Shown here in pieces: positions 1-64,000 of a stretch of 64,000 bases of DNA; the stretch's first letter is position 1, and each line of letters opens with the position of its first letter. This stretch comes from Parcubacteria bacterium GBS-2 (lineage in GTDB: Bacteria > Patescibacteriota > Minisyncoccia > Minisyncoccales > GBS-2). Where the stretch lies: positions 56-64,055 of the forward strand of contig LEKP01000001.1 of NCBI GenBank assembly GCA_001443025.1, given 5' to 3'. The notes under the pieces were generated by a model. It was not told where the DNA came from. It saw only the letters and a list, made by a program, of their open reading frames with translations, and did no database searches. The position numbers and the translations under genes are program-made.

Positions 1-20
1 AAATATTAAAACTCCCCTAA

Positions 21-188
21 ATGTTTGAAATTTATTTTAGACCAAGGGCGCTTAAGGCGTTAAAGAAAATTGAAAGGCGTGAACAGTTAAAAATTAACTC
101 TGCTTTAGATAATCTGAAATTAGGGAATTTTAGTTTACTTGATTTAGACAAAATCGAAGGAACACAACACGGATCAGAGCGATGTTAA
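21..188 (+). pseudogene. Truncated RelE/ParE-family toxin fragment (55 codons)
   Basis: ATG 21, TAA 186-188 (below ORF-track cutoff). MFEIYFRPRALKALKKIERREQLKINSAL parallels the N-terminus of the intact RelE/ParE-like ORF 1954..2226 (MEIFFKPSFIKDFKKLPKEIKSEIKKIC) but lacks the C-terminal YRI..GDYRI core. Confidence 0.35.
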
Positions 189-209
189 AAGGCTGAGTAA
201 TAAAAGAAT

Positions 210-239
210 TTGACAACATAGAATAAGGTTTATTAAAAT
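210..239 (+). promoter_or_regulatory. Sigma70-like promoter of the vapB-like/vapC cassette
   Basis: TTGACA (210-215), 18-bp spacer, TAAAAT (234-239), 8 nt to ATG 248. No Shine-Dalgarno. Confidence 0.45.
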
Positions 240-247
240 TAAATTGT

Positions 248-433
248 ATGAATAATTTAACTTTAGCCAAATTAGAAAAACTTGAAAAAGAAATTCTTAA
301 GCTAAAAAAAGGAGGCACTTTTTTGGGGCCAAAGAAAATAATTTCTTTAAAAGGAATTTTAAAAGGAGTTAAAATTAGCGAAAAAGAAATTGAAAAAGCA
401 AAAAAATCTTTATTTAAAAAAATTAAGATTTAA
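248..433 (+). CDS. Putative antitoxin partner of the PIN toxin (VapB-like position)
   Basis: 61-aa ORF directly upstream of the PIN gene. Its stop overlaps the toxin start (TAATG at 431-435). No family motif recognised. Confidence 0.5.
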   Translation: MNNLTLAKLEKLEKEILKLKKGGTFLGPKKIISLKGILKGVKISEKEIEKAKKSLFKKIKI

Positions 434-819
434 TGTATTACGTTGCTGATACTCATTCATTTTTATGGTATCTCACTGATAGCCCCAAACTTTCATCAAA
501 AGCGCGGGCTATTTTTGATAGGTGCGAGCGAGGCGAAGTAATCATTATTATCCCGGCTATTGTGTTATTGGAGTGTATTGATATTTTGGAGAAAAAAGAA
601 ATAAATTTAAAATTTGAAACTATTATTTCAAAAATTTTTGAAGCTGATAATTTTATTTTTTCTGAAATAAATTGGAGCATAATTTTACAAGTAACTAAAG
701 TTAAAGCACTAAAGGATTTACACGATAGAATAATTGTGGCTACCGCACAAATTTTTGGAGCTTTTTTAATCTCAAAAGACAAAAATATAAGAGAGGTTTA
801 TAAAAAAACTATTTGGTGA
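433..819 (+). CDS. vapC: PIN-domain ribonuclease toxin (VapC family)
   Basis: 128 aa with PIN acidic residues in typical context: YYVADTH (D6), LLECIDIL, LHDRIIVATA, ISKDKN. Translationally coupled to the upstream small ORF. Confidence 0.8.
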   Translation: MYYVADTHSFLWYLTDSPKLSSKARAIFDRCERGEVIIIIPAIVLLECIDILEKKEINLKFETIISKIFEADNFIFSEINWSIILQVTKVKALKDLHDRIIVATAQIFGAFLISKDKNIREVYKKTIW

Positions 820-1012
820 ATAATTGCTTGGTGTTTCCGAGTCCTCTCGCTCACAAATAAAATAATAGCGCTCAGTCGGTGTCAAAAAATATTAGGCCCA
901 TCTCCAAGTAGTTAAAGCAAGCACACGGGTCAGACCGGTGTCAAAATTTTATTTACTCGTTATTTCTCGATCGCGAAATAACGCGCAACTTGTGACTCTA
1001 AATAAATTTTTA

Positions 1013-1056
1013 ATGTTGACGTCAGACATCAACATAAGGTACATCAACATAAGGTA
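1013..1056. repeat. REP-like palindrome ATGTTGACGTCAGACATCAACAT plus duplicated right-arm half-site
   Basis: 23-bp palindrome at 1013-1035, same family as those flanking the RAYT gene at 3000-3909. CATCAACATAAGGTA occurs twice in tandem (1027-1041, 1042-1056). Confidence 0.7.
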
Positions 1057-1114
1057 GCTTTAAAGAAAGCAAACTTAAAAACTCTTAGACCTGACTTAGA
1101 GATCGTTTGCAGAT

Positions 1115-1142
1115 TTGACCTTTAATTTTAAATTTGTATAAT
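1115..1142 (+). promoter_or_regulatory. Sigma70-like promoter of hicB/hicA cassette 1 (leaderless spacing)
   Basis: TTGACC (1115-1120), 16 bp, TATAAT (1137-1142), 7 nt to ATG 1150. Confidence 0.5.
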
Positions 1143-1149
1143 GGAAAGT

Positions 1150-1398
1150 ATGGCCAAGAAGTTTTTCCGTTCAAAAGAATATTCTTATACTGTAATTTAT
1201 GAACCAGTAAAAGAAGGGGGCTACAAAGTTATTGTGCCTCTTTTACCTGGACTGATTACTTATGGGAGAACGCTAGAGGAAGCTCGAGAAATGGCTCGGG
1301 ATGCCATTCGTTGTTATATTGAGGGGCTTTTGAAAGAAAAAGAAGAAGTACCTCAAGAGAAAAGTGTCTTGCAAGAAAAAGTGAGTATTTCTCTTTAA
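1150..1398 (+). CDS. hicB: HicB-family antitoxin
   Basis: YSYTVIYEPVKEGGYKVIVPLLPGLITYGRTLEEAREMARDAI matches the HicB/UPF0150 N-terminal fold motif. The ORF-track start 1141 overlaps the -10 box, so ATG 1150 is preferred (MAKK..., parallel to MAKV... of the second HicB). Confidence 0.85.
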   Translation: MAKKFFRSKEYSYTVIYEPVKEGGYKVIVPLLPGLITYGRTLEEAREMARDAIRCYIEGLLKEKEEVPQEKSVLQEKVSISL

Positions 1399-1404
1399 CT
1401 TTTA

Positions 1405-1644
1405 ATGTCCAAATTGCCAGCTCTTAAACCAAAACAAGTTTTAAAAGTTTTATTGAGAGCTGGCTTTTATATTCATCACCAAAGAGGAAGTCATGTTCAA
1501 CTTCGCCATCCTTTGAAAACACATCTGAGAGTTACTATTCCCTATCACACTAAATTTGATTTACCACCCTCTGTAATCCATAGCATTCTAAAGCAAGCTG
1601 AAATTTCGAGAGAAGAATTTTTAAAACTTTTAAAAAAGTTGTAG
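1405..1644 (+). CDS. hicA: HicA-family mRNA interferase toxin
   Basis: 79 aa. LPALKPKQVLKVLLRAGFYIHHQRGSHVQLRH is a typical HicA/YcfA motif (GSH). Lies immediately downstream of hicB. Confidence 0.85.
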   Translation: MSKLPALKPKQVLKVLLRAGFYIHHQRGSHVQLRHPLKTHLRVTIPYHTKFDLPPSVIHSILKQAEISREEFLKLLKKL

Positions 1645-1647
1645 CTA

Positions 1648-1687
1648 TCTCTTACAAATTTTTGCCATGGCAAAATTATGTAAGAGA
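1648..1687. repeat. 40-bp palindromic element P1 (TCTCTTACA..TTTTGCCATGGCAAAAT..TGTAAGAGA), likely cassette terminator
   Basis: Near-perfect inverted repeat centred on GCCATGGC, starting 4 nt after the hicA stop. Near-identical copies at 2252, 2936 and 58494. Confidence 0.7.
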
Positions 1688-1709
1688 ATTTGGTGTGGCT
1701 TTTCAAGAT

Positions 1710-1738
1710 TTGATTTTTAATTCCAAAGAGAGTAAGAT
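1710..1738 (+). promoter_or_regulatory. Sigma70-like promoter of the antitoxin/RelE-ParE cassette
   Basis: TTGATT (1710-1715), 17 bp, TAAGAT (1733-1738), 9 nt to ATG 1748. Confidence 0.4.
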
Positions 1739-1747
1739 AAAAATTGT

Positions 1748-1939
1748 ATGGCCAATAAAACTACTTCTACTTCTAAAAAAGAGGCTATTAAAAAGGGGCT
1801 CGAAGAATTAAAAATTAAGGCTTCTATTTTAGATGAATTGGTAGAGTTGATTGAAGATCGCTATCTTGGTTATTTGATGAAGTTAGTCGAAAAGGAAAAA
1901 AACATTCCTTTAAAGAAAGCAAGGAAGTTACTTCGTTAG
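1748..1939 (+). CDS. Putative antitoxin of the RelE/ParE-like toxin
   Basis: 63-aa ORF directly upstream of the RelE/ParE-like gene. Family not recognised. Its stop region carries a 15-bp tandem duplication. Confidence 0.45.
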   Translation: MANKTTSTSKKEAIKKGLEELKIKASILDELVELIEDRYLGYLMKLVEKEKNIPLKKARKLLR

Positions 1940-1953
1940 AAGTTACTTCGTTA

Positions 1954-2226
1954 ATGGAAATTTTCTTTAAACCAAGTTTTATTAAAGATTTTAAGAAGCT
2001 CCCTAAAGAAATTAAGTCCGAAATTAAAAAGATTTGTTTTGAGGTTTTCCCTTTAGCCAAAAGTCTAAGAGAAATTAAAGAATTTGATATAAAGCCGATT
2101 AAGGGTTTTAAAAATTTTTACAGAATAAAATTGGGAGATTACCGTATTGGCTTTAAAAAGGAAGATGGAATGATTATTTTTATGAGAGTTAAACATCGCA
2201 AAGATATTTATAAATATTTCCCTTAA
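1954..2226 (+). CDS. RelE/ParE-family toxin
   Basis: 90 aa. KGFKNFYRIKLGDYRIGFKKEDGMIIFMRVKHRKDIYK is the typical RelE/ParE core (YRxRxGDYRi ... HRkdiY). Confidence 0.75.
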   Translation: MEIFFKPSFIKDFKKLPKEIKSEIKKICFEVFPLAKSLREIKEFDIKPIKGFKNFYRIKLGDYRIGFKKEDGMIIFMRVKHRKDIYKYFP

Positions 2227-2251
2227 GTGAAAAAACCCCTTGGTAAAATTA

Positions 2252-2291
2252 TCTCTTACAGATTTTTGCCATGGCAAAATTATGTAAGAGA
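2252..2291. repeat. 40-bp palindromic element P2
   Basis: TCTCTTACAGATTTTTGCCATGGCAAAATTATGTAAGAGA, 26 nt after the toxin stop. Confidence 0.7.
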
Positions 2292-2354
2292 ATTTTAAAA
2301 AATGTTTACTGCACAATTAAGCTGCCAAAAATGTATTCATCTTGTACTTAAAAT

Positions 2355-2382
2355 TTGACATTTATTTTTTAAAGTATAAAAT
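2355..2382 (+). promoter_or_regulatory. Sigma70-like promoter of hicB/hicA cassette 2 (leaderless spacing)
   Basis: TTGACA (2355-2360), 16 bp, TAAAAT (2377-2382), 7 nt to ATG 2390. Confidence 0.5.
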
Positions 2383-2389
2383 AAAATAT

Positions 2390-2635
2390 ATGGCGAAAGT
2401 TAAAAAGAAAATTTTAAATTACACTGTTATTTTTGAACCGGCAAAAGAAGGAGGATTCATTGTTCATGTTCCTGCTTTGCCTGGTTGTCATACTCAAGGC
2501 GAAACTTTAGATGAGGCCTATAAAATGGCTCAAGATGCTATTTTAGGTTGCATAAAAACCCTTCGAGATTTGAAAGAAGAAATTCCAGAAGAAATCGAAG
2601 GTTCAATAATAGCCAAAATTCCAGTGAAGGTCTAA
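2390..2635 (+). CDS. hicB: HicB-family antitoxin (second copy)
   Basis: MAKVKKKILNYTVIFEPAKEGGFIVHVPALPGCHTQGETLDEAYKMAQDAI. The ORF-track start 2342 (TTG) lies upstream of the promoter, so ATG 2390 is preferred. Confidence 0.85.
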   Translation: MAKVKKKILNYTVIFEPAKEGGFIVHVPALPGCHTQGETLDEAYKMAQDAILGCIKTLRDLKEEIPEEIEGSIIAKIPVKV

Positions 2636-2866
2636 ATGAAATTGCCGGCGATTAAATCGCGAGACTTAATCAAGATTCTCAAGAAATTAAATTGTGTTGA
2701 AAAAAGACAAACAGGTAGCCACCTGATTTTTTATTGTCCAAATCAAAAGAAGATCATTCCAGTACCAATTCATTCTAAAGATCTCAAAAAAGGATTAGTT
2801 CACTCCATTCGTAAAGAATTAAATTTATCAATCAAAGAATTTATAAGGCTTTTAAGAGATTGTTAA
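2636..2866 (+). CDS. hicA: HicA-family toxin (second copy)
   Basis: 76 aa. MKLPAIKSRDLIKILKKLNCVEKRQTGSHLIF. The ATG follows the hicB stop directly. Confidence 0.85.
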   Translation: MKLPAIKSRDLIKILKKLNCVEKRQTGSHLIFYCPNQKKIIPVPIHSKDLKKGLVHSIRKELNLSIKEFIRLLRDC

Positions 2867-2935
2867 TAATCAAACAACCGCTACTATCGACGTTAAACTT
2901 ACCAAACTTAATTTGCTTTCAAAATTTAATTGTTA

Positions 2936-2975
2936 TCTCTTACAGATTTTTGCCATGGCAAAATTATGTAAGAGA
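2936..2975. repeat. 40-bp palindromic element P3
   Basis: Identical core to P2. The flank GAGAATTTGGT is shared with P1. Confidence 0.7.
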
Positions 2976-3065
2976 ATTTGGTTTCAACAAAATGTAACAA
3001 TGTTGACGTCTGACATCAACATTCCCTCTTTATTATGTTGATGTCTGACATAAACATAAACAATG

Positions 3066-3095
3066 TTGACGTCTGACGTCAACATAAGGTAAAAT
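3066..3095 (+). promoter_or_regulatory. Promoter of the RAYT gene; -35 box supplied by the REP palindrome arm
   Basis: TTGACG (3066-3071, inside palindrome 3063-3085), 18 bp, TAAAAT (3090-3095), 6 nt to ATG 3102. Confidence 0.45.
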
Positions 3096-3101
3096 GGGGG
3101 T

Positions 3102-3824
3102 ATGAGGGTGGAACCATATACGGTGGGGGATTTTGTTCATGTATTTAATCGGGCAAATCGAGGAATGGTACTTTTTCCAGATGTCAGCGATAAATGGCAT
3201 TTTTTAAAAATTCTCCGCTTTTTTAACGATCAATACATTCCTCAAAACCCCTCTCGCCAACTCGAGTATTTATTAAAATCAGGAAGGATGTCTCGCCATT
3301 TTGAATGGCCAAAAGACTGGCCACCCCATCGTCCATTAGTCAAAATTTTGTCGTATCGATTAAGGGATACTCACTTTCATTTACTTTTAAAAGAAATTAT
3401 TAAAGGCGGAATTAGTAAATTTATGCAAAGATTGGGAGACGCGATTACAAAATACATCAACAAAAAGTACAATCAAAGAGGAAGGATTTTCCAAAGCGCC
3501 TATCGAGGGAAAACAGTGGGGAAAGATGTGAGAATTCTTCAATATCTCGATGCCTATATTCAGGTTTTTAATGCATTTGAGGATTATCCGGGCGGGATTG
3601 AAAGGGCTTTAAAAGAATTTGACAAGGCTTTTAAGTTTGCCCTTCGAGATCCTTTTTCTAGTTTGGGCGAAAGTTTTGGCAAAAGGAATTTGGGGATTAT
3701 CGACAGGGATGTTTTGAGAGAAATATTTCCAAGTTTAAAAATATACAAGGAATTTGCTTACGATGCCCTTTTAGTAAGAAACATCCGAGAAATTTTAGGC
3801 AAATTAACCATCGAAGAACATTGA
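3102..3824 (+). CDS. REP-associated tyrosine transposase-like protein (IS200/IS605 TnpA-type HUH Y1 family)
   Basis: 240 aa. N-terminal VHVFNRANRGMVLF (YHV.NRG..r..iF pattern), HUH motif THFHLLL, ISKFMQRLGDAITKYINKKYNQRGRIFQSAYRGKTV with a candidate catalytic Tyr, then YLDAYIQ. Confidence 0.65.
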   Translation: MRVEPYTVGDFVHVFNRANRGMVLFPDVSDKWHFLKILRFFNDQYIPQNPSRQLEYLLKSGRMSRHFEWPKDWPPHRPLVKILSYRLRDTHFHLLLKEIIKGGISKFMQRLGDAITKYINKKYNQRGRIFQSAYRGKTVGKDVRILQYLDAYIQVFNAFEDYPGGIERALKEFDKAFKFALRDPFSSLGESFGKRNLGIIDRDVLREIFPSLKIYKEFAYDALLVRNIREILGKLTIEEH

Positions 3825-3915
3825 TAATGTTGATGTCAGACATCAACATAATTAATGTTGACGTCAGACGTCAACATAGTGAGTCAACATAGTGATCAGA
3901 CGTCAACATAATGAT

Positions 3916-3986
3916 GGGCCTGTAGTTTAATGGGAGAATGCCACATTCGCATTGTGGAGGTGTGGGTTCGATTCCCACCGGGTCCA
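3916..3986 (+). tRNA. tRNA-Ala (anticodon CGC)
   Basis: Acceptor GGGCCTG/CGGGTCC with the G3:U70 Ala identity pair. Anticodon stem CCACA/TGTGG, loop TTCGCAT. T-arm GTGGG-TTCGATT-CCCAC. No encoded CCA. Confidence 0.9.
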
Positions 3987-4205
3987 CTCCTTCGCTAAAG
4001 CTTCGGAGTGTGAACACTCTACGCTAAAGCTTCGGAGTGTGAACACTCTACGCTAAAGCTTCGGAGTGTGAACACTCTACGCTAAAGCTTCGGAGTGTCT
4101 GCACTCCGTAGCCTTGGCGAAGGAGTGTAGCCTTGGCGAAGGAGTGTAGCCTTGGCGAAGGAGTGTAGCCTTGGCGAAGGAGCGAACACCCTTCGCTAAA
4201 GCTTT
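3987..4205. repeat. Compound minisatellite: 4 x 29-bp unit followed by 4 x 19-bp unit
   Basis: CGCTAAAGCTTCGGAGTGTGAACACTCTA starts at 3993, 4022, 4051, 4080. GCCTTGGCGAAGGAGTGTA starts at 4111, 4130, 4149, 4168. The block is bracketed by CCTTCGCTAAAGCTT at both ends. Confidence 0.9.
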
Positions 4206-4445
4206 ATGTACTACGTATACATTATTAAAAGTGAGAAAGATGGGAGCTATTATACTGGAGTGACGAGAAATTTAAGAAAAAGGTTAAGGGAACACAATGA
4301 AGGAAAAGTAAAATCCACTTCTTTTAAAAATCCTTATATTCTTGTTTGGTATTGCGCTTTTCGTTCGAAAGAGAAAGCCATTGAATTTGAAAAATATCTT
4401 AAAACAGGATCTGGCATCGCTTTTAGAAATAAGCGATTATTATGA
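4206..4445 (+). CDS. GIY-YIG domain nuclease (small stand-alone type)
   Basis: 79 aa. YYVYIIKSEKDGSYYTGVTRNLRKRLREHN is the GIY-YIG motif. Confidence 0.85.
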   Translation: MYYVYIIKSEKDGSYYTGVTRNLRKRLREHNEGKVKSTSFKNPYILVWYCAFRSKEKAIEFEKYLKTGSGIAFRNKRLL

Positions 4446-4819
4446 GAGAAAAAGTGGGGAAAATTGGGGAGGAAATTGCGGTTGATTTTTTGAAGAAAAA
4501 GGGATATCAAATTTTAGACAGAAATTATAAATTCAAAATTCCTGGAGATTTACAAAAGGGAGAGATTGACATTGTTGCGAAAAAGAAAGATACAATTTGC
4601 TTTGTTGAAGTTAAAACTTTAAAAAATCCTAAAATTGAAATTTTTCCAGAAGAGAAAATCAATCTTTCAAAAAAGAAAAAATTGATCGCAACTGCAGAAA
4701 GTTGGTTAATCAAAAACAAAATCCCCTTAGATTCAAAATGGCAAATCGATGTGATTTCAATCGTGATTAAAGAAGGGAAAACAAAAATTTCTCATTTTGA
4801 GAATGCAATCTCAGCTTGA
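4442..4819 (+). CDS. yraN: YraN-family (UPF0102) endonuclease-like protein
   Basis: GEEIAVDFLKKKGYQILDRNYK...GEIDIVAKKKDTICFVEVKT is the typical YraN pattern. ATGA overlap with the upstream gene. Confidence 0.8.
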   Translation: MREKVGKIGEEIAVDFLKKKGYQILDRNYKFKIPGDLQKGEIDIVAKKKDTICFVEVKTLKNPKIEIFPEEKINLSKKKKLIATAESWLIKNKIPLDSKWQIDVISIVIKEGKTKISHFENAISA

Positions 4820-4886
4820 CATTAAATTCTAAAGAGATAAAATAAGAATTAGCTGAGGGAATTTTTTGGGAGTTTTCCCTCCCGAT

Positions 4887-4911
4887 GAAGCTCTTTGTAG
4901 CTTCTTTTTTT
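4887..4911 (+). terminator. Rho-independent terminator after yraN
   Basis: GAAGCT-CTTTGT-AGCTTC stem-loop followed by T7. A second hairpin GAGGGAA..TTCCCTC lies just upstream. Confidence 0.6.
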
Positions 4912-5497
4912 ATTTTAGAGTCAAAAATATTCTTTGAATTGCAGTTAAATTTGAAAAAATTGCCAAAAGAGAAATTGGGTAAATTATTAAATTTTGATTA
5001 AAAATTCCAACAAAGAGGGTTATCGAAAGCAAAATCATTCTTTCTCCTCTTCCAAAGAATCCTTTTTTTAATTCTTGAGAAACTAACTCCTTTTCTTTTG
5101 CTGCTGCCTTTGCATAAGTTGTCATTAAAGAACCAAAAAAAGCCAAAAATATCCAATATTTCGCTTCGATAATGAATTTTGGCAAAGGCAAAGATAAAAC
5201 TCCCAAAAAAATCAATCCTTCGACGAATCTATCTGAAATCGTGTCCAAATAAGCGCCAACTTTTGTTACTTTTCCAGAATACCTCGCAACTACCCCATCG
5301 ATAAAGTCTAAAAATGCTGAAATCAAAAAGAAAATCAAAGCTAAAATAAAATTTCTATAGACCAAAGAGACAAAACAAAAAATTCCAAAAACTATTGAAT
5401 TTAGAGTGTACTGATTTGGGCTAGCTCCTAGTTTTGAGAAAATTCTCCCAATTTTTTCTTCAATTTTTTTAAATTTTTCTCTTTTTTCTTCCAACAT
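4910..5497 (-). CDS. CDP-alcohol phosphatidyltransferase family protein
   Basis: 195 aa, multi-TM. DFIDGVVARYSGKVTKVGAYLDTISDRFVE matches the DG..AR..8..G...D...D signature. Confidence 0.8.
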   Translation of the reverse strand: MLEEKREKFKKIEEKIGRIFSKLGASPNQYTLNSIVFGIFCFVSLVYRNFILALIFFLISAFLDFIDGVVARYSGKVTKVGAYLDTISDRFVEGLIFLGVLSLPLPKFIIEAKYWIFLAFFGSLMTTYAKAAAKEKELVSQELKKGFFGRGERMILLSITLFVGIFNQNLIIYPISLLAIFSNLTAIQRIFLTLK

Positions 5498-6149
5498 ACT
5501 TTTGAATTTTTACAAGATTTCTTTTTAAATGATCGATCAATTTTTCAAAAAAATTTGCCCCTTCCCCAACAACTCTTCCTTCTCCTTTCTTTATTTTTTT
5601 AAAAATCTCTTCAACTGACAAATTTTCTCCTGGAATTTCCAAATAACACTTTCCAATGAAATTTAGAGAATGGGAATCTGAACCAACGGTAAAAGGGATA
5701 TTATTTTCTTTTGCAAATTTTTTTGCAATCTCATTTCCATTGCCAAAAATTGATCCATTCAATATCTCGATCGCATCTATTTCTTTTATTAATTCTTCTA
5801 AATTTCCTTTGAATTTGCAAAAAAGTCCAAAAGGATGGGGAATGACCACAAAGCCACCTTGCTCTTTTATTTTTTTTATCGTTTCTTTTGCTGAAAGTCC
5901 ATCTGGAATTTTTTCTTTTACATTCAATCCCAGAATATCTCCTTCTTTGCTTTTTATTTCAATCCCTGGGATAATTAAAATAGGCTTTCCTTTTGAATAT
6001 TCAATCGCTTCGAAAGCCCCTTCAATTTCCCCGTGGTCAGTGATTGCGATACAATTAACTCCTTCTTTTATTGCTTTATCTACAATTTCTTTTGGCGAAG
6101 CATTGCTATCGAATGAATAGCAAGAGTGAGTGTGAAAGTCGCATTTCAT
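5469..6149 (-). CDS. PHP-domain metal-dependent phosphoesterase
   Basis: MKCDFHTHSCYSFDS...AITDHGEIEG...GSDSHS are PHP histidine/aspartate motifs. 29-nt overlap with the downstream transferase gene. Confidence 0.75.
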   Translation of the reverse strand: MKCDFHTHSCYSFDSNASPKEIVDKAIKEGVNCIAITDHGEIEGAFEAIEYSKGKPILIIPGIEIKSKEGDILGLNVKEKIPDGLSAKETIKKIKEQGGFVVIPHPFGLFCKFKGNLEELIKEIDAIEILNGSIFGNGNEIAKKFAKENNIPFTVGSDSHSLNFIGKCYLEIPGENLSVEEIFKKIKKGEGRVVGEGANFFEKLIDHLKRNLVKIQKYVGRKKRKI

Positions 6150-6164
6150 CTTTTATTTTAATTC

Positions 6165-6740
6165 ATGTTTTATCAATCTACAATCTACAATTTGAAATTT
6201 ATAATTTCTTGCCTCTATTTTTTCTTACCAGCCTATTTTGCCAACATGACCCCACCGATCGCAAAGAAATTGGGAGTTTTAAAGTCTTTAGCAAAGCCAA
6301 TCGATTTTGACAAAAAATTTTTTGGAAAACCAATTTTTGGTTCTCATAAAACCTGGAGGGGAGCGATTTTGGCATTTTTTGTTGGGTTTTTAACTGCCTT
6401 GATTCAAGGATTTCTCTTTAATTTTGAACTTTTTAAAAAAATTTCAATTATTGATTACTCAAGGATTAATATTTTTCTCTTTGCTATTCTAATTTCTCTT
6501 GGTGAAATTTTCGGAGATTTATTTTTCGCTTTTGTTAAAAGAAGAATTAACCTGAAACCTGGAGCTCCTTTTATTCCCTTTGATCAAACAAACTACGTCT
6601 TTGGTTGTTTTTTGTTTTTGCAACCTTATTTGAAATTGGATTTGAAAATTTGGCTGACCATTTTAATTTTGACTTTTTTCTTACACATAATTTTCAACCG
6701 TCTAGGTTATTACTTGAAAATCCATAACGCAAAATGGTAA
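6165..6740 (+). CDS. carS: CDP-archaeol synthase (CarS, DUF46) homolog
   Basis: 191 aa, multi-TM. LPAYFANMTPP, PIDFDKKFFGKPIFGSHKTWRG, GEIFGDLFFAFVKRRINLKPGAPFIPFDQTNY and a C-terminal ...KIHNAKW track remembered archaeal CarS motifs (PIDFGK..GDGKTWRG; GDL..SFIKRR; ...VPW). Confidence 0.75.
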   Translation: MFYQSTIYNLKFIISCLYFFLPAYFANMTPPIAKKLGVLKSLAKPIDFDKKFFGKPIFGSHKTWRGAILAFFVGFLTALIQGFLFNFELFKKISIIDYSRINIFLFAILISLGEIFGDLFFAFVKRRINLKPGAPFIPFDQTNYVFGCFLFLQPYLKLDLKIWLTILILTFFLHIIFNRLGYYLKIHNAKW

Positions 6741-6749
6741 AATCAGATT

Positions 6750-7379
6750 ATGCTTGAAAAAATCTTTGAGATTTCTCCCTCTTTCTTTTGGGCAGGAATA
6801 ACTTTACTTTTTGGAATTTTGGTCGCAAAATTGTTTGAAAAGATCTGTCAAAGATTTTTGGAAAGAATAAGGTTAAATTCAGTTTTAAAAAGAATTGGAT
6901 TGAAAGAAGGGTTTGAAAAAATTGGAATCTCTCTCGATGCTCAAAAATTTTTCTCAGAAATTGTTCAATGGTTCTTTATCATTTTGTTTTTGATGGTCTC
7001 TTTTGAAATTTTAGGACTGTCAAAGTTTAGCGATTTTTTAGAAAAAGTTATTCTCTATTTTCAAAACATTTTCATTTCGATTTTGATTTTCATTTTCGCT
7101 TCTTATTTGATCGATTTTTCTCAAAAAGTTTTTGTTGGCTCTCTTGAAAGAGAAAAAATAACTTATTCTAGAACCTTTGGAAAAGGGTTTTCCCTTTCAA
7201 TTTGGGTTTTGAGCACTTTGGCGATTCTTTATCAACTGAAAATAGTTCCTGAACTGATTTTGGCAATCTTTGTTGGAGTAATTCTGATTATAGTTTTGGT
7301 AGTGGGCATTTCTTTTGGCTTGGCGGGAAAAGGAGTTGCAGAAAAATTCTTAAAGGAAATTGAGGAGAAACTAAAATAA
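6750..7379 (+). CDS. Multi-pass membrane protein (conserved-TM-helix / MscS-N-like)
   Basis: 209 aa with about 4 hydrophobic segments. No catalytic motif recognised. Confidence 0.3.
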   Translation: MLEKIFEISPSFFWAGITLLFGILVAKLFEKICQRFLERIRLNSVLKRIGLKEGFEKIGISLDAQKFFSEIVQWFFIILFLMVSFEILGLSKFSDFLEKVILYFQNIFISILIFIFASYLIDFSQKVFVGSLEREKITYSRTFGKGFSLSIWVLSTLAILYQLKIVPELILAIFVGVILIIVLVVGISFGLAGKGVAEKFLKEIEEKLK

Positions 7380-7380
7380 A

Positions 7381-9168
7381 ATGGAATATTTGACTCAAAA
7401 TGAGCTAAAGAGAATGTTTTTGAAATCTTGGGAAAGAATAGAGAAAGAAAAAGAAGAAATTAACAAAATCAACGTTTTTCCGGTTCCAGATCAAGACACT
7501 GGAACGAATTTAGCAAAGACTTTGGAGGGAATAAAAAAGGAAATTGAAGGAAAAGAATTCAAGGATTTAGAGGAAATTTCAAAATCTGCCCTAGAAGGAG
7601 CTTTAATTTCTGCTCAGGGAAATGCGGGTGTAATTTACACTGGCTTTTTAGCTGGATTTTTGCCAAAGTTAAACAAAAATCCAGTTGATGCAAAAAAACT
7701 AGCAGAGGCATTCGAGGAAGGAAGAAAAAGAGCTTGGAAATCTATGGTAAATCCAAAAGAAGGAACGATTTTGGATGTAATCGATGTAGTCGCTGAAACT
7801 TTTAAAAAAGAGGCAGAGAGAGAAAAAGATATTGTGAAAATTTTTGAAAAAGTAATTGAGAAGGCAAAAGAGGCGCTTTTGGCAACCAGAGAGAAAATGG
7901 AAATTTTTAAAAAAGCAAACGTCGTTGATGCAGGAGGGCTTGGCTTTTTAATGATCTTGGAAAGTTATTTGGATGCTTTAAAGCCAGAGGAGAAAAGGGA
8001 AAGAGAGAAAGAAAAGCCATCTGAAGAAATCAGAAGGTTCGTTCAAGTTTTGACAAACAGGTTTGAAGTAGTCGCTCTAATTTTGGATCCGAGGTTTGAT
8101 GAGGAGAAGGTAAAGGGAAAATTGAAGAAATTGGGAAATTGCCTAGACATTGTTAAAGTTGGAAACAAAATGAAAATTCACATTCATACTGATTATCCTG
8201 AGGAGGTCAGAGATGAAATAAAAAAGATCGGAAAAATTGAGAATTTGAGAATTGAAGATATGGCAAAAGAAATTGCTGGTGAGCCATCTTTAAGGAAAGT
8301 TTCAATCGGAATTGTTACTGAAGATGTAGCTTCGATTTTGCCAAAAATTTTAGAAAGGTATCAAATCGAAATTGCAAAAACAAAGTTTAATTGGCCAGAA
8401 TTAGAAAAAATCGAGGGAGAAAATATTTATCAAAAGATCAAAAAGGCTTATGAAATTGGGATCGAAACTAGACCAAGAACTTCTCAAGCAACTCCAAAAG
8501 AATATTTCGAAGCCATTAAAAAACAACTTCAAAATTTTGAAAAAGTTTTGTGTTTGACTGTAAGTTCAGGGCTTTCTGGATGCTACAATTCTGCGACTCA
8601 AGCAAGGGAAATGTTTTCAGAAAAAGACAGAGAAAGGATTTTTATTTTTGACACTCAAAACGCAGCAGCAGGTCAAGCCCTTTTTGTTTTAAGGGCAATT
8701 GAATTGATTCAAGAGCAAAGAGAAATTGAAGAAGTTATTGAAGAATTAAAAAAATTGATTCAAAAAACTCATTTGTATATTATTTTTGCCGATCCAAAAG
8801 GAATAGAATTTATTGGAAGAATAACAAAAAGTCAAGCAAATTGGATAAGGAGAATGAAGAAATTGAAGATCCATCCAATAATGACAATAAAAAATGGAGT
8901 TTTAACAAAAGGAGGAACAGTTTTTGCCAAAGACGAACCAGAAACCCTTTTTAAGAAAATTTTAAAAGAGAGTAAAAAAGAAAGAAAATTGGGAAAGAAA
9001 ATAAGGGTAATCATCAATCACGCTGACAATTTAGACGGGGCAAAAAGGTTAAAGGAATTTTTGAAAGGAATTGGAGCTGAAATTTCTTTTATCTCAGAGG
9101 GACCTCCGATAATTTGTGCTGTTACTGGTCCTGGAACTTTGATTTTAGGTTGGCAGCCAATTGAATAA
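7381..9168 (+). CDS. Fusion protein: FakA/YloV-like DAK2 (DhaL) kinase domain plus full DegV (FakB-like) domain
   Basis: N-terminus: PVPDQDTGTNL, AQGNAGVIYTGF, KEGTILDV, ANVVDAGGLGF (DhaL/FakA N-domain motifs). Middle: KIHIHTDYPEEV (YloV-type). Residues ~310-595: IGIVTEDVASILP...TSQATPKEYFEAI...LTVSSGLSGCYNSATQA...GPGTLILGW, colinear with the three downstream DegV paralogs. Confidence 0.75.
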   Translation: MEYLTQNELKRMFLKSWERIEKEKEEINKINVFPVPDQDTGTNLAKTLEGIKKEIEGKEFKDLEEISKSALEGALISAQGNAGVIYTGFLAGFLPKLNKNPVDAKKLAEAFEEGRKRAWKSMVNPKEGTILDVIDVVAETFKKEAEREKDIVKIFEKVIEKAKEALLATREKMEIFKKANVVDAGGLGFLMILESYLDALKPEEKREREKEKPSEEIRRFVQVLTNRFEVVALILDPRFDEEKVKGKLKKLGNCLDIVKVGNKMKIHIHTDYPEEVRDEIKKIGKIENLRIEDMAKEIAGEPSLRKVSIGIVTEDVASILPKILERYQIEIAKTKFNWPELEKIEGENIYQKIKKAYEIGIETRPRTSQATPKEYFEAIKKQLQNFEKVLCLTVSSGLSGCYNSATQAREMFSEKDRERIFIFDTQNAAAGQALFVLRAIELIQEQREIEEVIEELKKLIQKTHLYIIFADPKGIEFIGRITKSQANWIRRMKKLKIHPIMTIKNGVLTKGGTVFAKDEPETLFKKILKESKKERKLGKKIRVIINHADNLDGAKRLKEFLKGIGAEISFISEGPPIICAVTGPGTLILGWQPIE

Positions 9169-10066
9169 AAAATCAAAAATCAACATGCAAAATGAAAATT
9201 TAAAATCAAAAATTGGAATTGTCGCAGATGAAGGAGGAGATTTACCAAAAGAATTAATTGAAGAGCACAAAATTTCAATTGTGCCTTTTAAGGTTGATTT
9301 GGGTGAAATGAAAGATTTGGCAGGAAATATTTATCAGAGAATTAGGGAAGCAGAAAAGAGAGGATTGAAAAGTTTTGTTAAAACCTCACAACCTTCACCA
9401 GGAGATTTTTTGAAGGCATTTAAAGAAAAGTTAAAAGAATTTGAAGAGATTATTTGCGTTACCGTTACTTCAAAACATTCTGGAACTTTCAATTCTGCTT
9501 TGCAGGCAAAAGAATTTTTGCCAGAGAAAGAAAAAATTCATGTTCTGGATTCAATGAGTGTTTCTGGGGGAGAAGGATTGATAATTTTGAAGGTAGTTTC
9601 TTTGATAAAGAGTGGTTTGAAAATAAGCGAAGTTTTGGAAAAATTAAAGGAATCAATTTTAAAAACCAATTTAGTTTTTGTTTTGGAAAATCCAAAATGG
9701 GCGGTAGCCTCTGGGAGGATCCCAAAAGTTCTTGGTGCTCTTTTGGAAAGAATGCAAAGATTAGGTTTTTATCCTGTTTTGACAATAAAAAAGGGAAAAA
9801 TAAAGTTGAGTAGCATCAGAAAAGGAGTTAGAGATTTATCGGACGCTCTTTTTGAAGAATTTAAAAGCAAGATTTCAAAAGAAAAAGTTAAATCTGAAAT
9901 CAAAATTACAATCACTCATGCAGACAATGAAAAAGAAGCTAAAAAGCTTGAAGAATTAATTTTAAAGGTCAAAAACTGCAAAATTGAATTTAAAAACATT
10001 ATCGGAAACATCCTCGGTGGTCTCTCAGGTCCTGGAGCTTTAGTTTTGGCTTGGCAAATAGAATAA
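9161..10066 (+). CDS. DegV-family fatty-acid-binding protein
   Basis: IGIVADEGGDLP...TSQPSPGDFLKAF...VTVTSKHSGTFNSALQA...GPGALVLAW. Confidence 0.85.
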   Translation: MNKKSKINMQNENLKSKIGIVADEGGDLPKELIEEHKISIVPFKVDLGEMKDLAGNIYQRIREAEKRGLKSFVKTSQPSPGDFLKAFKEKLKEFEEIICVTVTSKHSGTFNSALQAKEFLPEKEKIHVLDSMSVSGGEGLIILKVVSLIKSGLKISEVLEKLKESILKTNLVFVLENPKWAVASGRIPKVLGALLERMQRLGFYPVLTIKKGKIKLSSIRKGVRDLSDALFEEFKSKISKEKVKSEIKITITHADNEKEAKKLEELILKVKNCKIEFKNIIGNILGGLSGPGALVLAWQIE

Positions 10067-10070
10067 AAAT

Positions 10071-10766
10071 ATGCATGTAGTAGTAATTCCAGACGGAAAC
10101 AGAAGGTGGGCAAGAAAGAGAAGGTTTTTACCTTGGCAAGGGCATATTGAAGGAGCAAAAACATTAGAAAAAATTTTAAAGAAAGCCTGGGAATTAAAAA
10201 TTCCTTATTTTACTTTTTGGGGAATGTCAGCAGACAATGTCTTAAAAAGACCAAAAAAAGAAGTTGAGGTTTTATTTTCAATTTTCAAAAAACAATTTAA
10301 AAAATTAGCAAAATCAAAAGAAATTCAAAAAGAGGGAGTAAAAATTAATGTTTTTGGGCTTTGGAAAAAATTTTTTCCAGAAAATGTAAAAGAAGCAATA
10401 AAATCAGCAATTGAAAGAACAAAGAAAAATCAAAAATTTGTTTTAACTTTTTTGTTGGCTTATAACGGCACAGACGAAATGTTAGAGGCAATCAAAAAAA
10501 TTGTGAAAAAAGCAAAAGAAAAAGAAATTGAAATTACAGAAAAATTGTTACTTGAAAATTTATGGACAGGGTCTTTGCCCCCGGTGGATTTGGTAATTAG
10601 AACAGGATGTGAAGACGATCCCCACAATTCTGCAGGTTTTATGATGTGGCATACAGCTTACTCTCAATTTTACTTTACAAAAACTTTTTTTCCAGATTTT
10701 TCTCCAGAGGAGTTTGAAAGAGCGATAAAAAATTTTCAAAAAAGAGAAAGAAGATTTGGAAAATGA
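10071..10766 (+). CDS. uppS: Isoprenyl (undecaprenyl-type cis-prenyl) diphosphate synthase
   Basis: VVIPDGNRRWARKR, FTFWGMSADN, IRTGCEDDPHNSAGFMMWHTAYSQFYF. Confidence 0.85.
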   Translation: MHVVVIPDGNRRWARKRRFLPWQGHIEGAKTLEKILKKAWELKIPYFTFWGMSADNVLKRPKKEVEVLFSIFKKQFKKLAKSKEIQKEGVKINVFGLWKKFFPENVKEAIKSAIERTKKNQKFVLTFLLAYNGTDEMLEAIKKIVKKAKEKEIEITEKLLLENLWTGSLPPVDLVIRTGCEDDPHNSAGFMMWHTAYSQFYFTKTFFPDFSPEEFERAIKNFQKRERRFGK

Positions 10767-11638
10767 AAAAAATAAGTTTAATAATCGGGCAAACTTCATC
10801 TTTACCAAAAGAAGTCATAGAAGAACACGGGATAGTTTGCGTTCCTTACATTGTTAATTGGCCGGAAGGAGAAAAAATTCCTGGGGAAAACATTTTTCAG
10901 AAAATGAGAGAGGCTGAAAAAGAGGGAATTTTGACCCTTCCGAAAACCTCTCAACCATCTCCCGGAGTTTTTAAAAAAATTTTTGATGAAGAATTAAAAA
11001 GAGCAGAAAAACTCATTGTTTTGACTTTAAGCTCAAAACTTTCTGGTGGTTATAATTCTGCCCTTCAAGCAAGAGAAATAATTCCAGAAAAAAATAGGAT
11101 TTTTGTTTTAGATACGTTAAACGTTACAGTTGGTGAAGGATTGATCGATCTTTATGTTGTAAAAATGATCCAAGAAGGAAAAGATGAAAGAGAAATTTTA
11201 GAAAGATTCCCCCAAATTATTAAGAACACGCATTTATTTGGAATGGTTGAAGATCCAAAATGGCTAGAAAGAGGGGGAAGGATTTCCCATTCTTTTGCTC
11301 TTTTGCTAGAAAAAATGCAAAAAATCGGAATGAGACCTTTGATCGGTGTTAAAAATGGAAAGGTAAAACCAGTTGCCTTAAAAATGAAAGCAAAGGATGT
11401 TCCAGAAGCTCTTTTCAGAGAATTGAAAAAGGAAGTTGAGAAAATTAAAGATAAAAAAGAAATTAAAATAGCAATCGGGCATGCTGACAATTTAGAGGGA
11501 GCTGAAAAATTAAAAGAGTTAATTAAAAAAAATTTAAAGGAAATAGAAATTTTGTTTTTAGGATTGATCGATCCTGTAATTGGAGTTCATGTCGGTCCTG
11601 GAAGCTTGGCAATAGCTTGGTCTCAGTTTAAACTATGA
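10763..11638 (+). CDS. DegV-family fatty-acid-binding protein
   Basis: TSQPSPGVFKKIF...LTLSSKLSGGYNSALQA...GPGSLAIAW. ATGA overlap with uppS. Confidence 0.85.
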   Translation: MKKISLIIGQTSSLPKEVIEEHGIVCVPYIVNWPEGEKIPGENIFQKMREAEKEGILTLPKTSQPSPGVFKKIFDEELKRAEKLIVLTLSSKLSGGYNSALQAREIIPEKNRIFVLDTLNVTVGEGLIDLYVVKMIQEGKDEREILERFPQIIKNTHLFGMVEDPKWLERGGRISHSFALLLEKMQKIGMRPLIGVKNGKVKPVALKMKAKDVPEALFRELKKEVEKIKDKKEIKIAIGHADNLEGAEKLKELIKKNLKEIEILFLGLIDPVIGVHVGPGSLAIAWSQFKL

Positions 11639-12474
11639 AAAAAATTGGAATTATCACCGAAGATGTTTGCTCTTTACCAGAGAGAATTATCAAGTATTTT
11701 GGAATTGAAATTGTAAAAACAAAGCTTTATTTTCCAGAATGGGAAAAATTTCCAAAAAATAATCTTTATCAATTGATGGCAGAGACAAAGGCAACTCCAA
11801 AGACTTCTGCTCCATCACCGGGGGACTATTTGAGAGCCTATAAAAAAGTTTTAGAAGATTTTGAAAAAGCGTTGGTCATTACTTTATCATCAAAACTTTC
11901 TGCATGTTATAATTCTGCTCTTCAGGCCAGAGAGGTTTTTGAAAATCCAGAAAAAGTAATAATTGTAGATTCTCTTCAGGCTGTTGCTGCTCAAGGACTT
12001 TTAGTTCTAAAGGCAGTCGAATTGATTAAAGAGAGAAGAGAAGTTAATGAAATTTTGGAGGTTTTGGAAAAATTGAAGAAAAAAATAAAACTTTTTGGTT
12101 TTTTAAGAACAACTTATTGGGCAGAAAAAATCGGGAGGATCAGCAAAAGAATGGCCCTTGCTTTCAGTACATTAAGAATTCTTGGAGTTTATCCTTATTT
12201 TGGAATCAAAGATGGAAAGATTGGATTTTCTGGATTTAATCTTTGGACCTACGATGAGCTTGAGGCAATGTTTAATCAATTAAAACATCAGGCAAAAAAA
12301 GGAAAAATTAGAGTTGGAATAAATTATACTGACAATCCTGACATTGCTTTAAAATTAAAAGAAAAAATCGAAAAAGAATTAAGGACAGAGGTTTTATTCG
12401 TTTCGATGGTTCCTCCAATTGTCGGTGCAAACTCAGGTCCTGGAACTTTAATTTCAGCTTGCTACCATGTTTAA
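11635..12474 (+). CDS. DegV-family fatty-acid-binding protein
   Basis: IGIITEDVCSLP...TSAPSPGDYLRAY...ITLSSKLSACYNSALQA...GPGTLISA. Confidence 0.85.
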   Translation: MKKIGIITEDVCSLPERIIKYFGIEIVKTKLYFPEWEKFPKNNLYQLMAETKATPKTSAPSPGDYLRAYKKVLEDFEKALVITLSSKLSACYNSALQAREVFENPEKVIIVDSLQAVAAQGLLVLKAVELIKERREVNEILEVLEKLKKKIKLFGFLRTTYWAEKIGRISKRMALAFSTLRILGVYPYFGIKDGKIGFSGFNLWTYDELEAMFNQLKHQAKKGKIRVGINYTDNPDIALKLKEKIEKELRTEVLFVSMVPPIVGANSGPGTLISACYHV

Positions 12475-13075
12475 ATTTATTTTCCTTTCAATCTTTGCCT
12501 ATTTCTTTGGTTCAATACCAACCGCTTTTTTAATTGGTAAATCAAAAGGAATAGATATTAGAAAAATTGGTTCAAAATCAATCACTGAAACAAATTTGGC
12601 AAGGGCTTTGGGCTGGAGATACGGAATAATTAGTGGAATTTTAGACGTTTTGAAGGGAGTAATTCCGACTCTTTTGGCAAAAAGCTTTTTAACTAACAAT
12701 TGGCAAATTATTTTAGTTGCTCTTTTGCCAACTTTGGGTCATGATTTTCCAATTTTTTTAAAGTTCAAACATGGGGGAAGAGGCGCTACAACGTTTTTTG
12801 GCGCTTCAATAGCTTTAGTTGGAATTAAATTTTTCTTTCCTCTTTTTTTAATTTGGCTTTTAATTCTCTCTCTAACAAAAATGACAGGCTTAACCAATTT
12901 TATTTTCCCTTGGGTTTTTTCAATTTTCCTTTACTTTTGGTACAAAATTGGTTTTTTTCCTTTTGAATATTTCATCTTTGGAATTTTGGAAGCGATTTTG
13001 ATAAACTTTGCATTAAGGAACAATATTAAAAGGTTGTGGGAAGGAAAAGAGCACAAAACTCCTCTAAAGTTTTAA
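12467..13075 (+). CDS. plsY: PlsY-like acyl-phosphate:glycerol-3-phosphate acyltransferase (copy 1)
   Basis: FGSIPTAFLIGKSKGIDIRKIGS, DVLKG, GHDFPIFLKFKHGGRGATT. The first motif is degenerate (GSKSITETN instead of GSGNxGATN). Confidence 0.7.
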   Translation: MFKFIFLSIFAYFFGSIPTAFLIGKSKGIDIRKIGSKSITETNLARALGWRYGIISGILDVLKGVIPTLLAKSFLTNNWQIILVALLPTLGHDFPIFLKFKHGGRGATTFFGASIALVGIKFFFPLFLIWLLILSLTKMTGLTNFIFPWVFSIFLYFWYKIGFFPFEYFIFGILEAILINFALRNNIKRLWEGKEHKTPLKF

Positions 13076-13077
13076 CC

Positions 13078-14208
13078 ATGTTCATTAAAGGAGTTGGAAT
13101 GACAAAATTTGATTATTCCCAAAAACCCTGGTGGAAGTTTGCCTTTGAAGCTGCAATGGAAGCATTGGAAGACTCGAAAATGAAAATTTCTCAAATTGAT
13201 TGCATTGTTTTTACTGGGATGGAAAGTTGCGATGGATTTTTTGAGCATCAGACCCACAAAACCTCTCTTTTGTCTGATCTTTTTAAAACTCATGTACCAA
13301 TAATTGAAGTTCCTGCAGTTTGTGCTGGAGGAGGAGTTGCTTTCTGGACTGCTTTAAAGCTAAAAGGGTTTAAAAACATTTTAGTTTTGTCAGGGGAAAA
13401 ATTGGTTGATAATTTAACTCCAGTTACAACCCATTGGATAGCTTCTGCAATTGAAAGAGAAATTGAGCAACCAGAAGGTCTGAATTTTCCTTTACAAAAC
13501 GCTCTAATCTGGGAGCAATACAAAAGAAAATACGGGGCAACTCACGAAGATTTAGAATTGATTTCTTTCAAAAATCATCAAAACGCAACCTTGAATGAGA
13601 AAGCATATTTTTATAAAAGACCTGTAACTTTAGAACAAATTAAAAATGCGCCAAAAATTGCCGGAGATTTTACAATGTACGATTGCTCTCTTTCTGTTAA
13701 CGGAGGATCCGCAGTGATTTTAACGCAAGAAAAAACCGACATTCAAGTTATAGGTTCTGGATTTGCTACTGATTATCTTTTAACTTTTGGTAGAGAAGAT
13801 CCAACCCATTTTGTTGCAACAAAAATTGCAGCAAAAAAAGCCTTTGAAGAAGCGAAAATTAAACCTCAAGATGTCCAAGTTGCAGAAATTCACGATGCTT
13901 TCACATCAGTTGAACTAATCTCTTACGAAGATTTAGGGTTTGCACCAGAAGGAAAAGGAGCAGAATTAATCAGAAAAGGAATTGTTAATTTAGATGGAAA
14001 ATTGCCAGTCAATCCTTCTGGAGGTTTAAAGGCAAGAGGTCATCCAATCTCTCCTACTGGGTTGGCTCAAATTTATGAGATAGTGAAGCAATTGAGGGGG
14101 CAAGCTAGAGAAAGGCAAGTAAAACCTATTCCAAAAATTGGTCTTTGCCACAATATTGGAGGAGCTGGAGGATCAGTTACTGTTCACATTATTAAAAAAA
14201 TATCTTGA
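13078..14208 (+). CDS. Archaeal/SCP-x-type thiolase-like condensing enzyme
   Basis: MFIKGVGMTKF..., active-site-like VPAVCAGGG, C-terminal NPSGGLKARGHPISPTGLAQIYEIVKQLRGQA...CHNIGGAGG. ATG 13078 (2 nt after the plsY stop) is preferred over the ORF-track start 13036. Confidence 0.75.
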   Translation: MFIKGVGMTKFDYSQKPWWKFAFEAAMEALEDSKMKISQIDCIVFTGMESCDGFFEHQTHKTSLLSDLFKTHVPIIEVPAVCAGGGVAFWTALKLKGFKNILVLSGEKLVDNLTPVTTHWIASAIEREIEQPEGLNFPLQNALIWEQYKRKYGATHEDLELISFKNHQNATLNEKAYFYKRPVTLEQIKNAPKIAGDFTMYDCSLSVNGGSAVILTQEKTDIQVIGSGFATDYLLTFGREDPTHFVATKIAAKKAFEEAKIKPQDVQVAEIHDAFTSVELISYEDLGFAPEGKGAELIRKGIVNLDGKLPVNPSGGLKARGHPISPTGLAQIYEIVKQLRGQARERQVKPIPKIGLCHNIGGAGGSVTVHIIKKIS

Positions 14209-14265
14209 GTAAAAAAATATCTTGAGAATAAAAATTTTAATACTCAGACTTGCCAGGCAGACTAA

Positions 14266-14572
14266 GCTATTTTTAAATTGAATGAAAAGCCTCGTTTTTT
14301 CTTCTCCCGAAAAAGTGAAGTTCTTTTGCTCGCAAAGAAAGAATTAAAAAAGATAATCAAAAATAAAGATGATGCCCCCCTTCCTCTTGGAATTGGTTTC
14401 GATTGCTGAATCCTTTATAGAGATGGAGTAAGCGGAAAGCCCTCTAAAGTTGGTTCAGGCCTTCTTTGGGAAATATTGAGTGTTACAGACAGCAATAAAC
14501 AAAGAGAATACGAAGCAGCTTATCGAGAAGGATACAAAGCGGGAGAAGAAGACAGAGAGAAAATAAAATAAT
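14266..14572 (+). pseudogene. About 100-codon reading frame interrupted by a single in-frame TGA (14407-14409)
   Basis: One frame is open 14266-14406 (...KKIIKNKDDAPLPLGIGFDC) and again 14410-14569 (ILYRDGVSGKPSKVGSGLLWEILSVTDSNKQREYEAAYREGYKAGEEDREKIK). No ATG start. It lies in the largest non-coding gap of the window. Confidence 0.3.
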
Positions 14573-14613
14573 AGCCCTTTGAGATAATGCTCATTTAAAT
14601 TGCTCATTTGATA

Positions 14614-15129
14614 CTAGCCTCTCATCAAAGAGGTTTTTTTATATAAATAGTAGGTTATCCCAAACTTTTTCTTACTAACGCAGATAGGCCTTGCATTTTC
14701 AAATGGCCAACAGGCGACTATTATTTTTGCCTCTTCTTTTAATTCTTTAACGAGTTTTTCTTTTAATTTCTTGTAGATCTTTGGGTGCCCAAAAATGAAA
14801 ACTACGTCCGCTTTTGATAAATCGTGGTGGAAAAAATCACCATAAAGTATTTTTACTCTTTTTTGAAGCAAAGATTTGATTTTCGAATATAAATATAATA
14901 GAGGAGAAATTTCTATTCCAACGCAATTTGCACGATATTTTTTTGCAAAATAAAATAGTACTCCTCCAGTGCCACTCCCAAGATCGTAAAAAACCACATT
15001 TTCTCTAAGATCTGCCAATTTTGCTATTCTTTCGTAATCCTCCTTTTTTGTAGGAATCCAAGGAACCCCCCAGAAAGCCCCAAAGAATAGCAGGATGAGC
15101 AGTATTATAAAAAGAAAAAGTGGGGACAT
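14614..15129 (-). CDS. Class I SAM-dependent methyltransferase with N-terminal TM anchor
   Basis: VFYDLGSGTGGVLFYFA (motif I), hydrophobic N-terminus. Confidence 0.7.
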   Translation of the reverse strand: MSPLFLFIILLILLFFGAFWGVPWIPTKKEDYERIAKLADLRENVVFYDLGSGTGGVLFYFAKKYRANCVGIEISPLLYLYSKIKSLLQKRVKILYGDFFHHDLSKADVVFIFGHPKIYKKLKEKLVKELKEEAKIIVACWPFENARPICVSKKKFGITYYLYKKTSLMRG

Positions 15130-15135
15130 ATTATT

Positions 15136-15618
15136 TCAAAAAAGTCTAAGTAAATTTTTAATTTTCTTTTTCATTCTTTTATTTACTTCAATTGCGCAAA
15201 TTCCCTTTTTCGGAAAACCATAGACCACTAAAGAATTTTTTGGAGCTAGCAAAACCGCAGGAATTGCTAAAAGATCTTCCTCTCCCTCAATAAAGACATT
15301 TTTGTTTTCTTTGATTGCCTTTTTAATCGTTGACCAAGCCTCTTTTTGAATTGTTCCTCTTTGGTTTTTACATTTTAAAGAATATGGCAAAATTTTTTTG
15401 ATTTTCTTCCTTCTTACTTTTCCATCAAAGATTTTGATATTAGAAGGTAAATTTAGTGAGCAATAATCCCCAACCGTAATTACTTTCTTGAATTTTTTCT
15501 CTTTCAAAAATTTTTCAAATTTCTCTTTTGCTTTTCTTTTTTCCCCAAATATTGCCACTCCCCAAATTTTCCTTAATTCCTTTTTCAATTCCTCTGGCAA
15601 AATATAAGTTTTTTGCAT
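15136..15618 (-). CDS. DUF359 protein (archaeal-type GTP-dependent dephospho-CoA kinase family)
   Basis: MQKTYILPEELKKELRKIWG..., VITVGDYCSLNL...IFDGKVRRKK, EGEEDLLAIPAVLLAPKNSLVVYGFPKKG. Start at Met 15618 is preferred; the ORF track extends to 15762 across the divergent gene. Confidence 0.65.
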   Translation of the reverse strand: MQKTYILPEELKKELRKIWGVAIFGEKRKAKEKFEKFLKEKKFKKVITVGDYCSLNLPSNIKIFDGKVRRKKIKKILPYSLKCKNQRGTIQKEAWSTIKKAIKENKNVFIEGEEDLLAIPAVLLAPKNSLVVYGFPKKGICAIEVNKRMKKKIKNLLRLF

Positions 15619-15629
15619 ATCATTATTAT

Positions 15630-16652
15630 ATGGCATTTTTTCAATGTCCAAAATGTAAAAGAGTTTGGCAATATCCGATTGAGAAATGCCCGGAATGTTT
15701 TTTGGCTCTAGAAAGGATGAAAAGTAAAAAAGCAAAAGTAATTGGAGGGGGGAAAACAACAATTCCCTCTATTTTCCATCAAAAAGTTCCTTATTTTGTT
15801 TATGTTTTTGAAGATGAAAATAAAAACAGGTGGATTCACAAATCAGAAAGAGAATTGAAAGTTGGAGAGGAAATCGAAACAGAAAAGGCAAAAGATAAAA
15901 ATTCAGTTGCAATCTGGAGAGTGAAGCACGATTTTTTTGAAGCAATCGAGAAATTAACTGAAATTTTGAATGTCAAATTTAATAAATATTCAAAAATTTT
16001 AATTTTGCCTACCCTACTCAAAGATTCTCATTCTTATTTCAGAGACAACACCTCACCAGAATTTTTAGAGGTTGTGATTCAATTTTTAATGGAAAATGGG
16101 GTCGAACTCCAAAATATTAAAATTTGTTCGCAAAGTTTTGATGAAATTGAGATTGAGAAAAAGGCAAGCAAATCTGGGATTTTGGAGGTGTGCCAAAGAC
16201 AAAAAATAATACCTTTTGATTTAGCAAAGGGAAATTTTATTAAAAAGGGAGATTTGGAGATTTCAGAAGAAGCTTTTAAGGTAGATTTAATTTTGAATTT
16301 GCCAATTTTAAAAATTGGGAAAGCAAGTTCTTGCGAAAATCTATTTTTTCTTTTGAAAAAAGAAAATTATTTGGCTCAAAAATATCTTTATTCAGATAAC
16401 GAGATTTTTGAAAAATTGAAAGAAAAACTGCCAGAAGTTTTGACAATCGCTGAAGTAAACCGAGTTCAAGACAAAAGTGGCATCGTTCATTATTTGAATT
16501 TGGCCATGGCATCTTTTAATCCCAAAAATTTAGATAGAGCATTTTGCGAAATAATAAAAGAAAGAGAATTGCCAGAGATAATAAAAGAAGTTAAAATTGA
16601 AAGTATAGAAATTTTGGGAAGAAAAATTGGCGAAATCGAATTTTATTTGTAA
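15630..16652 (+). CDS. DUF35 (zinc-ribbon plus OB fold) fused to a DUF362-like domain
   Basis: N-terminus MAFFQCPKCKRVWQYPIEKCPEC...VPYFVYVFEDENKNRWIHKS (DUF35 pattern). The remainder, ILILPTLLKDSHSYFRDNTSPEFLEVVIQFLMENGV...LILNLPILKIGK, resembles DUF362. Met 15630 is preferred over the ORF-track start 15528. Confidence 0.55.
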   Translation: MAFFQCPKCKRVWQYPIEKCPECFLALERMKSKKAKVIGGGKTTIPSIFHQKVPYFVYVFEDENKNRWIHKSERELKVGEEIETEKAKDKNSVAIWRVKHDFFEAIEKLTEILNVKFNKYSKILILPTLLKDSHSYFRDNTSPEFLEVVIQFLMENGVELQNIKICSQSFDEIEIEKKASKSGILEVCQRQKIIPFDLAKGNFIKKGDLEISEEAFKVDLILNLPILKIGKASSCENLFFLLKKENYLAQKYLYSDNEIFEKLKEKLPEVLTIAEVNRVQDKSGIVHYLNLAMASFNPKNLDRAFCEIIKERELPEIIKEVKIESIEILGRKIGEIEFYL

Positions 16653-16654
16653 AC

Positions 16655-17236
16655 ATGGAAAAAAATTTAACATTGATTGAGGCAATATTACCAAAGATTG
16701 AGAACAAAACCATAAGCTTAATCAAAGATGCATTTTTTGTTTTGAGTTTTGCTATTTTAACTGGAATTTGCGCAAAATTGAAAATTGAAATAGGTCCTGT
16801 CCCAATAACAATGCAAACTTTTGCTGTTTTGTTGAGCGGAGCTTTGCTTGGTTCAAAAAAAGGGGCTTTGGCTCAATTAACTTATCTTTTATTAGGATTG
16901 CTGGGTCTTCCTTGGTTTGCTCGAGGTGGGGGAATGGCTTATATTTTTTCTCCAACTTTTGGTTATATTGTTGGCTTTGTCTTGGCTGCCTATTTGGTTG
17001 GCTGGCTTTGTGAGAAAGGATTTGATAGAGAGATAAAGAAAGCAATTTTGGCAATGTTAGCTGGGAATATTGTCATTTACATTCCTGGACTTTTATGGTT
17101 AGCAAATTTTGTGGGATTTGGCAAGGTCTTGAAAATCGGACTTTATCCTTTCATTTTTGGCGAGCTCTTGAAAATATTTTTGGCAAGTTCTATTTTGCCA
17201 ATTAGTTGGAGGTTAGTGAAGAAATTTAGACAATGA
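16655..17236 (+). CDS. bioY: BioY biotin transporter S-component
   Basis: PVPITMQTFAVLLSGALLGSKKGALAQLTYLLLGLLGLPWFARGGG...PTFGYIVGF. Confidence 0.85.
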   Translation: MEKNLTLIEAILPKIENKTISLIKDAFFVLSFAILTGICAKLKIEIGPVPITMQTFAVLLSGALLGSKKGALAQLTYLLLGLLGLPWFARGGGMAYIFSPTFGYIVGFVLAAYLVGWLCEKGFDREIKKAILAMLAGNIVIYIPGLLWLANFVGFGKVLKIGLYPFIFGELLKIFLASSILPISWRLVKKFRQ

Positions 17237-17243
17237 AACTTTT

Positions 17244-17606
17244 ATGGTTAAAACTTTTGTCGATCTTTTAATCGAGGGAAAGAAGAGGAAAGAGAAATAT
17301 TTTAAAAATTACAAGTTTTACTGCCAAGAAATCAAAAAAGAGGCAAAAAAAATTTTGGGCGAAAATGTGAAAGTTTTAGTTTTTGGCTCTCTTGTTAAGA
17401 GAAATTGGACTCTTCAAAGCGATATTGATGTTTTAATAATTTCTGATAATTTGCCAGAAGATTTTGAAGAAAGAGGAAAGATTAGGACAAAGATTAAATC
17501 AAAAATTGACCCCTTTTCTCCTTTTCAATTGCATTTGGTGACAAAAGAAGAATTTGAAAAATGGTACAAAAATTTCATAAAAAAAGATTTTTTGGAGATA
17601 AAATAA
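17244..17606 (+). CDS. Minimal nucleotidyltransferase (MNT-type) domain protein
   Basis: VLVFGSLVKRNWTLQSDIDVLIISD (GS...DxD motif). No HEPN partner seen adjacent. Confidence 0.7.
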   Translation: MVKTFVDLLIEGKKRKEKYFKNYKFYCQEIKKEAKKILGENVKVLVFGSLVKRNWTLQSDIDVLIISDNLPEDFEERGKIRTKIKSKIDPFSPFQLHLVTKEEFEKWYKNFIKKDFLEIK

Positions 17607-17607
17607 A

Positions 17608-18228
17608 ATGGAAAAATTTTCAAAAAAATCCGCAATAAAATTTGGATGGGAGATTGCAAACAGAAAAATTAAATTTTTTATTCCCTTGTTGATTTTAGTT
17701 TATGGTTTGCCCGCTCTTTTGAACTCTTTTTCTGACTCCTTGAAGAAAGAAAGTTTTTTAGCAAGTTTTATTTTAAACATAATCTCAAGTCTAATCTCGA
17801 TAATTTTTGGCTTGGGATTAATTAAAATTTCTCTTAAGCTTTGCGATGGAGAGGAAGCAAAATTTTCTGATTTGATTTCTCAATACAAACTTTTCTTTAG
17901 GTATCTTTTTGCCTCATTTCTTTATGGTTTAATAACTTTTTTAGGATTCATCTTATTGATTGTTCCTGGAATCATTCTTTCAATAAGGCTTGGCTTTTTT
18001 GACTATTTAATCGTCGACAAAAACTCAAGAATTATTGAGTCTTTAAAAAGAAGTTGGGAAATTACAAAAGGCAATGCCTGGAATTTATTTTTACTTTATC
18101 TTTTGTTTGCTATAATAAATATTTCGGGAGCATTCGCTTTAATAGTTGGGCTTTTTTGGTCAATTCCCACTACAATGCTTGCGGAAGCCTTTGTTTACCG
18201 AAAATTATCGAGTCAATTAAAGGTCTAA
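17608..18228 (+). CDS. Multi-pass membrane protein (DUF975-like)
   Basis: 206 aa with 4-5 hydrophobic segments. Weak resemblance only. Confidence 0.3.
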   Translation: MEKFSKKSAIKFGWEIANRKIKFFIPLLILVYGLPALLNSFSDSLKKESFLASFILNIISSLISIIFGLGLIKISLKLCDGEEAKFSDLISQYKLFFRYLFASFLYGLITFLGFILLIVPGIILSIRLGFFDYLIVDKNSRIIESLKRSWEITKGNAWNLFLLYLLFAIINISGAFALIVGLFWSIPTTMLAEAFVYRKLSSQLKV

Positions 18229-18243
18229 AAATTAAATAAAATT

Positions 18244-18984
18244 ATGTTCAAAGATAAAGTTGTTTTAATTACAGGTTCTGCTCAAGGAATTGGGGAAGCG
18301 ATTGCTTTGAGATTTGCAAAGGGAGGAGCAAAAATTGCCTTGAATGATATTGAAGCACAAAAGGAGAATTTGGAAAAAGTGAAAAAAGAAATTGAGGAAT
18401 TGGGGAGTGAAGCAAAATATTATTTTGCTGATGTTTCAAAATATGAAGAAGTAGAAAGAATGATAAAAGAAATTGAAAAAGATTTTGGAAGATTAGATGT
18501 TTTAGTGAACAATGCAGGAATTATTAAAGATAGGACTTTAGCAAAAATGACTCCAGAAGAATGGAAAGCAGTGATCGATGTTAATTTAACCGGAGTTTTC
18601 AATTGTACAAAGGCAGCCTTGCCTTTAGTTATTGCCAATCAAGGAAACATAATTTCAATTTCTTCGATCGTTGGGGAGAGAGGAAATTTTGGACAAACAA
18701 ATTATGCAGCAGCAAAAGCAGGGATTATTGGATTTACAAAGAGTTTGGCAAAAGAACTTGGAAAATTTGGAGTAAGGGTAAATGCAATAGCCCCTGGATT
18801 TATTGAGACGAAAATGGTAGAATCTGTACCAGAAAACATTAAGGTCTTAGTAAGACAGTTAACTGCCTTGGGAAGATTTGGCAAACCAGAAGAGGTAGCA
18901 AACTTGGTTTATTTTTTGGCATCGGAAGAAGCTTCCTTTATTACTGGAACAGTCATTAATATTGATGGGGGGTTATCCATCTAG
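18244..18984 (+). CDS. fabG: 3-oxoacyl-[ACP]/acyl-CoA reductase (SDR, FabG-like)
   Basis: TGSAQGIG, NNAG, catalytic YAAAKAG, PGFIET. Confidence 0.85.
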   Translation: MFKDKVVLITGSAQGIGEAIALRFAKGGAKIALNDIEAQKENLEKVKKEIEELGSEAKYYFADVSKYEEVERMIKEIEKDFGRLDVLVNNAGIIKDRTLAKMTPEEWKAVIDVNLTGVFNCTKAALPLVIANQGNIISISSIVGERGNFGQTNYAAAKAGIIGFTKSLAKELGKFGVRVNAIAPGFIETKMVESVPENIKVLVRQLTALGRFGKPEEVANLVYFLASEEASFITGTVINIDGGLSI

Positions 18985-18991
18985 TAAACCT

Positions 18992-20107
18992 ATGAAAAAA
19001 TCTCTAGGCGACCTCTTTCTTCGAGAAAAAACTTTAAAAGAGCGAGGAGAAAAAGTTTTAGGCTTTACCCTTACTTCGCCAGCCTTTCCTCCACCACCGA
19101 TAAGGGAAAAAATTTTAAATTTTTATAAATTCTCTTTTTCTTATTCTCCAGCTGGTGGTGACCTTGGGCTAAGGGAGGTTTTAGCCAACTTCTATTCAAA
19201 GAAATGGCAGGTTGATTTAAAAAAAGAGAACGTTTTTGTGGGCAATGGAGGAAAAGAAGTCCTTTTTATCTTGCTTCAGGTTCTTTTAAAAAAGAAAGGG
19301 GAAGTTATTTTATTTTCTCCCTATTGGCCATCTTATGTCGGAATGGTAAAAATGGCTGGCGGAAAATTAAAAATTCTAAAAACTTCAGAAAAACACGGAT
19401 TTTATCCTGACCTCAAAGAATTGAAAAAAAAGATTTCCTCAAAAACAAGAGCACTAATTTTAAATTCGCCTTGTAATCCAACTGGAAGAATCCTTCGCCA
19501 AAAGGAAGTTGAGTATTTAGCTGATCTTTCTCAAAAGAGAAATTTCATTTTAATCTCTGATGAGGTTTATGAAATTTACGATTTTGAAAATCTTTATTGC
19601 TCTTTCTTAAAATTTTTTCACAAGAATATTTTTTGCGTTTTTTCCGCGTCTAAAATTTTTTCCCTCTGCGGTTGGAGATTGGGTTGGGGATTTGGAGATG
19701 AAAAACTTATTGAGGAAATGAAAAGCTACCAGAACGACCTTTCTACTTCTCCTCATACCCTTTCTCAGATTTTAATGAGAGAAATTTTTAGGGAAGAGAA
19801 AAAAGTTTTGAGATATTTTTCAAAAAATAAAAAATTAGCCCAAGAAAGAAGAGATTTTGTAATTAATTTTTTAAAAGAAAGAAAGATTGATTTTATTTTT
19901 CCTGAAGGAGGAATTGCCATTTTTATTAAAATCCCTTCCAAATTTAAAAATGCCTTTTCTTTCTCCGAAACGCTTTTAGAAAAAGAAAAAGTGTCGGTTG
20001 CTCCGGGGGAGATTTTTGGTCACAAAAAGTACTTTCGGATGAATTTAGCTTTACCTTTTGAAGATTTAAAAGAAGGATTAAAGAGGATTGCTAGGTACTA
20101 CTCCTGA
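18992..20107 (+). CDS. Class I/II pyridoxal-phosphate aminotransferase
   Basis: NSPCNPTG, SDEVYE, SASKIFSLCGWRLGWG (PLP-lysine motif). Met 18992, after the fabG stop, is preferred. Confidence 0.75.
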   Translation: MKKSLGDLFLREKTLKERGEKVLGFTLTSPAFPPPPIREKILNFYKFSFSYSPAGGDLGLREVLANFYSKKWQVDLKKENVFVGNGGKEVLFILLQVLLKKKGEVILFSPYWPSYVGMVKMAGGKLKILKTSEKHGFYPDLKELKKKISSKTRALILNSPCNPTGRILRQKEVEYLADLSQKRNFILISDEVYEIYDFENLYCSFLKFFHKNIFCVFSASKIFSLCGWRLGWGFGDEKLIEEMKSYQNDLSTSPHTLSQILMREIFREEKKVLRYFSKNKKLAQERRDFVINFLKERKIDFIFPEGGIAIFIKIPSKFKNAFSFSETLLEKEKVSVAPGEIFGHKKYFRMNLALPFEDLKEGLKRIARYYS

Positions 20108-20120
20108 ATAGGAGTAATAG

Positions 20121-21203
20121 ATGGTAACTCTTCAACCTAAAAATATTTCAAAATATCTTAAAAGGCTAAGACTTCAAATCGATCAGAGGATCAGTAGATA
20201 TTTGCCAAGAAGAATTAACAAAGAATGGGCGAAGGAATTTTTTGGAAAAGGAGATTATTCATTGAGAGCAATTCAAAAGGCAGTTTTGGATCCGATTTGG
20301 AACTTTTTGGACAGAGGAGGAAAGAGATGGAGACCTGCATTGTTTTTGTTGATTTTGGAAGCATTAGGTAAAGATCCAAAGAAATTCTTTGATTTTGCTA
20401 CAATTCCTGAAATTTTGCATGAGGGAACATTGGTAATCGATGATATTCAAGACCAAGGAGAATTAAGAAGAGGGAAACCTTGTTTGCATAAAATTTTTGG
20501 AGTAGATATTGCCTTAAATGCTGGAAATTTTTTGTATTTTTTTCCAATTTACATTTTTAAAAAGAATAAAAAGAAACTTGAAAAAGAAGTTTATTTGAGA
20601 GCGTTGGAAACTTATCTTGAAGAAATGAAAAATTTGCACCTTGGTCAAGGAACTGATATTTTTTGGCACAAAGGAAAACAAAAGGAAATTTCAGAAAAAG
20701 AATACTTTCAAATGTGCGCTTTCAAAACAGGATGCATGGCAAGATTGGCAGCAAAATTAGCAGGAATTCTTGCTAAAAAAGATCAGAAAATTGTAGAAGA
20801 AATTGGAAATTTTGCTCAAAACATTGGAATTGCTTTCCAAATTCAAGATGATATTTTGGACATAGAATTAACAGGAAAAGAGAGAGAAAAATTTGGAAAA
20901 TCTTTTGGAAACGACATTAAAGAAGGAAAAAGAAGTTTGATGGTAATTTATGCTTTGAAAAAAGCGAGTAAAAAAGATAGGGAAAGGTTAATTAGAATTT
21001 TGGATAAAAAGGGAAAAACTAAAAAGGAAATTTTGGAAGCAATTTCCATTCTCAAAAAGTGTGGTTCAATAGAATATGCGAAAGAGAAAGCAAGGGAGAT
21101 TGTGAGAGAAAGTTGGGAAAAGGTTGATAAAATTTTTCTTAAAGGAAAACCAAAGGAAAGGTTGAAGGAATTGATTGAATTTTTAATTGAAAGAAAATTA
21201 TGA
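20121..21203 (+). CDS. trans-Polyprenyl diphosphate synthase (GGPP-synthase-like)
   Basis: First Asp-rich motif LVIDDIQD...RRGKP, second FQIQDDILD, GKSFGNDIKEGK. Confidence 0.85.
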   Translation: MVTLQPKNISKYLKRLRLQIDQRISRYLPRRINKEWAKEFFGKGDYSLRAIQKAVLDPIWNFLDRGGKRWRPALFLLILEALGKDPKKFFDFATIPEILHEGTLVIDDIQDQGELRRGKPCLHKIFGVDIALNAGNFLYFFPIYIFKKNKKKLEKEVYLRALETYLEEMKNLHLGQGTDIFWHKGKQKEISEKEYFQMCAFKTGCMARLAAKLAGILAKKDQKIVEEIGNFAQNIGIAFQIQDDILDIELTGKEREKFGKSFGNDIKEGKRSLMVIYALKKASKKDRERLIRILDKKGKTKKEILEAISILKKCGSIEYAKEKAREIVRESWEKVDKIFLKGKPKERLKELIEFLIERKL

Positions 21204-21679
21204 TTTTGAACAAAGAAGAAATCAAAAAAATCATTCCCTACCAAGAGCCGTTTTTGTTTGTCGATGGAGTTGAAGAAATAAAAGAAAACGAAATTTTTGG
21301 CTTTTATCAAACTTCAAGAGAAGATTATTACTTTAAAGGACATTTTGTTGATTTCAAAATTATGCCTGGGGTTTTAATCGTTGAAGCAATGGCACAATTA
21401 TCTACAATTTTGTTGAGAAAAAAAATCGGTGAAAATCATAAAGATTATCATTTTTTGGCTTACGATGTAAAGTCATGTCAGTTCTTCAAACCAATTTTTC
21501 CAGGAGATAGAATCGATATGGAGGCAGAGATTTTGGCAATTTATCCAATTCCTGATTCTGATATGAAAATTGCTAGAATAAAATCTCAAGCCTTTGTTAA
21601 AAATGACTTAAAAGTCGAGGCGAGGTTTTCAGTTGTTATTATTAAAAAGGAGGATTTCGCTAAAAAATATGGAATTTGA
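21200..21679 (+). CDS. fabZ: 3-hydroxyacyl-[ACP] dehydratase FabZ-like (hotdog fold)
   Basis: IPYQEPFLFVDGV...YFKGHFVDFKIMPGVLIVEAMAQ. Confidence 0.8.
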   Translation: MILNKEEIKKIIPYQEPFLFVDGVEEIKENEIFGFYQTSREDYYFKGHFVDFKIMPGVLIVEAMAQLSTILLRKKIGENHKDYHFLAYDVKSCQFFKPIFPGDRIDMEAEILAIYPIPDSDMKIARIKSQAFVKNDLKVEARFSVVIIKKEDFAKKYGI

Positions 21680-22580
21680 AAAAAACAGAGTTTGTCAACT
21701 TTTAGGAATTAAATATCCAATAATTCAAGGGGGAATGGCAGGGATTTCTGAGTCGAATTTGGTTTCTGCTGTATCTAATGCTGGAGGTTTGGGAGTGATT
21801 GGCTCTGGATTGATGCCCCCTTCTTGGTTAGAAAGAGAGATTAAGTTGACAAGAGAGAAAACAAAGAACCCCTTTGGAGTGAATTTGTTCATGCAAAACC
21901 CAAAAGTTGAAGATTTGGTTAGAGTTTTAATTAAAGAGAAACCTCCAGTTGTTTTTACAGGAGGCGGAAATCCATTACCAGTTTTTCCTTACTTGAAAAT
22001 GGTGGGAATAAAAATAATTCCAGTGGTTCCTTCCCCAAGATTAGCAAAGAAAATGGAAGAAAACGGAGCAGACGCTGTCGTCGTTTCTGGATGGGAGGCA
22101 GGAGGACATGTCGGAAAGAATACTTTGTTTTCTCTTTTGATTGAAACTAAAAAAATTGTAAAAATTCCAGTAATTGCTGCAGGAGGAATTTACGATGGAA
22201 AAACCGCAAGGGCAGCATTTTTGTTAGGGGCAGAAGGAATTCAAATGGGAACTAGATTTTTAGCCTCAAAAGAGTGTATTGCATCCGAAGCTTACAAGAA
22301 AAAAATTGTTGAAGCGACAATGGATGATGTTGAAGTTGTTTTGTGGAATACAGGTCATCCAATAAGAGTAATAAAGAATAATTGGTCAGAAAAGGTTAAA
22401 AAAATTGAAGACAAAATTTTTCCAGAAGAAATCAAAGCAGAGAAAATTGCAGGATCTCTTGGAGGCCAAAAAGTTGATGATATTCCTCTTTTGGCAGGAC
22501 TTTCTGTAGCTGGTATTTTTGAAATAAAAACTTGCAAAGAAATTATTGAAGAAATTGTTAAAGAGCTTTCTGAATTATGA
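21669..22580 (+). CDS. fabK: Enoyl-[ACP] reductase II (FabK) / nitronate monooxygenase family
   Basis: LGIKYPIIQGGMAGIS, VVVSGWEAGGHVG, PVIAAGGIYDG, GAEGIQMGTRF. Met 21669 is preferred. Confidence 0.65.
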   Translation: MEFEKNRVCQLLGIKYPIIQGGMAGISESNLVSAVSNAGGLGVIGSGLMPPSWLEREIKLTREKTKNPFGVNLFMQNPKVEDLVRVLIKEKPPVVFTGGGNPLPVFPYLKMVGIKIIPVVPSPRLAKKMEENGADAVVVSGWEAGGHVGKNTLFSLLIETKKIVKIPVIAAGGIYDGKTARAAFLLGAEGIQMGTRFLASKECIASEAYKKKIVEATMDDVEVVLWNTGHPIRVIKNNWSEKVKKIEDKIFPEEIKAEKIAGSLGGQKVDDIPLLAGLSVAGIFEIKTCKEIIEEIVKELSEL

Positions 22581-23239
22581 ACAAATTATTAAGTTGGTTT
22601 TGCTACATTTTCTTAAAACCAATTGTTAAATTAATCTGGATAAAAGAAATTAGAGGGCTTGAGAACATCCCAAAGTCAAATTTCATCTTAGCAGCAAATC
22701 ATCAAAGCCATTGGGACCAAGTAATTACTGGATATTTGTGCGTTCCGAGAAGCTTTACTTATCTAGGACAGATTGATAAATACTCAGGATTTGGCGCTTT
22801 TTTAAGAGATTTTCTTTATTTTATTGCGGGAGTAATTCCAGTTCATAGGTATGACGAAGAATCGAAAAAGAGAGCGATTAAAAAATGTATAGAAAGGTTA
22901 AAAAAAGGAGAAATTTTGATTATGTATCCTGAAGGGACGAGGTCAAAAGATGGGAAGATCCACGAAGGAAAACCAGGGATCGCAAAAATTTATCTTGAAA
23001 CTGGAATTCCGATTTTACCAGTGGCAATCAAAGGAAACTTTGAAATAATGCCAGTTGGAAAACCTTTTCCAAAATTTAAAAAAATTGTCAAAATCAATGT
23101 CGGAAAACCTTTAGAATTTAAAAAAGAACTTGAAATTGGAAGGAATTTAAACTGTCAGTCTCCAGAATATAAAGAAATTTGCCAAAAAATTATCCAAAAG
23201 GTAATGGGAGAAATAAAAAATCTTTTCGACCAATTGTGA
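22577..23239 (+). CDS. plsC: 1-acyl-sn-glycerol-3-phosphate acyltransferase (PlsC family)
   Basis: AANHQSHWD (HX4D), MYPEGTRS, PILPVAI. Confidence 0.85.
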   Translation: MNKLLSWFCYIFLKPIVKLIWIKEIRGLENIPKSNFILAANHQSHWDQVITGYLCVPRSFTYLGQIDKYSGFGAFLRDFLYFIAGVIPVHRYDEESKKRAIKKCIERLKKGEILIMYPEGTRSKDGKIHEGKPGIAKIYLETGIPILPVAIKGNFEIMPVGKPFPKFKKIVKINVGKPLEFKKELEIGRNLNCQSPEYKEICQKIIQKVMGEIKNLFDQL

Positions 23240-24762
23240 TTAAAAAAATTTTAATTGCCAACAGAGGAGAAGTTGCTTTAAGGATTATTAGAACTTGTAA
23301 AGAAATGGGAATTAAAACAGTAGCTCTTTGTCCTGAAAAAGGACAAGAATCAAATTTCATCGAAACATCTTTAGCAGATGAATTTTATTATCTAGAAAGA
23401 GAAGGGGCAAAAGGATACTTGGATATTAAAAGAATTTTAGAAATTGCAAAAAAAGCAAATGTTGATGCCATCCATCCAGGTTATGGTTTTTTGGCAGAAA
23501 ATTGGCTTTTTGCAAAGCTTTGCGAAAAAAACAAAATAAAATTTATAGGACCTCATTATTCAATCTTAAAAAAATTGGAAGACAAAGTTGAAACAAAAAA
23601 ACTGGCAAGGAAAATTGGAATTCCAATTTTGCCAATGAGCGAAGAATCGATAAATTCACTTAAAGATCTCAAAAAATGGATTTTCAAAATCAGGCCCCCT
23701 TTTGTTTTAAAAGCTAGAAAAGGGGGAGGGGGAATTGGAATCAGGGCGATCAACGGAGAAATATCTGTCGGAGAAATTTTCACGATTGCTTTGGGAATTA
23801 GAAGACAAATGTCAATGGCATTTTCAGATACTGAATTTTTCCTTGAAAAATATTTACCAGATACAAGACACATTGAATTTCAAGTTCTAGCGGACGGAGA
23901 AAACTTTTTACACTTGGGAGAAAGAGAATGTACAATTCAAAGAAGATTTCAAAAAATTTTAGAAGAATCCCCATCTCCGTTTTTAGATGAAGACACAAGA
24001 AAAAAAATAGGAGAATGTGCGGTGAGGTTGGCCAGGTTTTTAAAATACAGTACAGTAGGAACAGTTGAATTCCTAGTTGATAAGGACAAAAACTTTTACT
24101 TGATGGAAGTGAACCCTAGATTGCAGGTTGAACATCCGGTGACTGAAGCTAGGACGAAAATCGATCTGGTTGAAATGCAGATTAGAATTTCTCAAGGTGA
24201 AAAAATAAAATTTTCCCAAGATGATGTTTTTTTTGAGGGATGGGCAATCGAAGCAAGAGTTTGTGCTGAAGATCCTTATCAGAATTTTAAGCCTGTGACT
24301 GGAAAAATTGAGAAGTATTTACCCCCCGGAGGACAAGGAATTTTTGTTCATACCTTTTTACATGAAGGTCAAGAGATTTTGCCTTATTTCGATTCTCTTT
24401 TGATGAAATTAATTGCCTTTGGGAAAGACAGAAGAGAGGCGATTTTGAGATTAAAAAGAGCAATTGGAGAAACGATTATTGAAGGAGTGAAAACCAATAT
24501 TCCGTTTTTAAAAGTCTTGTTAGAAGAAAAAGACTTTTTAGCCGGAGATTTTGACACCGAATTTATTGAAAAAAAGAAGTTATTAGAAAAACTTAAAAAA
24601 ATTCCTATACCAAAATCTATTCTGCCAGAAAAAGAAAAAATCACGGAAAAAGAAATTGCAGAGATTGTTTTTAAGATTTATCAAGCCTTAAAAGAAAACA
24701 AACCAGAGAAAGAGGAAATTTCAAAATGGCAGCTTTTAGAAAGGCTAAAGATGTTTGAATAA
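23236..24762 (+). CDS. accC: Biotin carboxylase (AccC-type ATP-grasp)
   Basis: KKILIANRGEVALRIIRTCKEMGI, HPGYGFLAEN, MEVNPRLQVEHPVTE. Probable GTG start 23236 overlaps the plsC TGA (GTGA). Carries a C-terminal extension of about 60 aa. Confidence 0.85.
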   Translation: MIKKILIANRGEVALRIIRTCKEMGIKTVALCPEKGQESNFIETSLADEFYYLEREGAKGYLDIKRILEIAKKANVDAIHPGYGFLAENWLFAKLCEKNKIKFIGPHYSILKKLEDKVETKKLARKIGIPILPMSEESINSLKDLKKWIFKIRPPFVLKARKGGGGIGIRAINGEISVGEIFTIALGIRRQMSMAFSDTEFFLEKYLPDTRHIEFQVLADGENFLHLGERECTIQRRFQKILEESPSPFLDEDTRKKIGECAVRLARFLKYSTVGTVEFLVDKDKNFYLMEVNPRLQVEHPVTEARTKIDLVEMQIRISQGEKIKFSQDDVFFEGWAIEARVCAEDPYQNFKPVTGKIEKYLPPGGQGIFVHTFLHEGQEILPYFDSLLMKLIAFGKDRREAILRLKRAIGETIIEGVKTNIPFLKVLLEEKDFLAGDFDTEFIEKKKLLEKLKKIPIPKSILPEKEKITEKEIAEIVFKIYQALKENKPEKEEISKWQLLERLKMFE

Positions 24763-24764
24763 AA

Positions 24765-25136
24765 ATGAAGTTTTCAATAAAAATCGGAGATAAAGAATAT
24801 CCGATTGAAATTTTAGAAAAGAATGGCGAGGTGAAAATAAAAGTTGGAGAAAAAGAGTTTATTTTTGAAGAAAATAAGGAAGTTTTTTTGGCAAGGACTA
24901 AGTTGGAAAAAAAGGAGTTTAAGGAGAGAAAAATTTTAGCCCCAATTGGTGGAGTAATTAATGAAGTTTTTGTAAAAGAGGGAGATTTTATAAAAGAAGG
25001 ACAGAAACTTTTTTTGCTCTCTGCGATGAAAATGGAAAATGAAATTTTATCAGATTTCGATGGAAAAATTAAAAAGATTTTTGTGAAAAAAGGCGAGGTA
25101 GTTAAAAAAGATCAGTTGCTTTTACTTGGAGAATGA
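24765..25136 (+). CDS. accB: Biotin carboxyl carrier protein
   Basis: Biotinyl-lysine motif LSAMKMENEI within a lipoyl/biotinyl fold. Confidence 0.85.
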   Translation: MKFSIKIGDKEYPIEILEKNGEVKIKVGEKEFIFEENKEVFLARTKLEKKEFKERKILAPIGGVINEVFVKEGDFIKEGQKLFLLSAMKMENEILSDFDGKIKKIFVKKGEVVKKDQLLLLGE

Positions 25137-25657
25137 GAATTTTGAAATTTAAAAAATTGGACTCTACTCAAAAAAAAGCAAAAGAAATTGTTCAAAAGAT
25201 GAAACCTTGGACGATTATTCTTGCCGAAGAACAAATTTCTGGTTATGGCAGGAAAGGAAATTTTTGGTATTCCCCGAGAGGTGGGCTTTATTTTTCAGTA
25301 ATCTTACCAAAAGCAAAAATTGAAGATCTCCAAATTATGACGATTTTAAGCGCTTTTTGCGTGGCAAAAATTTTAAAAGAAGATTTTCAATTAGAACCTT
25401 TCATAAAATTGCCAAATGATATTTACGTTAGAGGGAAAAAAATCTGCGGAATTTTGACTGAAAATCTAATTTTCGGAAAAGAAATTAGAGCTTCGATTAT
25501 TGGTATAGGTTTGAACACAAACATCGAAAAATTTCCAGAAAATCTTAAGGAAAAATCAACTTCTCTCAAGATTGAATTGAAAAGTGAGATAAATAACAAT
25601 AAAGTTTTAGAAAGAATCGTAAAAGAAATGAAAAACATTTTTGAGAAAATAGCCTAA
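25133..25657 (+). CDS. birA: Biotin--protein ligase (short BirA, catalytic domain only)
   Basis: GYGRKGNFWYSPRGGLYFSV (GRGRxGRxWxSPxGxLYxS pattern), NDIYVRGKKICGIL. Confidence 0.8.
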   Translation: MRILKFKKLDSTQKKAKEIVQKMKPWTIILAEEQISGYGRKGNFWYSPRGGLYFSVILPKAKIEDLQIMTILSAFCVAKILKEDFQLEPFIKLPNDIYVRGKKICGILTENLIFGKEIRASIIGIGLNTNIEKFPENLKEKSTSLKIELKSEINNNKVLERIVKEMKNIFEKIA

Positions 25658-25662
25658 CTTCC

Positions 25663-25690
25663 TTGACATTATTTTTTTATTTCATAAAAT
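25663..25690 (+). promoter_or_regulatory. Sigma70-like promoter of the ATP synthase operon
   Basis: TTGACA (25663-25668), 16 bp, TAAAAT (25685-25690), 8 nt to ATG 25699. Confidence 0.5.
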
Positions 25691-26374
25691 GAATTTCTAT
25701 GGAAGTGCCAGAGATTTTACTTTTTCCAGAAAAAATTTTTGAAATTTTAAACTTTCCAGTAACTAGTACTTACATTTTAACCTTGGTATTAGGGGTTTTT
25801 CTCTTTTTCATTTTTTATTTTGGGTTGAAGAAAAAAATTATTCCCAATTACCTGCAGGCTTTTTTGGAATGGGCCTTGGAGAGTTTATTTCGTTATATAA
25901 ACGGAATGACAGGAGATAGAAAGAAAACTTTAGAGATATTTCCCTTAGCTGCTACCTTGTTCATTTTTATTTTTTTGGTTAATATCGTTGAAATTTTCCC
26001 TGGGCTGGGAGTTTTTCACTTTCTTCGTTCACCCAGTTCTGATTTAAATTTCACGCTTGCTTTGGCATCTGTTTCAATGGCCTATATTCACCTTTCCGCA
26101 ATTAAGAAATTAGGGTTTTCCCCTCATCTTAAAAAATTTTTTAATTTCAAAAATCCGTTTTTATTTTTCGTCGGAATCTTAGAAGGAATTAGTGAAATCA
26201 CTAGACTTTTTTCTTTAGGAGTCCGACTTTTTGGGAACTTATTTGCGGGAGAAATTCTTTTGATAATTGTTTCTTATCTTTTTTCCTTTCTTTTGCCTCT
26301 ACCTTTTTTAGCACTAGAAATTTTTGTGTGTTTTATTCAAGCTTTAATTTTTTCATCATTAGTAGTAATATTTT

Positions 26375-26868
<494 letters not shown>

Positions 26869-26881
26869 TTTAGCTCAAGGT

Positions 26882-27388
26882 ATGGAAGGACTTGAAAGCC
26901 TAGGAATAAACTGGAAGGTCTTATTAGGTCAGATTGCTAACTTTTTAATACTTCTTTTTCTATTGCAAAAATATGTTTTCCCAAAGTTCTTCCAAGTTTT
27001 AAAAGAAAGAAAGGAAAAAATTGAAGAAATAATAAGAAAAGAGGAAGAATTGGATAAAAAAAGTGAAATGCTGGAGGCAGAAGCGGAGGAAATTATTAAT
27101 AAAACCAAAGAGAAAGCAGAAGCGATTTTAAAAGAAGCTCAAGAAAAAGCAAAGGAAAAAGAGGCGGAGATTTTAGGAAACGCGGAAAAGGAAAAAGAAA
27201 AAATCATTCAAGAAGCAAAAATGTTAGGAGAGATGGAAATTCAAAAATTAAGAAATGAATTTTTAAAAAAGAATTTGAGGTTAGTTATACTTTTGGTTGA
27301 GAAAATGTTGGCAAAAAAAATTGACCCTAAAGAAGATGAAAGATTGGTTTTGGAATTGTTGAAAAAAATTGAAAATCATGAAAAATGA
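26882..27388 (+). CDS. atpF: F-type ATP synthase subunit b
   Basis: N-terminal TM followed by a long charged helix. Operon position. Confidence 0.8.
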   Translation: MEGLESLGINWKVLLGQIANFLILLFLLQKYVFPKFFQVLKERKEKIEEIIRKEEELDKKSEMLEAEAEEIINKTKEKAEAILKEAQEKAKEKEAEILGNAEKEKEKIIQEAKMLGEMEIQKLRNEFLKKNLRLVILLVEKMLAKKIDPKEDERLVLELLKKIENHEK

Positions 27389-27773
27389 GGTTCAAAGATT
27401 GGCGGAATTGTTGATTAGGAATTTAGAGAAAGTAGAAGATGAAAAGAAAAAAGAAGAAATGATTAGGGTATTTGTTCAAATTTTGAAGGAAAAAAACAAA
27501 ATACATCTTTTACCGAGAATATTAGAAGAGGTAAAAAGAAGAGAAAAAGAAACTGAAACTGTATTGGTCCTAGCAAGAAAATTTGACGAAGAAACTCTTC
27601 GGGAGATAAAGGAAAGGGTGAAAAAAATTTTGGGGAAGGAAGTTAAACTAAAAATCGATGAAGAACTTCTTGGAGGATTTTTAATCAAAAATGGTTCATT
27701 ATTAATCGATGCATCAATTAAAAATTTTTTAAATAAAATCGAAAAAATTCTATGGAAATTTACGAAATTTTAA
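27369..27773 (+). CDS. atpH: F-type ATP synthase subunit delta (short OSCP)
   Basis: Operon position between b and alpha. C-terminal LLGGFLIKNGSLLIDASIKNFL is OSCP-like. Confidence 0.75.
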   Translation: MKIMKNEVQRLAELLIRNLEKVEDEKKKEEMIRVFVQILKEKNKIHLLPRILEEVKRREKETETVLVLARKFDEETLREIKERVKKILGKEVKLKIDEELLGGFLIKNGSLLIDASIKNFLNKIEKILWKFTKF

Positions 27774-29243
27774 AAAAAGAAATAGAAAAAATAGAGTTAA
27801 AGGCAGAAGAAAAAGAAGTTGGTGAGGTTTTGGAGGTAAAAGACGGAGTTGTAAAAATTTCTGGGCTAAAAGCAGTTGAGAATTTTGAAATTGTAAAGTT
27901 TGAAAGAGCGGATGTTGAAGGGGTGGTTCTGAATTTGGAAAAGGAAACAGCGGGTGCAATAGTCTTGGGAGATTTTTCAAAAATTAAAGAAGGAGACATT
28001 GTGAAAAGAGAAAAAAGAATTCTCTCTGTCCCAGTAGGGGAAGAAATGATAGGAAGAGTGATTGATCCTCTTGGAAATCCTTTAGACGAAAAAGGGGAGA
28101 TTAAAACAAGTGTGTTTTTCCCGGTGGAGAAAATAGGACCTAGTGTTGTAGAAAGAGAGCCTGTTAATACTCCTCTTCATACAGGTATCAAGTTGATTGA
28201 TGCTTTGATTCCAATTGGTAGAGGACAAAGAGAGCTTTTTCTAGGGGATAGAACTACTGATAAATCTTATTGGGCATTGACCACAATTTTAAACCAAAAA
28301 AGAGAGCCAAATAGACCAATTTGTATTTATGTGGCTATTGGGAAAAAAGAAGCAGAAGTAGCTAGGATTCATGAAATATTGCAAAGAGAAGGTGCGATGG
28401 ATTATACAATCATCGTTTCCGCTTCTGCTTCAATGCCGATTTCTTTTTGGTACTTAGCTCCTTATTCAGGTTGTGCTCAAGGAGAATATTTTATGGAAAA
28501 AGGTAAAGATGCATTAGTTATTTATGATGATCTTACTAATCATGCATACGCTTGGAGACAAATTGCTTTGATTTTAAGAAGACCACCTGGAAGAGAAGCC
28601 TATCCAGGAGATATTTTTTATCTACATTCAAGATTGTTAGAAAGAGCAGCAAAATTGAACAAAGAAAAGGGGGGAGGCTCCCTTACTGCTATTCCTTTAA
28701 TTGAGACTCAAGAAGGAGATATTAGCGCTTTTATTCCGACGAACGTTATTTCAATTTGCGATGGTCAAATATTCTTTAATTATTCGCTTTATCTTAAAGG
28801 ACAAAAGCCAGAAATTGACATTGGTCTTTCTGTTTCAAGAGTTGGTTCTTCTGCTCAAACAAAAGCAATGAAAAAGGTGGCAGGAAAATTAAAACTTGAG
28901 TTGGCTCAATTTGCTGAACTGGAAAGATTTTTGGAGTTTATTGAAGAAGTAGACCCAGAGACTAGAAAAAAATTAGAAAGAGGAAGGAGAATAAAAGAAA
29001 TTTTAAAACAAGAAAGATTGAAACCACTTAGTTTCGAAAAAATAGTGGTAGCAATCTATTCAGCAGTTGAAGGATTTTTAGACAATATTCCGCTTGAGAT
29101 GGTAAGAAGTTTTGAGGAGAAATTGTATCAGAAAATTGAGAAAGAGAAACCTGAAATTTTAAAGAAGATTTCTGAAACAAAAGATTTAGATGAGCAAACT
29201 CTAAAAGATTTAAGAGAAATTATTTCTCAACTTGTAAAAGAAT

Positions 29244-29263
<20 letters not shown>
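27752..29263 (+). CDS. atpA: F-type ATP synthase subunit alpha
   Basis: PIGRGQRELFLGDRTTDKS (variant P-loop region), YDDLTNHAYAWRQIALILRRPPGREAYPGDIFYLHSRLLERA. Confidence 0.95.
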
Positions 29264-31736
<2,473 letters not shown>

Positions 31737-31747
<11 letters not shown>

Positions 31748-33293
31748 AAAAGAAATTGAAAAATTAAACAAAAAATTAAAAGATTTGGAAAAGCCAGAAT
31801 TTATTGAAAAACAACACCAAAAAGGAAAACTGACTGCTAGAGAAAGGATAAGTTTGCTTTTGGATCCTGGAAGTTTTGTTGAATTGGATCCTTTTGTAGA
31901 AAGCAGATCTGAGTATTTGAAATTGAAATACAAAGAAGAGAAATTTCCTGGTGATGCAGTAATTACTGGTTTTGGAAAAATAAACGGTCGACAAGTTTTT
32001 GTTTTTTCTCAAGATTTTTCAAAAATTGGTGGAACTTTAGGGGAAATGCACGGTGAAAAGATTGCAAAAGTTTATCAATTTGCAAGAAAAAATGGATGTC
32101 CGATTATTGGAATTTATGATTCTGGAGGGGCAAGAATTCAAGAAGGAATTTTTTCTTTACAAGCTTATGCAAAAATTTTTAGAGAACAAGTTTTATCTTC
32201 TGGAGTCATTCCCCAAATTGCGCTAATGCTTGGACCTTCTGCAGGAGGAGCCTGCTATGCTCCAGGGCTTTCAGATTTCATTTTTATGGTCGAAGGAATA
32301 TCTTTCATGTTCATTACAGGGCCAGATGTTATCAAAAAGGTCTTGGGAGAAGAAATCTCTTTTGAGGATTTGGGAGGAGCAAAAGTTCATTTTCAAAAAT
32401 CAGGATGCGCCCATTTTATTTTTAAAGCGGAAGAAGCATGTTTTTCAGGAGTGAAAAAATTATTATCTTATTTGCCACAGAATAATTTAGAAAATCCACC
32501 AACGAAAATTGGGATGCTAGCTGAAATTTTTGAAAAAGAAGAAAGCTTGAGACTTTTGGAAATTTTGCCAAAAGAAGAGGAAAAAGGATACGATATGAGA
32601 GAAGTGATAAAAGAAATCTTTGATCGAGGAAGTTTTTTTGAAGTTCAAGAAGGCTTTGCTCAAAATGCAATAGTTGGTTTTGCAAGGTTAGCAGGATATG
32701 TAGTTGGGGTAGTGGCAAATCAGCCAAAAATTTTAGCTGGAGTTTTGGACATTGATTCTTCAGATAAAATTTCAAGGTTTGTTAGATTTTGCGATTGCTT
32801 TAACATTCCAATAATTAATTTGGTCGATACTCCGGGTTATTTACCAGGGAAAGAGCAAGAATCAGGAGGAATCATCAGACATGGAGCAAAAGTCTTGTAT
32901 GCTTTTGCAGAAGCTACTGTTCCAAAGATTTCAGTAATTTTGAGGAAGGCATTTGGTGGAGCTTACATTGCCTTAGCATCAAGAAATTTAGGCTACGATT
33001 ATGTTATAGCTTGGCCCACTGCCCAAATTTCTGTGATGGGGCCAGAGCAAGCAGTAAAGGTTCTCTATAAAAAGGAAATTGCTCAGGCTAAAAACCCAGA
33101 TGAATTTGAAAAAGAAAAGATCAAAGAATTCAAGGAAATCTACCTTGATGTTTTCAATGGTGCAAAAGAAGGACACGTTGATATGATAATCAATCCAAAA
33201 GATACTAGAAAGATTTTAATTAAATGTTTAGAATCAATCTTTCAAAAGAGGGGAGAGAAAGTTCCGAGAAAACACGGAAATATTCCTCTCTAA
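31737..33293 (+). CDS. Acyl-CoA carboxylase carboxyltransferase subunit (PccB/MmdA type)
   Basis: 518 aa. GKLTARERISLLLDPGSF, GGARIQEG, MGPSAGGACYAPGLSDF, GGIIRHGAKVLYAF. Start overlaps the atpC end by 11 nt. Confidence 0.9.
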
Positions 33294-34249
33294 AAATTGG
33301 AATTGTCGGGATGGGAAGGACTGGTTCAATGTTCTTTCAAGAGTTGAAAGATTCTTTTGAAGTTCTTGGAATTTCAAAAAAGGAAGATATTGAGCTAATA
33401 AAAAAAGGGAAAATTTGGATCAAGAAAAATGGGAAAATCGAGGTTTTGAAAGGGAATTTTCTTTTAGATAAAGACTTTAATCATTCTTTTGACTTTTTGT
33501 TTTTCACAGTTAAAAATCCAGTAGGGCCTGCAATTTCTTTTTATTTTAGAAGAATAAAGGAGAAAAAATTGAAAATCCCAGCAATTTTTCTTTCTCAAAA
33601 CGGAATTGAAGCAGGTGAAGAAGCAATCTCTATTTTAAAAGAAATTTTTGGAGAAAAGGCCAAAGAAATTCCAGTTTTTAGAATTTCACTTTTTAATCCA
33701 GTTGAGAAAGAAATTGAAAATGAAAAAATTTTGATTTCTTATTCTTTACCAATTAAAATGGCTATTTCTCAAATTTCAGGTCCAAGAGTTAATGTTTCTG
33801 AGATTTTTGACAAAAATTTTAAAGTTTTCTTTATGGATTCAAAAAACGCAAAAAATATGGAATATTCGAAGCTTTTTTTGAACTTAATTGGAATGCCCTC
33901 TGCAACTTATGGTTTCTCAATTAAAGAAGGTTTTTTAAAAAAAGAAATTTTTAAAGAAGAAATTTTAGCCTTGAGAGAATACAAAAAAGTCGTTAAACTT
34001 TCTGGAGGAAAATTTTTGAACTTCCCAGGTTATCCCGTGGAAATTCTTTCTTTTTTGATTTCTCTTCCGATTTTTCTTTTGGTATTCCTGAGAAATATCT
34101 TGGTAGAAAAAATAGAAAAAGGAAGGGCAGGAAAAAAGAAGGATTTAGACGAAATAGATTATTACAATGGAGCGGTTTTGAAAATGGCAAACAAATTAAA
34201 GGTTGAGGTTCCAATAAATTCAAAAATTTTAGAGAGAGTAAAAAAATGA
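33224..34249 (+). CDS. Ketopantoate reductase (PanE/ApbA)-like NAD(P)-binding oxidoreductase
   Basis: KIGIVGMGRTGS Rossmann motif, FDFLFFTVKN, C-terminal DEIDYYNGAVLKMANKLKVEVPIN. Start uncertain: ATG 33224 overlaps the upstream gene by 70 nt, and the next ATG (33311) would cut the GxGxxG motif. Confidence 0.55.
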   Translation: MFRINLSKEGRESSEKTRKYSSLKIGIVGMGRTGSMFFQELKDSFEVLGISKKEDIELIKKGKIWIKKNGKIEVLKGNFLLDKDFNHSFDFLFFTVKNPVGPAISFYFRRIKEKKLKIPAIFLSQNGIEAGEEAISILKEIFGEKAKEIPVFRISLFNPVEKEIENEKILISYSLPIKMAISQISGPRVNVSEIFDKNFKVFFMDSKNAKNMEYSKLFLNLIGMPSATYGFSIKEGFLKKEIFKEEILALREYKKVVKLSGGKFLNFPGYPVEILSFLISLPIFLLVFLRNILVEKIEKGRAGKKKDLDEIDYYNGAVLKMANKLKVEVPINSKILERVKK

Positions 34250-34887
34250 AAGAATTTTTGGTTTTAATTTTTTCTTATCTTTTGGGCGCAATACCCTTTG
34301 GTTTTATATTCACAAAAATTTTTGCAAAAAAGAACATTTTAGAAATTGGTTGGAGAAAGACTTCAGGATCTAATGTTTTCAAGAATGTTGGAGCTCTACC
34401 TGGAGCTTTAACCGGAATTTGTGATGTTTTGAAGGGAGCTTTAGCAGTTTATTTGGCAAGGAAATTAGGATTTCCTCTTGAAATTCAATCTTTGTGTGCT
34501 CTTTTTTCTGTTTTAGGTCACAACTGGTCAATATTTTTGAAATTTGCTGGGGGAAGGGGAATTGGAACTTTCATGGGTTGCCTTTTAATTTTAGCTCCAA
34601 AAATTCTTTTTTACTCTTTAATTCCCTTTTTATTTTTTGCCCTGATTTTAGATACTTCACTCGCCACTATTTTATTTTTACTTTGCTCAATTTTTCTTTC
34701 TCTAAAAACCAAAGTTTTAATTTTTACTCTTCCAGTTTTCTTTTTCATTCTTTTGAAAAGATTGAGTCCAATAGGCGAACTTTCAATTAACAATAAAAAT
34801 TTGATTTTGGCAAAGTTAATTTTTGATGATGAAAAATTTCATCCAATGAGGTTTCAAAAAATCGTTCAAAGATTGACGAAAAAATAA
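34246..34887 (+). CDS. plsY: PlsY-like acyltransferase (copy 2, divergent)
   Basis: LLGAIPFGFIFTKI, CDVLKGALAVYLA, LGHNWSIFLKFAGGRGIGT. First motif degenerate (TSGSNVFKN). Confidence 0.65.
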   Translation: MKEFLVLIFSYLLGAIPFGFIFTKIFAKKNILEIGWRKTSGSNVFKNVGALPGALTGICDVLKGALAVYLARKLGFPLEIQSLCALFSVLGHNWSIFLKFAGGRGIGTFMGCLLILAPKILFYSLIPFLFFALILDTSLATILFLLCSIFLSLKTKVLIFTLPVFFFILLKRLSPIGELSINNKNLILAKLIFDDEKFHPMRFQKIVQRLTKK

Positions 34888-34906
34888 ATTTTGGCAAGAT
34901 AAAATT

Positions 34907-35989
34907 ATGGAGCTAAAAGAAATAAAAGCTGCAATTTCCCAAATTTCAGAAGAGAGGGGTATTCCTTTTGAAAAAGTTTTAGAAACTTTTGAACAAGCTC
35001 TAGCCTCCGCTTATAAAAAAGAGTACGGGAAAAAAGGGCAATTAATTAGATCAAAGATTGATTTGGAAACTGGAGAAGTAAAATTTTGGCAGGAGAAAGT
35101 AGTAGTTGATGAAAAAGAGGTTAAAGAGGGAAAAATTAAATTCAATCCCGAGAGACAAATTCTCTTTGAAGAAGCAAAAAAGATAAAGCCCGATATAAAG
35201 GTAGGAGAGGAATTGATAATTCCCTTAGAGGTCAAAAAAGATTACGGAAGAATTGCTGCTCAAACAGCAAAACAGGTAATTTTGCAAAAATTAAAGGAAA
35301 CTGAAAGGGAGTTGGTTTTCCAAGAATATAAATCAAAAGAGGGGCAAATTGTTTCTGGAGTTGTTCAAAGAGTAGAACCAAAGGCTGTTTATTTAAACAT
35401 TGGGAAGACTCTAGGAATTTTGCCAAAGGAAGAACAGGTTCAGGGAGAATTTTACAGACCTGGACAAAGATTGAGGGTTTACATTGTAAAGGTTGAACAA
35501 ACCCCAAGAGGACCATCAGTAATTTTGTCAAGGTCCCATCCAAAATTGGTTACCAGACTTTTTGAATTAGAAGTTCCAGAAATTCAGTCAGGTCAAGTTG
35601 AAATAAAATCGATTGCCAGAGAAGCAGGATCGAGAACAAAAATTGCAGTAGTTTCAAAAGTAAAAGAAATTGATGCAATAGGAGCAATGGTAGGCCATAG
35701 AGGGACAAGGGTTGGAGCGGTTATTAATGAATTAGGAGGAGAAAAAATTGATATTGTTTTGTATTCAGAAAAACCAGAAGAATACATTGCCAATGCTCTA
35801 TCTCCAGCAAAAGTTTTAGAGGTTAGAATTTTGCCAAAAAATAAAGCCTTAGCAATCGTTCCAGACGATCAATTGTCTTTGGCAATTGGGAAAGATGGCC
35901 AAAACGTAAGGTTAGCTGCAAAATTGACAAACTGGAAAATTGATGTTAAATCAAAAAGCGAAGTTGAAAAGGAAGAAAAAACTTCTTAA
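34907..35989 (+). CDS. nusA: Transcription termination/antitermination factor NusA
   Basis: N-terminal domain, S1 (GQIVSGVVQRVE), two KH domains (AIGAMVGHRGTRV; LAIGKDGQNVRLA). Confidence 0.9.
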   Translation: MELKEIKAAISQISEERGIPFEKVLETFEQALASAYKKEYGKKGQLIRSKIDLETGEVKFWQEKVVVDEKEVKEGKIKFNPERQILFEEAKKIKPDIKVGEELIIPLEVKKDYGRIAAQTAKQVILQKLKETERELVFQEYKSKEGQIVSGVVQRVEPKAVYLNIGKTLGILPKEEQVQGEFYRPGQRLRVYIVKVEQTPRGPSVILSRSHPKLVTRLFELEVPEIQSGQVEIKSIAREAGSRTKIAVVSKVKEIDAIGAMVGHRGTRVGAVINELGGEKIDIVLYSEKPEEYIANALSPAKVLEVRILPKNKALAIVPDDQLSLAIGKDGQNVRLAAKLTNWKIDVKSKSEVEKEEKTS

Positions 35990-35998
35990 AATAAAATT

Positions 35999-36586
35999 AT
36001 GGCAACATTAATTCCAATGGTCATTGAAAAAACCCCCTATGGGGAAAGGGCCTATGATATTTATTCGAGATTGTTAAAAGAGAGGATTGTTTTTTTAGGA
36101 GGTCCGATTACCGATCAAGTGGCAAATTCAATAATTGCTCAGCTTTTGTATTTGGCATCAAAAGATCCAGAAAAGGAAATCCAATTTTATATTAATTCTC
36201 CTGGTGGAGTAGTTACTGCGGGTTTGGCAATTTATGACACAATGCAATACATTAAATGTCCAATTTCAACTGTTTGTGTTGGGATGGCAGCTTCAATGGC
36301 AGCAACTCTTTTGACGGCTGGAACAAAAGGAAAAAGATATGCCTTGCCAAACGCAGAAATTCTACTCCATCAAGTAATGGGTGGGGTAAGCGGTGAAGCA
36401 ATTGAAATTGAAATTACTGCAAAGCAAATAATGAAGATAAAAGACAAAATAAACAGGATTTTAGCAAAGCATACTGGACAACCCCTTGAAAAGATTGAAA
36501 AAGACACTGATAGAGATTTTTACTTGACTGCTGAAGAAGCAAAAGCTTATGGATTGATAGATGAAGTAATTCAGCCAAAAAAATAA
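35999..36586 (+). CDS. clpP: ATP-dependent Clp protease proteolytic subunit
   Basis: [31 protein letters not shown] (Ser), LLHQVMGG (His). Confidence 0.95.
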
Positions 36587-36612
36587 TATGCAAAAAAAAT
36601 ATCTAAAAATCT

Positions 36613-38097
36613 ATGGCAGAAATTTATTACCTAATTTTGACAATTTTTTCTTTATCTTTAGGGGCAGTTTTAGGTTACTTTGCTAGGCAGACAATAGTAA
36701 AAAGAGAAGAAAAAGAACTCAAAGAAAAACTCCAAAAGGTAAAAGAGGAGGCAGATTTGATTTTGAGAGAGGCAGAAAGAAAGAGAAAGAAAAAAGAAAA
36801 AGAAATTTTTGAAAAAGAAGAAGTTTTGGCAAAAAGGGAAACTTTTTTAAAGAGAAAAATTTCTGAAATTGAAAAGAGAGAACTGGAATTAAAAGAAGAA
36901 GCAGAGAAAATAAATAAAGAAAAAGAGGAGATAGAAAATCTAAAAACCCAAATTAAAGAAAGACTGGAGAAAATTTCTGGGATAAAAAAAGAAGAGGCAA
37001 AGAAGGAAATTTTAAAGGAAATCGAAGAGGAAATTAAGAAAGAAGCCACAGAAAGAATTAAAAAATTGGAAAAAGAAGGAGAAGAAAGATTTCAAAAAAG
37101 GGCAAGGGAAATTTTAGCTAGCACTATTCAAAGATTAACCCTTCCAGTAGTTCAAGAAACAACCACCTCAACCGTTCTTTTACCGAATGAAGAAATAAAG
37201 GGAAAAATTATTGGGAAAGAAGGAAGAAATATTAGAACTTTGGAAAATTTGACAGGGGTTGAAATTATCGTTGATGAAACTCCAGAAACAGTAACTATCT
37301 CTTGTTTTGATCCTATCAGGAGGCAAATTGCAAAATTGGCTCTAGAGAAATTAATCAAAAATGGAAGAATTCAACCTGCAAAGATTGAGGAAAAAGTTGA
37401 GGAAGCAAAAAAAGAGATTAATCAGCAAATCAAAGAAGCTGGGGAAATGGCTGCAATGGAATTGGGGTTGGTTGGAATTGATCCAAGGCTTTTACAAATT
37501 TTAGGAAGGCTAAAATTCAGAACATCCTATGGTCAGAATGTTTTGTTACATTCTATCGAAGTTGCTCTTTTGGCTTCAGCTTTAGCAGAAGAAATTGGAG
37601 CTAATGCCTTAGTTTGTAAAAAGGCAGGACTTTTTCATGACATTGGAAAAGCAATGGATTTGCAGGTTGAAGGATCTCATGTAGATATTGGGATCAAAAT
37701 TTTGGAAAAATTTGGAGTAGAAAAAGAAGTAATCGATGCGATGAAATCTCATCATGAAGAATATCCTTATGAGTCTGTCGAAGCAGTCTTAGTTCAGGTT
37801 GCAGATCAAATTTCAGGAGCAAGACCTGGAGCAAGAAAGGATACTTTGGAAAACTATTTAAAGAGAATTTCTGAATTAGAAAAAATCGCCCTTTCTTTTC
37901 CTGGAGTAGAAAAGGCTTGGGCGTTACAAGCAGGAAGAGAAATTAGGGTTTTTGTTAGACCAGAGGAAATTGATGATTTTGGAGCAAGAAAATTGGCAAG
38001 GGAAATTGCAAAAAGAATAGAGGAAGAATTGAATTATCCTGGAGAGATCAAAGTAACTTTAATTCGCGAAATGAAAGTGGTTGAGTACGCAAGGTAA
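36613..38097 (+). CDS. rny: Ribonuclease Y
   Basis: N-terminal TM, long coiled coil, KH (KGKIIGKEGRNIRTLE), HD domain (LLHSIEVA...FHDIGKA). Confidence 0.9.
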   Translation: MAEIYYLILTIFSLSLGAVLGYFARQTIVKREEKELKEKLQKVKEEADLILREAERKRKKKEKEIFEKEEVLAKRETFLKRKISEIEKRELELKEEAEKINKEKEEIENLKTQIKERLEKISGIKKEEAKKEILKEIEEEIKKEATERIKKLEKEGEERFQKRAREILASTIQRLTLPVVQETTTSTVLLPNEEIKGKIIGKEGRNIRTLENLTGVEIIVDETPETVTISCFDPIRRQIAKLALEKLIKNGRIQPAKIEEKVEEAKKEINQQIKEAGEMAAMELGLVGIDPRLLQILGRLKFRTSYGQNVLLHSIEVALLASALAEEIGANALVCKKAGLFHDIGKAMDLQVEGSHVDIGIKILEKFGVEKEVIDAMKSHHEEYPYESVEAVLVQVADQISGARPGARKDTLENYLKRISELEKIALSFPGVEKAWALQAGREIRVFVRPEEIDDFGARKLAREIAKRIEEELNYPGEIKVTLIREMKVVEYAR

Positions 38098-38107
38098 AGC
38101 TAATTTT

Positions 38108-38167
38108 CTAGTTAGTTGTCTGGTTTTCTAGTTATCTGGTTTGCTGGTTTTCTAGGTAGCTGGGTAA
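38108..38167 (+). repeat. Octamer array A: 8-bp-periodic CTRGTTWT repeats in the rny 3' region
   Basis: CTAG/CTGG at 38108, then 38120, 38128, 38136, 38144, 38152, 38160 (strict 8-bp phase). Confidence 0.85.
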
Positions 38168-38175
38168 TTCTTTAT

Positions 38176-38215
38176 TGCGGCCCAAGGTTTCATATTTTGA
38201 GCCGCATTTTTATTT
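38176..38215 (+). terminator. Candidate rho-independent terminator of rny
   Basis: TGCGGC (38176-38181) ... GCCGCA (38201-38206) followed by TTTTTATTTT. The loop is long (19 nt). Confidence 0.45.
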
Positions 38216-38300
38216 TAAGAAAAATATATTTGGTGAGGTTATAAATTAGGGCAATCGTCGTATTTTGTAACGGGTTGGAGAAGGAGTTTAATGCAAAATT

Positions 38301-38365
38301 TTTACAATGGGCAAGTGCTGGCGCGATAGCACCAGGGAGCGGAGCCCCAGGGGAGAGGGTGTTTG
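38301..38365 (-). ncRNA. Conserved tRNA-Gly 3' trailer element (copy 1)
   Basis: About 80 percent identical to 57475..57538 by hand alignment. Lies directly 3' of tRNA-Gly on the minus strand. Contains the hairpin CTGGTGC-TATC-GCGCCAG, which is pairable only in the minus-strand sense. Confidence 0.4.
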
Positions 38366-38436
38366 AGCGGGAGAGGGGAATCGAACCCCCGTACACGGCT
38401 TGGAAGGCCGTTGCATTACCACTATGCTACTCCCGC
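38366..38436 (-). tRNA. tRNA-Gly (anticodon UCC)
   Basis: Minus strand GCGGGAG..CTCCCGC plus U73. Anticodon stem ACGGC/GCCGT, loop CTTCCAA, T-loop TTCGATT. Confidence 0.9.
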
Positions 38437-38437
38437 T

Positions 38438-38508
38438 TCGGGGTGCTGGGAATTGAACCCAGTCCACATCCTCCCAAGGGATGCGTACTACCGTTATACT
38501 ACACCCCG
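38438..38508 (-). tRNA. tRNA-Pro (anticodon UGG)
   Basis: CGGGGTG..CACCCCG plus A73. Anticodon stem CATCC/GGATG, loop CTTGGGA, T-arm CTGGG-TTCAATT-CCCAG. 1-nt spacer to tRNA-Gly. Confidence 0.9.
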
Positions 38509-38514
38509 ATAAAA

Positions 38515-38574
38515 CCAGCAAACCAGAAAACCAGCCAGCCAAACGCCCAGCCAACCAGAAAACCAGCCAACTAA
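38515..38574 (-). repeat. Octamer array B (minus-strand CTGGTTTT sense), predicted 5' leader of the tRNA-Pro/Gly operon
   Basis: CCAG/CCAA on the plus strand at 38515, 38523, 38531, 38539, 38547, 38555, 38563, 38571 (8-bp phase). Ends 6 nt from the tRNA-Pro 5' end. Confidence 0.85.
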
Positions 38575-38577
38575 TTT

Positions 38578-38606
38578 TACTTATCATTTTCTTTTTTTTC
38601 AGTCAA
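38578..38606 (-). promoter_or_regulatory. Candidate promoter of the tRNA-Pro/Gly operon
   Basis: Minus strand TTGACT (38606-38601), 17 bp, TAAGTA (38583-38578). The predicted TSS would place the whole array B in the leader. The -10 is weak. Confidence 0.3.
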
Positions 38607-38621
38607 TTGTATAATTGAATA

Positions 38622-39560
38622 ATGAAGATTTTTGAACAACTAAACGTTCCAAAGCAATGCAAAAGATATGGACTTTCTCTTTGGCAATGCCCCTCTTTTT
38701 TATTTTTACTAATGGGAATAATTATTTGTCTAGTGTCAATAGTATCCTATCTTATTGGAACAAGATATATTGCAGAACCAAGGATTGTGGCATTAATAGT
38801 GTTAATAATCTCTATGATTTTATTAGCCCTTGCTACCATTATCACAAATTCTTTTGAAAGATTGGCCGAAGCAAACAGAATGAAATCAGAATTTATTAGT
38901 ATCGTTTCTCACCAGTTAAGAGCCCCTCTCTCAAATTTAACTTGGGTTATTGAGCTTTTAATGTCAGGAAGAGTAGGGAAAATTGAAGAAGAACAGGTGG
39001 AATATCTTAAAATTTTAAAAGAAAACTCAGACAGAATGAAAGATTTAGTCAAAGATCTTTTAATTGTTTCAAGAATTGAAAGCGCGAGACTTTCCCTCAG
39101 GAAAGAGGAATTTTCGCTAGAAGAGTTAACCAAAGAAATAATTAAAGAATTTGAACACTTTGCAAAAGCCTCAAATTGCCAAATTGAGTTTTCAGCTGAA
39201 AAAAATTTACCGAAAATTTTTGGTGATAGATACCAAATAAGGCAAGTGATTGAGAATTTATTAGATAATGCGATCCGGTATACTAAAGGGCGGGGAAAAG
39301 TAAAAATTAGGATAAAAAAAGAAAAAAAATTTATCCACTTTGAAATTGAAGATAATGGAATTGGAATTCCAAAGGAAGATCAAAAATTTATCTTCCAGAA
39401 ATTTTTCAGGGCTTCTAACGTTTTAAAATACAAAACTCAAGGAACTGGCCTTGGACTTTACATTGCAAAAGCAATAGTAGAAAGGTCGGGTGGCAAAATT
39501 GGCTTTAAAAGCCAAGAAGGAGCAGGATCTACCTTTTGGTTTAAACTCCCAATAAAATGA
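38622..39560 (+). CDS. Sensor histidine kinase (two TM segments, no obvious sensor domain)
   Basis: H-box FISIVSHQLRAPLS, N-box LLDNAIRYT, G1 IEDNGIGIP, G2 GTGLGLYIAK. TATAAT (38610-38615) lies 6 nt before the ATG. Confidence 0.9.
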   Translation: MKIFEQLNVPKQCKRYGLSLWQCPSFLFLLMGIIICLVSIVSYLIGTRYIAEPRIVALIVLIISMILLALATIITNSFERLAEANRMKSEFISIVSHQLRAPLSNLTWVIELLMSGRVGKIEEEQVEYLKILKENSDRMKDLVKDLLIVSRIESARLSLRKEEFSLEELTKEIIKEFEHFAKASNCQIEFSAEKNLPKIFGDRYQIRQVIENLLDNAIRYTKGRGKVKIRIKKEKKFIHFEIEDNGIGIPKEDQKFIFQKFFRASNVLKYKTQGTGLGLYIAKAIVERSGGKIGFKSQEGAGSTFWFKLPIK

Positions 39561-39925
39561 AAAAAATTTTATTCATAGAAGATGAATCTGCCTTACAAAA
39601 AACCTTCAGAGATATTTTAGAAAGGGAAGGCTATGAAATGATTTCAGCATTAGATGGAGAAAGTGGTTTAAGATTAGCAAAGACTCAAAAACCTGATTTA
39701 ATTTTGTTAGATTTAATACTGCCCAAAAAAGATGGGTTTGATGTGTTAAAGGAATTGAAAGAAAATGAAGCTACAAAAGAGATTCCGGTGATAGTTTTAA
39801 CAAACCTCGAAGAGATTGAATCTATAGAAAAAGCAATTGAGCTTGGAGCAACTACTTATTTAGTGAAAGCCCAATACACTTTAGAAGAAGTTATCCAAAA
39901 AGTAAAGAAAGCATTAGAAAAATAA
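39557..39925 (+). CDS. Stand-alone response-regulator receiver domain (CheY-like)
   Basis: 122 aa. FIEDE, phospho-acceptor context LILLDLILP, VIVLTN, KA. No output domain. Confidence 0.9.
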   Translation: MKKILFIEDESALQKTFRDILEREGYEMISALDGESGLRLAKTQKPDLILLDLILPKKDGFDVLKELKENEATKEIPVIVLTNLEEIESIEKAIELGATTYLVKAQYTLEEVIQKVKKALEK

Positions 39926-39926
39926 A

Positions 39927-41678
39927 ATGAAAGTAGAACCTCAGCAATTGAAAGCATTTATGATGGATGCGGGCCTAATTAGTGAAGAAAGGTTCGAAGA
40001 GTGTTTAAAAAAAGCTCAATCGAGGGGAATAAGGATCGAAGACATTTTGGTTTCAGAAGGAATAATCTCAGAGAACGATTTAAGAAAATTGGAGGCATAT
40101 ATTTTAGGAATTCCCTTTGTTGATTTAGAGAAAGAAACTATCGACCCTGAGGTTTTAAAAATTATTCCAGAGCCAGTTGCCAGAGCAAACAACATCGTTG
40201 CTTTTAGAAAAAAAGGGAATGATGTAGAAGTTGCGATGCTAGATCCTGAAGATCTGAGGGCGATTGAATTTTTAAAGAAGGCTTATCCAAATTTTAGAAT
40301 TTTGCCAAGATTGACCACACCAGAGTCGATAAAGCATGTTTTGAGACAATATCAGAAAACTTTGGAGGCAGAGTTTGGAGAGATAATTAAAAAAGAAGCA
40401 GGGGAAATAAAAACAATAAAGGAAGAAGAAAAAATTGAGGAAAAGGAAGAATTAGAAAAGATGGCAATGGAGCTTCCGATAATAAAGATTGTTGATACTT
40501 TGATAAAACATGCAATTTTGCAAAGGGCTTCTGACATCCACATTGAACCCATGGAGAAAGAAGTTTTAGTAAGATATCGCATCGATGGAATTTTGAGAGA
40601 TGCAATGACTTTACCAAAGATTGCAGCATCTGGGATCGTCGCAAGAATTAAAGTTCTTTCAAATTTAAGAATGGACGAACATAGACTTCCCCAAGATGGG
40701 AGATTCAAGGTAGAAACTCCAGAGTACAAATACTCAATCAGAGTTTCGGTTATGCCTGTGTTCGATGGAGAAAAAATTGTAATGAGGCTTTTACCAGAAA
40801 CTGCCCGAGGATTTACTCTAGAACAGCTTGGTTTTAGGGGGAAAGCTTTAGAAGATGTTCAGCTTAATTTAAGGAAGCCGGTTGGAATGATTTTGGTTTG
40901 CGGTCCCACAGGCTCTGGGAAAACCACTACTTTGTATTCAATGATTGAAATTTTAAATAATCCCGGTGTAAACATTTGTACAATTGAAGACCCAATAGAA
41001 TACAGAATGCCAAGAGTAAATCAAACTCAAGTAAACCCCAAAATTGGGTTAACTTTCGCTGCAGGACTAAGAGCTCTCCTTAGACAGGACCCTGATATCA
41101 TTATGGTTGGTGAAATTAGAGATAATGAAACTGCTTCTTTAGCAATTAATGCTGCTTTAACTGGTCATCTGGTTTTATCAACTTTACACACAAACTCTGC
41201 GGCTGGCGCAATTCCCAGATTGATTGATATGAAAGTTGAACCCTTCTTAATTGCTTCCACCTTAAATTTGATTATTGGACAGAGATTAGTTAGAAAAATT
41301 GCGGGAGAAAAGGAAAAATATTATTTAAAAGAAAGCGAATTAGACAACATCGCCAGATACTGTAATTTAGATAGAATTTTACAAATTTTAAGAGAAGAAA
41401 ATTTAATAAGACCTAATCAGCCTTTAACAAAAGTTCCTTTTTATCGCCCAAAACCTACCAAGGAATACCCGGATGGGTACAAAGGGAGAATTGGGATTTT
41501 TGAGGTTTTACCGGTTACTCAAACAATTAAGGAATTAATTGTTAAAGAGTCGAATATTGATGAGATTGAAGAACAAGCAAAAAAAGAAGGAATGAGAACA
41601 ATGGTTGAAGATGGATTTGTAAAAGCTGCTCTGGGAATAACTACCATCGAAGAAGTTTTAAGAGTAATTACTGAATAA
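39927..41678 (+). CDS. pilB: Type IV pilus assembly ATPase PilB/GspE family (copy 1, no tetracysteine motif)
   Basis: ASDIHIEP, RMDEHRLPQDGRF, Walker A GPTGSGKTTT, LRQDPDIIMVGEIRD, GHLVLSTLHTN. Confidence 0.9.
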   Translation: MKVEPQQLKAFMMDAGLISEERFEECLKKAQSRGIRIEDILVSEGIISENDLRKLEAYILGIPFVDLEKETIDPEVLKIIPEPVARANNIVAFRKKGNDVEVAMLDPEDLRAIEFLKKAYPNFRILPRLTTPESIKHVLRQYQKTLEAEFGEIIKKEAGEIKTIKEEEKIEEKEELEKMAMELPIIKIVDTLIKHAILQRASDIHIEPMEKEVLVRYRIDGILRDAMTLPKIAASGIVARIKVLSNLRMDEHRLPQDGRFKVETPEYKYSIRVSVMPVFDGEKIVMRLLPETARGFTLEQLGFRGKALEDVQLNLRKPVGMILVCGPTGSGKTTTLYSMIEILNNPGVNICTIEDPIEYRMPRVNQTQVNPKIGLTFAAGLRALLRQDPDIIMVGEIRDNETASLAINAALTGHLVLSTLHTNSAAGAIPRLIDMKVEPFLIASTLNLIIGQRLVRKIAGEKEKYYLKESELDNIARYCNLDRILQILREENLIRPNQPLTKVPFYRPKPTKEYPDGYKGRIGIFEVLPVTQTIKELIVKESNIDEIEEQAKKEGMRTMVEDGFVKAALGITTIEEVLRVITE

Positions 41679-43745
41679 TTAAACAAAATAGATTTTTCTT
41701 TTTCTAACTAAATTTTCTCTTAACTTCAAATATTTTCTTAAATTAGGATCTTCTTTCAGAATTTCTTTTGCATTTTCTCGTGCCAATTCAATTAAGCCCA
41801 AGTCGGTCAATTTTGCAACTTTTAGATCTAATTTACCAGTTTGTTTCTCTCCTAAAAGATCCCCAGGTCCTCTAATTTCCAAATCTTTTTCTGCAAGCTC
41901 AAAAGCATTATTTGAAGATAAAAGAGCTTCGATTCTTTGAGCTGATTTTTTAGTTGGCAAATGAGAAATCAAAAAACAAAAAGCTTTTTTTCCAGATCTT
42001 CCGATTCTTCCGATCAATTGATAAAGTTGAGCCAATCCAAACATTTCCGCATTCTGGATAACCAACACATTAACTTGAGGCAGATCAATTCCTTCTTCAA
42101 TTACATTAGTGGCGACCAAAATATCCAAAAATTTTTCTTCAAATTGCCTCATTACAATTTCTTTTTCTTTTGTACTCATTTTTCCATATAAAATTCCAAT
42201 TTTAAATTCAGGGAAAAATTTTTTGAGTAAAGAATGCTGTTCTTTCACAGTTTTTACTTCTGAAAAAAGCCTTCCTTTTTGGGAAAACTCAATTCGGGGG
42301 CAAACAAAGAAAACCTGCTCCCCTTCTTCTATTTTTTCTTTGATAAATTCCAAAACCATCTTTTCTTCTTTTGGTAAAACGACTTTAATTTCTATTTCTC
42401 TTTTTCCACAAGGCAATTCTTTGAGTAAAGAAATATCTAAATCTCCAAAAATTGTTAAGGCTAAAGTTCTAGGAATCGGTGTTGCGGTCATTGACAAAAA
42501 ATGAGGTAAAATTTTTTGTTTCTCCAAAAGTTTTCTTCTTTGTTCAACTCCAAATTTGTGTTGCTCATCAAAAATTAAAAGAGCTAATTTTTGAAATTCT
42601 ATCTTTTCTTCAAAAAGAGAATGTGTGCCGATTAAAATCTTAACCCCCCCTTCTTTAATTTTTTTAATCATTTCTTCTTTCTTGAGCTTCTTTCCAGCGA
42701 ATTCAGAATACCCCTTTGTTAAAATGCCGATTCTTTTTTCAAAAGGTTCTAACATTCGAAAAATTTTTCTATAATGCTGGGCCGCTAAAATTTCTGTGGG
42801 AGCAATCATTGCTGATTGATAATTATTTTTTGCGCAGTTCAAGGCTAAAATTGTTGCCACTAAAGTTTTTCCAGAGCCCACATCCCCTTGCAATAACCTA
42901 TTCATAGGAACACTTTTTTCCATCTCTTTTAGCATTCTCCAAGTTTCTTTTTTTTGAGATTCAGTTAATTCAAAAGGCAAAGACTTTATAAACTCCTTTA
43001 TCGCTTCAACTTGAATTTTTAAGGGATAAGCCCTTTTCTTTTTAACTTTTAATTTCTCCCTTAAAACTTCAATTTCTAGTAAAAAGAGTTCTTCAAAAGC
43101 AAACCTAAACCTCGAAATTTTAATATCCTCTTTTGTTTCTGGAAAATGGATTTTTAAGATTGCCTCTTTTAAGGGAACTAAATTTAGTTTTTTTAAAATT
43201 TTTTCTGGTAAAAATTCTCTTGCTCTCCAAATTTCATTTTTCAACACCAAAGAAATCTTCTCTCTTATCCATTTTGTAGTAATTCCCTTTGTTTCAGGAT
43301 AAATTGGAATGATTTTTCCGGTATGTAAAAGATTAAAGTGGGGAATTTTTGGGATTTTTTCAAAAACAGGGTGCTGTAAATAAAAATAACCCTTCTTTTG
43401 TACAATTTTTCCAGAAAAAGAGAAAAACTCTCCTTTTTTGAAAACGTTTTTTAGAAAGGGTTGGTTATAAAAAACCGCTTTAATTCTTGAAGAAGAGTCA
43501 GAAATTTCAATTTCAGTTAAAATTTTTCCTCCTCTCAAGAATAAATTTTTAATACTTTCTATCTTCCCTTGAATGGTTAATGGAATTCCAATCTCTGCCT
43601 CAGAAATTTTTGAAATTTTTGAAAAATCTTCATACTTATTAGGGAAGTAATAAAAACAATCCTCGATCGTCTCTATGCCCAATTTTTTTAATCTTGTAAT
43701 CTCTCTCTTTTTTAGATAATTCAAACTCTCAATTTTTTCTTCCAT
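41679..43745 (-). CDS. recG: ATP-dependent DNA helicase RecG
   Basis: LQGDVGSGKTLVA (Walker A), DEQHKFG, MTATPIPRTL, GRIGRSG. The stop abuts the pilB stop with zero spacing. Confidence 0.9.
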   Translation of the reverse strand: MEEKIESLNYLKKREITRLKKLGIETIEDCFYYFPNKYEDFSKISKISEAEIGIPLTIQGKIESIKNLFLRGGKILTEIEISDSSSRIKAVFYNQPFLKNVFKKGEFFSFSGKIVQKKGYFYLQHPVFEKIPKIPHFNLLHTGKIIPIYPETKGITTKWIREKISLVLKNEIWRAREFLPEKILKKLNLVPLKEAILKIHFPETKEDIKISRFRFAFEELFLLEIEVLREKLKVKKKRAYPLKIQVEAIKEFIKSLPFELTESQKKETWRMLKEMEKSVPMNRLLQGDVGSGKTLVATILALNCAKNNYQSAMIAPTEILAAQHYRKIFRMLEPFEKRIGILTKGYSEFAGKKLKKEEMIKKIKEGGVKILIGTHSLFEEKIEFQKLALLIFDEQHKFGVEQRRKLLEKQKILPHFLSMTATPIPRTLALTIFGDLDISLLKELPCGKREIEIKVVLPKEEKMVLEFIKEKIEEGEQVFFVCPRIEFSQKGRLFSEVKTVKEQHSLLKKFFPEFKIGILYGKMSTKEKEIVMRQFEEKFLDILVATNVIEEGIDLPQVNVLVIQNAEMFGLAQLYQLIGRIGRSGKKAFCFLISHLPTKKSAQRIEALLSSNNAFELAEKDLEIRGPGDLLGEKQTGKLDLKVAKLTDLGLIELARENAKEILKEDPNLRKYLKLRENLVRKRKIYFV

Positions 43746-43774
43746 ACTCTCAATTTTATGTTAAAATTTAAATA

Positions 43775-44986
43775 ATGCCAAAGTACTCTTTTTTAGCAAA
43801 ATCTTTGGAAGGAAAAACGGAGAAAGGAATTTTGGAAACAAAAGATGAATTTGAATTGGCAAAGATTTTAAGAGAAAAAGGGTTGATTTTAATTAAGGCA
43901 GAAAAAGAAAGAGAAAAGAAAAGGCTAAAAATTCCTCTTTTTTCTTTGGGGGTCCCCCTTTCTGAAAAAATGTTTTTTACAAGAAATTTAAGGGTAATGA
44001 TATCTGCTGGAGTTTCTTTACCGAGAGCAATTTTAAGTTTATCTGAACAAACGAAAAATAAAAAATTTAAAAATGCTCTACAGAAAATTGCAGAAAGGAT
44101 TGTCAAAGGGGAGAAATTTTCAGATGCTCTTTCTTATTTCCCTCAAATTTTTAATGAATTTTATCAAAACATGATCAAAGTTGCTGAAGAAACCGGGAAG
44201 TTAGAGGATGTTTTGGGAATTTTAGCAACCCAGATGGAAAGAGAGCATGAATTGAGATCAAAAATTAAAGGAGCAATGATTTATCCAGCAGTAATAGTTT
44301 GTGCCTTAATTGGGGTTGGTGTTTTAATGCTTGTAATGGTAGTTCCAAAATTGGCTGAAACTTTTAAAGAGTTAGGGGTAGAGTTGCCAATGACAACAAG
44401 AATTGTAATTTCTCTGGGAACTTTTTTAGAAAAAAACTTTTTAATTTTACTTATTTCTTTCATTGTTTTAATCTTCTTTTTCTTCCAATTTTTAAAAACG
44501 AAAGTTGGAAAAAGGATTTTTGATAAAATTTCCCTCTTTCTCCCAATTTTTTCTTCTTTGGTTAAAAAATCAAACTCAGCATCAACTGCCAGATCTTTGA
44601 GTTCTTTAATTTCTGCGGGAGTTTCTTTGCCAAGAGCTCTAGAAATTACCGCAAATACTTTAGGAAACGTTTTTTATAAAGAAGCATTATTAACTAGTGC
44701 AGAAGCAGTGAGAAAAGGAGGAAAATTGTCTGAAAGCTTAAAACCTTATCAAAAAATTTATCCACTGACTCTAATTTCGATGCTTGCGGTTGGAGAAGAA
44801 ACTGGAGAAACTTCGGAGGTTTTGGCAAAAATTGCTGATTTTTATGAAAGCGAAGTAACAGATGCAGCAAAAAACTTAACTTCTGTTATTGAACCAATTT
44901 TAATGTTGATTATTGGAGCTGCGGTTGGATTTTTTGCAATTTCGATGGTTCAACCAATGTATTCGATGCTTGGTGCGATTAAATGA
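43775..44986 (+). CDS. pilC: Type IV pilus platform protein PilC (GspF family)
   Basis: Two GspF repeats (MISAGVSLPRAI...; LISAGVSLPRALE), 3 TM segments, EPILMLIIGAAVG. Confidence 0.9.
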   Translation: MPKYSFLAKSLEGKTEKGILETKDEFELAKILREKGLILIKAEKEREKKRLKIPLFSLGVPLSEKMFFTRNLRVMISAGVSLPRAILSLSEQTKNKKFKNALQKIAERIVKGEKFSDALSYFPQIFNEFYQNMIKVAEETGKLEDVLGILATQMEREHELRSKIKGAMIYPAVIVCALIGVGVLMLVMVVPKLAETFKELGVELPMTTRIVISLGTFLEKNFLILLISFIVLIFFFFQFLKTKVGKRIFDKISLFLPIFSSLVKKSNSASTARSLSSLISAGVSLPRALEITANTLGNVFYKEALLTSAEAVRKGGKLSESLKPYQKIYPLTLISMLAVGEETGETSEVLAKIADFYESEVTDAAKNLTSVIEPILMLIIGAAVGFFAISMVQPMYSMLGAIK

Positions 44987-46743
44987 ATTTTCAATATCCA
45001 ACTTTCAATTTTAAAAAATCAAAGAGTTTTACCTTAACCGAAGTTTTAATTACTATTTTTTTAGTTTCGGTTATTTTTTTAGGAATTTTTGGTGCTTATC
45101 AACTTGGATTAAAAGTTGTTGGTTTGTCAGAAAGAAAAATCACAGCTACTCAAATTGCTCAAGGAGAAATTGAAAAAATCAAAAACATGCCTTATTTGGA
45201 TGTTGGAACGATCGGAGCCAAAGCTCCTTATGCTTCGGGAACTTTGGAAGCTTCAACCTCAACGATTTTAAACGGTATTGAATATAAAATTGAAAGAAAA
45301 GTGAGGTTAATTTCTGATGCTTCAGATGGTGATGAAGAATGTTTAATAGATTACAAGAGAGTTGAAATTAAAGTCTCTTTTTCTGGGATCTTAAAAGGAG
45401 AAGTGATTTTAACAGCAGACATTATGCCAAAAAGCAAAACCGAAGAAATAGCAATTTGTCAAACCCAACCTATTGGAATTATCTCTGTTCAAGTGTTAAA
45501 TGCTATTGGTCAATTCGTCAATTCCCCAACGATCGAAATTTACGATTCTCAAAAAAATTTGATAGGAATTTTTTCACCTTTTGAAGGAAAAGATGATATC
45601 CCTTTAGAACCTGGAAGTTACAAAGTAATCGTTTCAAAAGAGGGTTATTCGAGAGAAGAAACTTTTTCTATTGAAGAGATTGCCATTCCTGAAAAGCCAA
45701 ACCCAACAGTTTTTGAAAACCAAATCACCCAAATTTCCTTTAATATCGATAAACTCTCTTCAATGGAAATTAAAACCTTAAGTACTTACAGTCAAGGAAT
45801 TTTTTCAGATTCGTTTTTAGATGAAAGCAAAATTTCTCAAAAGGAAAATTTGATAGTTGAAGCAGGCCAGGTAAATTTGGCAACTAATACCGAAGGTTAT
45901 TTACCTTTTGGTTACCTTTTTTCAATCGAAATTTCACCTCAAAATTTGATTAAATGGGAAAGTTTTTCTTTTACTGATGAAGAGCCCCCAGATACTGATT
46001 TAAAATACCAAGTTTATTTTGCTTCAGGAACTGAGTGGTTTTTAATTCCAGATTCTGATTTACCAGGAAACTCACAAGGTCTTGAGCAAAGTCCTGTCGA
46101 TTTATCTAATCTTTCAACTACTACCTATTCTTCTTTAAAACTAAAAGCCAACTTTTCAACGAATTCAACCTCTCAAACTCCAATTCTTTATGATTGGCAA
46201 GTTTCTTGGCAAAGTTCAAATCCAGTTCCCATTCCAGAGGTTAGCTTTAATTTAAAAGGGGAGAAAATTTTGGGAAAAGATGCTGAGGAGAATTTAATCT
46301 ATAAATACTCAACAACTACCCAAACCAATCCTCAAGGCCAAATTCAAATTTCAAACTTGGAATGGGATACTTATTACTTTTCAGATTTTCAAAAAGATTC
46401 TCAGAGCTTAGAATTGATAAATTCTTCTCTTGAACTTCCAGTTTCTTTACCTCCAGATACTAACTTGAACTTAGATCTTTATCTTGAAAGCCAAAATTCC
46501 CTTTTGATTTCAGTTTACGATTCAGAAACCCTAAATCCAATTTCTTTTGCAACCGCTACTCTATCGAGTGTAAATTTTGAAAAAATTGAAATTACCAATT
46601 TAAACGGGCAGGCAATTTTTATTCCTTTGGATTCAAAAAATTATAATCTTTCAATAGAAGCTCAAGGATATTATTCGACCTCAACTACCCTCTTTGTCTC
46701 TGGAAAAACAACCAAAATTATAAAATTGGAACCAAGAGACTAA
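44983..46743 (+). CDS. Giant pilin-like protein with beta-sandwich (CarboxypepD_reg-like) repeats
   Basis: N-terminal class III signal-like KSKSFTLTEVLITIFLVSVIFLGIFGAY (FTLxE plus hydrophobic helix). Later GSYKVIVSKEGYSREE and NYNLSIEAQGYYSTS repeats. Confidence 0.7.
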   Translation: MNFQYPTFNFKKSKSFTLTEVLITIFLVSVIFLGIFGAYQLGLKVVGLSERKITATQIAQGEIEKIKNMPYLDVGTIGAKAPYASGTLEASTSTILNGIEYKIERKVRLISDASDGDEECLIDYKRVEIKVSFSGILKGEVILTADIMPKSKTEEIAICQTQPIGIISVQVLNAIGQFVNSPTIEIYDSQKNLIGIFSPFEGKDDIPLEPGSYKVIVSKEGYSREETFSIEEIAIPEKPNPTVFENQITQISFNIDKLSSMEIKTLSTYSQGIFSDSFLDESKISQKENLIVEAGQVNLATNTEGYLPFGYLFSIEISPQNLIKWESFSFTDEEPPDTDLKYQVYFASGTEWFLIPDSDLPGNSQGLEQSPVDLSNLSTTTYSSLKLKANFSTNSTSQTPILYDWQVSWQSSNPVPIPEVSFNLKGEKILGKDAEENLIYKYSTTTQTNPQGQIQISNLEWDTYYFSDFQKDSQSLELINSSLELPVSLPPDTNLNLDLYLESQNSLLISVYDSETLNPISFATATLSSVNFEKIEITNLNGQAIFIPLDSKNYNLSIEAQGYYSTSTTLFVSGKTTKIIKLEPRD

Positions 46744-46744
46744 A

Positions 46745-47779
46745 ATGAAAATTCCAAATTTCAAATCCCAAATTCCAAATTTAAAATTCAAAAAGGGATT
46801 TACCTTAACTGAGGCAATCGTTGCAATTTTTGTTTTTTCTCTTTTGATGGGAGCAATTTCAGCAACGATTTTAATTTTATATCGAACCCATTCTTACGAG
46901 TGGCAACAATCGATTGCTATTGAAGAAGCAAGAAGGGGGATTGAAACGATGGTAAAAGAAATTAGAGAAGCAAGAGAGGGAGAAAACGGAGCTTATCCCA
47001 TAGAATATGCTGGAGATAAAGAATTCGTTTTTTATTCAGATATTGACAACGATGGAAAAACAGAAAGGGTAAGATACTTTTTGGGAAAAATCGAAACTGA
47101 AAATTTTTTTGATGAATGTCAAAGCAACCAAAAAGGGGGATCTTGCTCGGTTAGTTTTTCAAATTTTATTAAAGAAAATGGAAAAGTAATCTCGGCAATT
47201 TTGAAAGTTACAGCTAGGGGAGATCTAGATAGCATCTATGAGTATTTAACGATTTCGGTAAACGGTCAAGAATTGGAAGATAAAATTTGCCAAACAGGAT
47301 GTTCTCAATGTCCCTTGAATTTTGAGGGAATGAAAACTTTCGATATTACTGATTTTGCAAAAACTGGTTCAATTACAATTTTGGCAAAAGCATCTTGCCC
47401 AAACCCCAACAAAGAATCAAGATGCGTCGATGTCATTTGCGATTCAAACACAATTTCTTTTAAAGCAAGGTTTGAACTCTCAATCACTCAAGAAGTTCAA
47501 ACAACTGAATTGAAAAAAGGAGTAATAAAAGCAATAGGAGACCCACCAACTTATCCTTTAGACCAAGAAAAAGTTTCAGTAATTACTTCTTATGTCAGAA
47601 ATTCACCTCCAATTTTTGAATACTTTGATCAAAACGGAAATAAAATTATAGACTATCCAGCAAGATTAAAAGATACTAAAGTAATGAAAGTTTTTTTAGT
47701 GATTAATGTTGATCCAAATCGACCTCCTACTGAATTTCAATTGGAATCTTTTGTGCAATTGAGGAATTTAAAAGAATGA
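46745..47779 (+). CDS. Cys-rich minor pilin/pseudopilin (PilW/GspJ-like position)
   Basis: KFKKGFTLTEAIVAIFVFSLLMGAI prepilin motif. About 10 Cys in the globular part. Confidence 0.7.
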   Translation: MKIPNFKSQIPNLKFKKGFTLTEAIVAIFVFSLLMGAISATILILYRTHSYEWQQSIAIEEARRGIETMVKEIREAREGENGAYPIEYAGDKEFVFYSDIDNDGKTERVRYFLGKIETENFFDECQSNQKGGSCSVSFSNFIKENGKVISAILKVTARGDLDSIYEYLTISVNGQELEDKICQTGCSQCPLNFEGMKTFDITDFAKTGSITILAKASCPNPNKESRCVDVICDSNTISFKARFELSITQEVQTTELKKGVIKAIGDPPTYPLDQEKVSVITSYVRNSPPIFEYFDQNGNKIIDYPARLKDTKVMKVFLVINVDPNRPPTEFQLESFVQLRNLKE

Positions 47780-49278
47780 AAAAAGGGTTTACCACAAGCT
47801 ATGTTTTAGTTTTTGGAATGATTTTTCTAATAATGCTTGCTGGTCTTTTGGGTTTTATTTTAACTCAATTGAAAATTTCAAAACAAAAAATAGCCTGGCA
47901 CGAAGCTTTAAACATTGCAGAAGCTGGCTTGGAATACTACAAATGGTGCATAAACAATAATATCGAAAACTGTTCCACAACCAAAACTTATTATGACCTT
48001 TCTGGAAAAGCAATTGGAAAGTTTGAAATTCAATTTGAAAGCAACCAAAACTGCGGAAAACTCATTTCCCAAAAAATAGTTTCTACGGGTTACACTTTCG
48101 ATTTTCCTAATATAAAAAGAAAAATTGCTACTTTTTACGGCAGAGAATCAGTCGCTAAATATTCTTACATTTTAAACTCCAACGTTTGGGTCGATTCAGA
48201 CCACGTCATTAAAGGACCTTTTCACTCAAACGGAGGAATTAGGTTTGATGGAACGAATTATTCTACGGTTTCTTCTGCCCAATCTAGTTGGGTTTGCACT
48301 TCTTCTTTTGGTTGCGGTCCTCAGGGAGTAGGTTATGGATTGGGGCTTTGTCTTCCAGAGTGCCAAATTATAAACCAAAAATGCATTTGTCCTGGAGTAT
48401 TTTCAACTACCCAAAATTCAAACAGAGATCTCTTTTTATACCCTACTTCTCAATTTGATTTTGCAGGCATTAGCGTAGATTTGGCTCAGGTCAAAAAAAT
48501 TACTAAAGACGATGGATTGGGTTTGTATTTTGGACCCTCTGGCGCTTATGGTTACCACATTTTCATTAACGGCGATTACCTCATTGTCAAAAGAGTGACT
48601 CAAGTTAGAATGATTGACGATCTTTGCACAATAGTGAACGATAAAATAATCTGTCAAGGAGACCCTTGCACTTCAGAATGCACTCGATGCCAATCTGGAA
48701 AATGCATTGTCGAAGAACCAGTTATTAAATCTGAAATAGATCTTGGGACTTTTCAAATCCCTTCAGATTGTGGAGCAATCTTTTTTGAAGACAATCTTTG
48801 GGTAGGAAGCGAAAATCAAACTAGTAGCATAAGAGGAAAAATAACGATTGTTTCTGCCAATTTAACTGGTACCCCTCAAAAGACAAACATTTGGCTCCAA
48901 GGAAGCATCGAATATGCAAGCTCTAGCCAGTTTGATGGTTTGACCATAATTTCCCAAAACAACCTTTTGGTCGGACTTTATTCTCCAAACGTTATGAATT
49001 TGAAGGGAATTTTTGTTGCCCAAAACGGATTTTTTGGAAGGAATTATTATCCTTGTTCTAAATATTCGCCCTATTGCAAAAGAGATTTCTTATCAATTAC
49101 AGGTTCGATCGTTTCTTCAGGAAGGGTTGGAACAAAATGGACTGGTTCTGGAGGACAATTTGTTTCTGGTTATCAAAATCGAGAAACCTATGTTGATTCA
49201 AATTTGCTTTACAATCCTCCAATTTTCACTCCTTTTTTATCTTTTGAATTTAAAATTGTTAAATGGGAAGAACTTTAA
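47776..49278 (+). CDS. Large Cys-rich PilX-like pilus-associated protein
   Basis: MKKGFTTSYVLVFGMIFLIMLAGLLGFIL (pilin-like N-terminus lacking Glu5). More than 20 Cys, e.g. CLPECQIINQKCICPG and CQGDPCTSECTRCQSGKC. Confidence 0.55.
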   Translation: MKKGFTTSYVLVFGMIFLIMLAGLLGFILTQLKISKQKIAWHEALNIAEAGLEYYKWCINNNIENCSTTKTYYDLSGKAIGKFEIQFESNQNCGKLISQKIVSTGYTFDFPNIKRKIATFYGRESVAKYSYILNSNVWVDSDHVIKGPFHSNGGIRFDGTNYSTVSSAQSSWVCTSSFGCGPQGVGYGLGLCLPECQIINQKCICPGVFSTTQNSNRDLFLYPTSQFDFAGISVDLAQVKKITKDDGLGLYFGPSGAYGYHIFINGDYLIVKRVTQVRMIDDLCTIVNDKIICQGDPCTSECTRCQSGKCIVEEPVIKSEIDLGTFQIPSDCGAIFFEDNLWVGSENQTSSIRGKITIVSANLTGTPQKTNIWLQGSIEYASSSQFDGLTIISQNNLLVGLYSPNVMNLKGIFVAQNGFFGRNYYPCSKYSPYCKRDFLSITGSIVSSGRVGTKWTGSGGQFVSGYQNRETYVDSNLLYNPPIFTPFLSFEFKIVKWEEL

Positions 49279-49297
49279 ATTGAGGTATAATTGAAAT

Positions 49298-50383
49298 ATG
49301 GAGTTTTTATCTTTAAAACCAAAAGCTTTTGGATTGGATATTTCTGATTTATCTTTGAAATTTTTGATGTTAGAAAGGAAAAGAAGAAATTTTTCAGTGA
49401 GTTTTTTTGGAGAAAGAGAAATTGAGCCTGGAATAATTGAGGGTGGGGAAATAAAAGAAGAGGAAAAGTTGGTAAAAATACTTAAAGAAGTGGCAAAAAA
49501 AGCAAAAACGAAATATGTTGTAGCTTCTTTACCAGAAGAAAAAGCATTTTTACAGGTTATCAAAATGCCCTTGATGTCAGAAGAAGAATTGAGGTCCGCG
49601 ATTGTCTTTGAGGCAGAAAGTTATGTTCCAATACCAATAAATGAAATCTATCTAGATTGCGATATTGTTCCTTCTTTACAGAACCATTCTAAAAATTTAG
49701 ATGTACTTTTAGCAGTGGTTCCAAAAAAAATAGTTGATTCTTATTTGAGGGTTCTAAAAAACGCTGGATTAACACCAATTATCTTTGAAGTTGAATCTTT
49801 AGCCATTGCAAGAGCTTTAATAAAGGATCAATTTACAAATTATTCTGTTTTGATTATTGACCTGGGGGCGACTAGAACTTCTTTTATTATTTTTGCTGGA
49901 AAATCAGTAAGGTTTACTTGCTCTATTCCAGTCTCTGGAATTCATTTCACTGAACTAATCGCAAAGGCGTTAAACGTGAGTTTTGAAGAAGCAGAAAAAT
50001 TAAAAATCACTCATGGTTTGAAAGAAGGGTTAAAAATTAAACTTGGAGAGCAGACAATAGTTGAAAAAATAAAGGGGAAGACCTTTGAAGCTTTGATCCC
50101 AGGATTAGTTGATTTGGTTCAGCAAATTAAAAGATACCTTGATTATTATCAGGCCCATTGTTCTTCTTTTGATCTTCCTTCCGAAATTGGCAAGGTTAAA
50201 AAGATTATTCTTTCTGGAGGAGGAGCAAATCTTGCTGGTTTGAGTGATTTTCTAGAATTGGAAATAGGGATTCCTGTGGAAATTGGGAATCCTTGGATTA
50301 ATATTGGAGAAACAAAAAATTTCCCAAAAGAAAAGTCATTAGCTTTTACAACCGCAATCGGCCTAGCTCAGCAAGGAATATGA
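49298..50383 (+). CDS. pilM: Type IV pilus assembly protein PilM (actin-like ATPase fold)
   Basis: FGLDISDLSLKFL, IIDLGATRTSF, ILSGGGANLAGL. Confidence 0.85.
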   Translation: MEFLSLKPKAFGLDISDLSLKFLMLERKRRNFSVSFFGEREIEPGIIEGGEIKEEEKLVKILKEVAKKAKTKYVVASLPEEKAFLQVIKMPLMSEEELRSAIVFEAESYVPIPINEIYLDCDIVPSLQNHSKNLDVLLAVVPKKIVDSYLRVLKNAGLTPIIFEVESLAIARALIKDQFTNYSVLIIDLGATRTSFIIFAGKSVRFTCSIPVSGIHFTELIAKALNVSFEEAEKLKITHGLKEGLKIKLGEQTIVEKIKGKTFEALIPGLVDLVQQIKRYLDYYQAHCSSFDLPSEIGKVKKIILSGGGANLAGLSDFLELEIGIPVEIGNPWINIGETKNFPKEKSLAFTTAIGLAQQGI

Positions 50384-50901
50384 TTAATCTATTGCCCCCA
50401 GAACAAATAAAGGAATTAAAAGAACAAGAGAATTTTAAAATTCTTGTGAACATTTTTTTATTAATTTTATTTTTTCTTTTTTCCTTTTTTTTAATTCTGC
50501 TTTCAATTAAATTTTATCTATCTGGTAAGCTAGAATCTCAAAAAATTCTTCTTGAAAAGGGAGAAAGAATTTTAGACTTAGAAAAAGAAAAGAAAATCAA
50601 AAAATACAATGAGATTTTATCCCGAATTGAAAATTTTTACCAAAAAAAGATTTCACTTTTCCCAAAGGCAGAGAATTTTTTTGAAAAAATTCCCCCCGCG
50701 ATTTATTTGAATGAATTTGAACTTAAAATAGATAAAAAAGGAGAAATTTCTTTTTGGGTTTTAGGCTTTTCAAAAACTAGAGAAAACTTTTTAGATTTAA
50801 TAAAAATTTTAAAAGACAATTATAAAGAAGTTTCTTTCCCTCCAGAAATTCTTTTGAAAGAAGCTGAGATAAATTTTTCAATTAGTTTCAAAATAAAATG
50901 A
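50380..50901 (+). CDS. pilN: PilN-like bitopic protein
   Basis: MINLLPPEQ start typical of PilN, single TM. ATGA coupling to pilM. Confidence 0.7.
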   Translation: MINLLPPEQIKELKEQENFKILVNIFLLILFFLFSFFLILLSIKFYLSGKLESQKILLEKGERILDLEKEKKIKKYNEILSRIENFYQKKISLFPKAENFFEKIPPAIYLNEFELKIDKKGEISFWVLGFSKTRENFLDLIKILKDNYKEVSFPPEILLKEAEINFSISFKIK

Positions 50902-51440
50902 GCCCAAAAAGAAAAATAATTTTATCTTCAATTTTCTTTTTAATCTTTTTTCTTTTAATTTTTCTTTTCCTGATTTTCCCAACTTTGAAGGAACTAAAAA
51001 GGATTTCGAGAGAGATTCTTCAAACTAACCTAAAGTTGGAAGAAATTGAAAGACGTCAAGAAGAAATTGAGAAATTCAAAAAACTTCCCTCAGAGATTAA
51101 AGAAAATTTATCAAAATTTGAAAATTTTCTGGTTAATAAAGAGATTCCTATAGATTTTGTTGAATTTTTGGAAAAAATGGCAAAAGATTTAAATATCCAA
51201 AGCCAAATTTCAATTTCAAGTTTCTCAAAAGACAGCATTTCCTTTCAAATTAAAGGGGTAAGTTCTCCAGAAAATGTTTTTAAATTTATTGAGAAGGTTG
51301 AAAATTGTAATTATTTGACCCAAATCGAAAAAATAAGAATCTCTAAACTGACTGAATCTGAATTAAAAAGGGAAGAGTTTAAGGAATTTTCAAAAAACGA
51401 TTTAAAATTTGAAATTTTCTTTTCGGTTTTAACAAAATGA
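50898..51440 (+). CDS. pilO: PilO-like bitopic protein
   Basis: N-terminal TM plus coiled coil, by position after pilN. ATGA coupling. Confidence 0.55.
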   Translation: MSPKRKIILSSIFFLIFFLLIFLFLIFPTLKELKRISREILQTNLKLEEIERRQEEIEKFKKLPSEIKENLSKFENFLVNKEIPIDFVEFLEKMAKDLNIQSQISISSFSKDSISFQIKGVSSPENVFKFIEKVENCNYLTQIEKIRISKLTESELKREEFKEFSKNDLKFEIFFSVLTK

Positions 51441-51718
51441 GAATCAAAATGAGAAAATTAAAAAACTTTGTAAAAAAACTACCAAGAATTTTGGTGGAGA
51501 GATTTATTTTGACTTTACTTTTCCTTTTAATCTTAGCCTTTTCTCTGGGTCTTTTGGTCTTTAAAGTTTCAATCTCATTTAAAGAAAAAAAGTTTCCTAA
51601 GATTGAAACATTTAATGAAAATCTTTATCAGAAGGTATTGGAAAAAATTAGAGAACGAGAAAAGAAATTTGAGGAAATTAACCAAAAAATTTATCTCAAC
51701 CCCTTCGAGGAAAAATAA
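51437..51718 (+). CDS. Small bitopic protein with C-terminal NPF motif (fourth member of the pilMNO unit)
   Basis: 93 aa, one TM, ends ...YLNPFEEK. Counterpart at 61696..61995 ends ...RENPFLPIK. Confidence 0.5.
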   Translation: MRIKMRKLKNFVKKLPRILVERFILTLLFLLILAFSLGLLVFKVSISFKEKKFPKIETFNENLYQKVLEKIREREKKFEEINQKIYLNPFEEK

Positions 51719-51721
51719 AAT

Positions 51722-51795
51722 GGTGGCCGACGCGACTCGAACGCGCAACCACCTGGGCCACAGCCAGGCGCTCTGCCAATTGAGCTACGGCCACC
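51722..51795 (-). tRNA. tRNA-His (anticodon GUG) with encoded G-1
   Basis: Minus strand G(-1)GTGGCCG..CGGCCACC (8-bp acceptor including G-1:C73). Anticodon stem CCTGG/CCAGG, loop CTGTGGC. T-loop TTCGAGT. Confidence 0.9.
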
Positions 51796-51796
51796 G

Positions 51797-51869
51797 TGTC
51801 CCCGCTGGGAGTCGAACCCAGATCTCAGGCTTAGAAGGCCCGTGCTCTATCCATTTGAGCTACGGGGAC
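51797..51869 (-). tRNA. tRNA-Arg (anticodon UCU)
   Basis: GTCCCCG..CGGGGAC plus A73. Anticodon stem CGGGC/GCCTG, loop CTTCTAA. T-arm CTGGG-TTCGACT-CCCAG. 1-nt spacer to tRNA-His. Confidence 0.9.
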
Positions 51870-51874
51870 TTTGA

Positions 51875-51926
51875 CCAGAAAACCAGATAACTAGAAAGCC
51901 AGAAAACTAGCCAACCAGCCAACTAT
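51875..51926 (-). repeat. Octamer array C (minus-strand CTGGTTTT sense), predicted 5' leader of the tRNA-Arg/His operon
   Basis: CCAG/CTAG on the plus strand at 51875, 51883, 51891, 51899, 51907, 51915, 51923 (8-bp phase). Ends 5 nt from the tRNA-Arg 5' end. Confidence 0.85.
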
Positions 51927-51930
51927 ACTA

Positions 51931-51958
51931 ATTTTACCAGAAATTTTTAAAAGATCAA
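51931..51958 (-). promoter_or_regulatory. Candidate promoter of the tRNA-Arg/His operon
   Basis: Minus strand TTGATC (51958-51953), 16 bp, TAAAAT (51936-51931). The predicted TSS near 51924 makes array C the leader. Confidence 0.45.
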
Positions 51959-52999
51959 CTATTTTTTCTCTTCTAATTTTACTTTAAGATGAATTTCCTC
52001 TCCCTTTCCTTCCATCCAACCTCTTAAAATCTTAAATTCAATTTCATCGCCAACTTTGTGCCTTGAAAGAATATCCGCTAAAGTATTATCCTCAGTGATT
52101 TTTTCTCCGTCAGCCTCCAACAAAATATCATCCTCCTTTATTCCAGCTTTTTCTGCAGGAGAATTTTTAACTACAGCTCTTTCGCCAAAACTTTCTCTGG
52201 TTACCAAAGCCCCATAATCTACCGGAAGTTTATAAAGCTTTGCTAAATTTTCATTCAAAATCACATACCTTACTCCCAAAAATGGCCTTCTAATTTTTCC
52301 AAATTTCATTACTTCTTCCAAAATTGGCTTTGCATAGTTTATTGGAATTGCAAAGCCGATGTTTTCTGCCCCCATTACCATCGCAGTGTTAATTCCAATA
52401 ACCTTTCCCTCCATATTCACTAAAGGGCCTCCTGAATTTCCAGGATTGATTGCTGCATCAGTCTGAATTAGACCTCTCAAACTTGTTGCTTTAAAAGGAA
52501 TTCCTCCATAGGCTGTAATTTTTCTGGATAATCCAGAAACTATTCCTGCAGAAATTGTATCTTCAAATTCTCCTAAAGGATTTCCAATTGCCAAAACTTG
52601 CTCTCCCAACTCAACTTTATTTGAATCACCTAATTCCAAATAGGGTAAATTTTTTCCATCGATTTTTAAAACTGCAATATCAACTAAAGGATCTCTTGCC
52701 AAAACTTTTGCTTTAAATTTATTTTTTGGATCCAAAATTACAGTATAATCTGCAATCGGATCTGAAACTACATGGTTGCAAGTTAAAACATAGCCATCTG
52801 GCGAAACTATAAATCCAGATCCCCCTCCAACTTTTGTTTTTTCTTTTTCTTTTTTAAACTTTGGAAAGATGAATTCTTCACCCCAAAGAGGAAACAAATA
52901 AAAACCTTCAATTTTTGGAAGGTCTTTAGTAATAACAATGGTAATTACCCCAGGGCAGACTTTTTTGGCAATTTCGACAAAAGGTCCTTTGTTTGTCAT
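51959..52999 (-). CDS. htrA: HtrA/DegP-family serine protease with PDZ domain
   Basis: GSGFIVSPDGYVLTCNHVV (His), DIAVLKI (Asp), GNSGGPLVN (Ser), C-terminal PDZ (PAEKAGIKEDDILL). Confidence 0.9.
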   Translation of the reverse strand: MTNKGPFVEIAKKVCPGVITIVITKDLPKIEGFYLFPLWGEEFIFPKFKKEKEKTKVGGGSGFIVSPDGYVLTCNHVVSDPIADYTVILDPKNKFKAKVLARDPLVDIAVLKIDGKNLPYLELGDSNKVELGEQVLAIGNPLGEFEDTISAGIVSGLSRKITAYGGIPFKATSLRGLIQTDAAINPGNSGGPLVNMEGKVIGINTAMVMGAENIGFAIPINYAKPILEEVMKFGKIRRPFLGVRYVILNENLAKLYKLPVDYGALVTRESFGERAVVKNSPAEKAGIKEDDILLEADGEKITEDNTLADILSRHKVGDEIEFKILRGWMEGKGEEIHLKVKLEEKK

Positions 53000-53112
53000 G
53001 GATTCATTTTATCATCAATTCCTCTTGTCAACAAGGAGAAAATTGAATAAAATACTTTATCCTCAATTTATAACCCATTTCAGTCAATTGGATAAAGCAA
53101 ACTTGTCCTAGA

Positions 53113-53141
53113 TTGAATTGGTATTTCGCTTGCAGTATAAT
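53113..53141 (+). promoter_or_regulatory. Near-consensus sigma70 promoter with leaderless spacing
   Basis: TTGAAT (53113-53118), 17 bp, TATAAT (53136-53141), 6 nt to ATG 53148. Confidence 0.55.
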
Positions 53142-53147
53142 TGAGTA

Positions 53148-53822
53148 ATGAAAAGGAAGGCGCTTACTAAAGAAGAAATCAAGCGGATAGTTTTTCTTCG
53201 ACAAAGAGGATATAGTCTTCCGGAAATAAGACGAATAACTGGTCACTCAGGTAGCACAGTGTTTAAATATATTCGAGGAGTGAAAATCCTTCCAGAATTC
53301 GAGGAAATATGGAAAAATAAAAGAAAAACTAGCATTGCGCGATCGATTCAGAAATGGCAGGAGGCCCAGCAACGAGCGAGAAAAATTATAGGAAAGTTAA
53401 CCAGAAAGGAAAAAATCCTGATTACAGCATCCCTTTATTGGGCAGAAGGAGCAAAAAGTGATCTAAGTTTTCTCAACAGCGACCCCGCATTGATAAAAGT
53501 TTTTCTAGAAGGTCTTAAAGAGTTGGGAATAAAGAAAGACAAACTGAAAGTGAGTTTACGAATTTACGAAGACTTGAACCGGGAGGAAGTATTAAACTTC
53601 TGGGCAAAAGTTATTGGAATTTCTGAAGACAAGATAAATAGTATTAATATCTTGAAAGGTAGAAAGAAAGGAAAGCTCAAATATGGAATGTGTCGAATAA
53701 GAGTTTCTAAAGGAGGTGATTTATTGAAATTATTACATTCTTTAGCTGATGTTATTAAAGAGAATTTGAATGCCCCCGTAGTTCAACGGATAGAACGGCG
53801 GACTCCTAAGCCGCAGATATAG
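53148..53822 (+). CDS. HTH plus LAGLIDADG-like putative homing-endonuclease-type protein; reading frame terminates inside tRNA-Arg
   Basis: N-terminus LTKEEIKRIVFLRQRGYSLPEIRRITGHSGSTVFKYIRG (HTH). ASLYWAEGAKSDLSFLNSDPALIKVFLEGL (LAGLIDADG-like). YGMCRIRV. Homology to ORF 58004..58315 ends at codon 208; codons 209-224 are tRNA sequence. Confidence 0.45.
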   Translation: MKRKALTKEEIKRIVFLRQRGYSLPEIRRITGHSGSTVFKYIRGVKILPEFEEIWKNKRKTSIARSIQKWQEAQQRARKIIGKLTRKEKILITASLYWAEGAKSDLSFLNSDPALIKVFLEGLKELGIKKDKLKVSLRIYEDLNREEVLNFWAKVIGISEDKINSINILKGRKKGKLKYGMCRIRVSKGGDLLKLLHSLADVIKENLNAPVVQRIERRTPKPQI

Positions 53823-53843
53823 GTTCAATTCCTATCGGGGGCA
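53772..53843 (+). tRNA. tRNA-Arg (anticodon CCU)
   Basis: GCCCCCG..CGGGGGC plus A73. Anticodon loop CTCCTAA (stem GCGGA/GCCGC with an A31-G39 mismatch). T-arm ATAGG-TTCAATT-CCTAT. Confidence 0.8.
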
Positions 53844-53853
53844 CAAGGATTTA

Positions 53854-54303
53854 ATGGAGAACTTATCAATCGAAAAATTCAATCCCCTGAACCTGAACGA
53901 AATTTTAGAAATAGAGAGGAATGCTTTTGAAAAGAAAGAAACCTTTCCTAAAGAGTACTTTTTAGAAGTTTTTAAAAAGTGGCCGGAGGGATTTTTAGTA
54001 GCAAAGATAAATAAAGAAATTGTTGGTTACGCTATTGGCGAAAAAAATGAAAACTCAGGACTGATTATTTCAGTAGCAGTAAAAAAAGAATGGAGGAGAA
54101 AGGGAATAGGAAGAAAATTAATTGAAAAATTATTAGAAAATTTTAAAAAAGAGGGAATGAAAATGATTTTTTTGCACGTTAGAGAGGAAAACAAAGAAGC
54201 GATTAATTTTTATCAGGCATTGGGTTTTAAAATCATAGAATTGGTTGATAATTATTATTCAAATGGAGAAAATGCATATTTGATGGAAAGGACATTGGGC
54301 TAG
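53854..54303 (+). CDS. rimI: GNAT-family N-acetyltransferase (RimI-like)
   Basis: VAVKKEWRRKGIGRKLIEKLL (acetyl-CoA motif A). Starts 10 nt after the tRNA; AAGGA lies 4 nt before the ATG. Confidence 0.8.
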   Translation: MENLSIEKFNPLNLNEILEIERNAFEKKETFPKEYFLEVFKKWPEGFLVAKINKEIVGYAIGEKNENSGLIISVAVKKEWRRKGIGRKLIEKLLENFKKEGMKMIFLHVREENKEAINFYQALGFKIIELVDNYYSNGENAYLMERTLG

Positions 54304-54345
54304 ATGGTTTTCTGATTATCTGGTTGTTTGGTTTTTTTTGGGTTT
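54300..54345 (+). repeat. Octamer array D (degenerate), between rimI and tRNA-Val
   Basis: CTAGATGGTTTTCTGATTATCTGGTTGTTTGGTTTT. NTGG/CTGA at 54304, 54312, 54320, 54328 (8-bp phase). Confidence 0.6.
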
Positions 54346-54370
54346 CTACCCTATGGAGAGCGGAAAGAAA

Positions 54371-54445
54371 GGGCGCGTAGCTCAGTGGTAGAGCGTCCGC
54401 CTTACACGCGGAAGGTCTCAGGTTCAAGTCCTGACGCGCCCACCA
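54371..54445 (+). tRNA. tRNA-Val (anticodon UAC), CCA encoded
   Basis: GGGCGCG..CGCGCCC-A-CCA. Anticodon stem TCCGC/GCGGA, loop CTTACAC. T-arm TCAGG-TTCAAGT-CCTGA. Confidence 0.9.
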
Positions 54446-54455
54446 ATATTAAGGG

Positions 54456-54542
54456 GGCGGGTTGGCAGAATTGGCTAATGCGCCGGTCTTGAAAACCGGT
54501 GGGGAGTTTCTCCCCTTGCAGGTTCGAGTCCTGCACCCGCCG
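54456..54542 (+). tRNA. tRNA-Ser (anticodon UGA), long variable arm
   Basis: GGCGGGT..ACCCGCC plus G73. Anticodon stem CCGGT/ACCGG, loop CTTGAAA. Variable arm GGGGAGTTTCTCCCC. Confidence 0.9.
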
Positions 54543-54549
54543 CAAAAAC

Positions 54550-54954
54550 ATGTTTGTTTTTTTAAAAAAGAAAAAAGAACCAGAGAATTTAAATGATCTT
54601 TTAAGAGAATTCGATCAATTAAAGAAAGAATTTGAAAAAGTTTTGAAAGAACTCGAAAATTTAAAAGAAAAAGAGAAATTCAACATTCAAAAGATTGGAA
54701 TCGTTAGGTTTAATCCATTTGAAGAATTAGGAGGAAATCAAAGCTTTTCAATTGCCCTTTTGGACGGTAAAGATGATGGAGTAGTAATTACCAGTTTATA
54801 TTTAAAAGACGGGAACAGAGTTTTTGCAAAACCGATTAAAGGAGGGAAATCAGATTTTAATCTTTCAAAAGAGGAAATTGAAGCAATTAATTTAGCAAAA
54901 CATGGAAAAGGAAATTCCAAAGCAACCAGTAGTAGTAATTTTAGGTCACATTGA
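54550..54954 (+). CDS. DUF4446-family protein
   Basis: MFVFLKKKK...IGIVRFNPFEELGGNQSFSIALLDGKDDGVVITSLY. Met 54550 is preferred, since the ORF-track start 54499 lies inside tRNA-Ser. 53-nt overlap with infB. Confidence 0.6.
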   Translation: MFVFLKKKKEPENLNDLLREFDQLKKEFEKVLKELENLKEKEKFNIQKIGIVRFNPFEELGGNQSFSIALLDGKDDGVVITSLYLKDGNRVFAKPIKGGKSDFNLSKEEIEAINLAKHGKGNSKATSSSNFRSH

Positions 54955-56377
54955 TGCTGGGAAAACTAGTCTTTTGAATGCAATCAGAGAAATTGAATTT
55001 AAAGAAGAAAAACCAGGGGGAGAAATTACTCAACACCTTGGTGCCTTTGAAATCGAAAAAGATGGAAAGAAAATCACTTTTTTAGATACACCAGGCCATG
55101 AGGCATTTTCCCAAATGAGATCTAGAGGCGCGAAAGTTGCAGATATTGCTGTTTTGGTGGTAGATAGCGTCGAGGGAGTGAAGGAACAAACAAAAGAGGC
55201 AATAAAATGTGTAGAAGAAGCCAAAATTCCTTTAATTGTTGCTTTGCACAAAATTGACAAACCAACTGCAAACCCAGAAAAAGCAAAAAGAGAGTTGGCA
55301 AAAGAAGGCGTTTTGGTTGAATCTTATGGGGGGAAAGTACCAGAAGTTAAAACTTCAGCAAAGACTAAAGAGGGGATAAAGGATCTTTTGGATTTGATTT
55401 TACTATTATCTGAATTGGAAGGATTAAAAGCTGATATTTCAAAACCTGCAAAGGGAGTAATAGTAGAATCTTTTTTAGATCCAAAAAGGGGTCCTACTGC
55501 AACAGTGATTTTGGAAGAAGGAATCTTAAAAAGCGGAGATTTCATCGCGACACCAAGTACTTTCGGAAAAGTTAGAATTTTGGAAAATCCTCAAAAAAAG
55601 AAAGTTGAGAAAATTTTTCCAGGCCAAGCCGGAATCATTGTGGGATTTGAAGAAGTTCCGATAATTGGTGAGGAGTTTTTAGTTTTTGAAAATTTGGAAA
55701 AGGCCAGAGAATATGTAAAACCAATTGAGAAAAAAATTGAAACAATTGGAACAGGGGAGGGTCAAAAAATCTTAAACTTAATTTTGAAAACCGATGTCTT
55801 GGGCACGAAAGAAGCAATAGAGCAAGTTTTGAAGAATTTGAAATCAGAAAAAGTTGCTTTAAGAATTATAAAATCTCAGGTCGGTCAAATAGATGAAGAA
55901 GATGTGAAATTGGCAAAAACCGCAGGGGCTGCGATTTTGGGTTTTAGGGTAAAAACTGAAAAATCGGCGATGGAATTGTCATTAAGGCAAAAGGTTAGGA
56001 TTTTAACATTTCACCTAATATACGATTTAGTAGAGGGAGTGAGAAAGTTAATTTCGGAAATGGTAGAGCCTGAAATTATTAGAGTTGACGTGGGTAAAGT
56101 TAAAGTTTTAGTTGAATTTTGGAGAAAAGGAGAACGACAAATTATTGGAGGAAGGGTAATAGAAGGAGAGATCCAAAATGGATTATTTTTAGAAGTCGTT
56201 AGAGAGGGAGAAATAATCGGCGAGGGAAAAATTTTAAATTTACAAAAAGAAAAAAGAGATATTCAATTTGCAAAGAGAGGAGAAGAGATTGGAATTTTGT
56301 GCGGAGGGAAAGTAAGAATAAAAGAGGGAGATATTTTAAATGTTTTTAAAAAAGAAAAAAAGAAAGCTGAAATTTGA
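54902..56377 (+). CDS. infB: Translation initiation factor IF-2 (short form lacking the long N-terminal region)
   Basis: PVVVILGHIDAGKTSLL (G1), DTPGHEAF (G3), ALHKID (G4 variant), C-terminal beta-barrel domains. Confidence 0.9.
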   Translation: MEKEIPKQPVVVILGHIDAGKTSLLNAIREIEFKEEKPGGEITQHLGAFEIEKDGKKITFLDTPGHEAFSQMRSRGAKVADIAVLVVDSVEGVKEQTKEAIKCVEEAKIPLIVALHKIDKPTANPEKAKRELAKEGVLVESYGGKVPEVKTSAKTKEGIKDLLDLILLLSELEGLKADISKPAKGVIVESFLDPKRGPTATVILEEGILKSGDFIATPSTFGKVRILENPQKKKVEKIFPGQAGIIVGFEEVPIIGEEFLVFENLEKAREYVKPIEKKIETIGTGEGQKILNLILKTDVLGTKEAIEQVLKNLKSEKVALRIIKSQVGQIDEEDVKLAKTAGAAILGFRVKTEKSAMELSLRQKVRILTFHLIYDLVEGVRKLISEMVEPEIIRVDVGKVKVLVEFWRKGERQIIGGRVIEGEIQNGLFLEVVREGEIIGEGKILNLQKEKRDIQFAKRGEEIGILCGGKVRIKEGDILNVFKKEKKKAEI

Positions 56378-56721
56378 TGGAAAGAAGAATTGAGAAAATA
56401 AATAGCTTGGTTAAAGAAGAGCTTTCAAAGATTATTCAAAAGGAAATCGATTTTCCAAGAAATACCTTAGTTACAATTACTCGCGTAGAGACAAACAAAG
56501 ATCTTACCGAGTGCAAGGTTTTCTTTTCTTGTTATCCCGAAAGCAAATTTGATGAAGTTTTGGGAATTTTAGAGAAAGAAATTTATTTCATTCAGGGAAG
56601 ACTAAACCAAAAATTGTTTTTAAAGAAAGTTCCAATGATAAGGTTTAAAAAAGAAAAAAAGATTATTGAGGCAGCGAGAATTGAGGAAATTTTGGAGAGG
56701 TTGAAAAGAGAGAAAAAATGA
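56374..56721 (+). CDS. rbfA: Ribosome-binding factor A
   Basis: RIEKINSLVKEELSKIIQKEIDFPRNTLVTITRVETNKDLTECKVFFS. ATGA coupling to infB. Confidence 0.85.
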   Translation: MMERRIEKINSLVKEELSKIIQKEIDFPRNTLVTITRVETNKDLTECKVFFSCYPESKFDEVLGILEKEIYFIQGRLNQKLFLKKVPMIRFKKEKKIIEAARIEEILERLKREKK

Positions 56722-56736
56722 GGTATCATCAAAAAA

Positions 56737-56809
56737 GGCGCGGTAGCTAAGTGGCTAAAGCACCGGACTGCAAATCCGGGATACGTGGGTTCGATTCCCA
56801 CCCGCGCCT
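56737..56809 (+). tRNA. tRNA-Cys (anticodon GCA)
   Basis: GGCGCGG..CCGCGCC plus U73. Anticodon stem CCGGA/TCCGG, loop CTGCAAA. T-arm GTGGG-TTCGATT-CCCAC. Confidence 0.9.
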
Positions 56810-56816
56810 TAAATTT

Positions 56817-56904
56817 GCCGCGGTGGCGGAATTTGGCATACGCGAAGGGCTTAAAACCCTTTGGGGTGAATAACCCCTTGTGGGTTCAAATCCCACCCGC
56901 GGCA
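56817..56904 (+). tRNA. tRNA-Leu (anticodon UAA), long variable arm, no intron
   Basis: GCCGCGG..CCGCGGC plus A73. Anticodon stem AAGGG/CCCTT, loop CTTAAAA. Variable arm GGGGTGAATAACCCC. Confidence 0.9.
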
Positions 56905-56916
56905 CAGTATAGTTTT

Positions 56917-56964
56917 CTAGTTATCTGGTTATCTGGTTTTCTAGGGAGTTGGGTTTCTAGTCGG
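56917..56964 (+). repeat. Octamer array E, immediately 3' of tRNA-Leu
   Basis: CTAG/CTGG/TTGG at 56917, 56925, 56933, 56941, 56949, 56957 (8-bp phase). Overlaps the 3' end of the convergent gene 56957..57430. Confidence 0.8.
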
Positions 56965-57430
56965 GTAAGATCTCAACGTAGGTTTTTTTGGCACCAAATT
57001 TTAGGGCTTCAAAATAATTTTCAAACCAGACGTCGAACTGATAATTTCCCTTTCCCCAACTCATCCTATCTTCCACAACAAAAATTTTATCCCCGAAAAT
57101 CTCGGGGATTTTAATTTTAGTTCCAAAAGGAAGAAAGTTGTTTGCAACTATTCCATCTCTGACAGTTTTTCCGGAGGCAGTAATATGAGGATCTTCATCA
57201 GTTTCCCAAGGGGTGGAAGAGTAACCAGTAACTATTGCTAAAATTCTTATTGGTACTTTTTCTGGATTGTTGGGACTTGCTATACCAAAAAGTGAGTTTC
57301 CAAAGGATACAACAATTTTTTCAGGCTCCCTCTGTGAAAAATTAGAATTTTCAGCCTCCAGAGGAAACTCAAATGCAGTTCCTATTAAAACTAAAAAAGA
57401 AATCATCAAAATTTTTAGCCAAATTTTCAT
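56957..57430 (-). CDS. Secreted 3D-domain (MltA/RlpA-like double-psi beta-barrel) protein
   Basis: Signal peptide MKIWLKILMISFLVLIGTAFE. TGYSSTPWETDEDPHITASGKTVRDGIVANNFLPFGTKIKIPEIFGDKIFVVEDRM. Confidence 0.75.
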   Translation of the reverse strand: MKIWLKILMISFLVLIGTAFEFPLEAENSNFSQREPEKIVVSFGNSLFGIASPNNPEKVPIRILAIVTGYSSTPWETDEDPHITASGKTVRDGIVANNFLPFGTKIKIPEIFGDKIFVVEDRMSWGKGNYQFDVWFENYFEALKFGAKKTYVEILPD

Positions 57431-57474
57431 CCCTTTATCATAAAATTTTTTCCCTTAAATGTCAACAAAATGAA

Positions 57475-57538
57475 TTTACAGTAAGCGAGCGCTGGCACGA
57501 TAACACCAGGGAGCGGAGTCCCAGGGGAAGGGTGTCAA
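57475..57538 (-). ncRNA. Conserved tRNA-Gly 3' trailer element (copy 2)
   Basis: Aligns with 38301..38365 (shared core CACCAGGGAGCGGAG(C/T)CCCAGGGGA). The hairpin CTGGTGT-TATC-GTGCCAG needs three G-U pairs, possible only in the minus-strand RNA. Confidence 0.4.
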
Positions 57539-57610
57539 AGCGGGTGAGGGGAGTCGAACCCCCTTCTCAGCCTTGGCAAGGCTGCGTAATAACCGTTATA
57601 CTACACCCGC
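57539..57610 (-). tRNA. tRNA-Gly (anticodon GCC)
   Basis: GCGGGTG..CACCCGC plus U73. Anticodon stem CAGCC/GGCTG, loop TTGCCAA. T-loop TTCGACT. Confidence 0.9.
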
Positions 57611-57617
57611 AAATTTG

Positions 57618-57690
57618 TGCCGGGGGCCAGAATCGAACTGGCTCTTCATGTTTTTCAGACATGCGTGCGCACCAGCTACACTACCCCGGC
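57618..57690 (-). tRNA. tRNA-Phe (anticodon GAA)
   Basis: GCCGGGG..CCCCGGC plus A73. Anticodon stem CATGT/ACATG, loop CTGAAAA. T-arm GCCAG-TTCGATT-CTGGC. Confidence 0.9.
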
Positions 57691-57697
57691 TTTCCCT

Positions 57698-57908
57698 CAA
57701 TAGGGGGAACCGAGGTTCCCCCTCGATTGTCGCTCGTCATTTCGTAAAACGAAATCGACTCGCTGTCACCCCCTCCTAGTAGGTAGAATTTTCTCTTATT
57801 CTACGCGGGGCTTCGGCTCGCTTTCCATAGGGGAGACACCTTCGGTTTCTCCCCTCCATGGCGCTCAGCATTTTGCAAGCAAAATTGCTTCGCTGTCACC
57901 CCTCTTCC
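57698..57908 (-). ncRNA. Two tandem structured units (U1 57698-57776, U2 57825-57908) plus two linker hairpins in the tRNA-Ala/tRNA-Phe spacer
   Basis: Each unit has a bulged outer helix and 8-bp inner helix (hairpin A), then CGCTC, a bulged hairpin B, then TCGCTGTCACCCC. Helices differ between units by compensatory changes. Strand is assigned from the flanking tRNAs only. Confidence 0.45.
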
Positions 57909-57944
57909 TTTAATTCAATCACTCAATCACTTGATTTACTTTTT

Positions 57945-58018
57945 TGGTGGACCTGCGGGGATTTGAACCCCGAACTCGACCATGCCATAGTCGCGTGTTG
58001 CCATTACACCACAGGCCC
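57945..58018 (-). tRNA. tRNA-Ala (anticodon GGC), CCA encoded
   Basis: GGGCCTG..CAGGTCC with G3:U70, A73, CCA. Anticodon stem CGACT/GGTCG, loop ATGGCAT. T-arm GGGGT-TCAAATC-CCCGC region. Confidence 0.85.
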
Positions 58019-58315
58019 ATCTCGAAGTATTGTTTTTTTGATCACTTCGATAATTTGTTTTAGTTCTGTGACCACTTTGCTACAAAAATATTCAATTCTA
58101 CACACTCCATAATAATCTTTCTTTTTAGTAGACCTGTTGAAAGTTCGAGGATCTATTCGTGGTTTGTAGAATCTAGAAAGGGGGATTTGAGTGACCTGGG
58201 ACCAATATCTGTTTAAATAATCAGTATCTTGGTCGGCTCGGCATTGGACAACACAATGAAGCCTCCCCTCTTTTCTAAGTTGTATTACCTCTTCTTTTAG
58301 TGGTAATTTATTCAT
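58004..58315 (-). CDS. Internally deleted paralog of the HTH/LAGLIDADG-like ORF, embedded between two tRNAs; stop codon inside tRNA-Ala
   Basis: MNKLPLKEEVIQLRKEG parallels KALTKEEIKRIVFLRQRG. DYLNRYWSQVTQIP...YYGVCRIEY...IIEVIKK parallels EEVLNFWAKVIGIS...KYGMCRIRV...LADVIKE of ORF 53148..53822. The last 4 codons (GPVV) plus the stop are tRNA-Ala sequence. Confidence 0.4.
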   Translation of the reverse strand: MNKLPLKEEVIQLRKEGRLHCVVQCRADQDTDYLNRYWSQVTQIPLSRFYKPRIDPRTFNRSTKKKDYYGVCRIEYFCSKVVTELKQIIEVIKKTILRDGPVV

Positions 58316-58332
58316 TTAATTTGTTGTTTTTG

Positions 58333-58405
58333 TGCCCTCGGGAGGATTTGAACCTCCACTCTCGAGTTCCGCAAACTCGCGTTTTATCCATTAAACTACG
58401 AGGGC
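58333..58405 (-). tRNA. tRNA-Arg (anticodon GCG)
   Basis: GCCCTCG..CGAGGGC plus A73. Anticodon stem CGAGT/ACTCG, loop TTGCGGA. T-arm GGAGG-TTCAAAT-CCTCC. Confidence 0.85.
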
Positions 58406-58414
58406 ACACTATAT

Positions 58415-58442
58415 ATAATAACAAAAAAATATATTTCATCAA
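58415..58442 (-). promoter_or_regulatory. Candidate promoter of the minus-strand tRNA operon (Arg-ORF-Ala-units-Phe-Gly)
   Basis: Minus strand TTGATG (58442-58437), 16 bp, TATTAT (58420-58415), 9 nt to the tRNA-Arg 5' end. Confidence 0.45.
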
Positions 58443-58493
58443 TATGCCAAAATCCGAGCCTTTATTAAACCTAAAATTATACCTATTTTAACT

Positions 58494-58533
58494 TTTCTTA
58501 CATATTTTTGTCATGGCAAAATTATGTAAGAGA
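58494..58533. repeat. Palindromic element P4 (slightly diverged copy of P1-P3)
   Basis: TTTTCTTACATATTTTTGTCATGGCAAAATTATGTAAGAGA. Confidence 0.65.
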
Positions 58534-58592
58534 TTTTAAGTTAAGGGGCAAGGCTGACCGGCGAAAAGTCAGGTTCTTTAAGTTCAATTAAG

Positions 58593-58627
58593 TCTACTTA
58601 AAAAAAGCCATGGCAATGTTAAGTAGA
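58593..58627. repeat. Palindromic element P5: same GCCATGGC core, different but complementary outer arms
   Basis: TCTACTTAA-AAAAAGCCATGGCAATG-TTAAGTAGA, compared with TCTCTTACA...TGTAAGAGA in P1-P4. Confidence 0.55.
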
Positions 58628-58771
58628 ATATTTTAAGACGAAAAAATGAGATAAGTTTTTTAATAGCCTGAGTCAAAAATTTTTGGTCAAATTCAAAAAC
58701 TCCATCAAAATTTAAGTTACAAAATATCCATTGAGTTATTGTTCAAAAATGCATTCCGCTTACATAAACAC

Positions 58772-58800
58772 TTGAAAAGATACAACAATTAAGGTAATAT
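58772..58800 (+). promoter_or_regulatory. Candidate promoter of tRNA-Ser(GCU)
   Basis: TTGAAA (58772-58777), 17 bp, TAATAT (58795-58800), 11 nt to the tRNA 5' end. Confidence 0.45.
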
Positions 58801-58811
58801 AATTTATTTGA

Positions 58812-58900
58812 GGAGGAGTGCGGCGAATTTGGTAAGCCACCAGGTTGCTAACCTGTGCCGCCTAAAAAGCGGCTTGTGGGTTCGAATCCCACCTCCTCCG
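58812..58900 (+). tRNA. tRNA-Ser (anticodon GCU), long variable arm
   Basis: GGAGGAG..CTCCTCC plus G73. Anticodon stem CCAGG/CCTGT (one G-U pair), loop TTGCTAA. Variable arm GCCGCCTAAAAAGCGGC. T-arm GTGGG-TTCGAAT-CCCAC. Confidence 0.9.
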
Positions 58901-58903
58901 CTT

Positions 58904-59578
58904 TTATTGAAGTTTATCTTGGCCAGGCGAAGCCTTGGCGACAACAACTCCAATTATTTTCTTTGCTCCAGATTCTTTTAAAACCCTTGCAGCTTCTTCC
59001 ATCGTCGCTCCAGTTGTAAAAACATCATCAACTAATAAAATGTTTTTCCCAGAGATTTTCTCTTTATTTTTAACTAAAAACGCATTTTTTACATTTTCTT
59101 TTCTTTCTTCTTCAGAAAGTTCCACTTGATCTTTAGTTTCTTTTATTTTGATCAAACAATCCGAAATTAAAGGAATTTTTAAAAATTTACTCAGCTCTTT
59201 TGCAATTTCTTCTGCTTGATTGAATCCCCTCCATTTTAATTTTCTTTTACTCAAAGGAATTGGTACTAAAACAAAATCAAAAAAATTTGGTTTTTTATCA
59301 AGCAATAAAAAATGGGAAATTATCAACAAAGCTAAATCCTTTTTCAATTCTTTAATTAAGGGTGGATATTTGAAATTTTGGATTAATTTTTTTACCAAAA
59401 AATTTTCATAATTTACTGGAAAATAAAGATCATTTAAATTCTTTCCCTTAAATTTTTGATGAGTTGTTAAAACCTCTAAAATAGAAAAACAATCTTGGCA
59501 CAGAAAAACCCCTTCTTTTTTGCAACCCAGGCAAAACTTTGGGAAAACCAAATCTAAAATGAATTCTTTAATTTTCAT
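58904..59578 (-). CDS. comFC: ComF-family phosphoribosyltransferase-like protein (ComFC)
   Basis: N-terminal zinc-finger-like PKFCLGCKKEGVFLCQDC. PRT motif ILLVDDVFTTGATMEEA. Confidence 0.85.
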   Translation of the reverse strand: MKIKEFILDLVFPKFCLGCKKEGVFLCQDCFSILEVLTTHQKFKGKNLNDLYFPVNYENFLVKKLIQNFKYPPLIKELKKDLALLIISHFLLLDKKPNFFDFVLVPIPLSKRKLKWRGFNQAEEIAKELSKFLKIPLISDCLIKIKETKDQVELSEEERKENVKNAFLVKNKEKISGKNILLVDDVFTTGATMEEAARVLKESGAKKIIGVVVAKASPGQDKLQ

Positions 59579-59602
59579 TAGATTAATGGTAAAATAGAAT
59601 TA

Positions 59603-60670
59603 ATGAAAATTCCATCTCTTTTCCCAAAAAGTTCTGTTGGTATTGATATTGGGACTTCTGATATAAAAGTAGTTCAGCTATCTTTTTTTGCGGGAAGGAT
59701 AAAATTAGAAAACTATGGCCAGATTTCTTCAAAGGCATTGTATCAAAAACCTTTTAGAACCTTTGAAAAAAGTACTCTTTTGCTTTCCACCCAAGACATT
59801 GTTAGAGCCATAAAGGCAATTTTTGAAGAAGCGAAAATTAAGACAAAGACTGCTTACTTTTCAATTCCAGATTTTGCCACTTTTTTTACTACTTTCGAGC
59901 TCCCACCAATGACGAAAGAAGAAATTCCTTTTGCTGTTGAGGCAGAGGCAAGGAAGCATATTCCTCTTCCACTTTCAGAAGTCGCCTGGGATTGGCAATT
60001 GATTGGTAAAATACCTTTCATGGGTAAAGAAAGATTCAGAATTTTATTGGTCTCGGTGCCCAAAGAAGTAGTAAATCAGTATGAGTTAATTGCCAAATCT
60101 TTGGAGATAGAATCTTGTGCATTGGAGGCAGAAACCTTTTCTTTAGTTAGAGCCTTCTTTGAAAAAGATAAAATAATCTCTATAATTGATATTGGTGCGA
60201 GAACTACCTCTTGTAGTATAATAGAAGGGAAAATCTTGAAAATTTCAAGAAGTTTTGACTCATCGGAAGATAAATTCATCCAAGCTATTTCAAAAAGCCT
60301 AGGTGTGACTCCAAATTTAGCAGAAGAAATGAAAAAAAGGTATGGGTTGTTACCTACGGAAATTCCAGAAGGAAAAGAGGTAAGGAAAGTTTTGGTACCC
60401 CTAATTAATTCACTTTTGAGAGATATTGAGCAAACTTTTTTAAAGTTCAAGAACATTGAAGGAAAGGAAATAGAAAAAATAATTTTAGCTGGAGGGGGAG
60501 CGAATTTGCCGGGTTTGTTGCAATATTTTCAAAATTATTTTAAAAAAGAAGTGGAGATTGCAAACCCATTTAAAAGGATTTATTTTCCAGCAATTTTGGA
60601 AGAAACCTTAAAGGAAATGGGGCCCTCATTTTCAGTAGCAGTAGGTTTGGCCCAAAGAGCATTCGAATAA
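59603..60670 (+). CDS. pilM: Type IV pilus assembly protein PilM (copy 2)
   Basis: VGIDIGTSDIKVV, IIDIGARTTSC, ILAGGGANLPGL. TAAAAT (59590-59595) lies 7 nt before the ATG. Confidence 0.85.
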   Translation: MKIPSLFPKSSVGIDIGTSDIKVVQLSFFAGRIKLENYGQISSKALYQKPFRTFEKSTLLLSTQDIVRAIKAIFEEAKIKTKTAYFSIPDFATFFTTFELPPMTKEEIPFAVEAEARKHIPLPLSEVAWDWQLIGKIPFMGKERFRILLVSVPKEVVNQYELIAKSLEIESCALEAETFSLVRAFFEKDKIISIIDIGARTTSCSIIEGKILKISRSFDSSEDKFIQAISKSLGVTPNLAEEMKKRYGLLPTEIPEGKEVRKVLVPLINSLLRDIEQTFLKFKNIEGKEIEKIILAGGGANLPGLLQYFQNYFKKEVEIANPFKRIYFPAILEETLKEMGPSFSVAVGLAQRAFE

Positions 60671-60671
60671 A

Positions 60672-61190
60672 ATGGAGATAATTCCAAAACCAAAAAGGAA
60701 ATTACCCTCACCAGAAACAATTTTTCTTTATTTTTCAATTTTGATTTTTCTCTCTGCAATTTTTACTTCTTTTTATTTTTGGTTTGAAGAAAAATCAAAA
60801 AGGAAAGAAATTTCCCAGTTAGAAGAGAAAATTTTGGCTCTTAAAACCCCTGAAATAAGAAAAAAAGAAGAAGAGGTTTCAAAATACCAAGAAAAAATCT
60901 CTCATTTCTCAGAATTAATCAAAGACCGTCTTTCTTATTCAAAAATTTTTCCTTATCTAGAGCAAAAAACTCACAAGCAAATCTATTTTTCAAAGATGGA
61001 TTTGGACCTTGAAAGTTCAACCCTTCTTCTTTCAGGAGAATCTCCAAACTTTTTTGTTTTAGCTCAACAACTTGAAATTTTCAAAAACGATCCATTTTTG
61101 AAACTTCAACTCAAAGAATTAAGTTTGGGGAAAGAAGGAAAGGTCAATTTTAAACTTGAAATAAATTTTGATAAAAGCATTTTAAAATGA
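60672..61190 (+). CDS. pilN: PilN-like bitopic protein (copy 2)
   Basis: Single TM after a short N-terminus, coiled coil. Assigned by position. Confidence 0.55.
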   Translation: MEIIPKPKRKLPSPETIFLYFSILIFLSAIFTSFYFWFEEKSKRKEISQLEEKILALKTPEIRKKEEEVSKYQEKISHFSELIKDRLSYSKIFPYLEQKTHKQIYFSKMDLDLESSTLLLSGESPNFFVLAQQLEIFKNDPFLKLQLKELSLGKEGKVNFKLEINFDKSILK

Positions 61191-61693
61191 AAAAAGAAGT
61201 TTTTTATTCAATCTTTTTCCTTATTTTCTCGGTTTTGTTGTTTTTTCTTCTCATTTCCCCAAAACAAGTTTCCCTTTCTACTTTAAATTCTGAACTTTTA
61301 CAGAAAAAGCAAGAATTTGAAAGTTCAGATAGATCCTTTCAAGAAATATTAAAAACCTCTGAGAGGTTAAAAAATTATCAAGAAGAAATTTCAAAAGTTG
61401 ATTCGGCCTTGCCTGAAGATCCTTCTATTCCTTCTTTGTTTAACTTCATTCAAAAATCTTCCTCTCAGTCTGGACTTTTATTAGAAAACATTGGTTCAAT
61501 AAGTGTCAAAGAAGAGGGAAAATTAAAAAAATGGACAACTAATATTAAACTCAAGGGAGATTACTCTTCTTTTAAAAATTTTGTTTCGATCTTAGAAAAA
61601 TCTGCTAGATTGATAAAGGTCGAAAAAATTTCCCTTTTGATCGAAAAAGAAACCCCTACCTACAACCTTACAATTTCATTTTTTAGTTATTAA
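61187..61693 (+). CDS. pilO: PilO-like bitopic protein (copy 2)
   Basis: N-terminal TM, coiled coil. ATGA coupling. Assigned by position. Confidence 0.55.
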   Translation: MKKEVFYSIFFLIFSVLLFFLLISPKQVSLSTLNSELLQKKQEFESSDRSFQEILKTSERLKNYQEEISKVDSALPEDPSIPSLFNFIQKSSSQSGLLLENIGSISVKEEGKLKKWTTNIKLKGDYSSFKNFVSILEKSARLIKVEKISLLIEKETPTYNLTISFFSY

Positions 61694-61695
61694 AA

Positions 61696-61995
61696 ATGGA
61701 GCCAATCTATCAAAGGAGAAAAAGAGAAAGAAATTTAATAATAGTATTTTTTGTATTTTTAATGATTACTATTTTCAATCTTTATTTTGGTTATTTCAAA
61801 AGAGAAAAAGCACCTGAAATACCCCCTCCAGAGGTTTCTTCTGTTGAAGAGCTTTCTTTTCCTGAAAAGAAAACCCAAATTGATTTTTCAATTTTTGAAA
61901 ATCCAATTTTAAAAGAACTTCAACCTAGTGAGAAAATAGAATTTCCTAATCCAGAGGAAATGGGGAGGGAAAATCCATTTTTACCAATAAAATGA
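61696..61995 (+). CDS. Small bitopic protein with C-terminal NPF motif (copy 2)
   Basis: 99 aa, one TM, ends GRENPFLPIK. Same position as 51437..51718. Confidence 0.5.
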   Translation: MEPIYQRRKRERNLIIVFFVFLMITIFNLYFGYFKREKAPEIPPPEVSSVEELSFPEKKTQIDFSIFENPILKELQPSEKIEFPNPEEMGRENPFLPIK

Positions 61996-63704
61996 TAATC
62001 GAAGAATTGGTAAAAAGAGGAATTTTAACAAAGGAACAGGAAGAAAAATTGAAAAAGGAGGTTGAAACTTCAGGCAAAAAAGAAGATGAGATAATTTTGG
62101 ATAAAAAGATTTTAAACGAAGAAGAACTCTTTTCTCTAAAATCTGAAATTTTAAAAATTCCATTAAAAAAATTTGAACCAAAGGAAATTTTGCCTGAAGT
62201 TTTAAAAGAAATTCCAGAGGAAACTGCAAGCTTTTACAAAATTATTCCTATTTCAAAAAAAGGGAAAGTGTTAGAAGTGGGGATGGTCTATCCTGAAGAC
62301 CTAGACGCCATTGAGGCAATAAAGTTTTTGGCTAGAAAAAGAGATCTCGAGATAAAAACCTTCTTGATAACGCTTACTGATTTTAAAAAGACGCTCGAAG
62401 AATATCGGGCAAAAAAGGAAGAAATAGAAAAAGCTATTGAAGAACTTGAAAAAGAACTCAAAGCTGAAAAATACGAGAAACCAACAGTTGCCGAATTGGG
62501 TAGAGTAGTTGAAGAGGCCCCGATTACTAAAGCTGTTGCATCCATTTTGAGATACGGAATCGAAGGAGAAAGCTCAGACATTCATATTGAGCCGTTCAAA
62601 GATAGAATGAGAGTTCGGTACAGATTTTTAGGGAAGCTTTACTCTAGCATTTTTTTACCTATTAAGGTTCATCCTGCGATAGTTTCTAGAATAAAAATTC
62701 TTTCTGATTTAAGAATTGATGAGACCAGAATTCCTCAAGATGGAAGGTTTTCGATAGAATATGGAGGAAGGAAAATCGATTTTAGGGTCTCTACTTTCCC
62801 TACCGCAATGGGAGAAAAAGTTGCAATCAGAATTTTAGATCCGAGAGTTGGATTGAAGAAAATCGAAGAGTTGGGACTTTCTGGAAGGAATTTTGAAGTT
62901 TTACAAAGGGCAATCAAAAAACCATTTGGAATGATTTTAGCAACAGGACCTACTGGGTCTGGGAAAACTACTACTTTGTACGCAATTTTGCAAAAATTAA
63001 ACCAAGAAGGGGTGAATATCGTTACTTTGGAGGATCCGGTAGAATATTTCATTGAGGGAATAAACCAATCTCAAATTAGACCAGAGATTGGCTATACTTT
63101 CGCAACCGGCCTAAGACATGTTTTAAGGCAAGACCCAGACATTATTATGGTTGGGGAAATCAGGGATAGAGAAACTGCCGAATTGGCAGTCCATGCTGCT
63201 TTAACTGGCCACTTGGTTTTATCTACCCTTCATACCAACAACGCAATAGGAGTGATTCCTAGATTAGTAGATTTGGGAGTTTCTCCGTTTTTGATTCCTT
63301 ATGCTTTGTCAATAGCCATAGCTCAAAGATTGGTTAGGAGACTTTGTGATAAATGTAAAAAAGAAGTTAAACCCACAAAGGAAATTAAAGACCTGATTTT
63401 AGCAGAGCTTGATAAATTCCCATTGGAAGAAAAGAAAAAATTGAAAATTTCTCAAGATTTTAAAATTTATGAGGCAGTAGGTTGCGATGAGTGCCATAAA
63501 GTTGGTTTTTCAGGCAGAATCGGAATTTTTGAAGTTTTGGAAATAACAAAAAATTTAGAGGAGATAATTTTGAAAGAGCCATCTGAAGCGAACATTGCGG
63601 AAGAGGCAAAAAGGCAAGGGATGATAACAATGAAACAAGATGGGATTTTAAAGATCTTGAAAGGCGAAACAACGATTGAAGAAGTTTTAAGAGAAACAAC
63701 TTAA
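61992..63704 (+). CDS. pilB: Type IV pilus assembly ATPase PilB/GspE family (copy 2, with tetracysteine zinc motif)
   Basis: SSDIHIEP, RIDETRIPQDGRF, GPTGSGKTTT, LRQDPDIIMVGEIRD, CDKCKKE...CDECHKVGFSGR. Confidence 0.9.
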   Translation: MIIEELVKRGILTKEQEEKLKKEVETSGKKEDEIILDKKILNEEELFSLKSEILKIPLKKFEPKEILPEVLKEIPEETASFYKIIPISKKGKVLEVGMVYPEDLDAIEAIKFLARKRDLEIKTFLITLTDFKKTLEEYRAKKEEIEKAIEELEKELKAEKYEKPTVAELGRVVEEAPITKAVASILRYGIEGESSDIHIEPFKDRMRVRYRFLGKLYSSIFLPIKVHPAIVSRIKILSDLRIDETRIPQDGRFSIEYGGRKIDFRVSTFPTAMGEKVAIRILDPRVGLKKIEELGLSGRNFEVLQRAIKKPFGMILATGPTGSGKTTTLYAILQKLNQEGVNIVTLEDPVEYFIEGINQSQIRPEIGYTFATGLRHVLRQDPDIIMVGEIRDRETAELAVHAALTGHLVLSTLHTNNAIGVIPRLVDLGVSPFLIPYALSIAIAQRLVRRLCDKCKKEVKPTKEIKDLILAELDKFPLEEKKKLKISQDFKIYEAVGCDECHKVGFSGRIGIFEVLEITKNLEEIILKEPSEANIAEEAKRQGMITMKQDGILKILKGETTIEEVLRETT

Positions 63705-63706
63705 AA

Positions 63707-64000
63707 ATGGAAGATTACAGAAAAATTTTAAATAGAATTTTAGAAATAGCAATAAAAGAACAAGCGTCGGATGTTCATTTTTCTCCAGGGCACCCTCCGA
63801 TTTTGAGGATTTTTGGAAGCCTCTTTCCTTTAGTTAAAGAGAAAATAATTACTCCAGAAGATTCGAAGAATTTAGCATTTCTGATGATGAATGAATCTCA
63901 AAGAGAAAGGTTTTTAAAAGAAAAAGATTTAGATTTTTCCTACGATTTTGAAGGGAAAGCAAGATTTAGAGTAAACGCCTTTTTCCAAATGGGTCAAGTT
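63707..64000 (+). CDS. pilT: PilT-family retraction ATPase (5' partial, runs off the window)
   Basis: MEDYRKILNRILEIAIKEQASDVHFSPGHPPILRIFGSLFPL...FDFEGKARFRVNAF is a typical PilT N-terminus. Confidence 0.8.
   Translation, partial: MEDYRKILNRILEIAIKEQASDVHFSPGHPPILRIFGSLFPLVKEKIITPEDSKNLAFLMMNESQRERFLKEKDLDFSYDFEGKARFRVNAFFQMGQV

Follow-up and report, generated by a model that had tools for sequence, protein, structure and literature searches.

A modular self-folding RNA element on the 5' side of tRNA genes in hot-spring Patescibacteria

In the stretch of DNA analysed here (64 kb, hereafter the window), neighbouring minus-strand genes for tRNA-Ala and tRNA-Phe are separated by a spacer of 254 nt (57691-57944). 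The original prediction, made from the DNA alone, had contrasted this long spacer with short ones elsewhere and had described within it two units of about 80 nt built to one architecture. Other adjacent tRNA pairs in the window are indeed 0-10 nt apart, and both units were recovered at the positions proposed for them, as were the inverted repeats at 57829-57855 and 57702-57723. The units, formerly U2 and U1, are hereafter called A and B (Table 1). By its structure and family membership the spacer is a composite of two copies, one A-type and one B-type, of a modular self-folding RNA element. A 13-mer, GGGGTGACAGCGA on the minus strand, occurs exactly twice in the 64 kb against 0.18 occurrences expected. 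The folding energy of the whole spacer relative to shuffled sequences gave z-scores of -4.6 (minus strand) and -5.5 (plus strand), and on the minus strand the single units fold at -33.0 kcal/mol (unit A, z -4.1) and -33.4 kcal/mol (unit B, z -3.5).

Table 1. Coordinates of the composite spacer, its flanking genes and related features in the window.
Feature	Position	Strand	Basis
tRNA-Phe(GAA), gene downstream of the two-unit composite	57617..57690	-	ARAGORN; Rfam tRNA model, 63.5 bits
tRNA-Ala(GGC), upstream gene sharing a transcription unit with tRNA-Phe	57945..58018	-	ARAGORN; Rfam tRNA model, 58.7 bits
A/U-rich linker after tRNA-Ala, with GUGAUUGA twice and a terminal purine run AAAGGAAGA into unit A	57905..57944	-	sequence
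Unit A	57821..57904	-	covariance model R1, 91.9 bits, E 1e-20
Unit A parts: invariant GGGGUGAC; P1 and hairpin 1; hairpin 2	57902..57895; 57893..57863; 57861..57825	-	
Inter-unit linker	57775..57820	-	sequence
Unit B	57694..57774	-	covariance model R1, 73.7 bits, E 3e-16
Unit B parts: GGGGUGAC; P1 and hairpin 1; hairpin 2	57772..57765; 57763..57732; 57729..57698	-	
Candidate promoter of the tRNA-Arg ... Ala-spacer-Phe-Gly transcription unit	58415..58442	-	consensus scan only
Inverted C-module remnant abutting the 3' end of tRNA-Gly(GCC) (57539-57610)	57474..57538	+	R2, partial; by eye
Inverted C-module abutting the 3' end of tRNA-Gly(UCC) (38365-38436, minus)	38273..38351	+	R2
Remnant GGGUUUCUACCCUAUGGAGAGCGGAAAGAAA (hairpin 2 3' arm and C-module start) directly 5' of tRNA-Val(UAC)	54340..54370	+	

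Unit A belonged to the seed of model R1; the same region scored only 14 bits with this model on the plus strand. Hairpin 2 of unit A has a CCAU/AUGG outer helix, a GG bulge and a helix of 12 positions with one A·G mismatch, and that of unit B has a CAAU/AUUG outer helix, a CG bulge and a helix of 9-10 bp. The minimum-energy fold of unit B recovers P1, the bulged G and both hairpins, and its tail, AGGG followed by AAA (57691-57693), reaches position +1 of tRNA-Phe. The A/U-rich linker ahead of unit A has no stable fold (-2 kcal/mol, z -0.4), and AAGUGNNNGAGUGA repeats resembling it also precede the first units at two other loci (L023 and L028). The inter-unit linker consists of CGAGCCGAAGCCCC, which is the start of a C-module (described below), the hairpin GUAGAAU..AUUCUAC (57804..57783) and then CUACUAGG. 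Its fold alone is not significant (z -0.5). Linkers of the same plan, 38-46 nt long, are found in A-B composites 5' of tRNA-Ser, Ala, Asp, Met and Arg genes elsewhere. The promoter inferred for the transcription unit reads TTGATG-16-TATTAT with TG upstream. One of the 15 tRNA genes in the window carries the element. An open reading frame near the spacer (ORF103, 58004-58315) was considered as a homing-endonuclease fragment and rejected; it has no Pfam match and is not similar to the LAGLIDADG open reading frame of locus L006.

Each unit begins with the unpaired and nearly invariant GGGGUGAC, followed by hairpin 1 and then hairpin 2. Helix P1, at the base of hairpin 1, combines G-C/C-G with tandem G·A pairs. 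The hairpin also has a bulged purine, beneath which lie one conserved C-G and two A-U/U-A pairs that are likewise conserved. The GC-rich hairpin 2 has an outer helix of 4 bp and a bulge of 2 nt. In a MAFFT alignment of 65 distinct units, which was not fitted to structure, 94.0% of cells were paired, compared with 37-52% in slid controls, and 21 of 28 pairs showed double changes. Among 119 distinct copies aligned to the model the corresponding values were 95.5% and 25 of 28 pairs changed on both sides. RNAalifold independently recovered the upper stem of hairpin 1 and, in hairpin 2, the outer helix and the first eight pairs. The compensatory differences first noticed between the two units are real: the same columns covary in about 120 distinct copies from other contigs, and substitutions in homologues, which might have broken the proposed helices, keep them. 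The search pattern used to collect the seed set holds part of the sequence constant, and many copies come from closely related populations, such that these counts are not counts of independent events. GGGGUGA was retained in 49-52 of 53 units that had not been selected by the search pattern and are free of this search bias. The GC content of the units is 0.5-0.6, against 0.33 for the genome.

The original prediction had also regarded CGCTC and TCGCTGTCACCCC (plus strand) as conserved single strands. This was correct only in part: GGGGUGAC is unpaired, but CGCTC and the TCGC portion of TCGCTGTCACCCC are not. Read on the minus strand, the segments G-C-G-A and G-A-G-C close the base of hairpin 1 by pairing with each other, through two Watson-Crick pairs and a tandem G·A/A·G. 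One P1 pair (columns 13/75) covaries, from C-G to U-A in nine copies, and the G·A and A·G are kept in 110 and 83 of the 119 copies, respectively. In six copies columns 14/74, the first G·A position, are C-G, with Watson-Crick pairing across the site there by eye; those positions are therefore paired. The duplex r(GGCGAGCC)2 is reported to contain tandem sheared G·A pairs in a CGAG context, and the same motif is present twice here, as GCGA/GAGC where hairpin 1 begins to pair and as CGAGCC/GGCGAG within the C-module. Such a motif is a building block and not a family. A kink-turn was considered and rejected: the tandem G·A is present, but C13-G75 and G12-C76 follow it directly, and the 3-nt bulge that defines a kink-turn is excluded by the covariation of C13-G75 with U-A.

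The transcribed strand, previously left unresolved, is identified as the minus (tRNA) strand by tRNA orientation, by an excess of G·U and by the purine·purine pairs, which make sense on that strand only. A co-oriented tRNA gene, of many different identities, lies no more than 500 nt downstream of 113 of the 150 aligned copies; 21 of the remaining copies are inverted, 15 are within 500 nt of a contig end and one is without a tRNA. Minus-strand units are also about 5 kcal/mol more stable than their plus-strand counterparts. Two alternatives, a functional plus strand running antisense to the tRNAs and an element that works as double-stranded DNA (an internal promoter or operator, for instance), are scarcely credible: of the 134 copies that could be classified, 113 share the orientation of the tRNA downstream. 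The case for the plus strand rests on a pair of C(UUCG)G loops together with a G·T pair, as argued originally, and on a plus-strand z-score no worse than the minus-strand one. The ratio of G·U to A·C, 60:27, favours the tRNA strand, however, and on the plus strand the G·A tandems become C·U mismatches. Moreover, the stretch 57805-57821, formerly read as a C(UUCG)G hairpin, forms no hairpin on the transcribed strand, where it corresponds to a conserved junction, GCCGAAGC, within another module. Two promoter-like sites within the spacer, GTGACA-18-CAAAAT and TGGAAA-18-TAGAAT, could be cited for an internal promoter, but by eye in other copies the spacing of the hexamers varies and the key A at position 2 of the -10 hexamer is not conserved, and both were rejected. 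An operator or promoter would not require the hairpins to covary, yet they do.

The units are not peculiar to the tRNA-Ala/tRNA-Phe spacer. They belong to a modular multi-copy family on the 5' side of tRNA genes, found in a clade of hot-spring Patescibacteria, and the homologues by which the prediction was to be judged proved abundant: a pattern scan combined with a covariance model located 171 copies in 556 kb of related metagenome contigs. The taxonomic breadth of the family is poorly defined, because the GTDB species representatives were searched with a strict pattern that gave a single match (L008, 5' of tRNA-Lys). Among close relatives the copy number ranges from zero to more than ten, with no element in the regions fetched for L007, L083, L085 and L086. 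The length of the Ala-Phe spacer is 16 nt in L007, 151 in L005, 232 in L006, 254 here and about 490 in L079. In a strain 98% identical to the one studied, hairpin 1 of unit A is replaced by a hairpin that is also found in a tRNA-Lys leader elsewhere. The element is dispensable, which is as compatible with a selfish repeat as with an accessory role.

The linkage to tRNA genes is close. With one exception, all 135 copies that have enough flanking sequence adjoin a tRNA gene, and the last module stops about 1-7 nt short of tRNA +1. The B-type unit ends 1-5 nt from +1 at 18 other tRNA genes, and a second module with three helices, hereafter called the C-module, often bridges the unit and the tRNA and ends 0-5 nt from +1. 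Units also lie between tRNA-Ile and tRNA-Ala (L039, L067) and, in L078, close to a 16S 3' end on the downstream side of tRNA-Ile. The first unit in L006 lies 16 nt beyond the end of a TTGACT-17-TAAAAT promoter, with no further promoter-like site on that strand through Ser-Arg-Ala-Phe-Gly, and promoter-like hexamers were seen by eye upstream of first units at other loci. All 21 inverted copies face the 3' end of a tRNA-Gly gene, and these do not fit a simple role as a leader. The window holds traces of this arrangement. The inverted C-module beside tRNA-Gly(UCC) scored 25.1 bits with R2 (E 0.0019, filters off). The remnant beside tRNA-Gly(GCC) has a CUGGCAC-GAUA-ACACCAG hairpin followed by GGGAGCGGAG..GGGGAAGGGUGU; R2 matched it only partially and weakly (57474-57512, E 0.27), and by eye it resembles inverted modules beside tRNA-Gly in L005, L006 and L029. 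The remnant 5' of tRNA-Val was identified by comparison with unit ends such as GGTTTCTCCCCTATGGAGAGCGGA and is below model thresholds.

These observations bear directly on whether the element is a selfish DNA repeat, of REP/BIME or MITE type, that does nothing as RNA for the host. Such a repeat would have settled in the only non-coding space where a compact genome can tolerate it, and its hairpins would serve mobilisation at the DNA level or simply be tolerated. This is unlikely, but several observations favour it. Presence and copy number vary among close relatives; modules have been shuffled, lost and fused (a unit without hairpin 1 in L018, one without hairpin 2 in L005, and A/B hybrids); for 15 of the 150 copies the contig ends within 500 nt, an outcome to be expected of repeats that break assemblies; and duplications cross the tRNA-Gly junction. 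Like REP/BIME and REPIN sequences, the element is a multi-copy GC-rich hairpin repeat, intergenic and by inference co-transcribed, mosaic, subject to turnover and marked by compensatory changes. REPs are palindromes of 20-40 nt, usually in inverted pairs 3' of protein genes, and are tied to a RAYT transposase. The present units, in contrast, are 80 nt long, combine two dissimilar hairpins with G·A motifs and an invariant single strand, and are direct repeats oriented with the tRNA genes they adjoin. These features argue against a REP/BIME/REPIN assignment, and no RAYT (IS200/IS605-type) was found among called genes, a search limited to the 64-kb window and short loci. The marks of a MITE are missing as well: no terminal inverted repeats flank the composite, and no target duplication is apparent against the empty L007 site, although the sequences have diverged. 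Against any selfish repeat stand the strand-specific purine·purine pairs, the excess of G·U over A·C, an orientation tied almost strictly to the tRNA gene, the absence of a nearby transposase, and an invariant single-stranded GGGGUGAC that an element consisting only of hairpins would not need.

The family was also compared with known RNAs. It had been described as unrecognised, and even at E<=10 neither the spacer nor its relatives are matched by any Rfam model. A cmscan at E<=10 over 57400-58450 gave only tRNAs at threshold, the best matches inside the spacer being 14-19 bits against thresholds of 47-100. At the gathering thresholds of Rfam 15 the whole window contained 15 tRNAs and nothing else, and L006, with about 10 modules, gave only tRNAs and tRNA look-alikes. 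A T-box leader, suggested by a GGGUG...CGCG resemblance, shares with the element a structured leader, G·A-type motifs, a conserved strand containing GGGUG and a function linked to tRNA. It was rejected on the lack of an RF00230 match, of a terminator/antiterminator pair and of a specifier loop, and on the position of the element before tRNA genes rather than aminoacyl-tRNA synthetase or amino-acid genes. No Rfam ribozyme match was obtained that would support a ribozyme making the tRNA 5' end, and the distance from the last helix to +1 varies (linkers of A, AA, AAA, GAAAT, CGAC, CGATTAA and others). A small protein gene with a Shine-Dalgarno-like AGGAGG...GUG was rejected because conservation fails when A-type, B-type and L001 copies are compared: by eye, A-units have CCAUGG where B-units have CAAUCG, and the swapped hairpin 1 of L001 loses the upstream AUG. 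Variation in the units is compensatory within helices and not codon-like. The idea that the G-rich 5' strand pairs with the 3' end of 16S rRNA was rejected too, GGUGA alone fitting the only such end recovered (GGAUCACUCAUUAAA, from L078). Leaders and spacers of rRNA operons carry boxB-boxA antitermination signals and RNase III processing stems. They are likewise cis-RNA signals of stable-RNA operons with a variable hairpin beside a conserved single strand, but the element has no boxA-like sequence, is optional and varies in copy number. A leader-trailer duplex around the operon in the rRNA manner is unsupported, hairpin 1 of the inverted units being unlike that of the direct units in the same operon.

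Built on the demonstrated structure, strand, family membership, tRNA linkage and copy-number turnover, the preferred reading is that the element is a leader or spacer RNA domain co-transcribed with pre-tRNA. The probability assigned to this reading is about 0.5, and its function has not been demonstrated. The element would form the 5' leader or an inter-tRNA spacer of a polycistronic pre-tRNA transcribed on the minus strand, an inference made without expression data. Cleavage by RNase P at tRNA +1 would release it, and its 5' end would be set by 3' processing of the preceding tRNA or by the start of transcription. Acting in cis, its invariant single strand and G·A motifs may be read by an unidentified factor, and a fixed thermostable fold on the 5' flank of the pre-tRNA might benefit processing, stability or transcription processivity. 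The factor and the benefit are both inferred. Spread among tRNA loci would have occurred through tandem duplication and gene conversion.

Flanked by co-oriented tRNA genes, or by a promoter on one side and a tRNA gene on the other, the element also occupies the position required of an sRNA from a tRNA-precursor spacer, with transcription again inferred. In such a case RNase P would make the 3' end of a trans-acting sRNA matured through tRNA processing, and the released RNA of 80-230 nt would titrate a protein or pair with other RNAs through GGGGUGAC. The precise junctions at tRNA +1, the invariant unpaired motif and conserved G·A motifs of a protein-binding kind, the high dose that multiple copies would supply, and the inverted copies in tRNA-Gly trailers as natural antisense partners are all compatible with this. 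There is reportedly a precedent in E. coli, where the 3'ETS-leuZ and metZ-metW spacer RNAs are said to act as sponges. The 3'ETS-leuZ and metZ-metW-metV spacer segments are likewise non-tRNA parts of polycistronic transcripts, bounded by tRNA processing sites and able to act in their own right. The E. coli RNAs are short, weakly structured and confined to single loci, and pair with sRNAs via Hfq, whereas the element is multi-copy, modular and strongly structured, stands 5' of many tRNAs and has no known pairing target. No site complementary to the 13-mer was found in the 64-kb window, no partner protein has been identified, and within one operon hairpin 1 of the inverted units does not match the direct units. 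A trans-acting sRNA is considered rather doubtful.

Still less probable, and very unlikely, is a riboswitch-like or attenuator switch on read-through into the tRNA, in which a single C-run would pair either with the G-run at the 5' end or with the 5' arm of hairpin 2. The core AGGGGUGA can pair with the 3' arm of hairpin 2, UCUCCCCU, and the lengths of the G-run and C-run track each other (4/4 in 44 copies, 5/5 in 22, other combinations in 31), but this correlation could reflect linkage within subfamilies. An intrinsic terminator or attenuator was rejected: no terminator-like site was found on either strand of the spacer or in the L006 array, and no terminator follows any unit. In addition, the tRNA begins 1-7 nt past the structure, leaving no room for an expression platform, and units are stacked in variable numbers.

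A further reading can be offered only tentatively, namely that the element is a dedicated RNA device for tRNA expression in thermophilic Patescibacteria or else a new mobile element homing to tRNA gene boundaries. As a device, GGGGUGAC and the G·A motifs might recruit a protein or RNA polymerase and so affect pre-tRNA processivity, processing order or turnover, with the antisense copies in tRNA-Gly trailers possibly serving as a built-in counter-RNA. Structured cis-RNAs are established for mRNA leaders and rRNA operons. To our knowledge no family is dedicated to tRNA 5' leaders, and a literature search for such a structured RNA family found none. If the element is functional, thermophiles with tiny genomes add an RNA-based layer of control or protection to tRNA production, and an unknown RNA-binding factor is implied. 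If it is selfish, it is an unusually clear bacterial example of a repeat following the boundaries of tRNA genes, behaviour of which the known cases so far come mainly from eukaryotic retrotransposons. As a practical matter, the element interrupts metagenome assemblies at tRNA loci and is mistaken by gene callers for small open reading frames, for instance those of 63 and 84 amino acids over inverted copies in L005 and L079.

The spacer between the tRNA-Ala(GGC) and tRNA-Phe genes is a local instance of a structured RNA family that is real and previously undescribed. It separates the two genes by 254 nt; between the other neighbouring tRNA genes of the window the gaps measure 0-10 nt. The original prediction of two structured units of one plan in this spacer was a correct description, since a 13-mer of the units is found at two places in the 64 kb where 0.18 would be expected, a repeat finder picked up the two direct repeats as well as the two long palindromes, and the spacer folds far beyond shuffles on either strand. 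On the minus strand, both units run from GGGGUGACAGCGA through hairpin 1, GAGCG(A), C(C/A)AU, a 2-nt bulge and a GC-rich hairpin 2 to AU(G/U)G. In a cmscan of the spacer region against Rfam 15 (E<=10), only four tRNAs reached threshold and nothing inside the spacer scored above 19 bits. The whole window gave 15 tRNAs and no other family at the gathering threshold, and a relative with about ten modules likewise gave tRNAs only. The unit is thus, as had been suspected, not a recognized family, and a full-text literature search found no account of such an element. The family was rated as one kind with structured repeats that are transcribed as part of stable-RNA operons, and the chance of its being more distinctive than that is a reasonable one.

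To evaluate the fold, 65 distinct units were aligned with MAFFT and scored against the two-hairpin structure. In this alignment 94.0% of cells were paired and both sides changed in 21 of 28 pairs (249 cells), so substitutions in homologous units preserve the proposed helices. None of 500 shuffles reached the observed values on four of five measures (35 of 500 did for further pair types), and 37-52% remained paired once the 3' partners had been shifted by 1-3 columns. From this alignment RNAalifold predicted the hairpin 1 upper stem and, in hairpin 2, the outer helix with the eight pairs that follow first. Homologous units exist in related contigs: a covariance model of the unit (R1), run over 556 kb of loci, gave 171 matches (E<=0.01), and in an alignment of 119 distinct copies 95.5% of cells were paired and 25 of 28 pairs covaried. 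The flanks of hairpin 1, previously described as single-stranded, instead pair through G12-C76 and C13-G75, the latter covarying (U-A in nine copies). Between C13-G75 and the hairpin 1 stem lie G·A (110/119 copies) and A·G (83/119). Six copies have C-G at the first G·A position, with Watson-Crick pairs across the site by eye, which confirms that these basal positions pair. Also conserved in hairpin 1 are a C-G pair, a bulged purine and A-U/U-A pairs. In 66 copies these last features were imposed by the search pattern; among 53 distinct copies not selected in this way, most of those possessing hairpin 1 retain them, and GGGGUGA is present in 49-52.

The element lies in tRNA leaders and spacers. 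When 150 aligned copies were classed by position, 113 preceded a co-oriented tRNA gene by at most 500 nt, 21 were inverted, 15 had a contig end less than 500 nt away, and one truncated copy (L030) had no tRNA downstream. The tRNAs served are Phe, Ser, Arg, Ala, Lys, Val, Met, Asp, Tyr, Thr, Pro, Trp, Ile and Leu. We conclude that the RNA strand, which had been left unresolved, is the minus strand, because of this co-orientation, a G·U:A·C ratio of 60:27 within helices on the tRNA strand, a stability about 5 kcal/mol greater for the window's units on the minus strand, and conserved G·A tandems that would become C·U mismatches on the opposite strand. In L006 (L-numbers denote related contigs or loci, mostly metagenomic), a TTGACT-17-TAAAAT promoter ends 16 nt ahead of the first unit, and no further promoter-like site was found on the same strand through the five-tRNA array. 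Similar promoter-like hexamers were seen by eye ahead of the first unit at further loci. Units lie between tRNA-Ile and tRNA-Ala at two loci (L039 and L067), and L078, which bears a 16S rRNA 3' end, has one unit downstream of tRNA-Ile. That 3' end, GGATCACTCATTAAATT, is without the usual CCUCC anti-Shine-Dalgarno there, which suggests an insertion or an unusual 3' end.

Where a tRNA does not directly follow the unit, a second module of 51-93 nt, the C-module, usually intervenes. Its closing helix, Pc, is CGAGCC/GGCGAG or GCGGAGC/GCGGAGC, with purine·purine pairs at the centre; the other parts of the module are a CGAAG that does not vary, a hairpin that has an AU-rich top and may be absent, and a 7-bp hairpin alternating between CUGGCGC/GCGCCAG and CCAGCGC/GCGCUGG. 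In a MAFFT alignment of 51 C-modules the inner hairpin was 97.5% paired with five of seven pairs covarying, and the Watson-Crick positions of Pc likewise covaried. The inter-unit linker of the window has a C-module-like start (CGAGCCGAAGCCCC) followed by a GUAGAAU/AUUCUAC hairpin, and what was originally read as a UUCG hairpin is, on the transcribed strand, the C-module-like junction of this linker. The fold is strand-specific, covarying and modular. Its junction with tRNA +1 is precise but length-variable: B-type units end 1-5 nt, and C-modules 0-5 nt, from that position.

All 21 inverted copies face the 3' end of a tRNA-Gly gene; three different loci are involved, and the isoacceptors are GCC, UCC and CCC. 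In inverted C-modules, Watson-Crick pairs replace the purine·purine pairs of Pc in 10 of 12 cases, compared with none among 39 direct modules (Fisher p = 1e-9), and these pairs covary (CCUGCC/GGCAGG, UUCGCC/GGCGAA, UUUGCC/GGCAAA). The hairpin 1 G·A pairs are replaced in 4/16 inverted versus 2/58 direct copies (p = 0.018). The simplest reading is that inverted copies would also be transcribed from the tRNA strand, as trailers antisense to the module; in that antisense context only Watson-Crick pairs would keep the fold. Both terminal tRNA-Gly genes of the window adjoin inverted-module remnants. Gene callers place ORFs over inverted units in L005 and L079, probably annotation artefacts due to the element. 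A long palindrome, TCTTACATAATTTTGCCATGACAAAAATATGTAAGA, upstream of tRNA-Arg(GCG) in the window recurs beside inverted units elsewhere (L029, L066).

Coordinates of features in the window and in related contigs
Feature	Position	Strand	Remark
tRNA-Gly(GCC)	57539-57610	minus	ARAGORN
tRNA-Phe	57617-57690	minus	ARAGORN
Unit B	57694-57774	minus	
Unit A	57821-57904	minus	
tRNA-Ala(GGC)	57945-58018	minus	ARAGORN
Unit A hairpin 1	57888-57866	minus	swapped at L001:373-398
Inverted-module remnant	38273-38351		beside terminal tRNA-Gly; C-module covariance model (R2), E 0.0019
Inverted-module remnant	57474-57538		beside terminal tRNA-Gly; weak partial R2 match, E 0.27
3D-domain protein gene	56957-57430		
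103-aa ORF	58004-58315	minus	no Pfam match
Long palindrome	about 58505-58545		
tRNA-Ser(GCU)	58812-58901	plus	
Tandem arrays	3985-4182		
G/U-rich leaders	38510-38585, 51870-51935	minus	
G/U-rich leader	54300-54345	plus	
63-aa ORF	L005:2785-2976		over inverted unit
84-aa ORF	L079:3718-3972		over inverted unit
LAGLIDADG-type ORFs	L006:3634-4413, L081:4555-5391		
16S rRNA 3' end	L078:880-930		

Relatives were located through the downstream 3D-domain protein gene. Among GTDB species representatives a strict pattern gave one match, 5' of tRNA-Lys; a looser pattern matched 70 metagenome loci, two of which (L021 and L037) look like chance matches. The order ComF / tRNA Ser-Arg-Ala-Phe-Gly / 3D-protein is kept in syntenic relatives, and the Ala-Phe spacer varies widely, from 16 nt without the element (L007) through 151 nt (L005), 232 nt (L006) and the window's own length to about 490 nt (L079). 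The element was found in L005, L006, L079 and a more distant NCBI assembly (L081), and no element was found in the regions fetched for L007, L083, L085 and L086. L006 carries further composites before its Ser, Arg and Ala tRNA genes. Turnover is evident. A 98%-identical contig, L001, has the spacer as in the window apart from the upstream unit's hairpin 1, which is wholly swapped for an unrelated one, UCCCCCCAGAU..AUCUGGGGGGA. A near-identical hairpin occurs in the L060 unit upstream of a tRNA-Lys gene, so the swap looks like, and probably was, gene conversion between copies. Some copies have modules missing or fused, and some duplications take in the first bases of the antisense tRNA-Gly. Judged from sequence, such changes speak for tandem duplication, unequal exchange and gene conversion and not for transposition of the cut-and-paste type; terminal repeats, target duplications and a transposase were looked for and none was seen. 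In the window tRNA-Ser(GCU) is inverted relative to the order in L005, L006, L007 and L079. The 103-aa ORF fills the gap between tRNA-Arg(GCG) and tRNA-Ala(GGC), overlapping the latter by 15 nt; this gap is 0-1 nt in L005 and L007, and 692 nt in L079 and L080. LAGLIDADG-type ORFs between tRNA-Cys and rbfA are present in some relatives only and absent from the window.

By inference from established bacterial tRNA maturation, RNase P would free the element at its 3' end. Because this enzyme takes its measure from the tRNA body, such release would account for the variable linker before tRNA +1. A role in cis is favoured, in which the element would give the 5' flank a fixed, thermostable fold, perhaps recognized through GGGGUGAC and the G·A motifs; a trans-acting RNA and a purely selfish repeat could not be firmly discriminated from it. 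Competition between the core G-run and the 5' arm of hairpin 2, as in a switch, is weakly suggested by a correlation of G-run and C-run lengths, but the element is without any expression platform.

Another tRNA flank in the window is also structured. Directly 3' of tRNA-Ala(CGC) are two tandem arrays, each of 3.9 copies, one with a 29-nt unit (CACTCTACGCTAAAGCTTCGGAGTGTGAA) and the other with a 19-nt unit (GTAGCCTTGGCGAAGGAGT), unrelated in sequence to the spacer units; by eye, a small hairpin is possible in each. G/U-rich leaders made up of CUGGUU/UGGCUGG-like repeats are found before the tRNA-Pro/Gly and tRNA-Arg(UCU)/His operons and before tRNA-Val, and this motif recurs upstream of units in L046 and L064.
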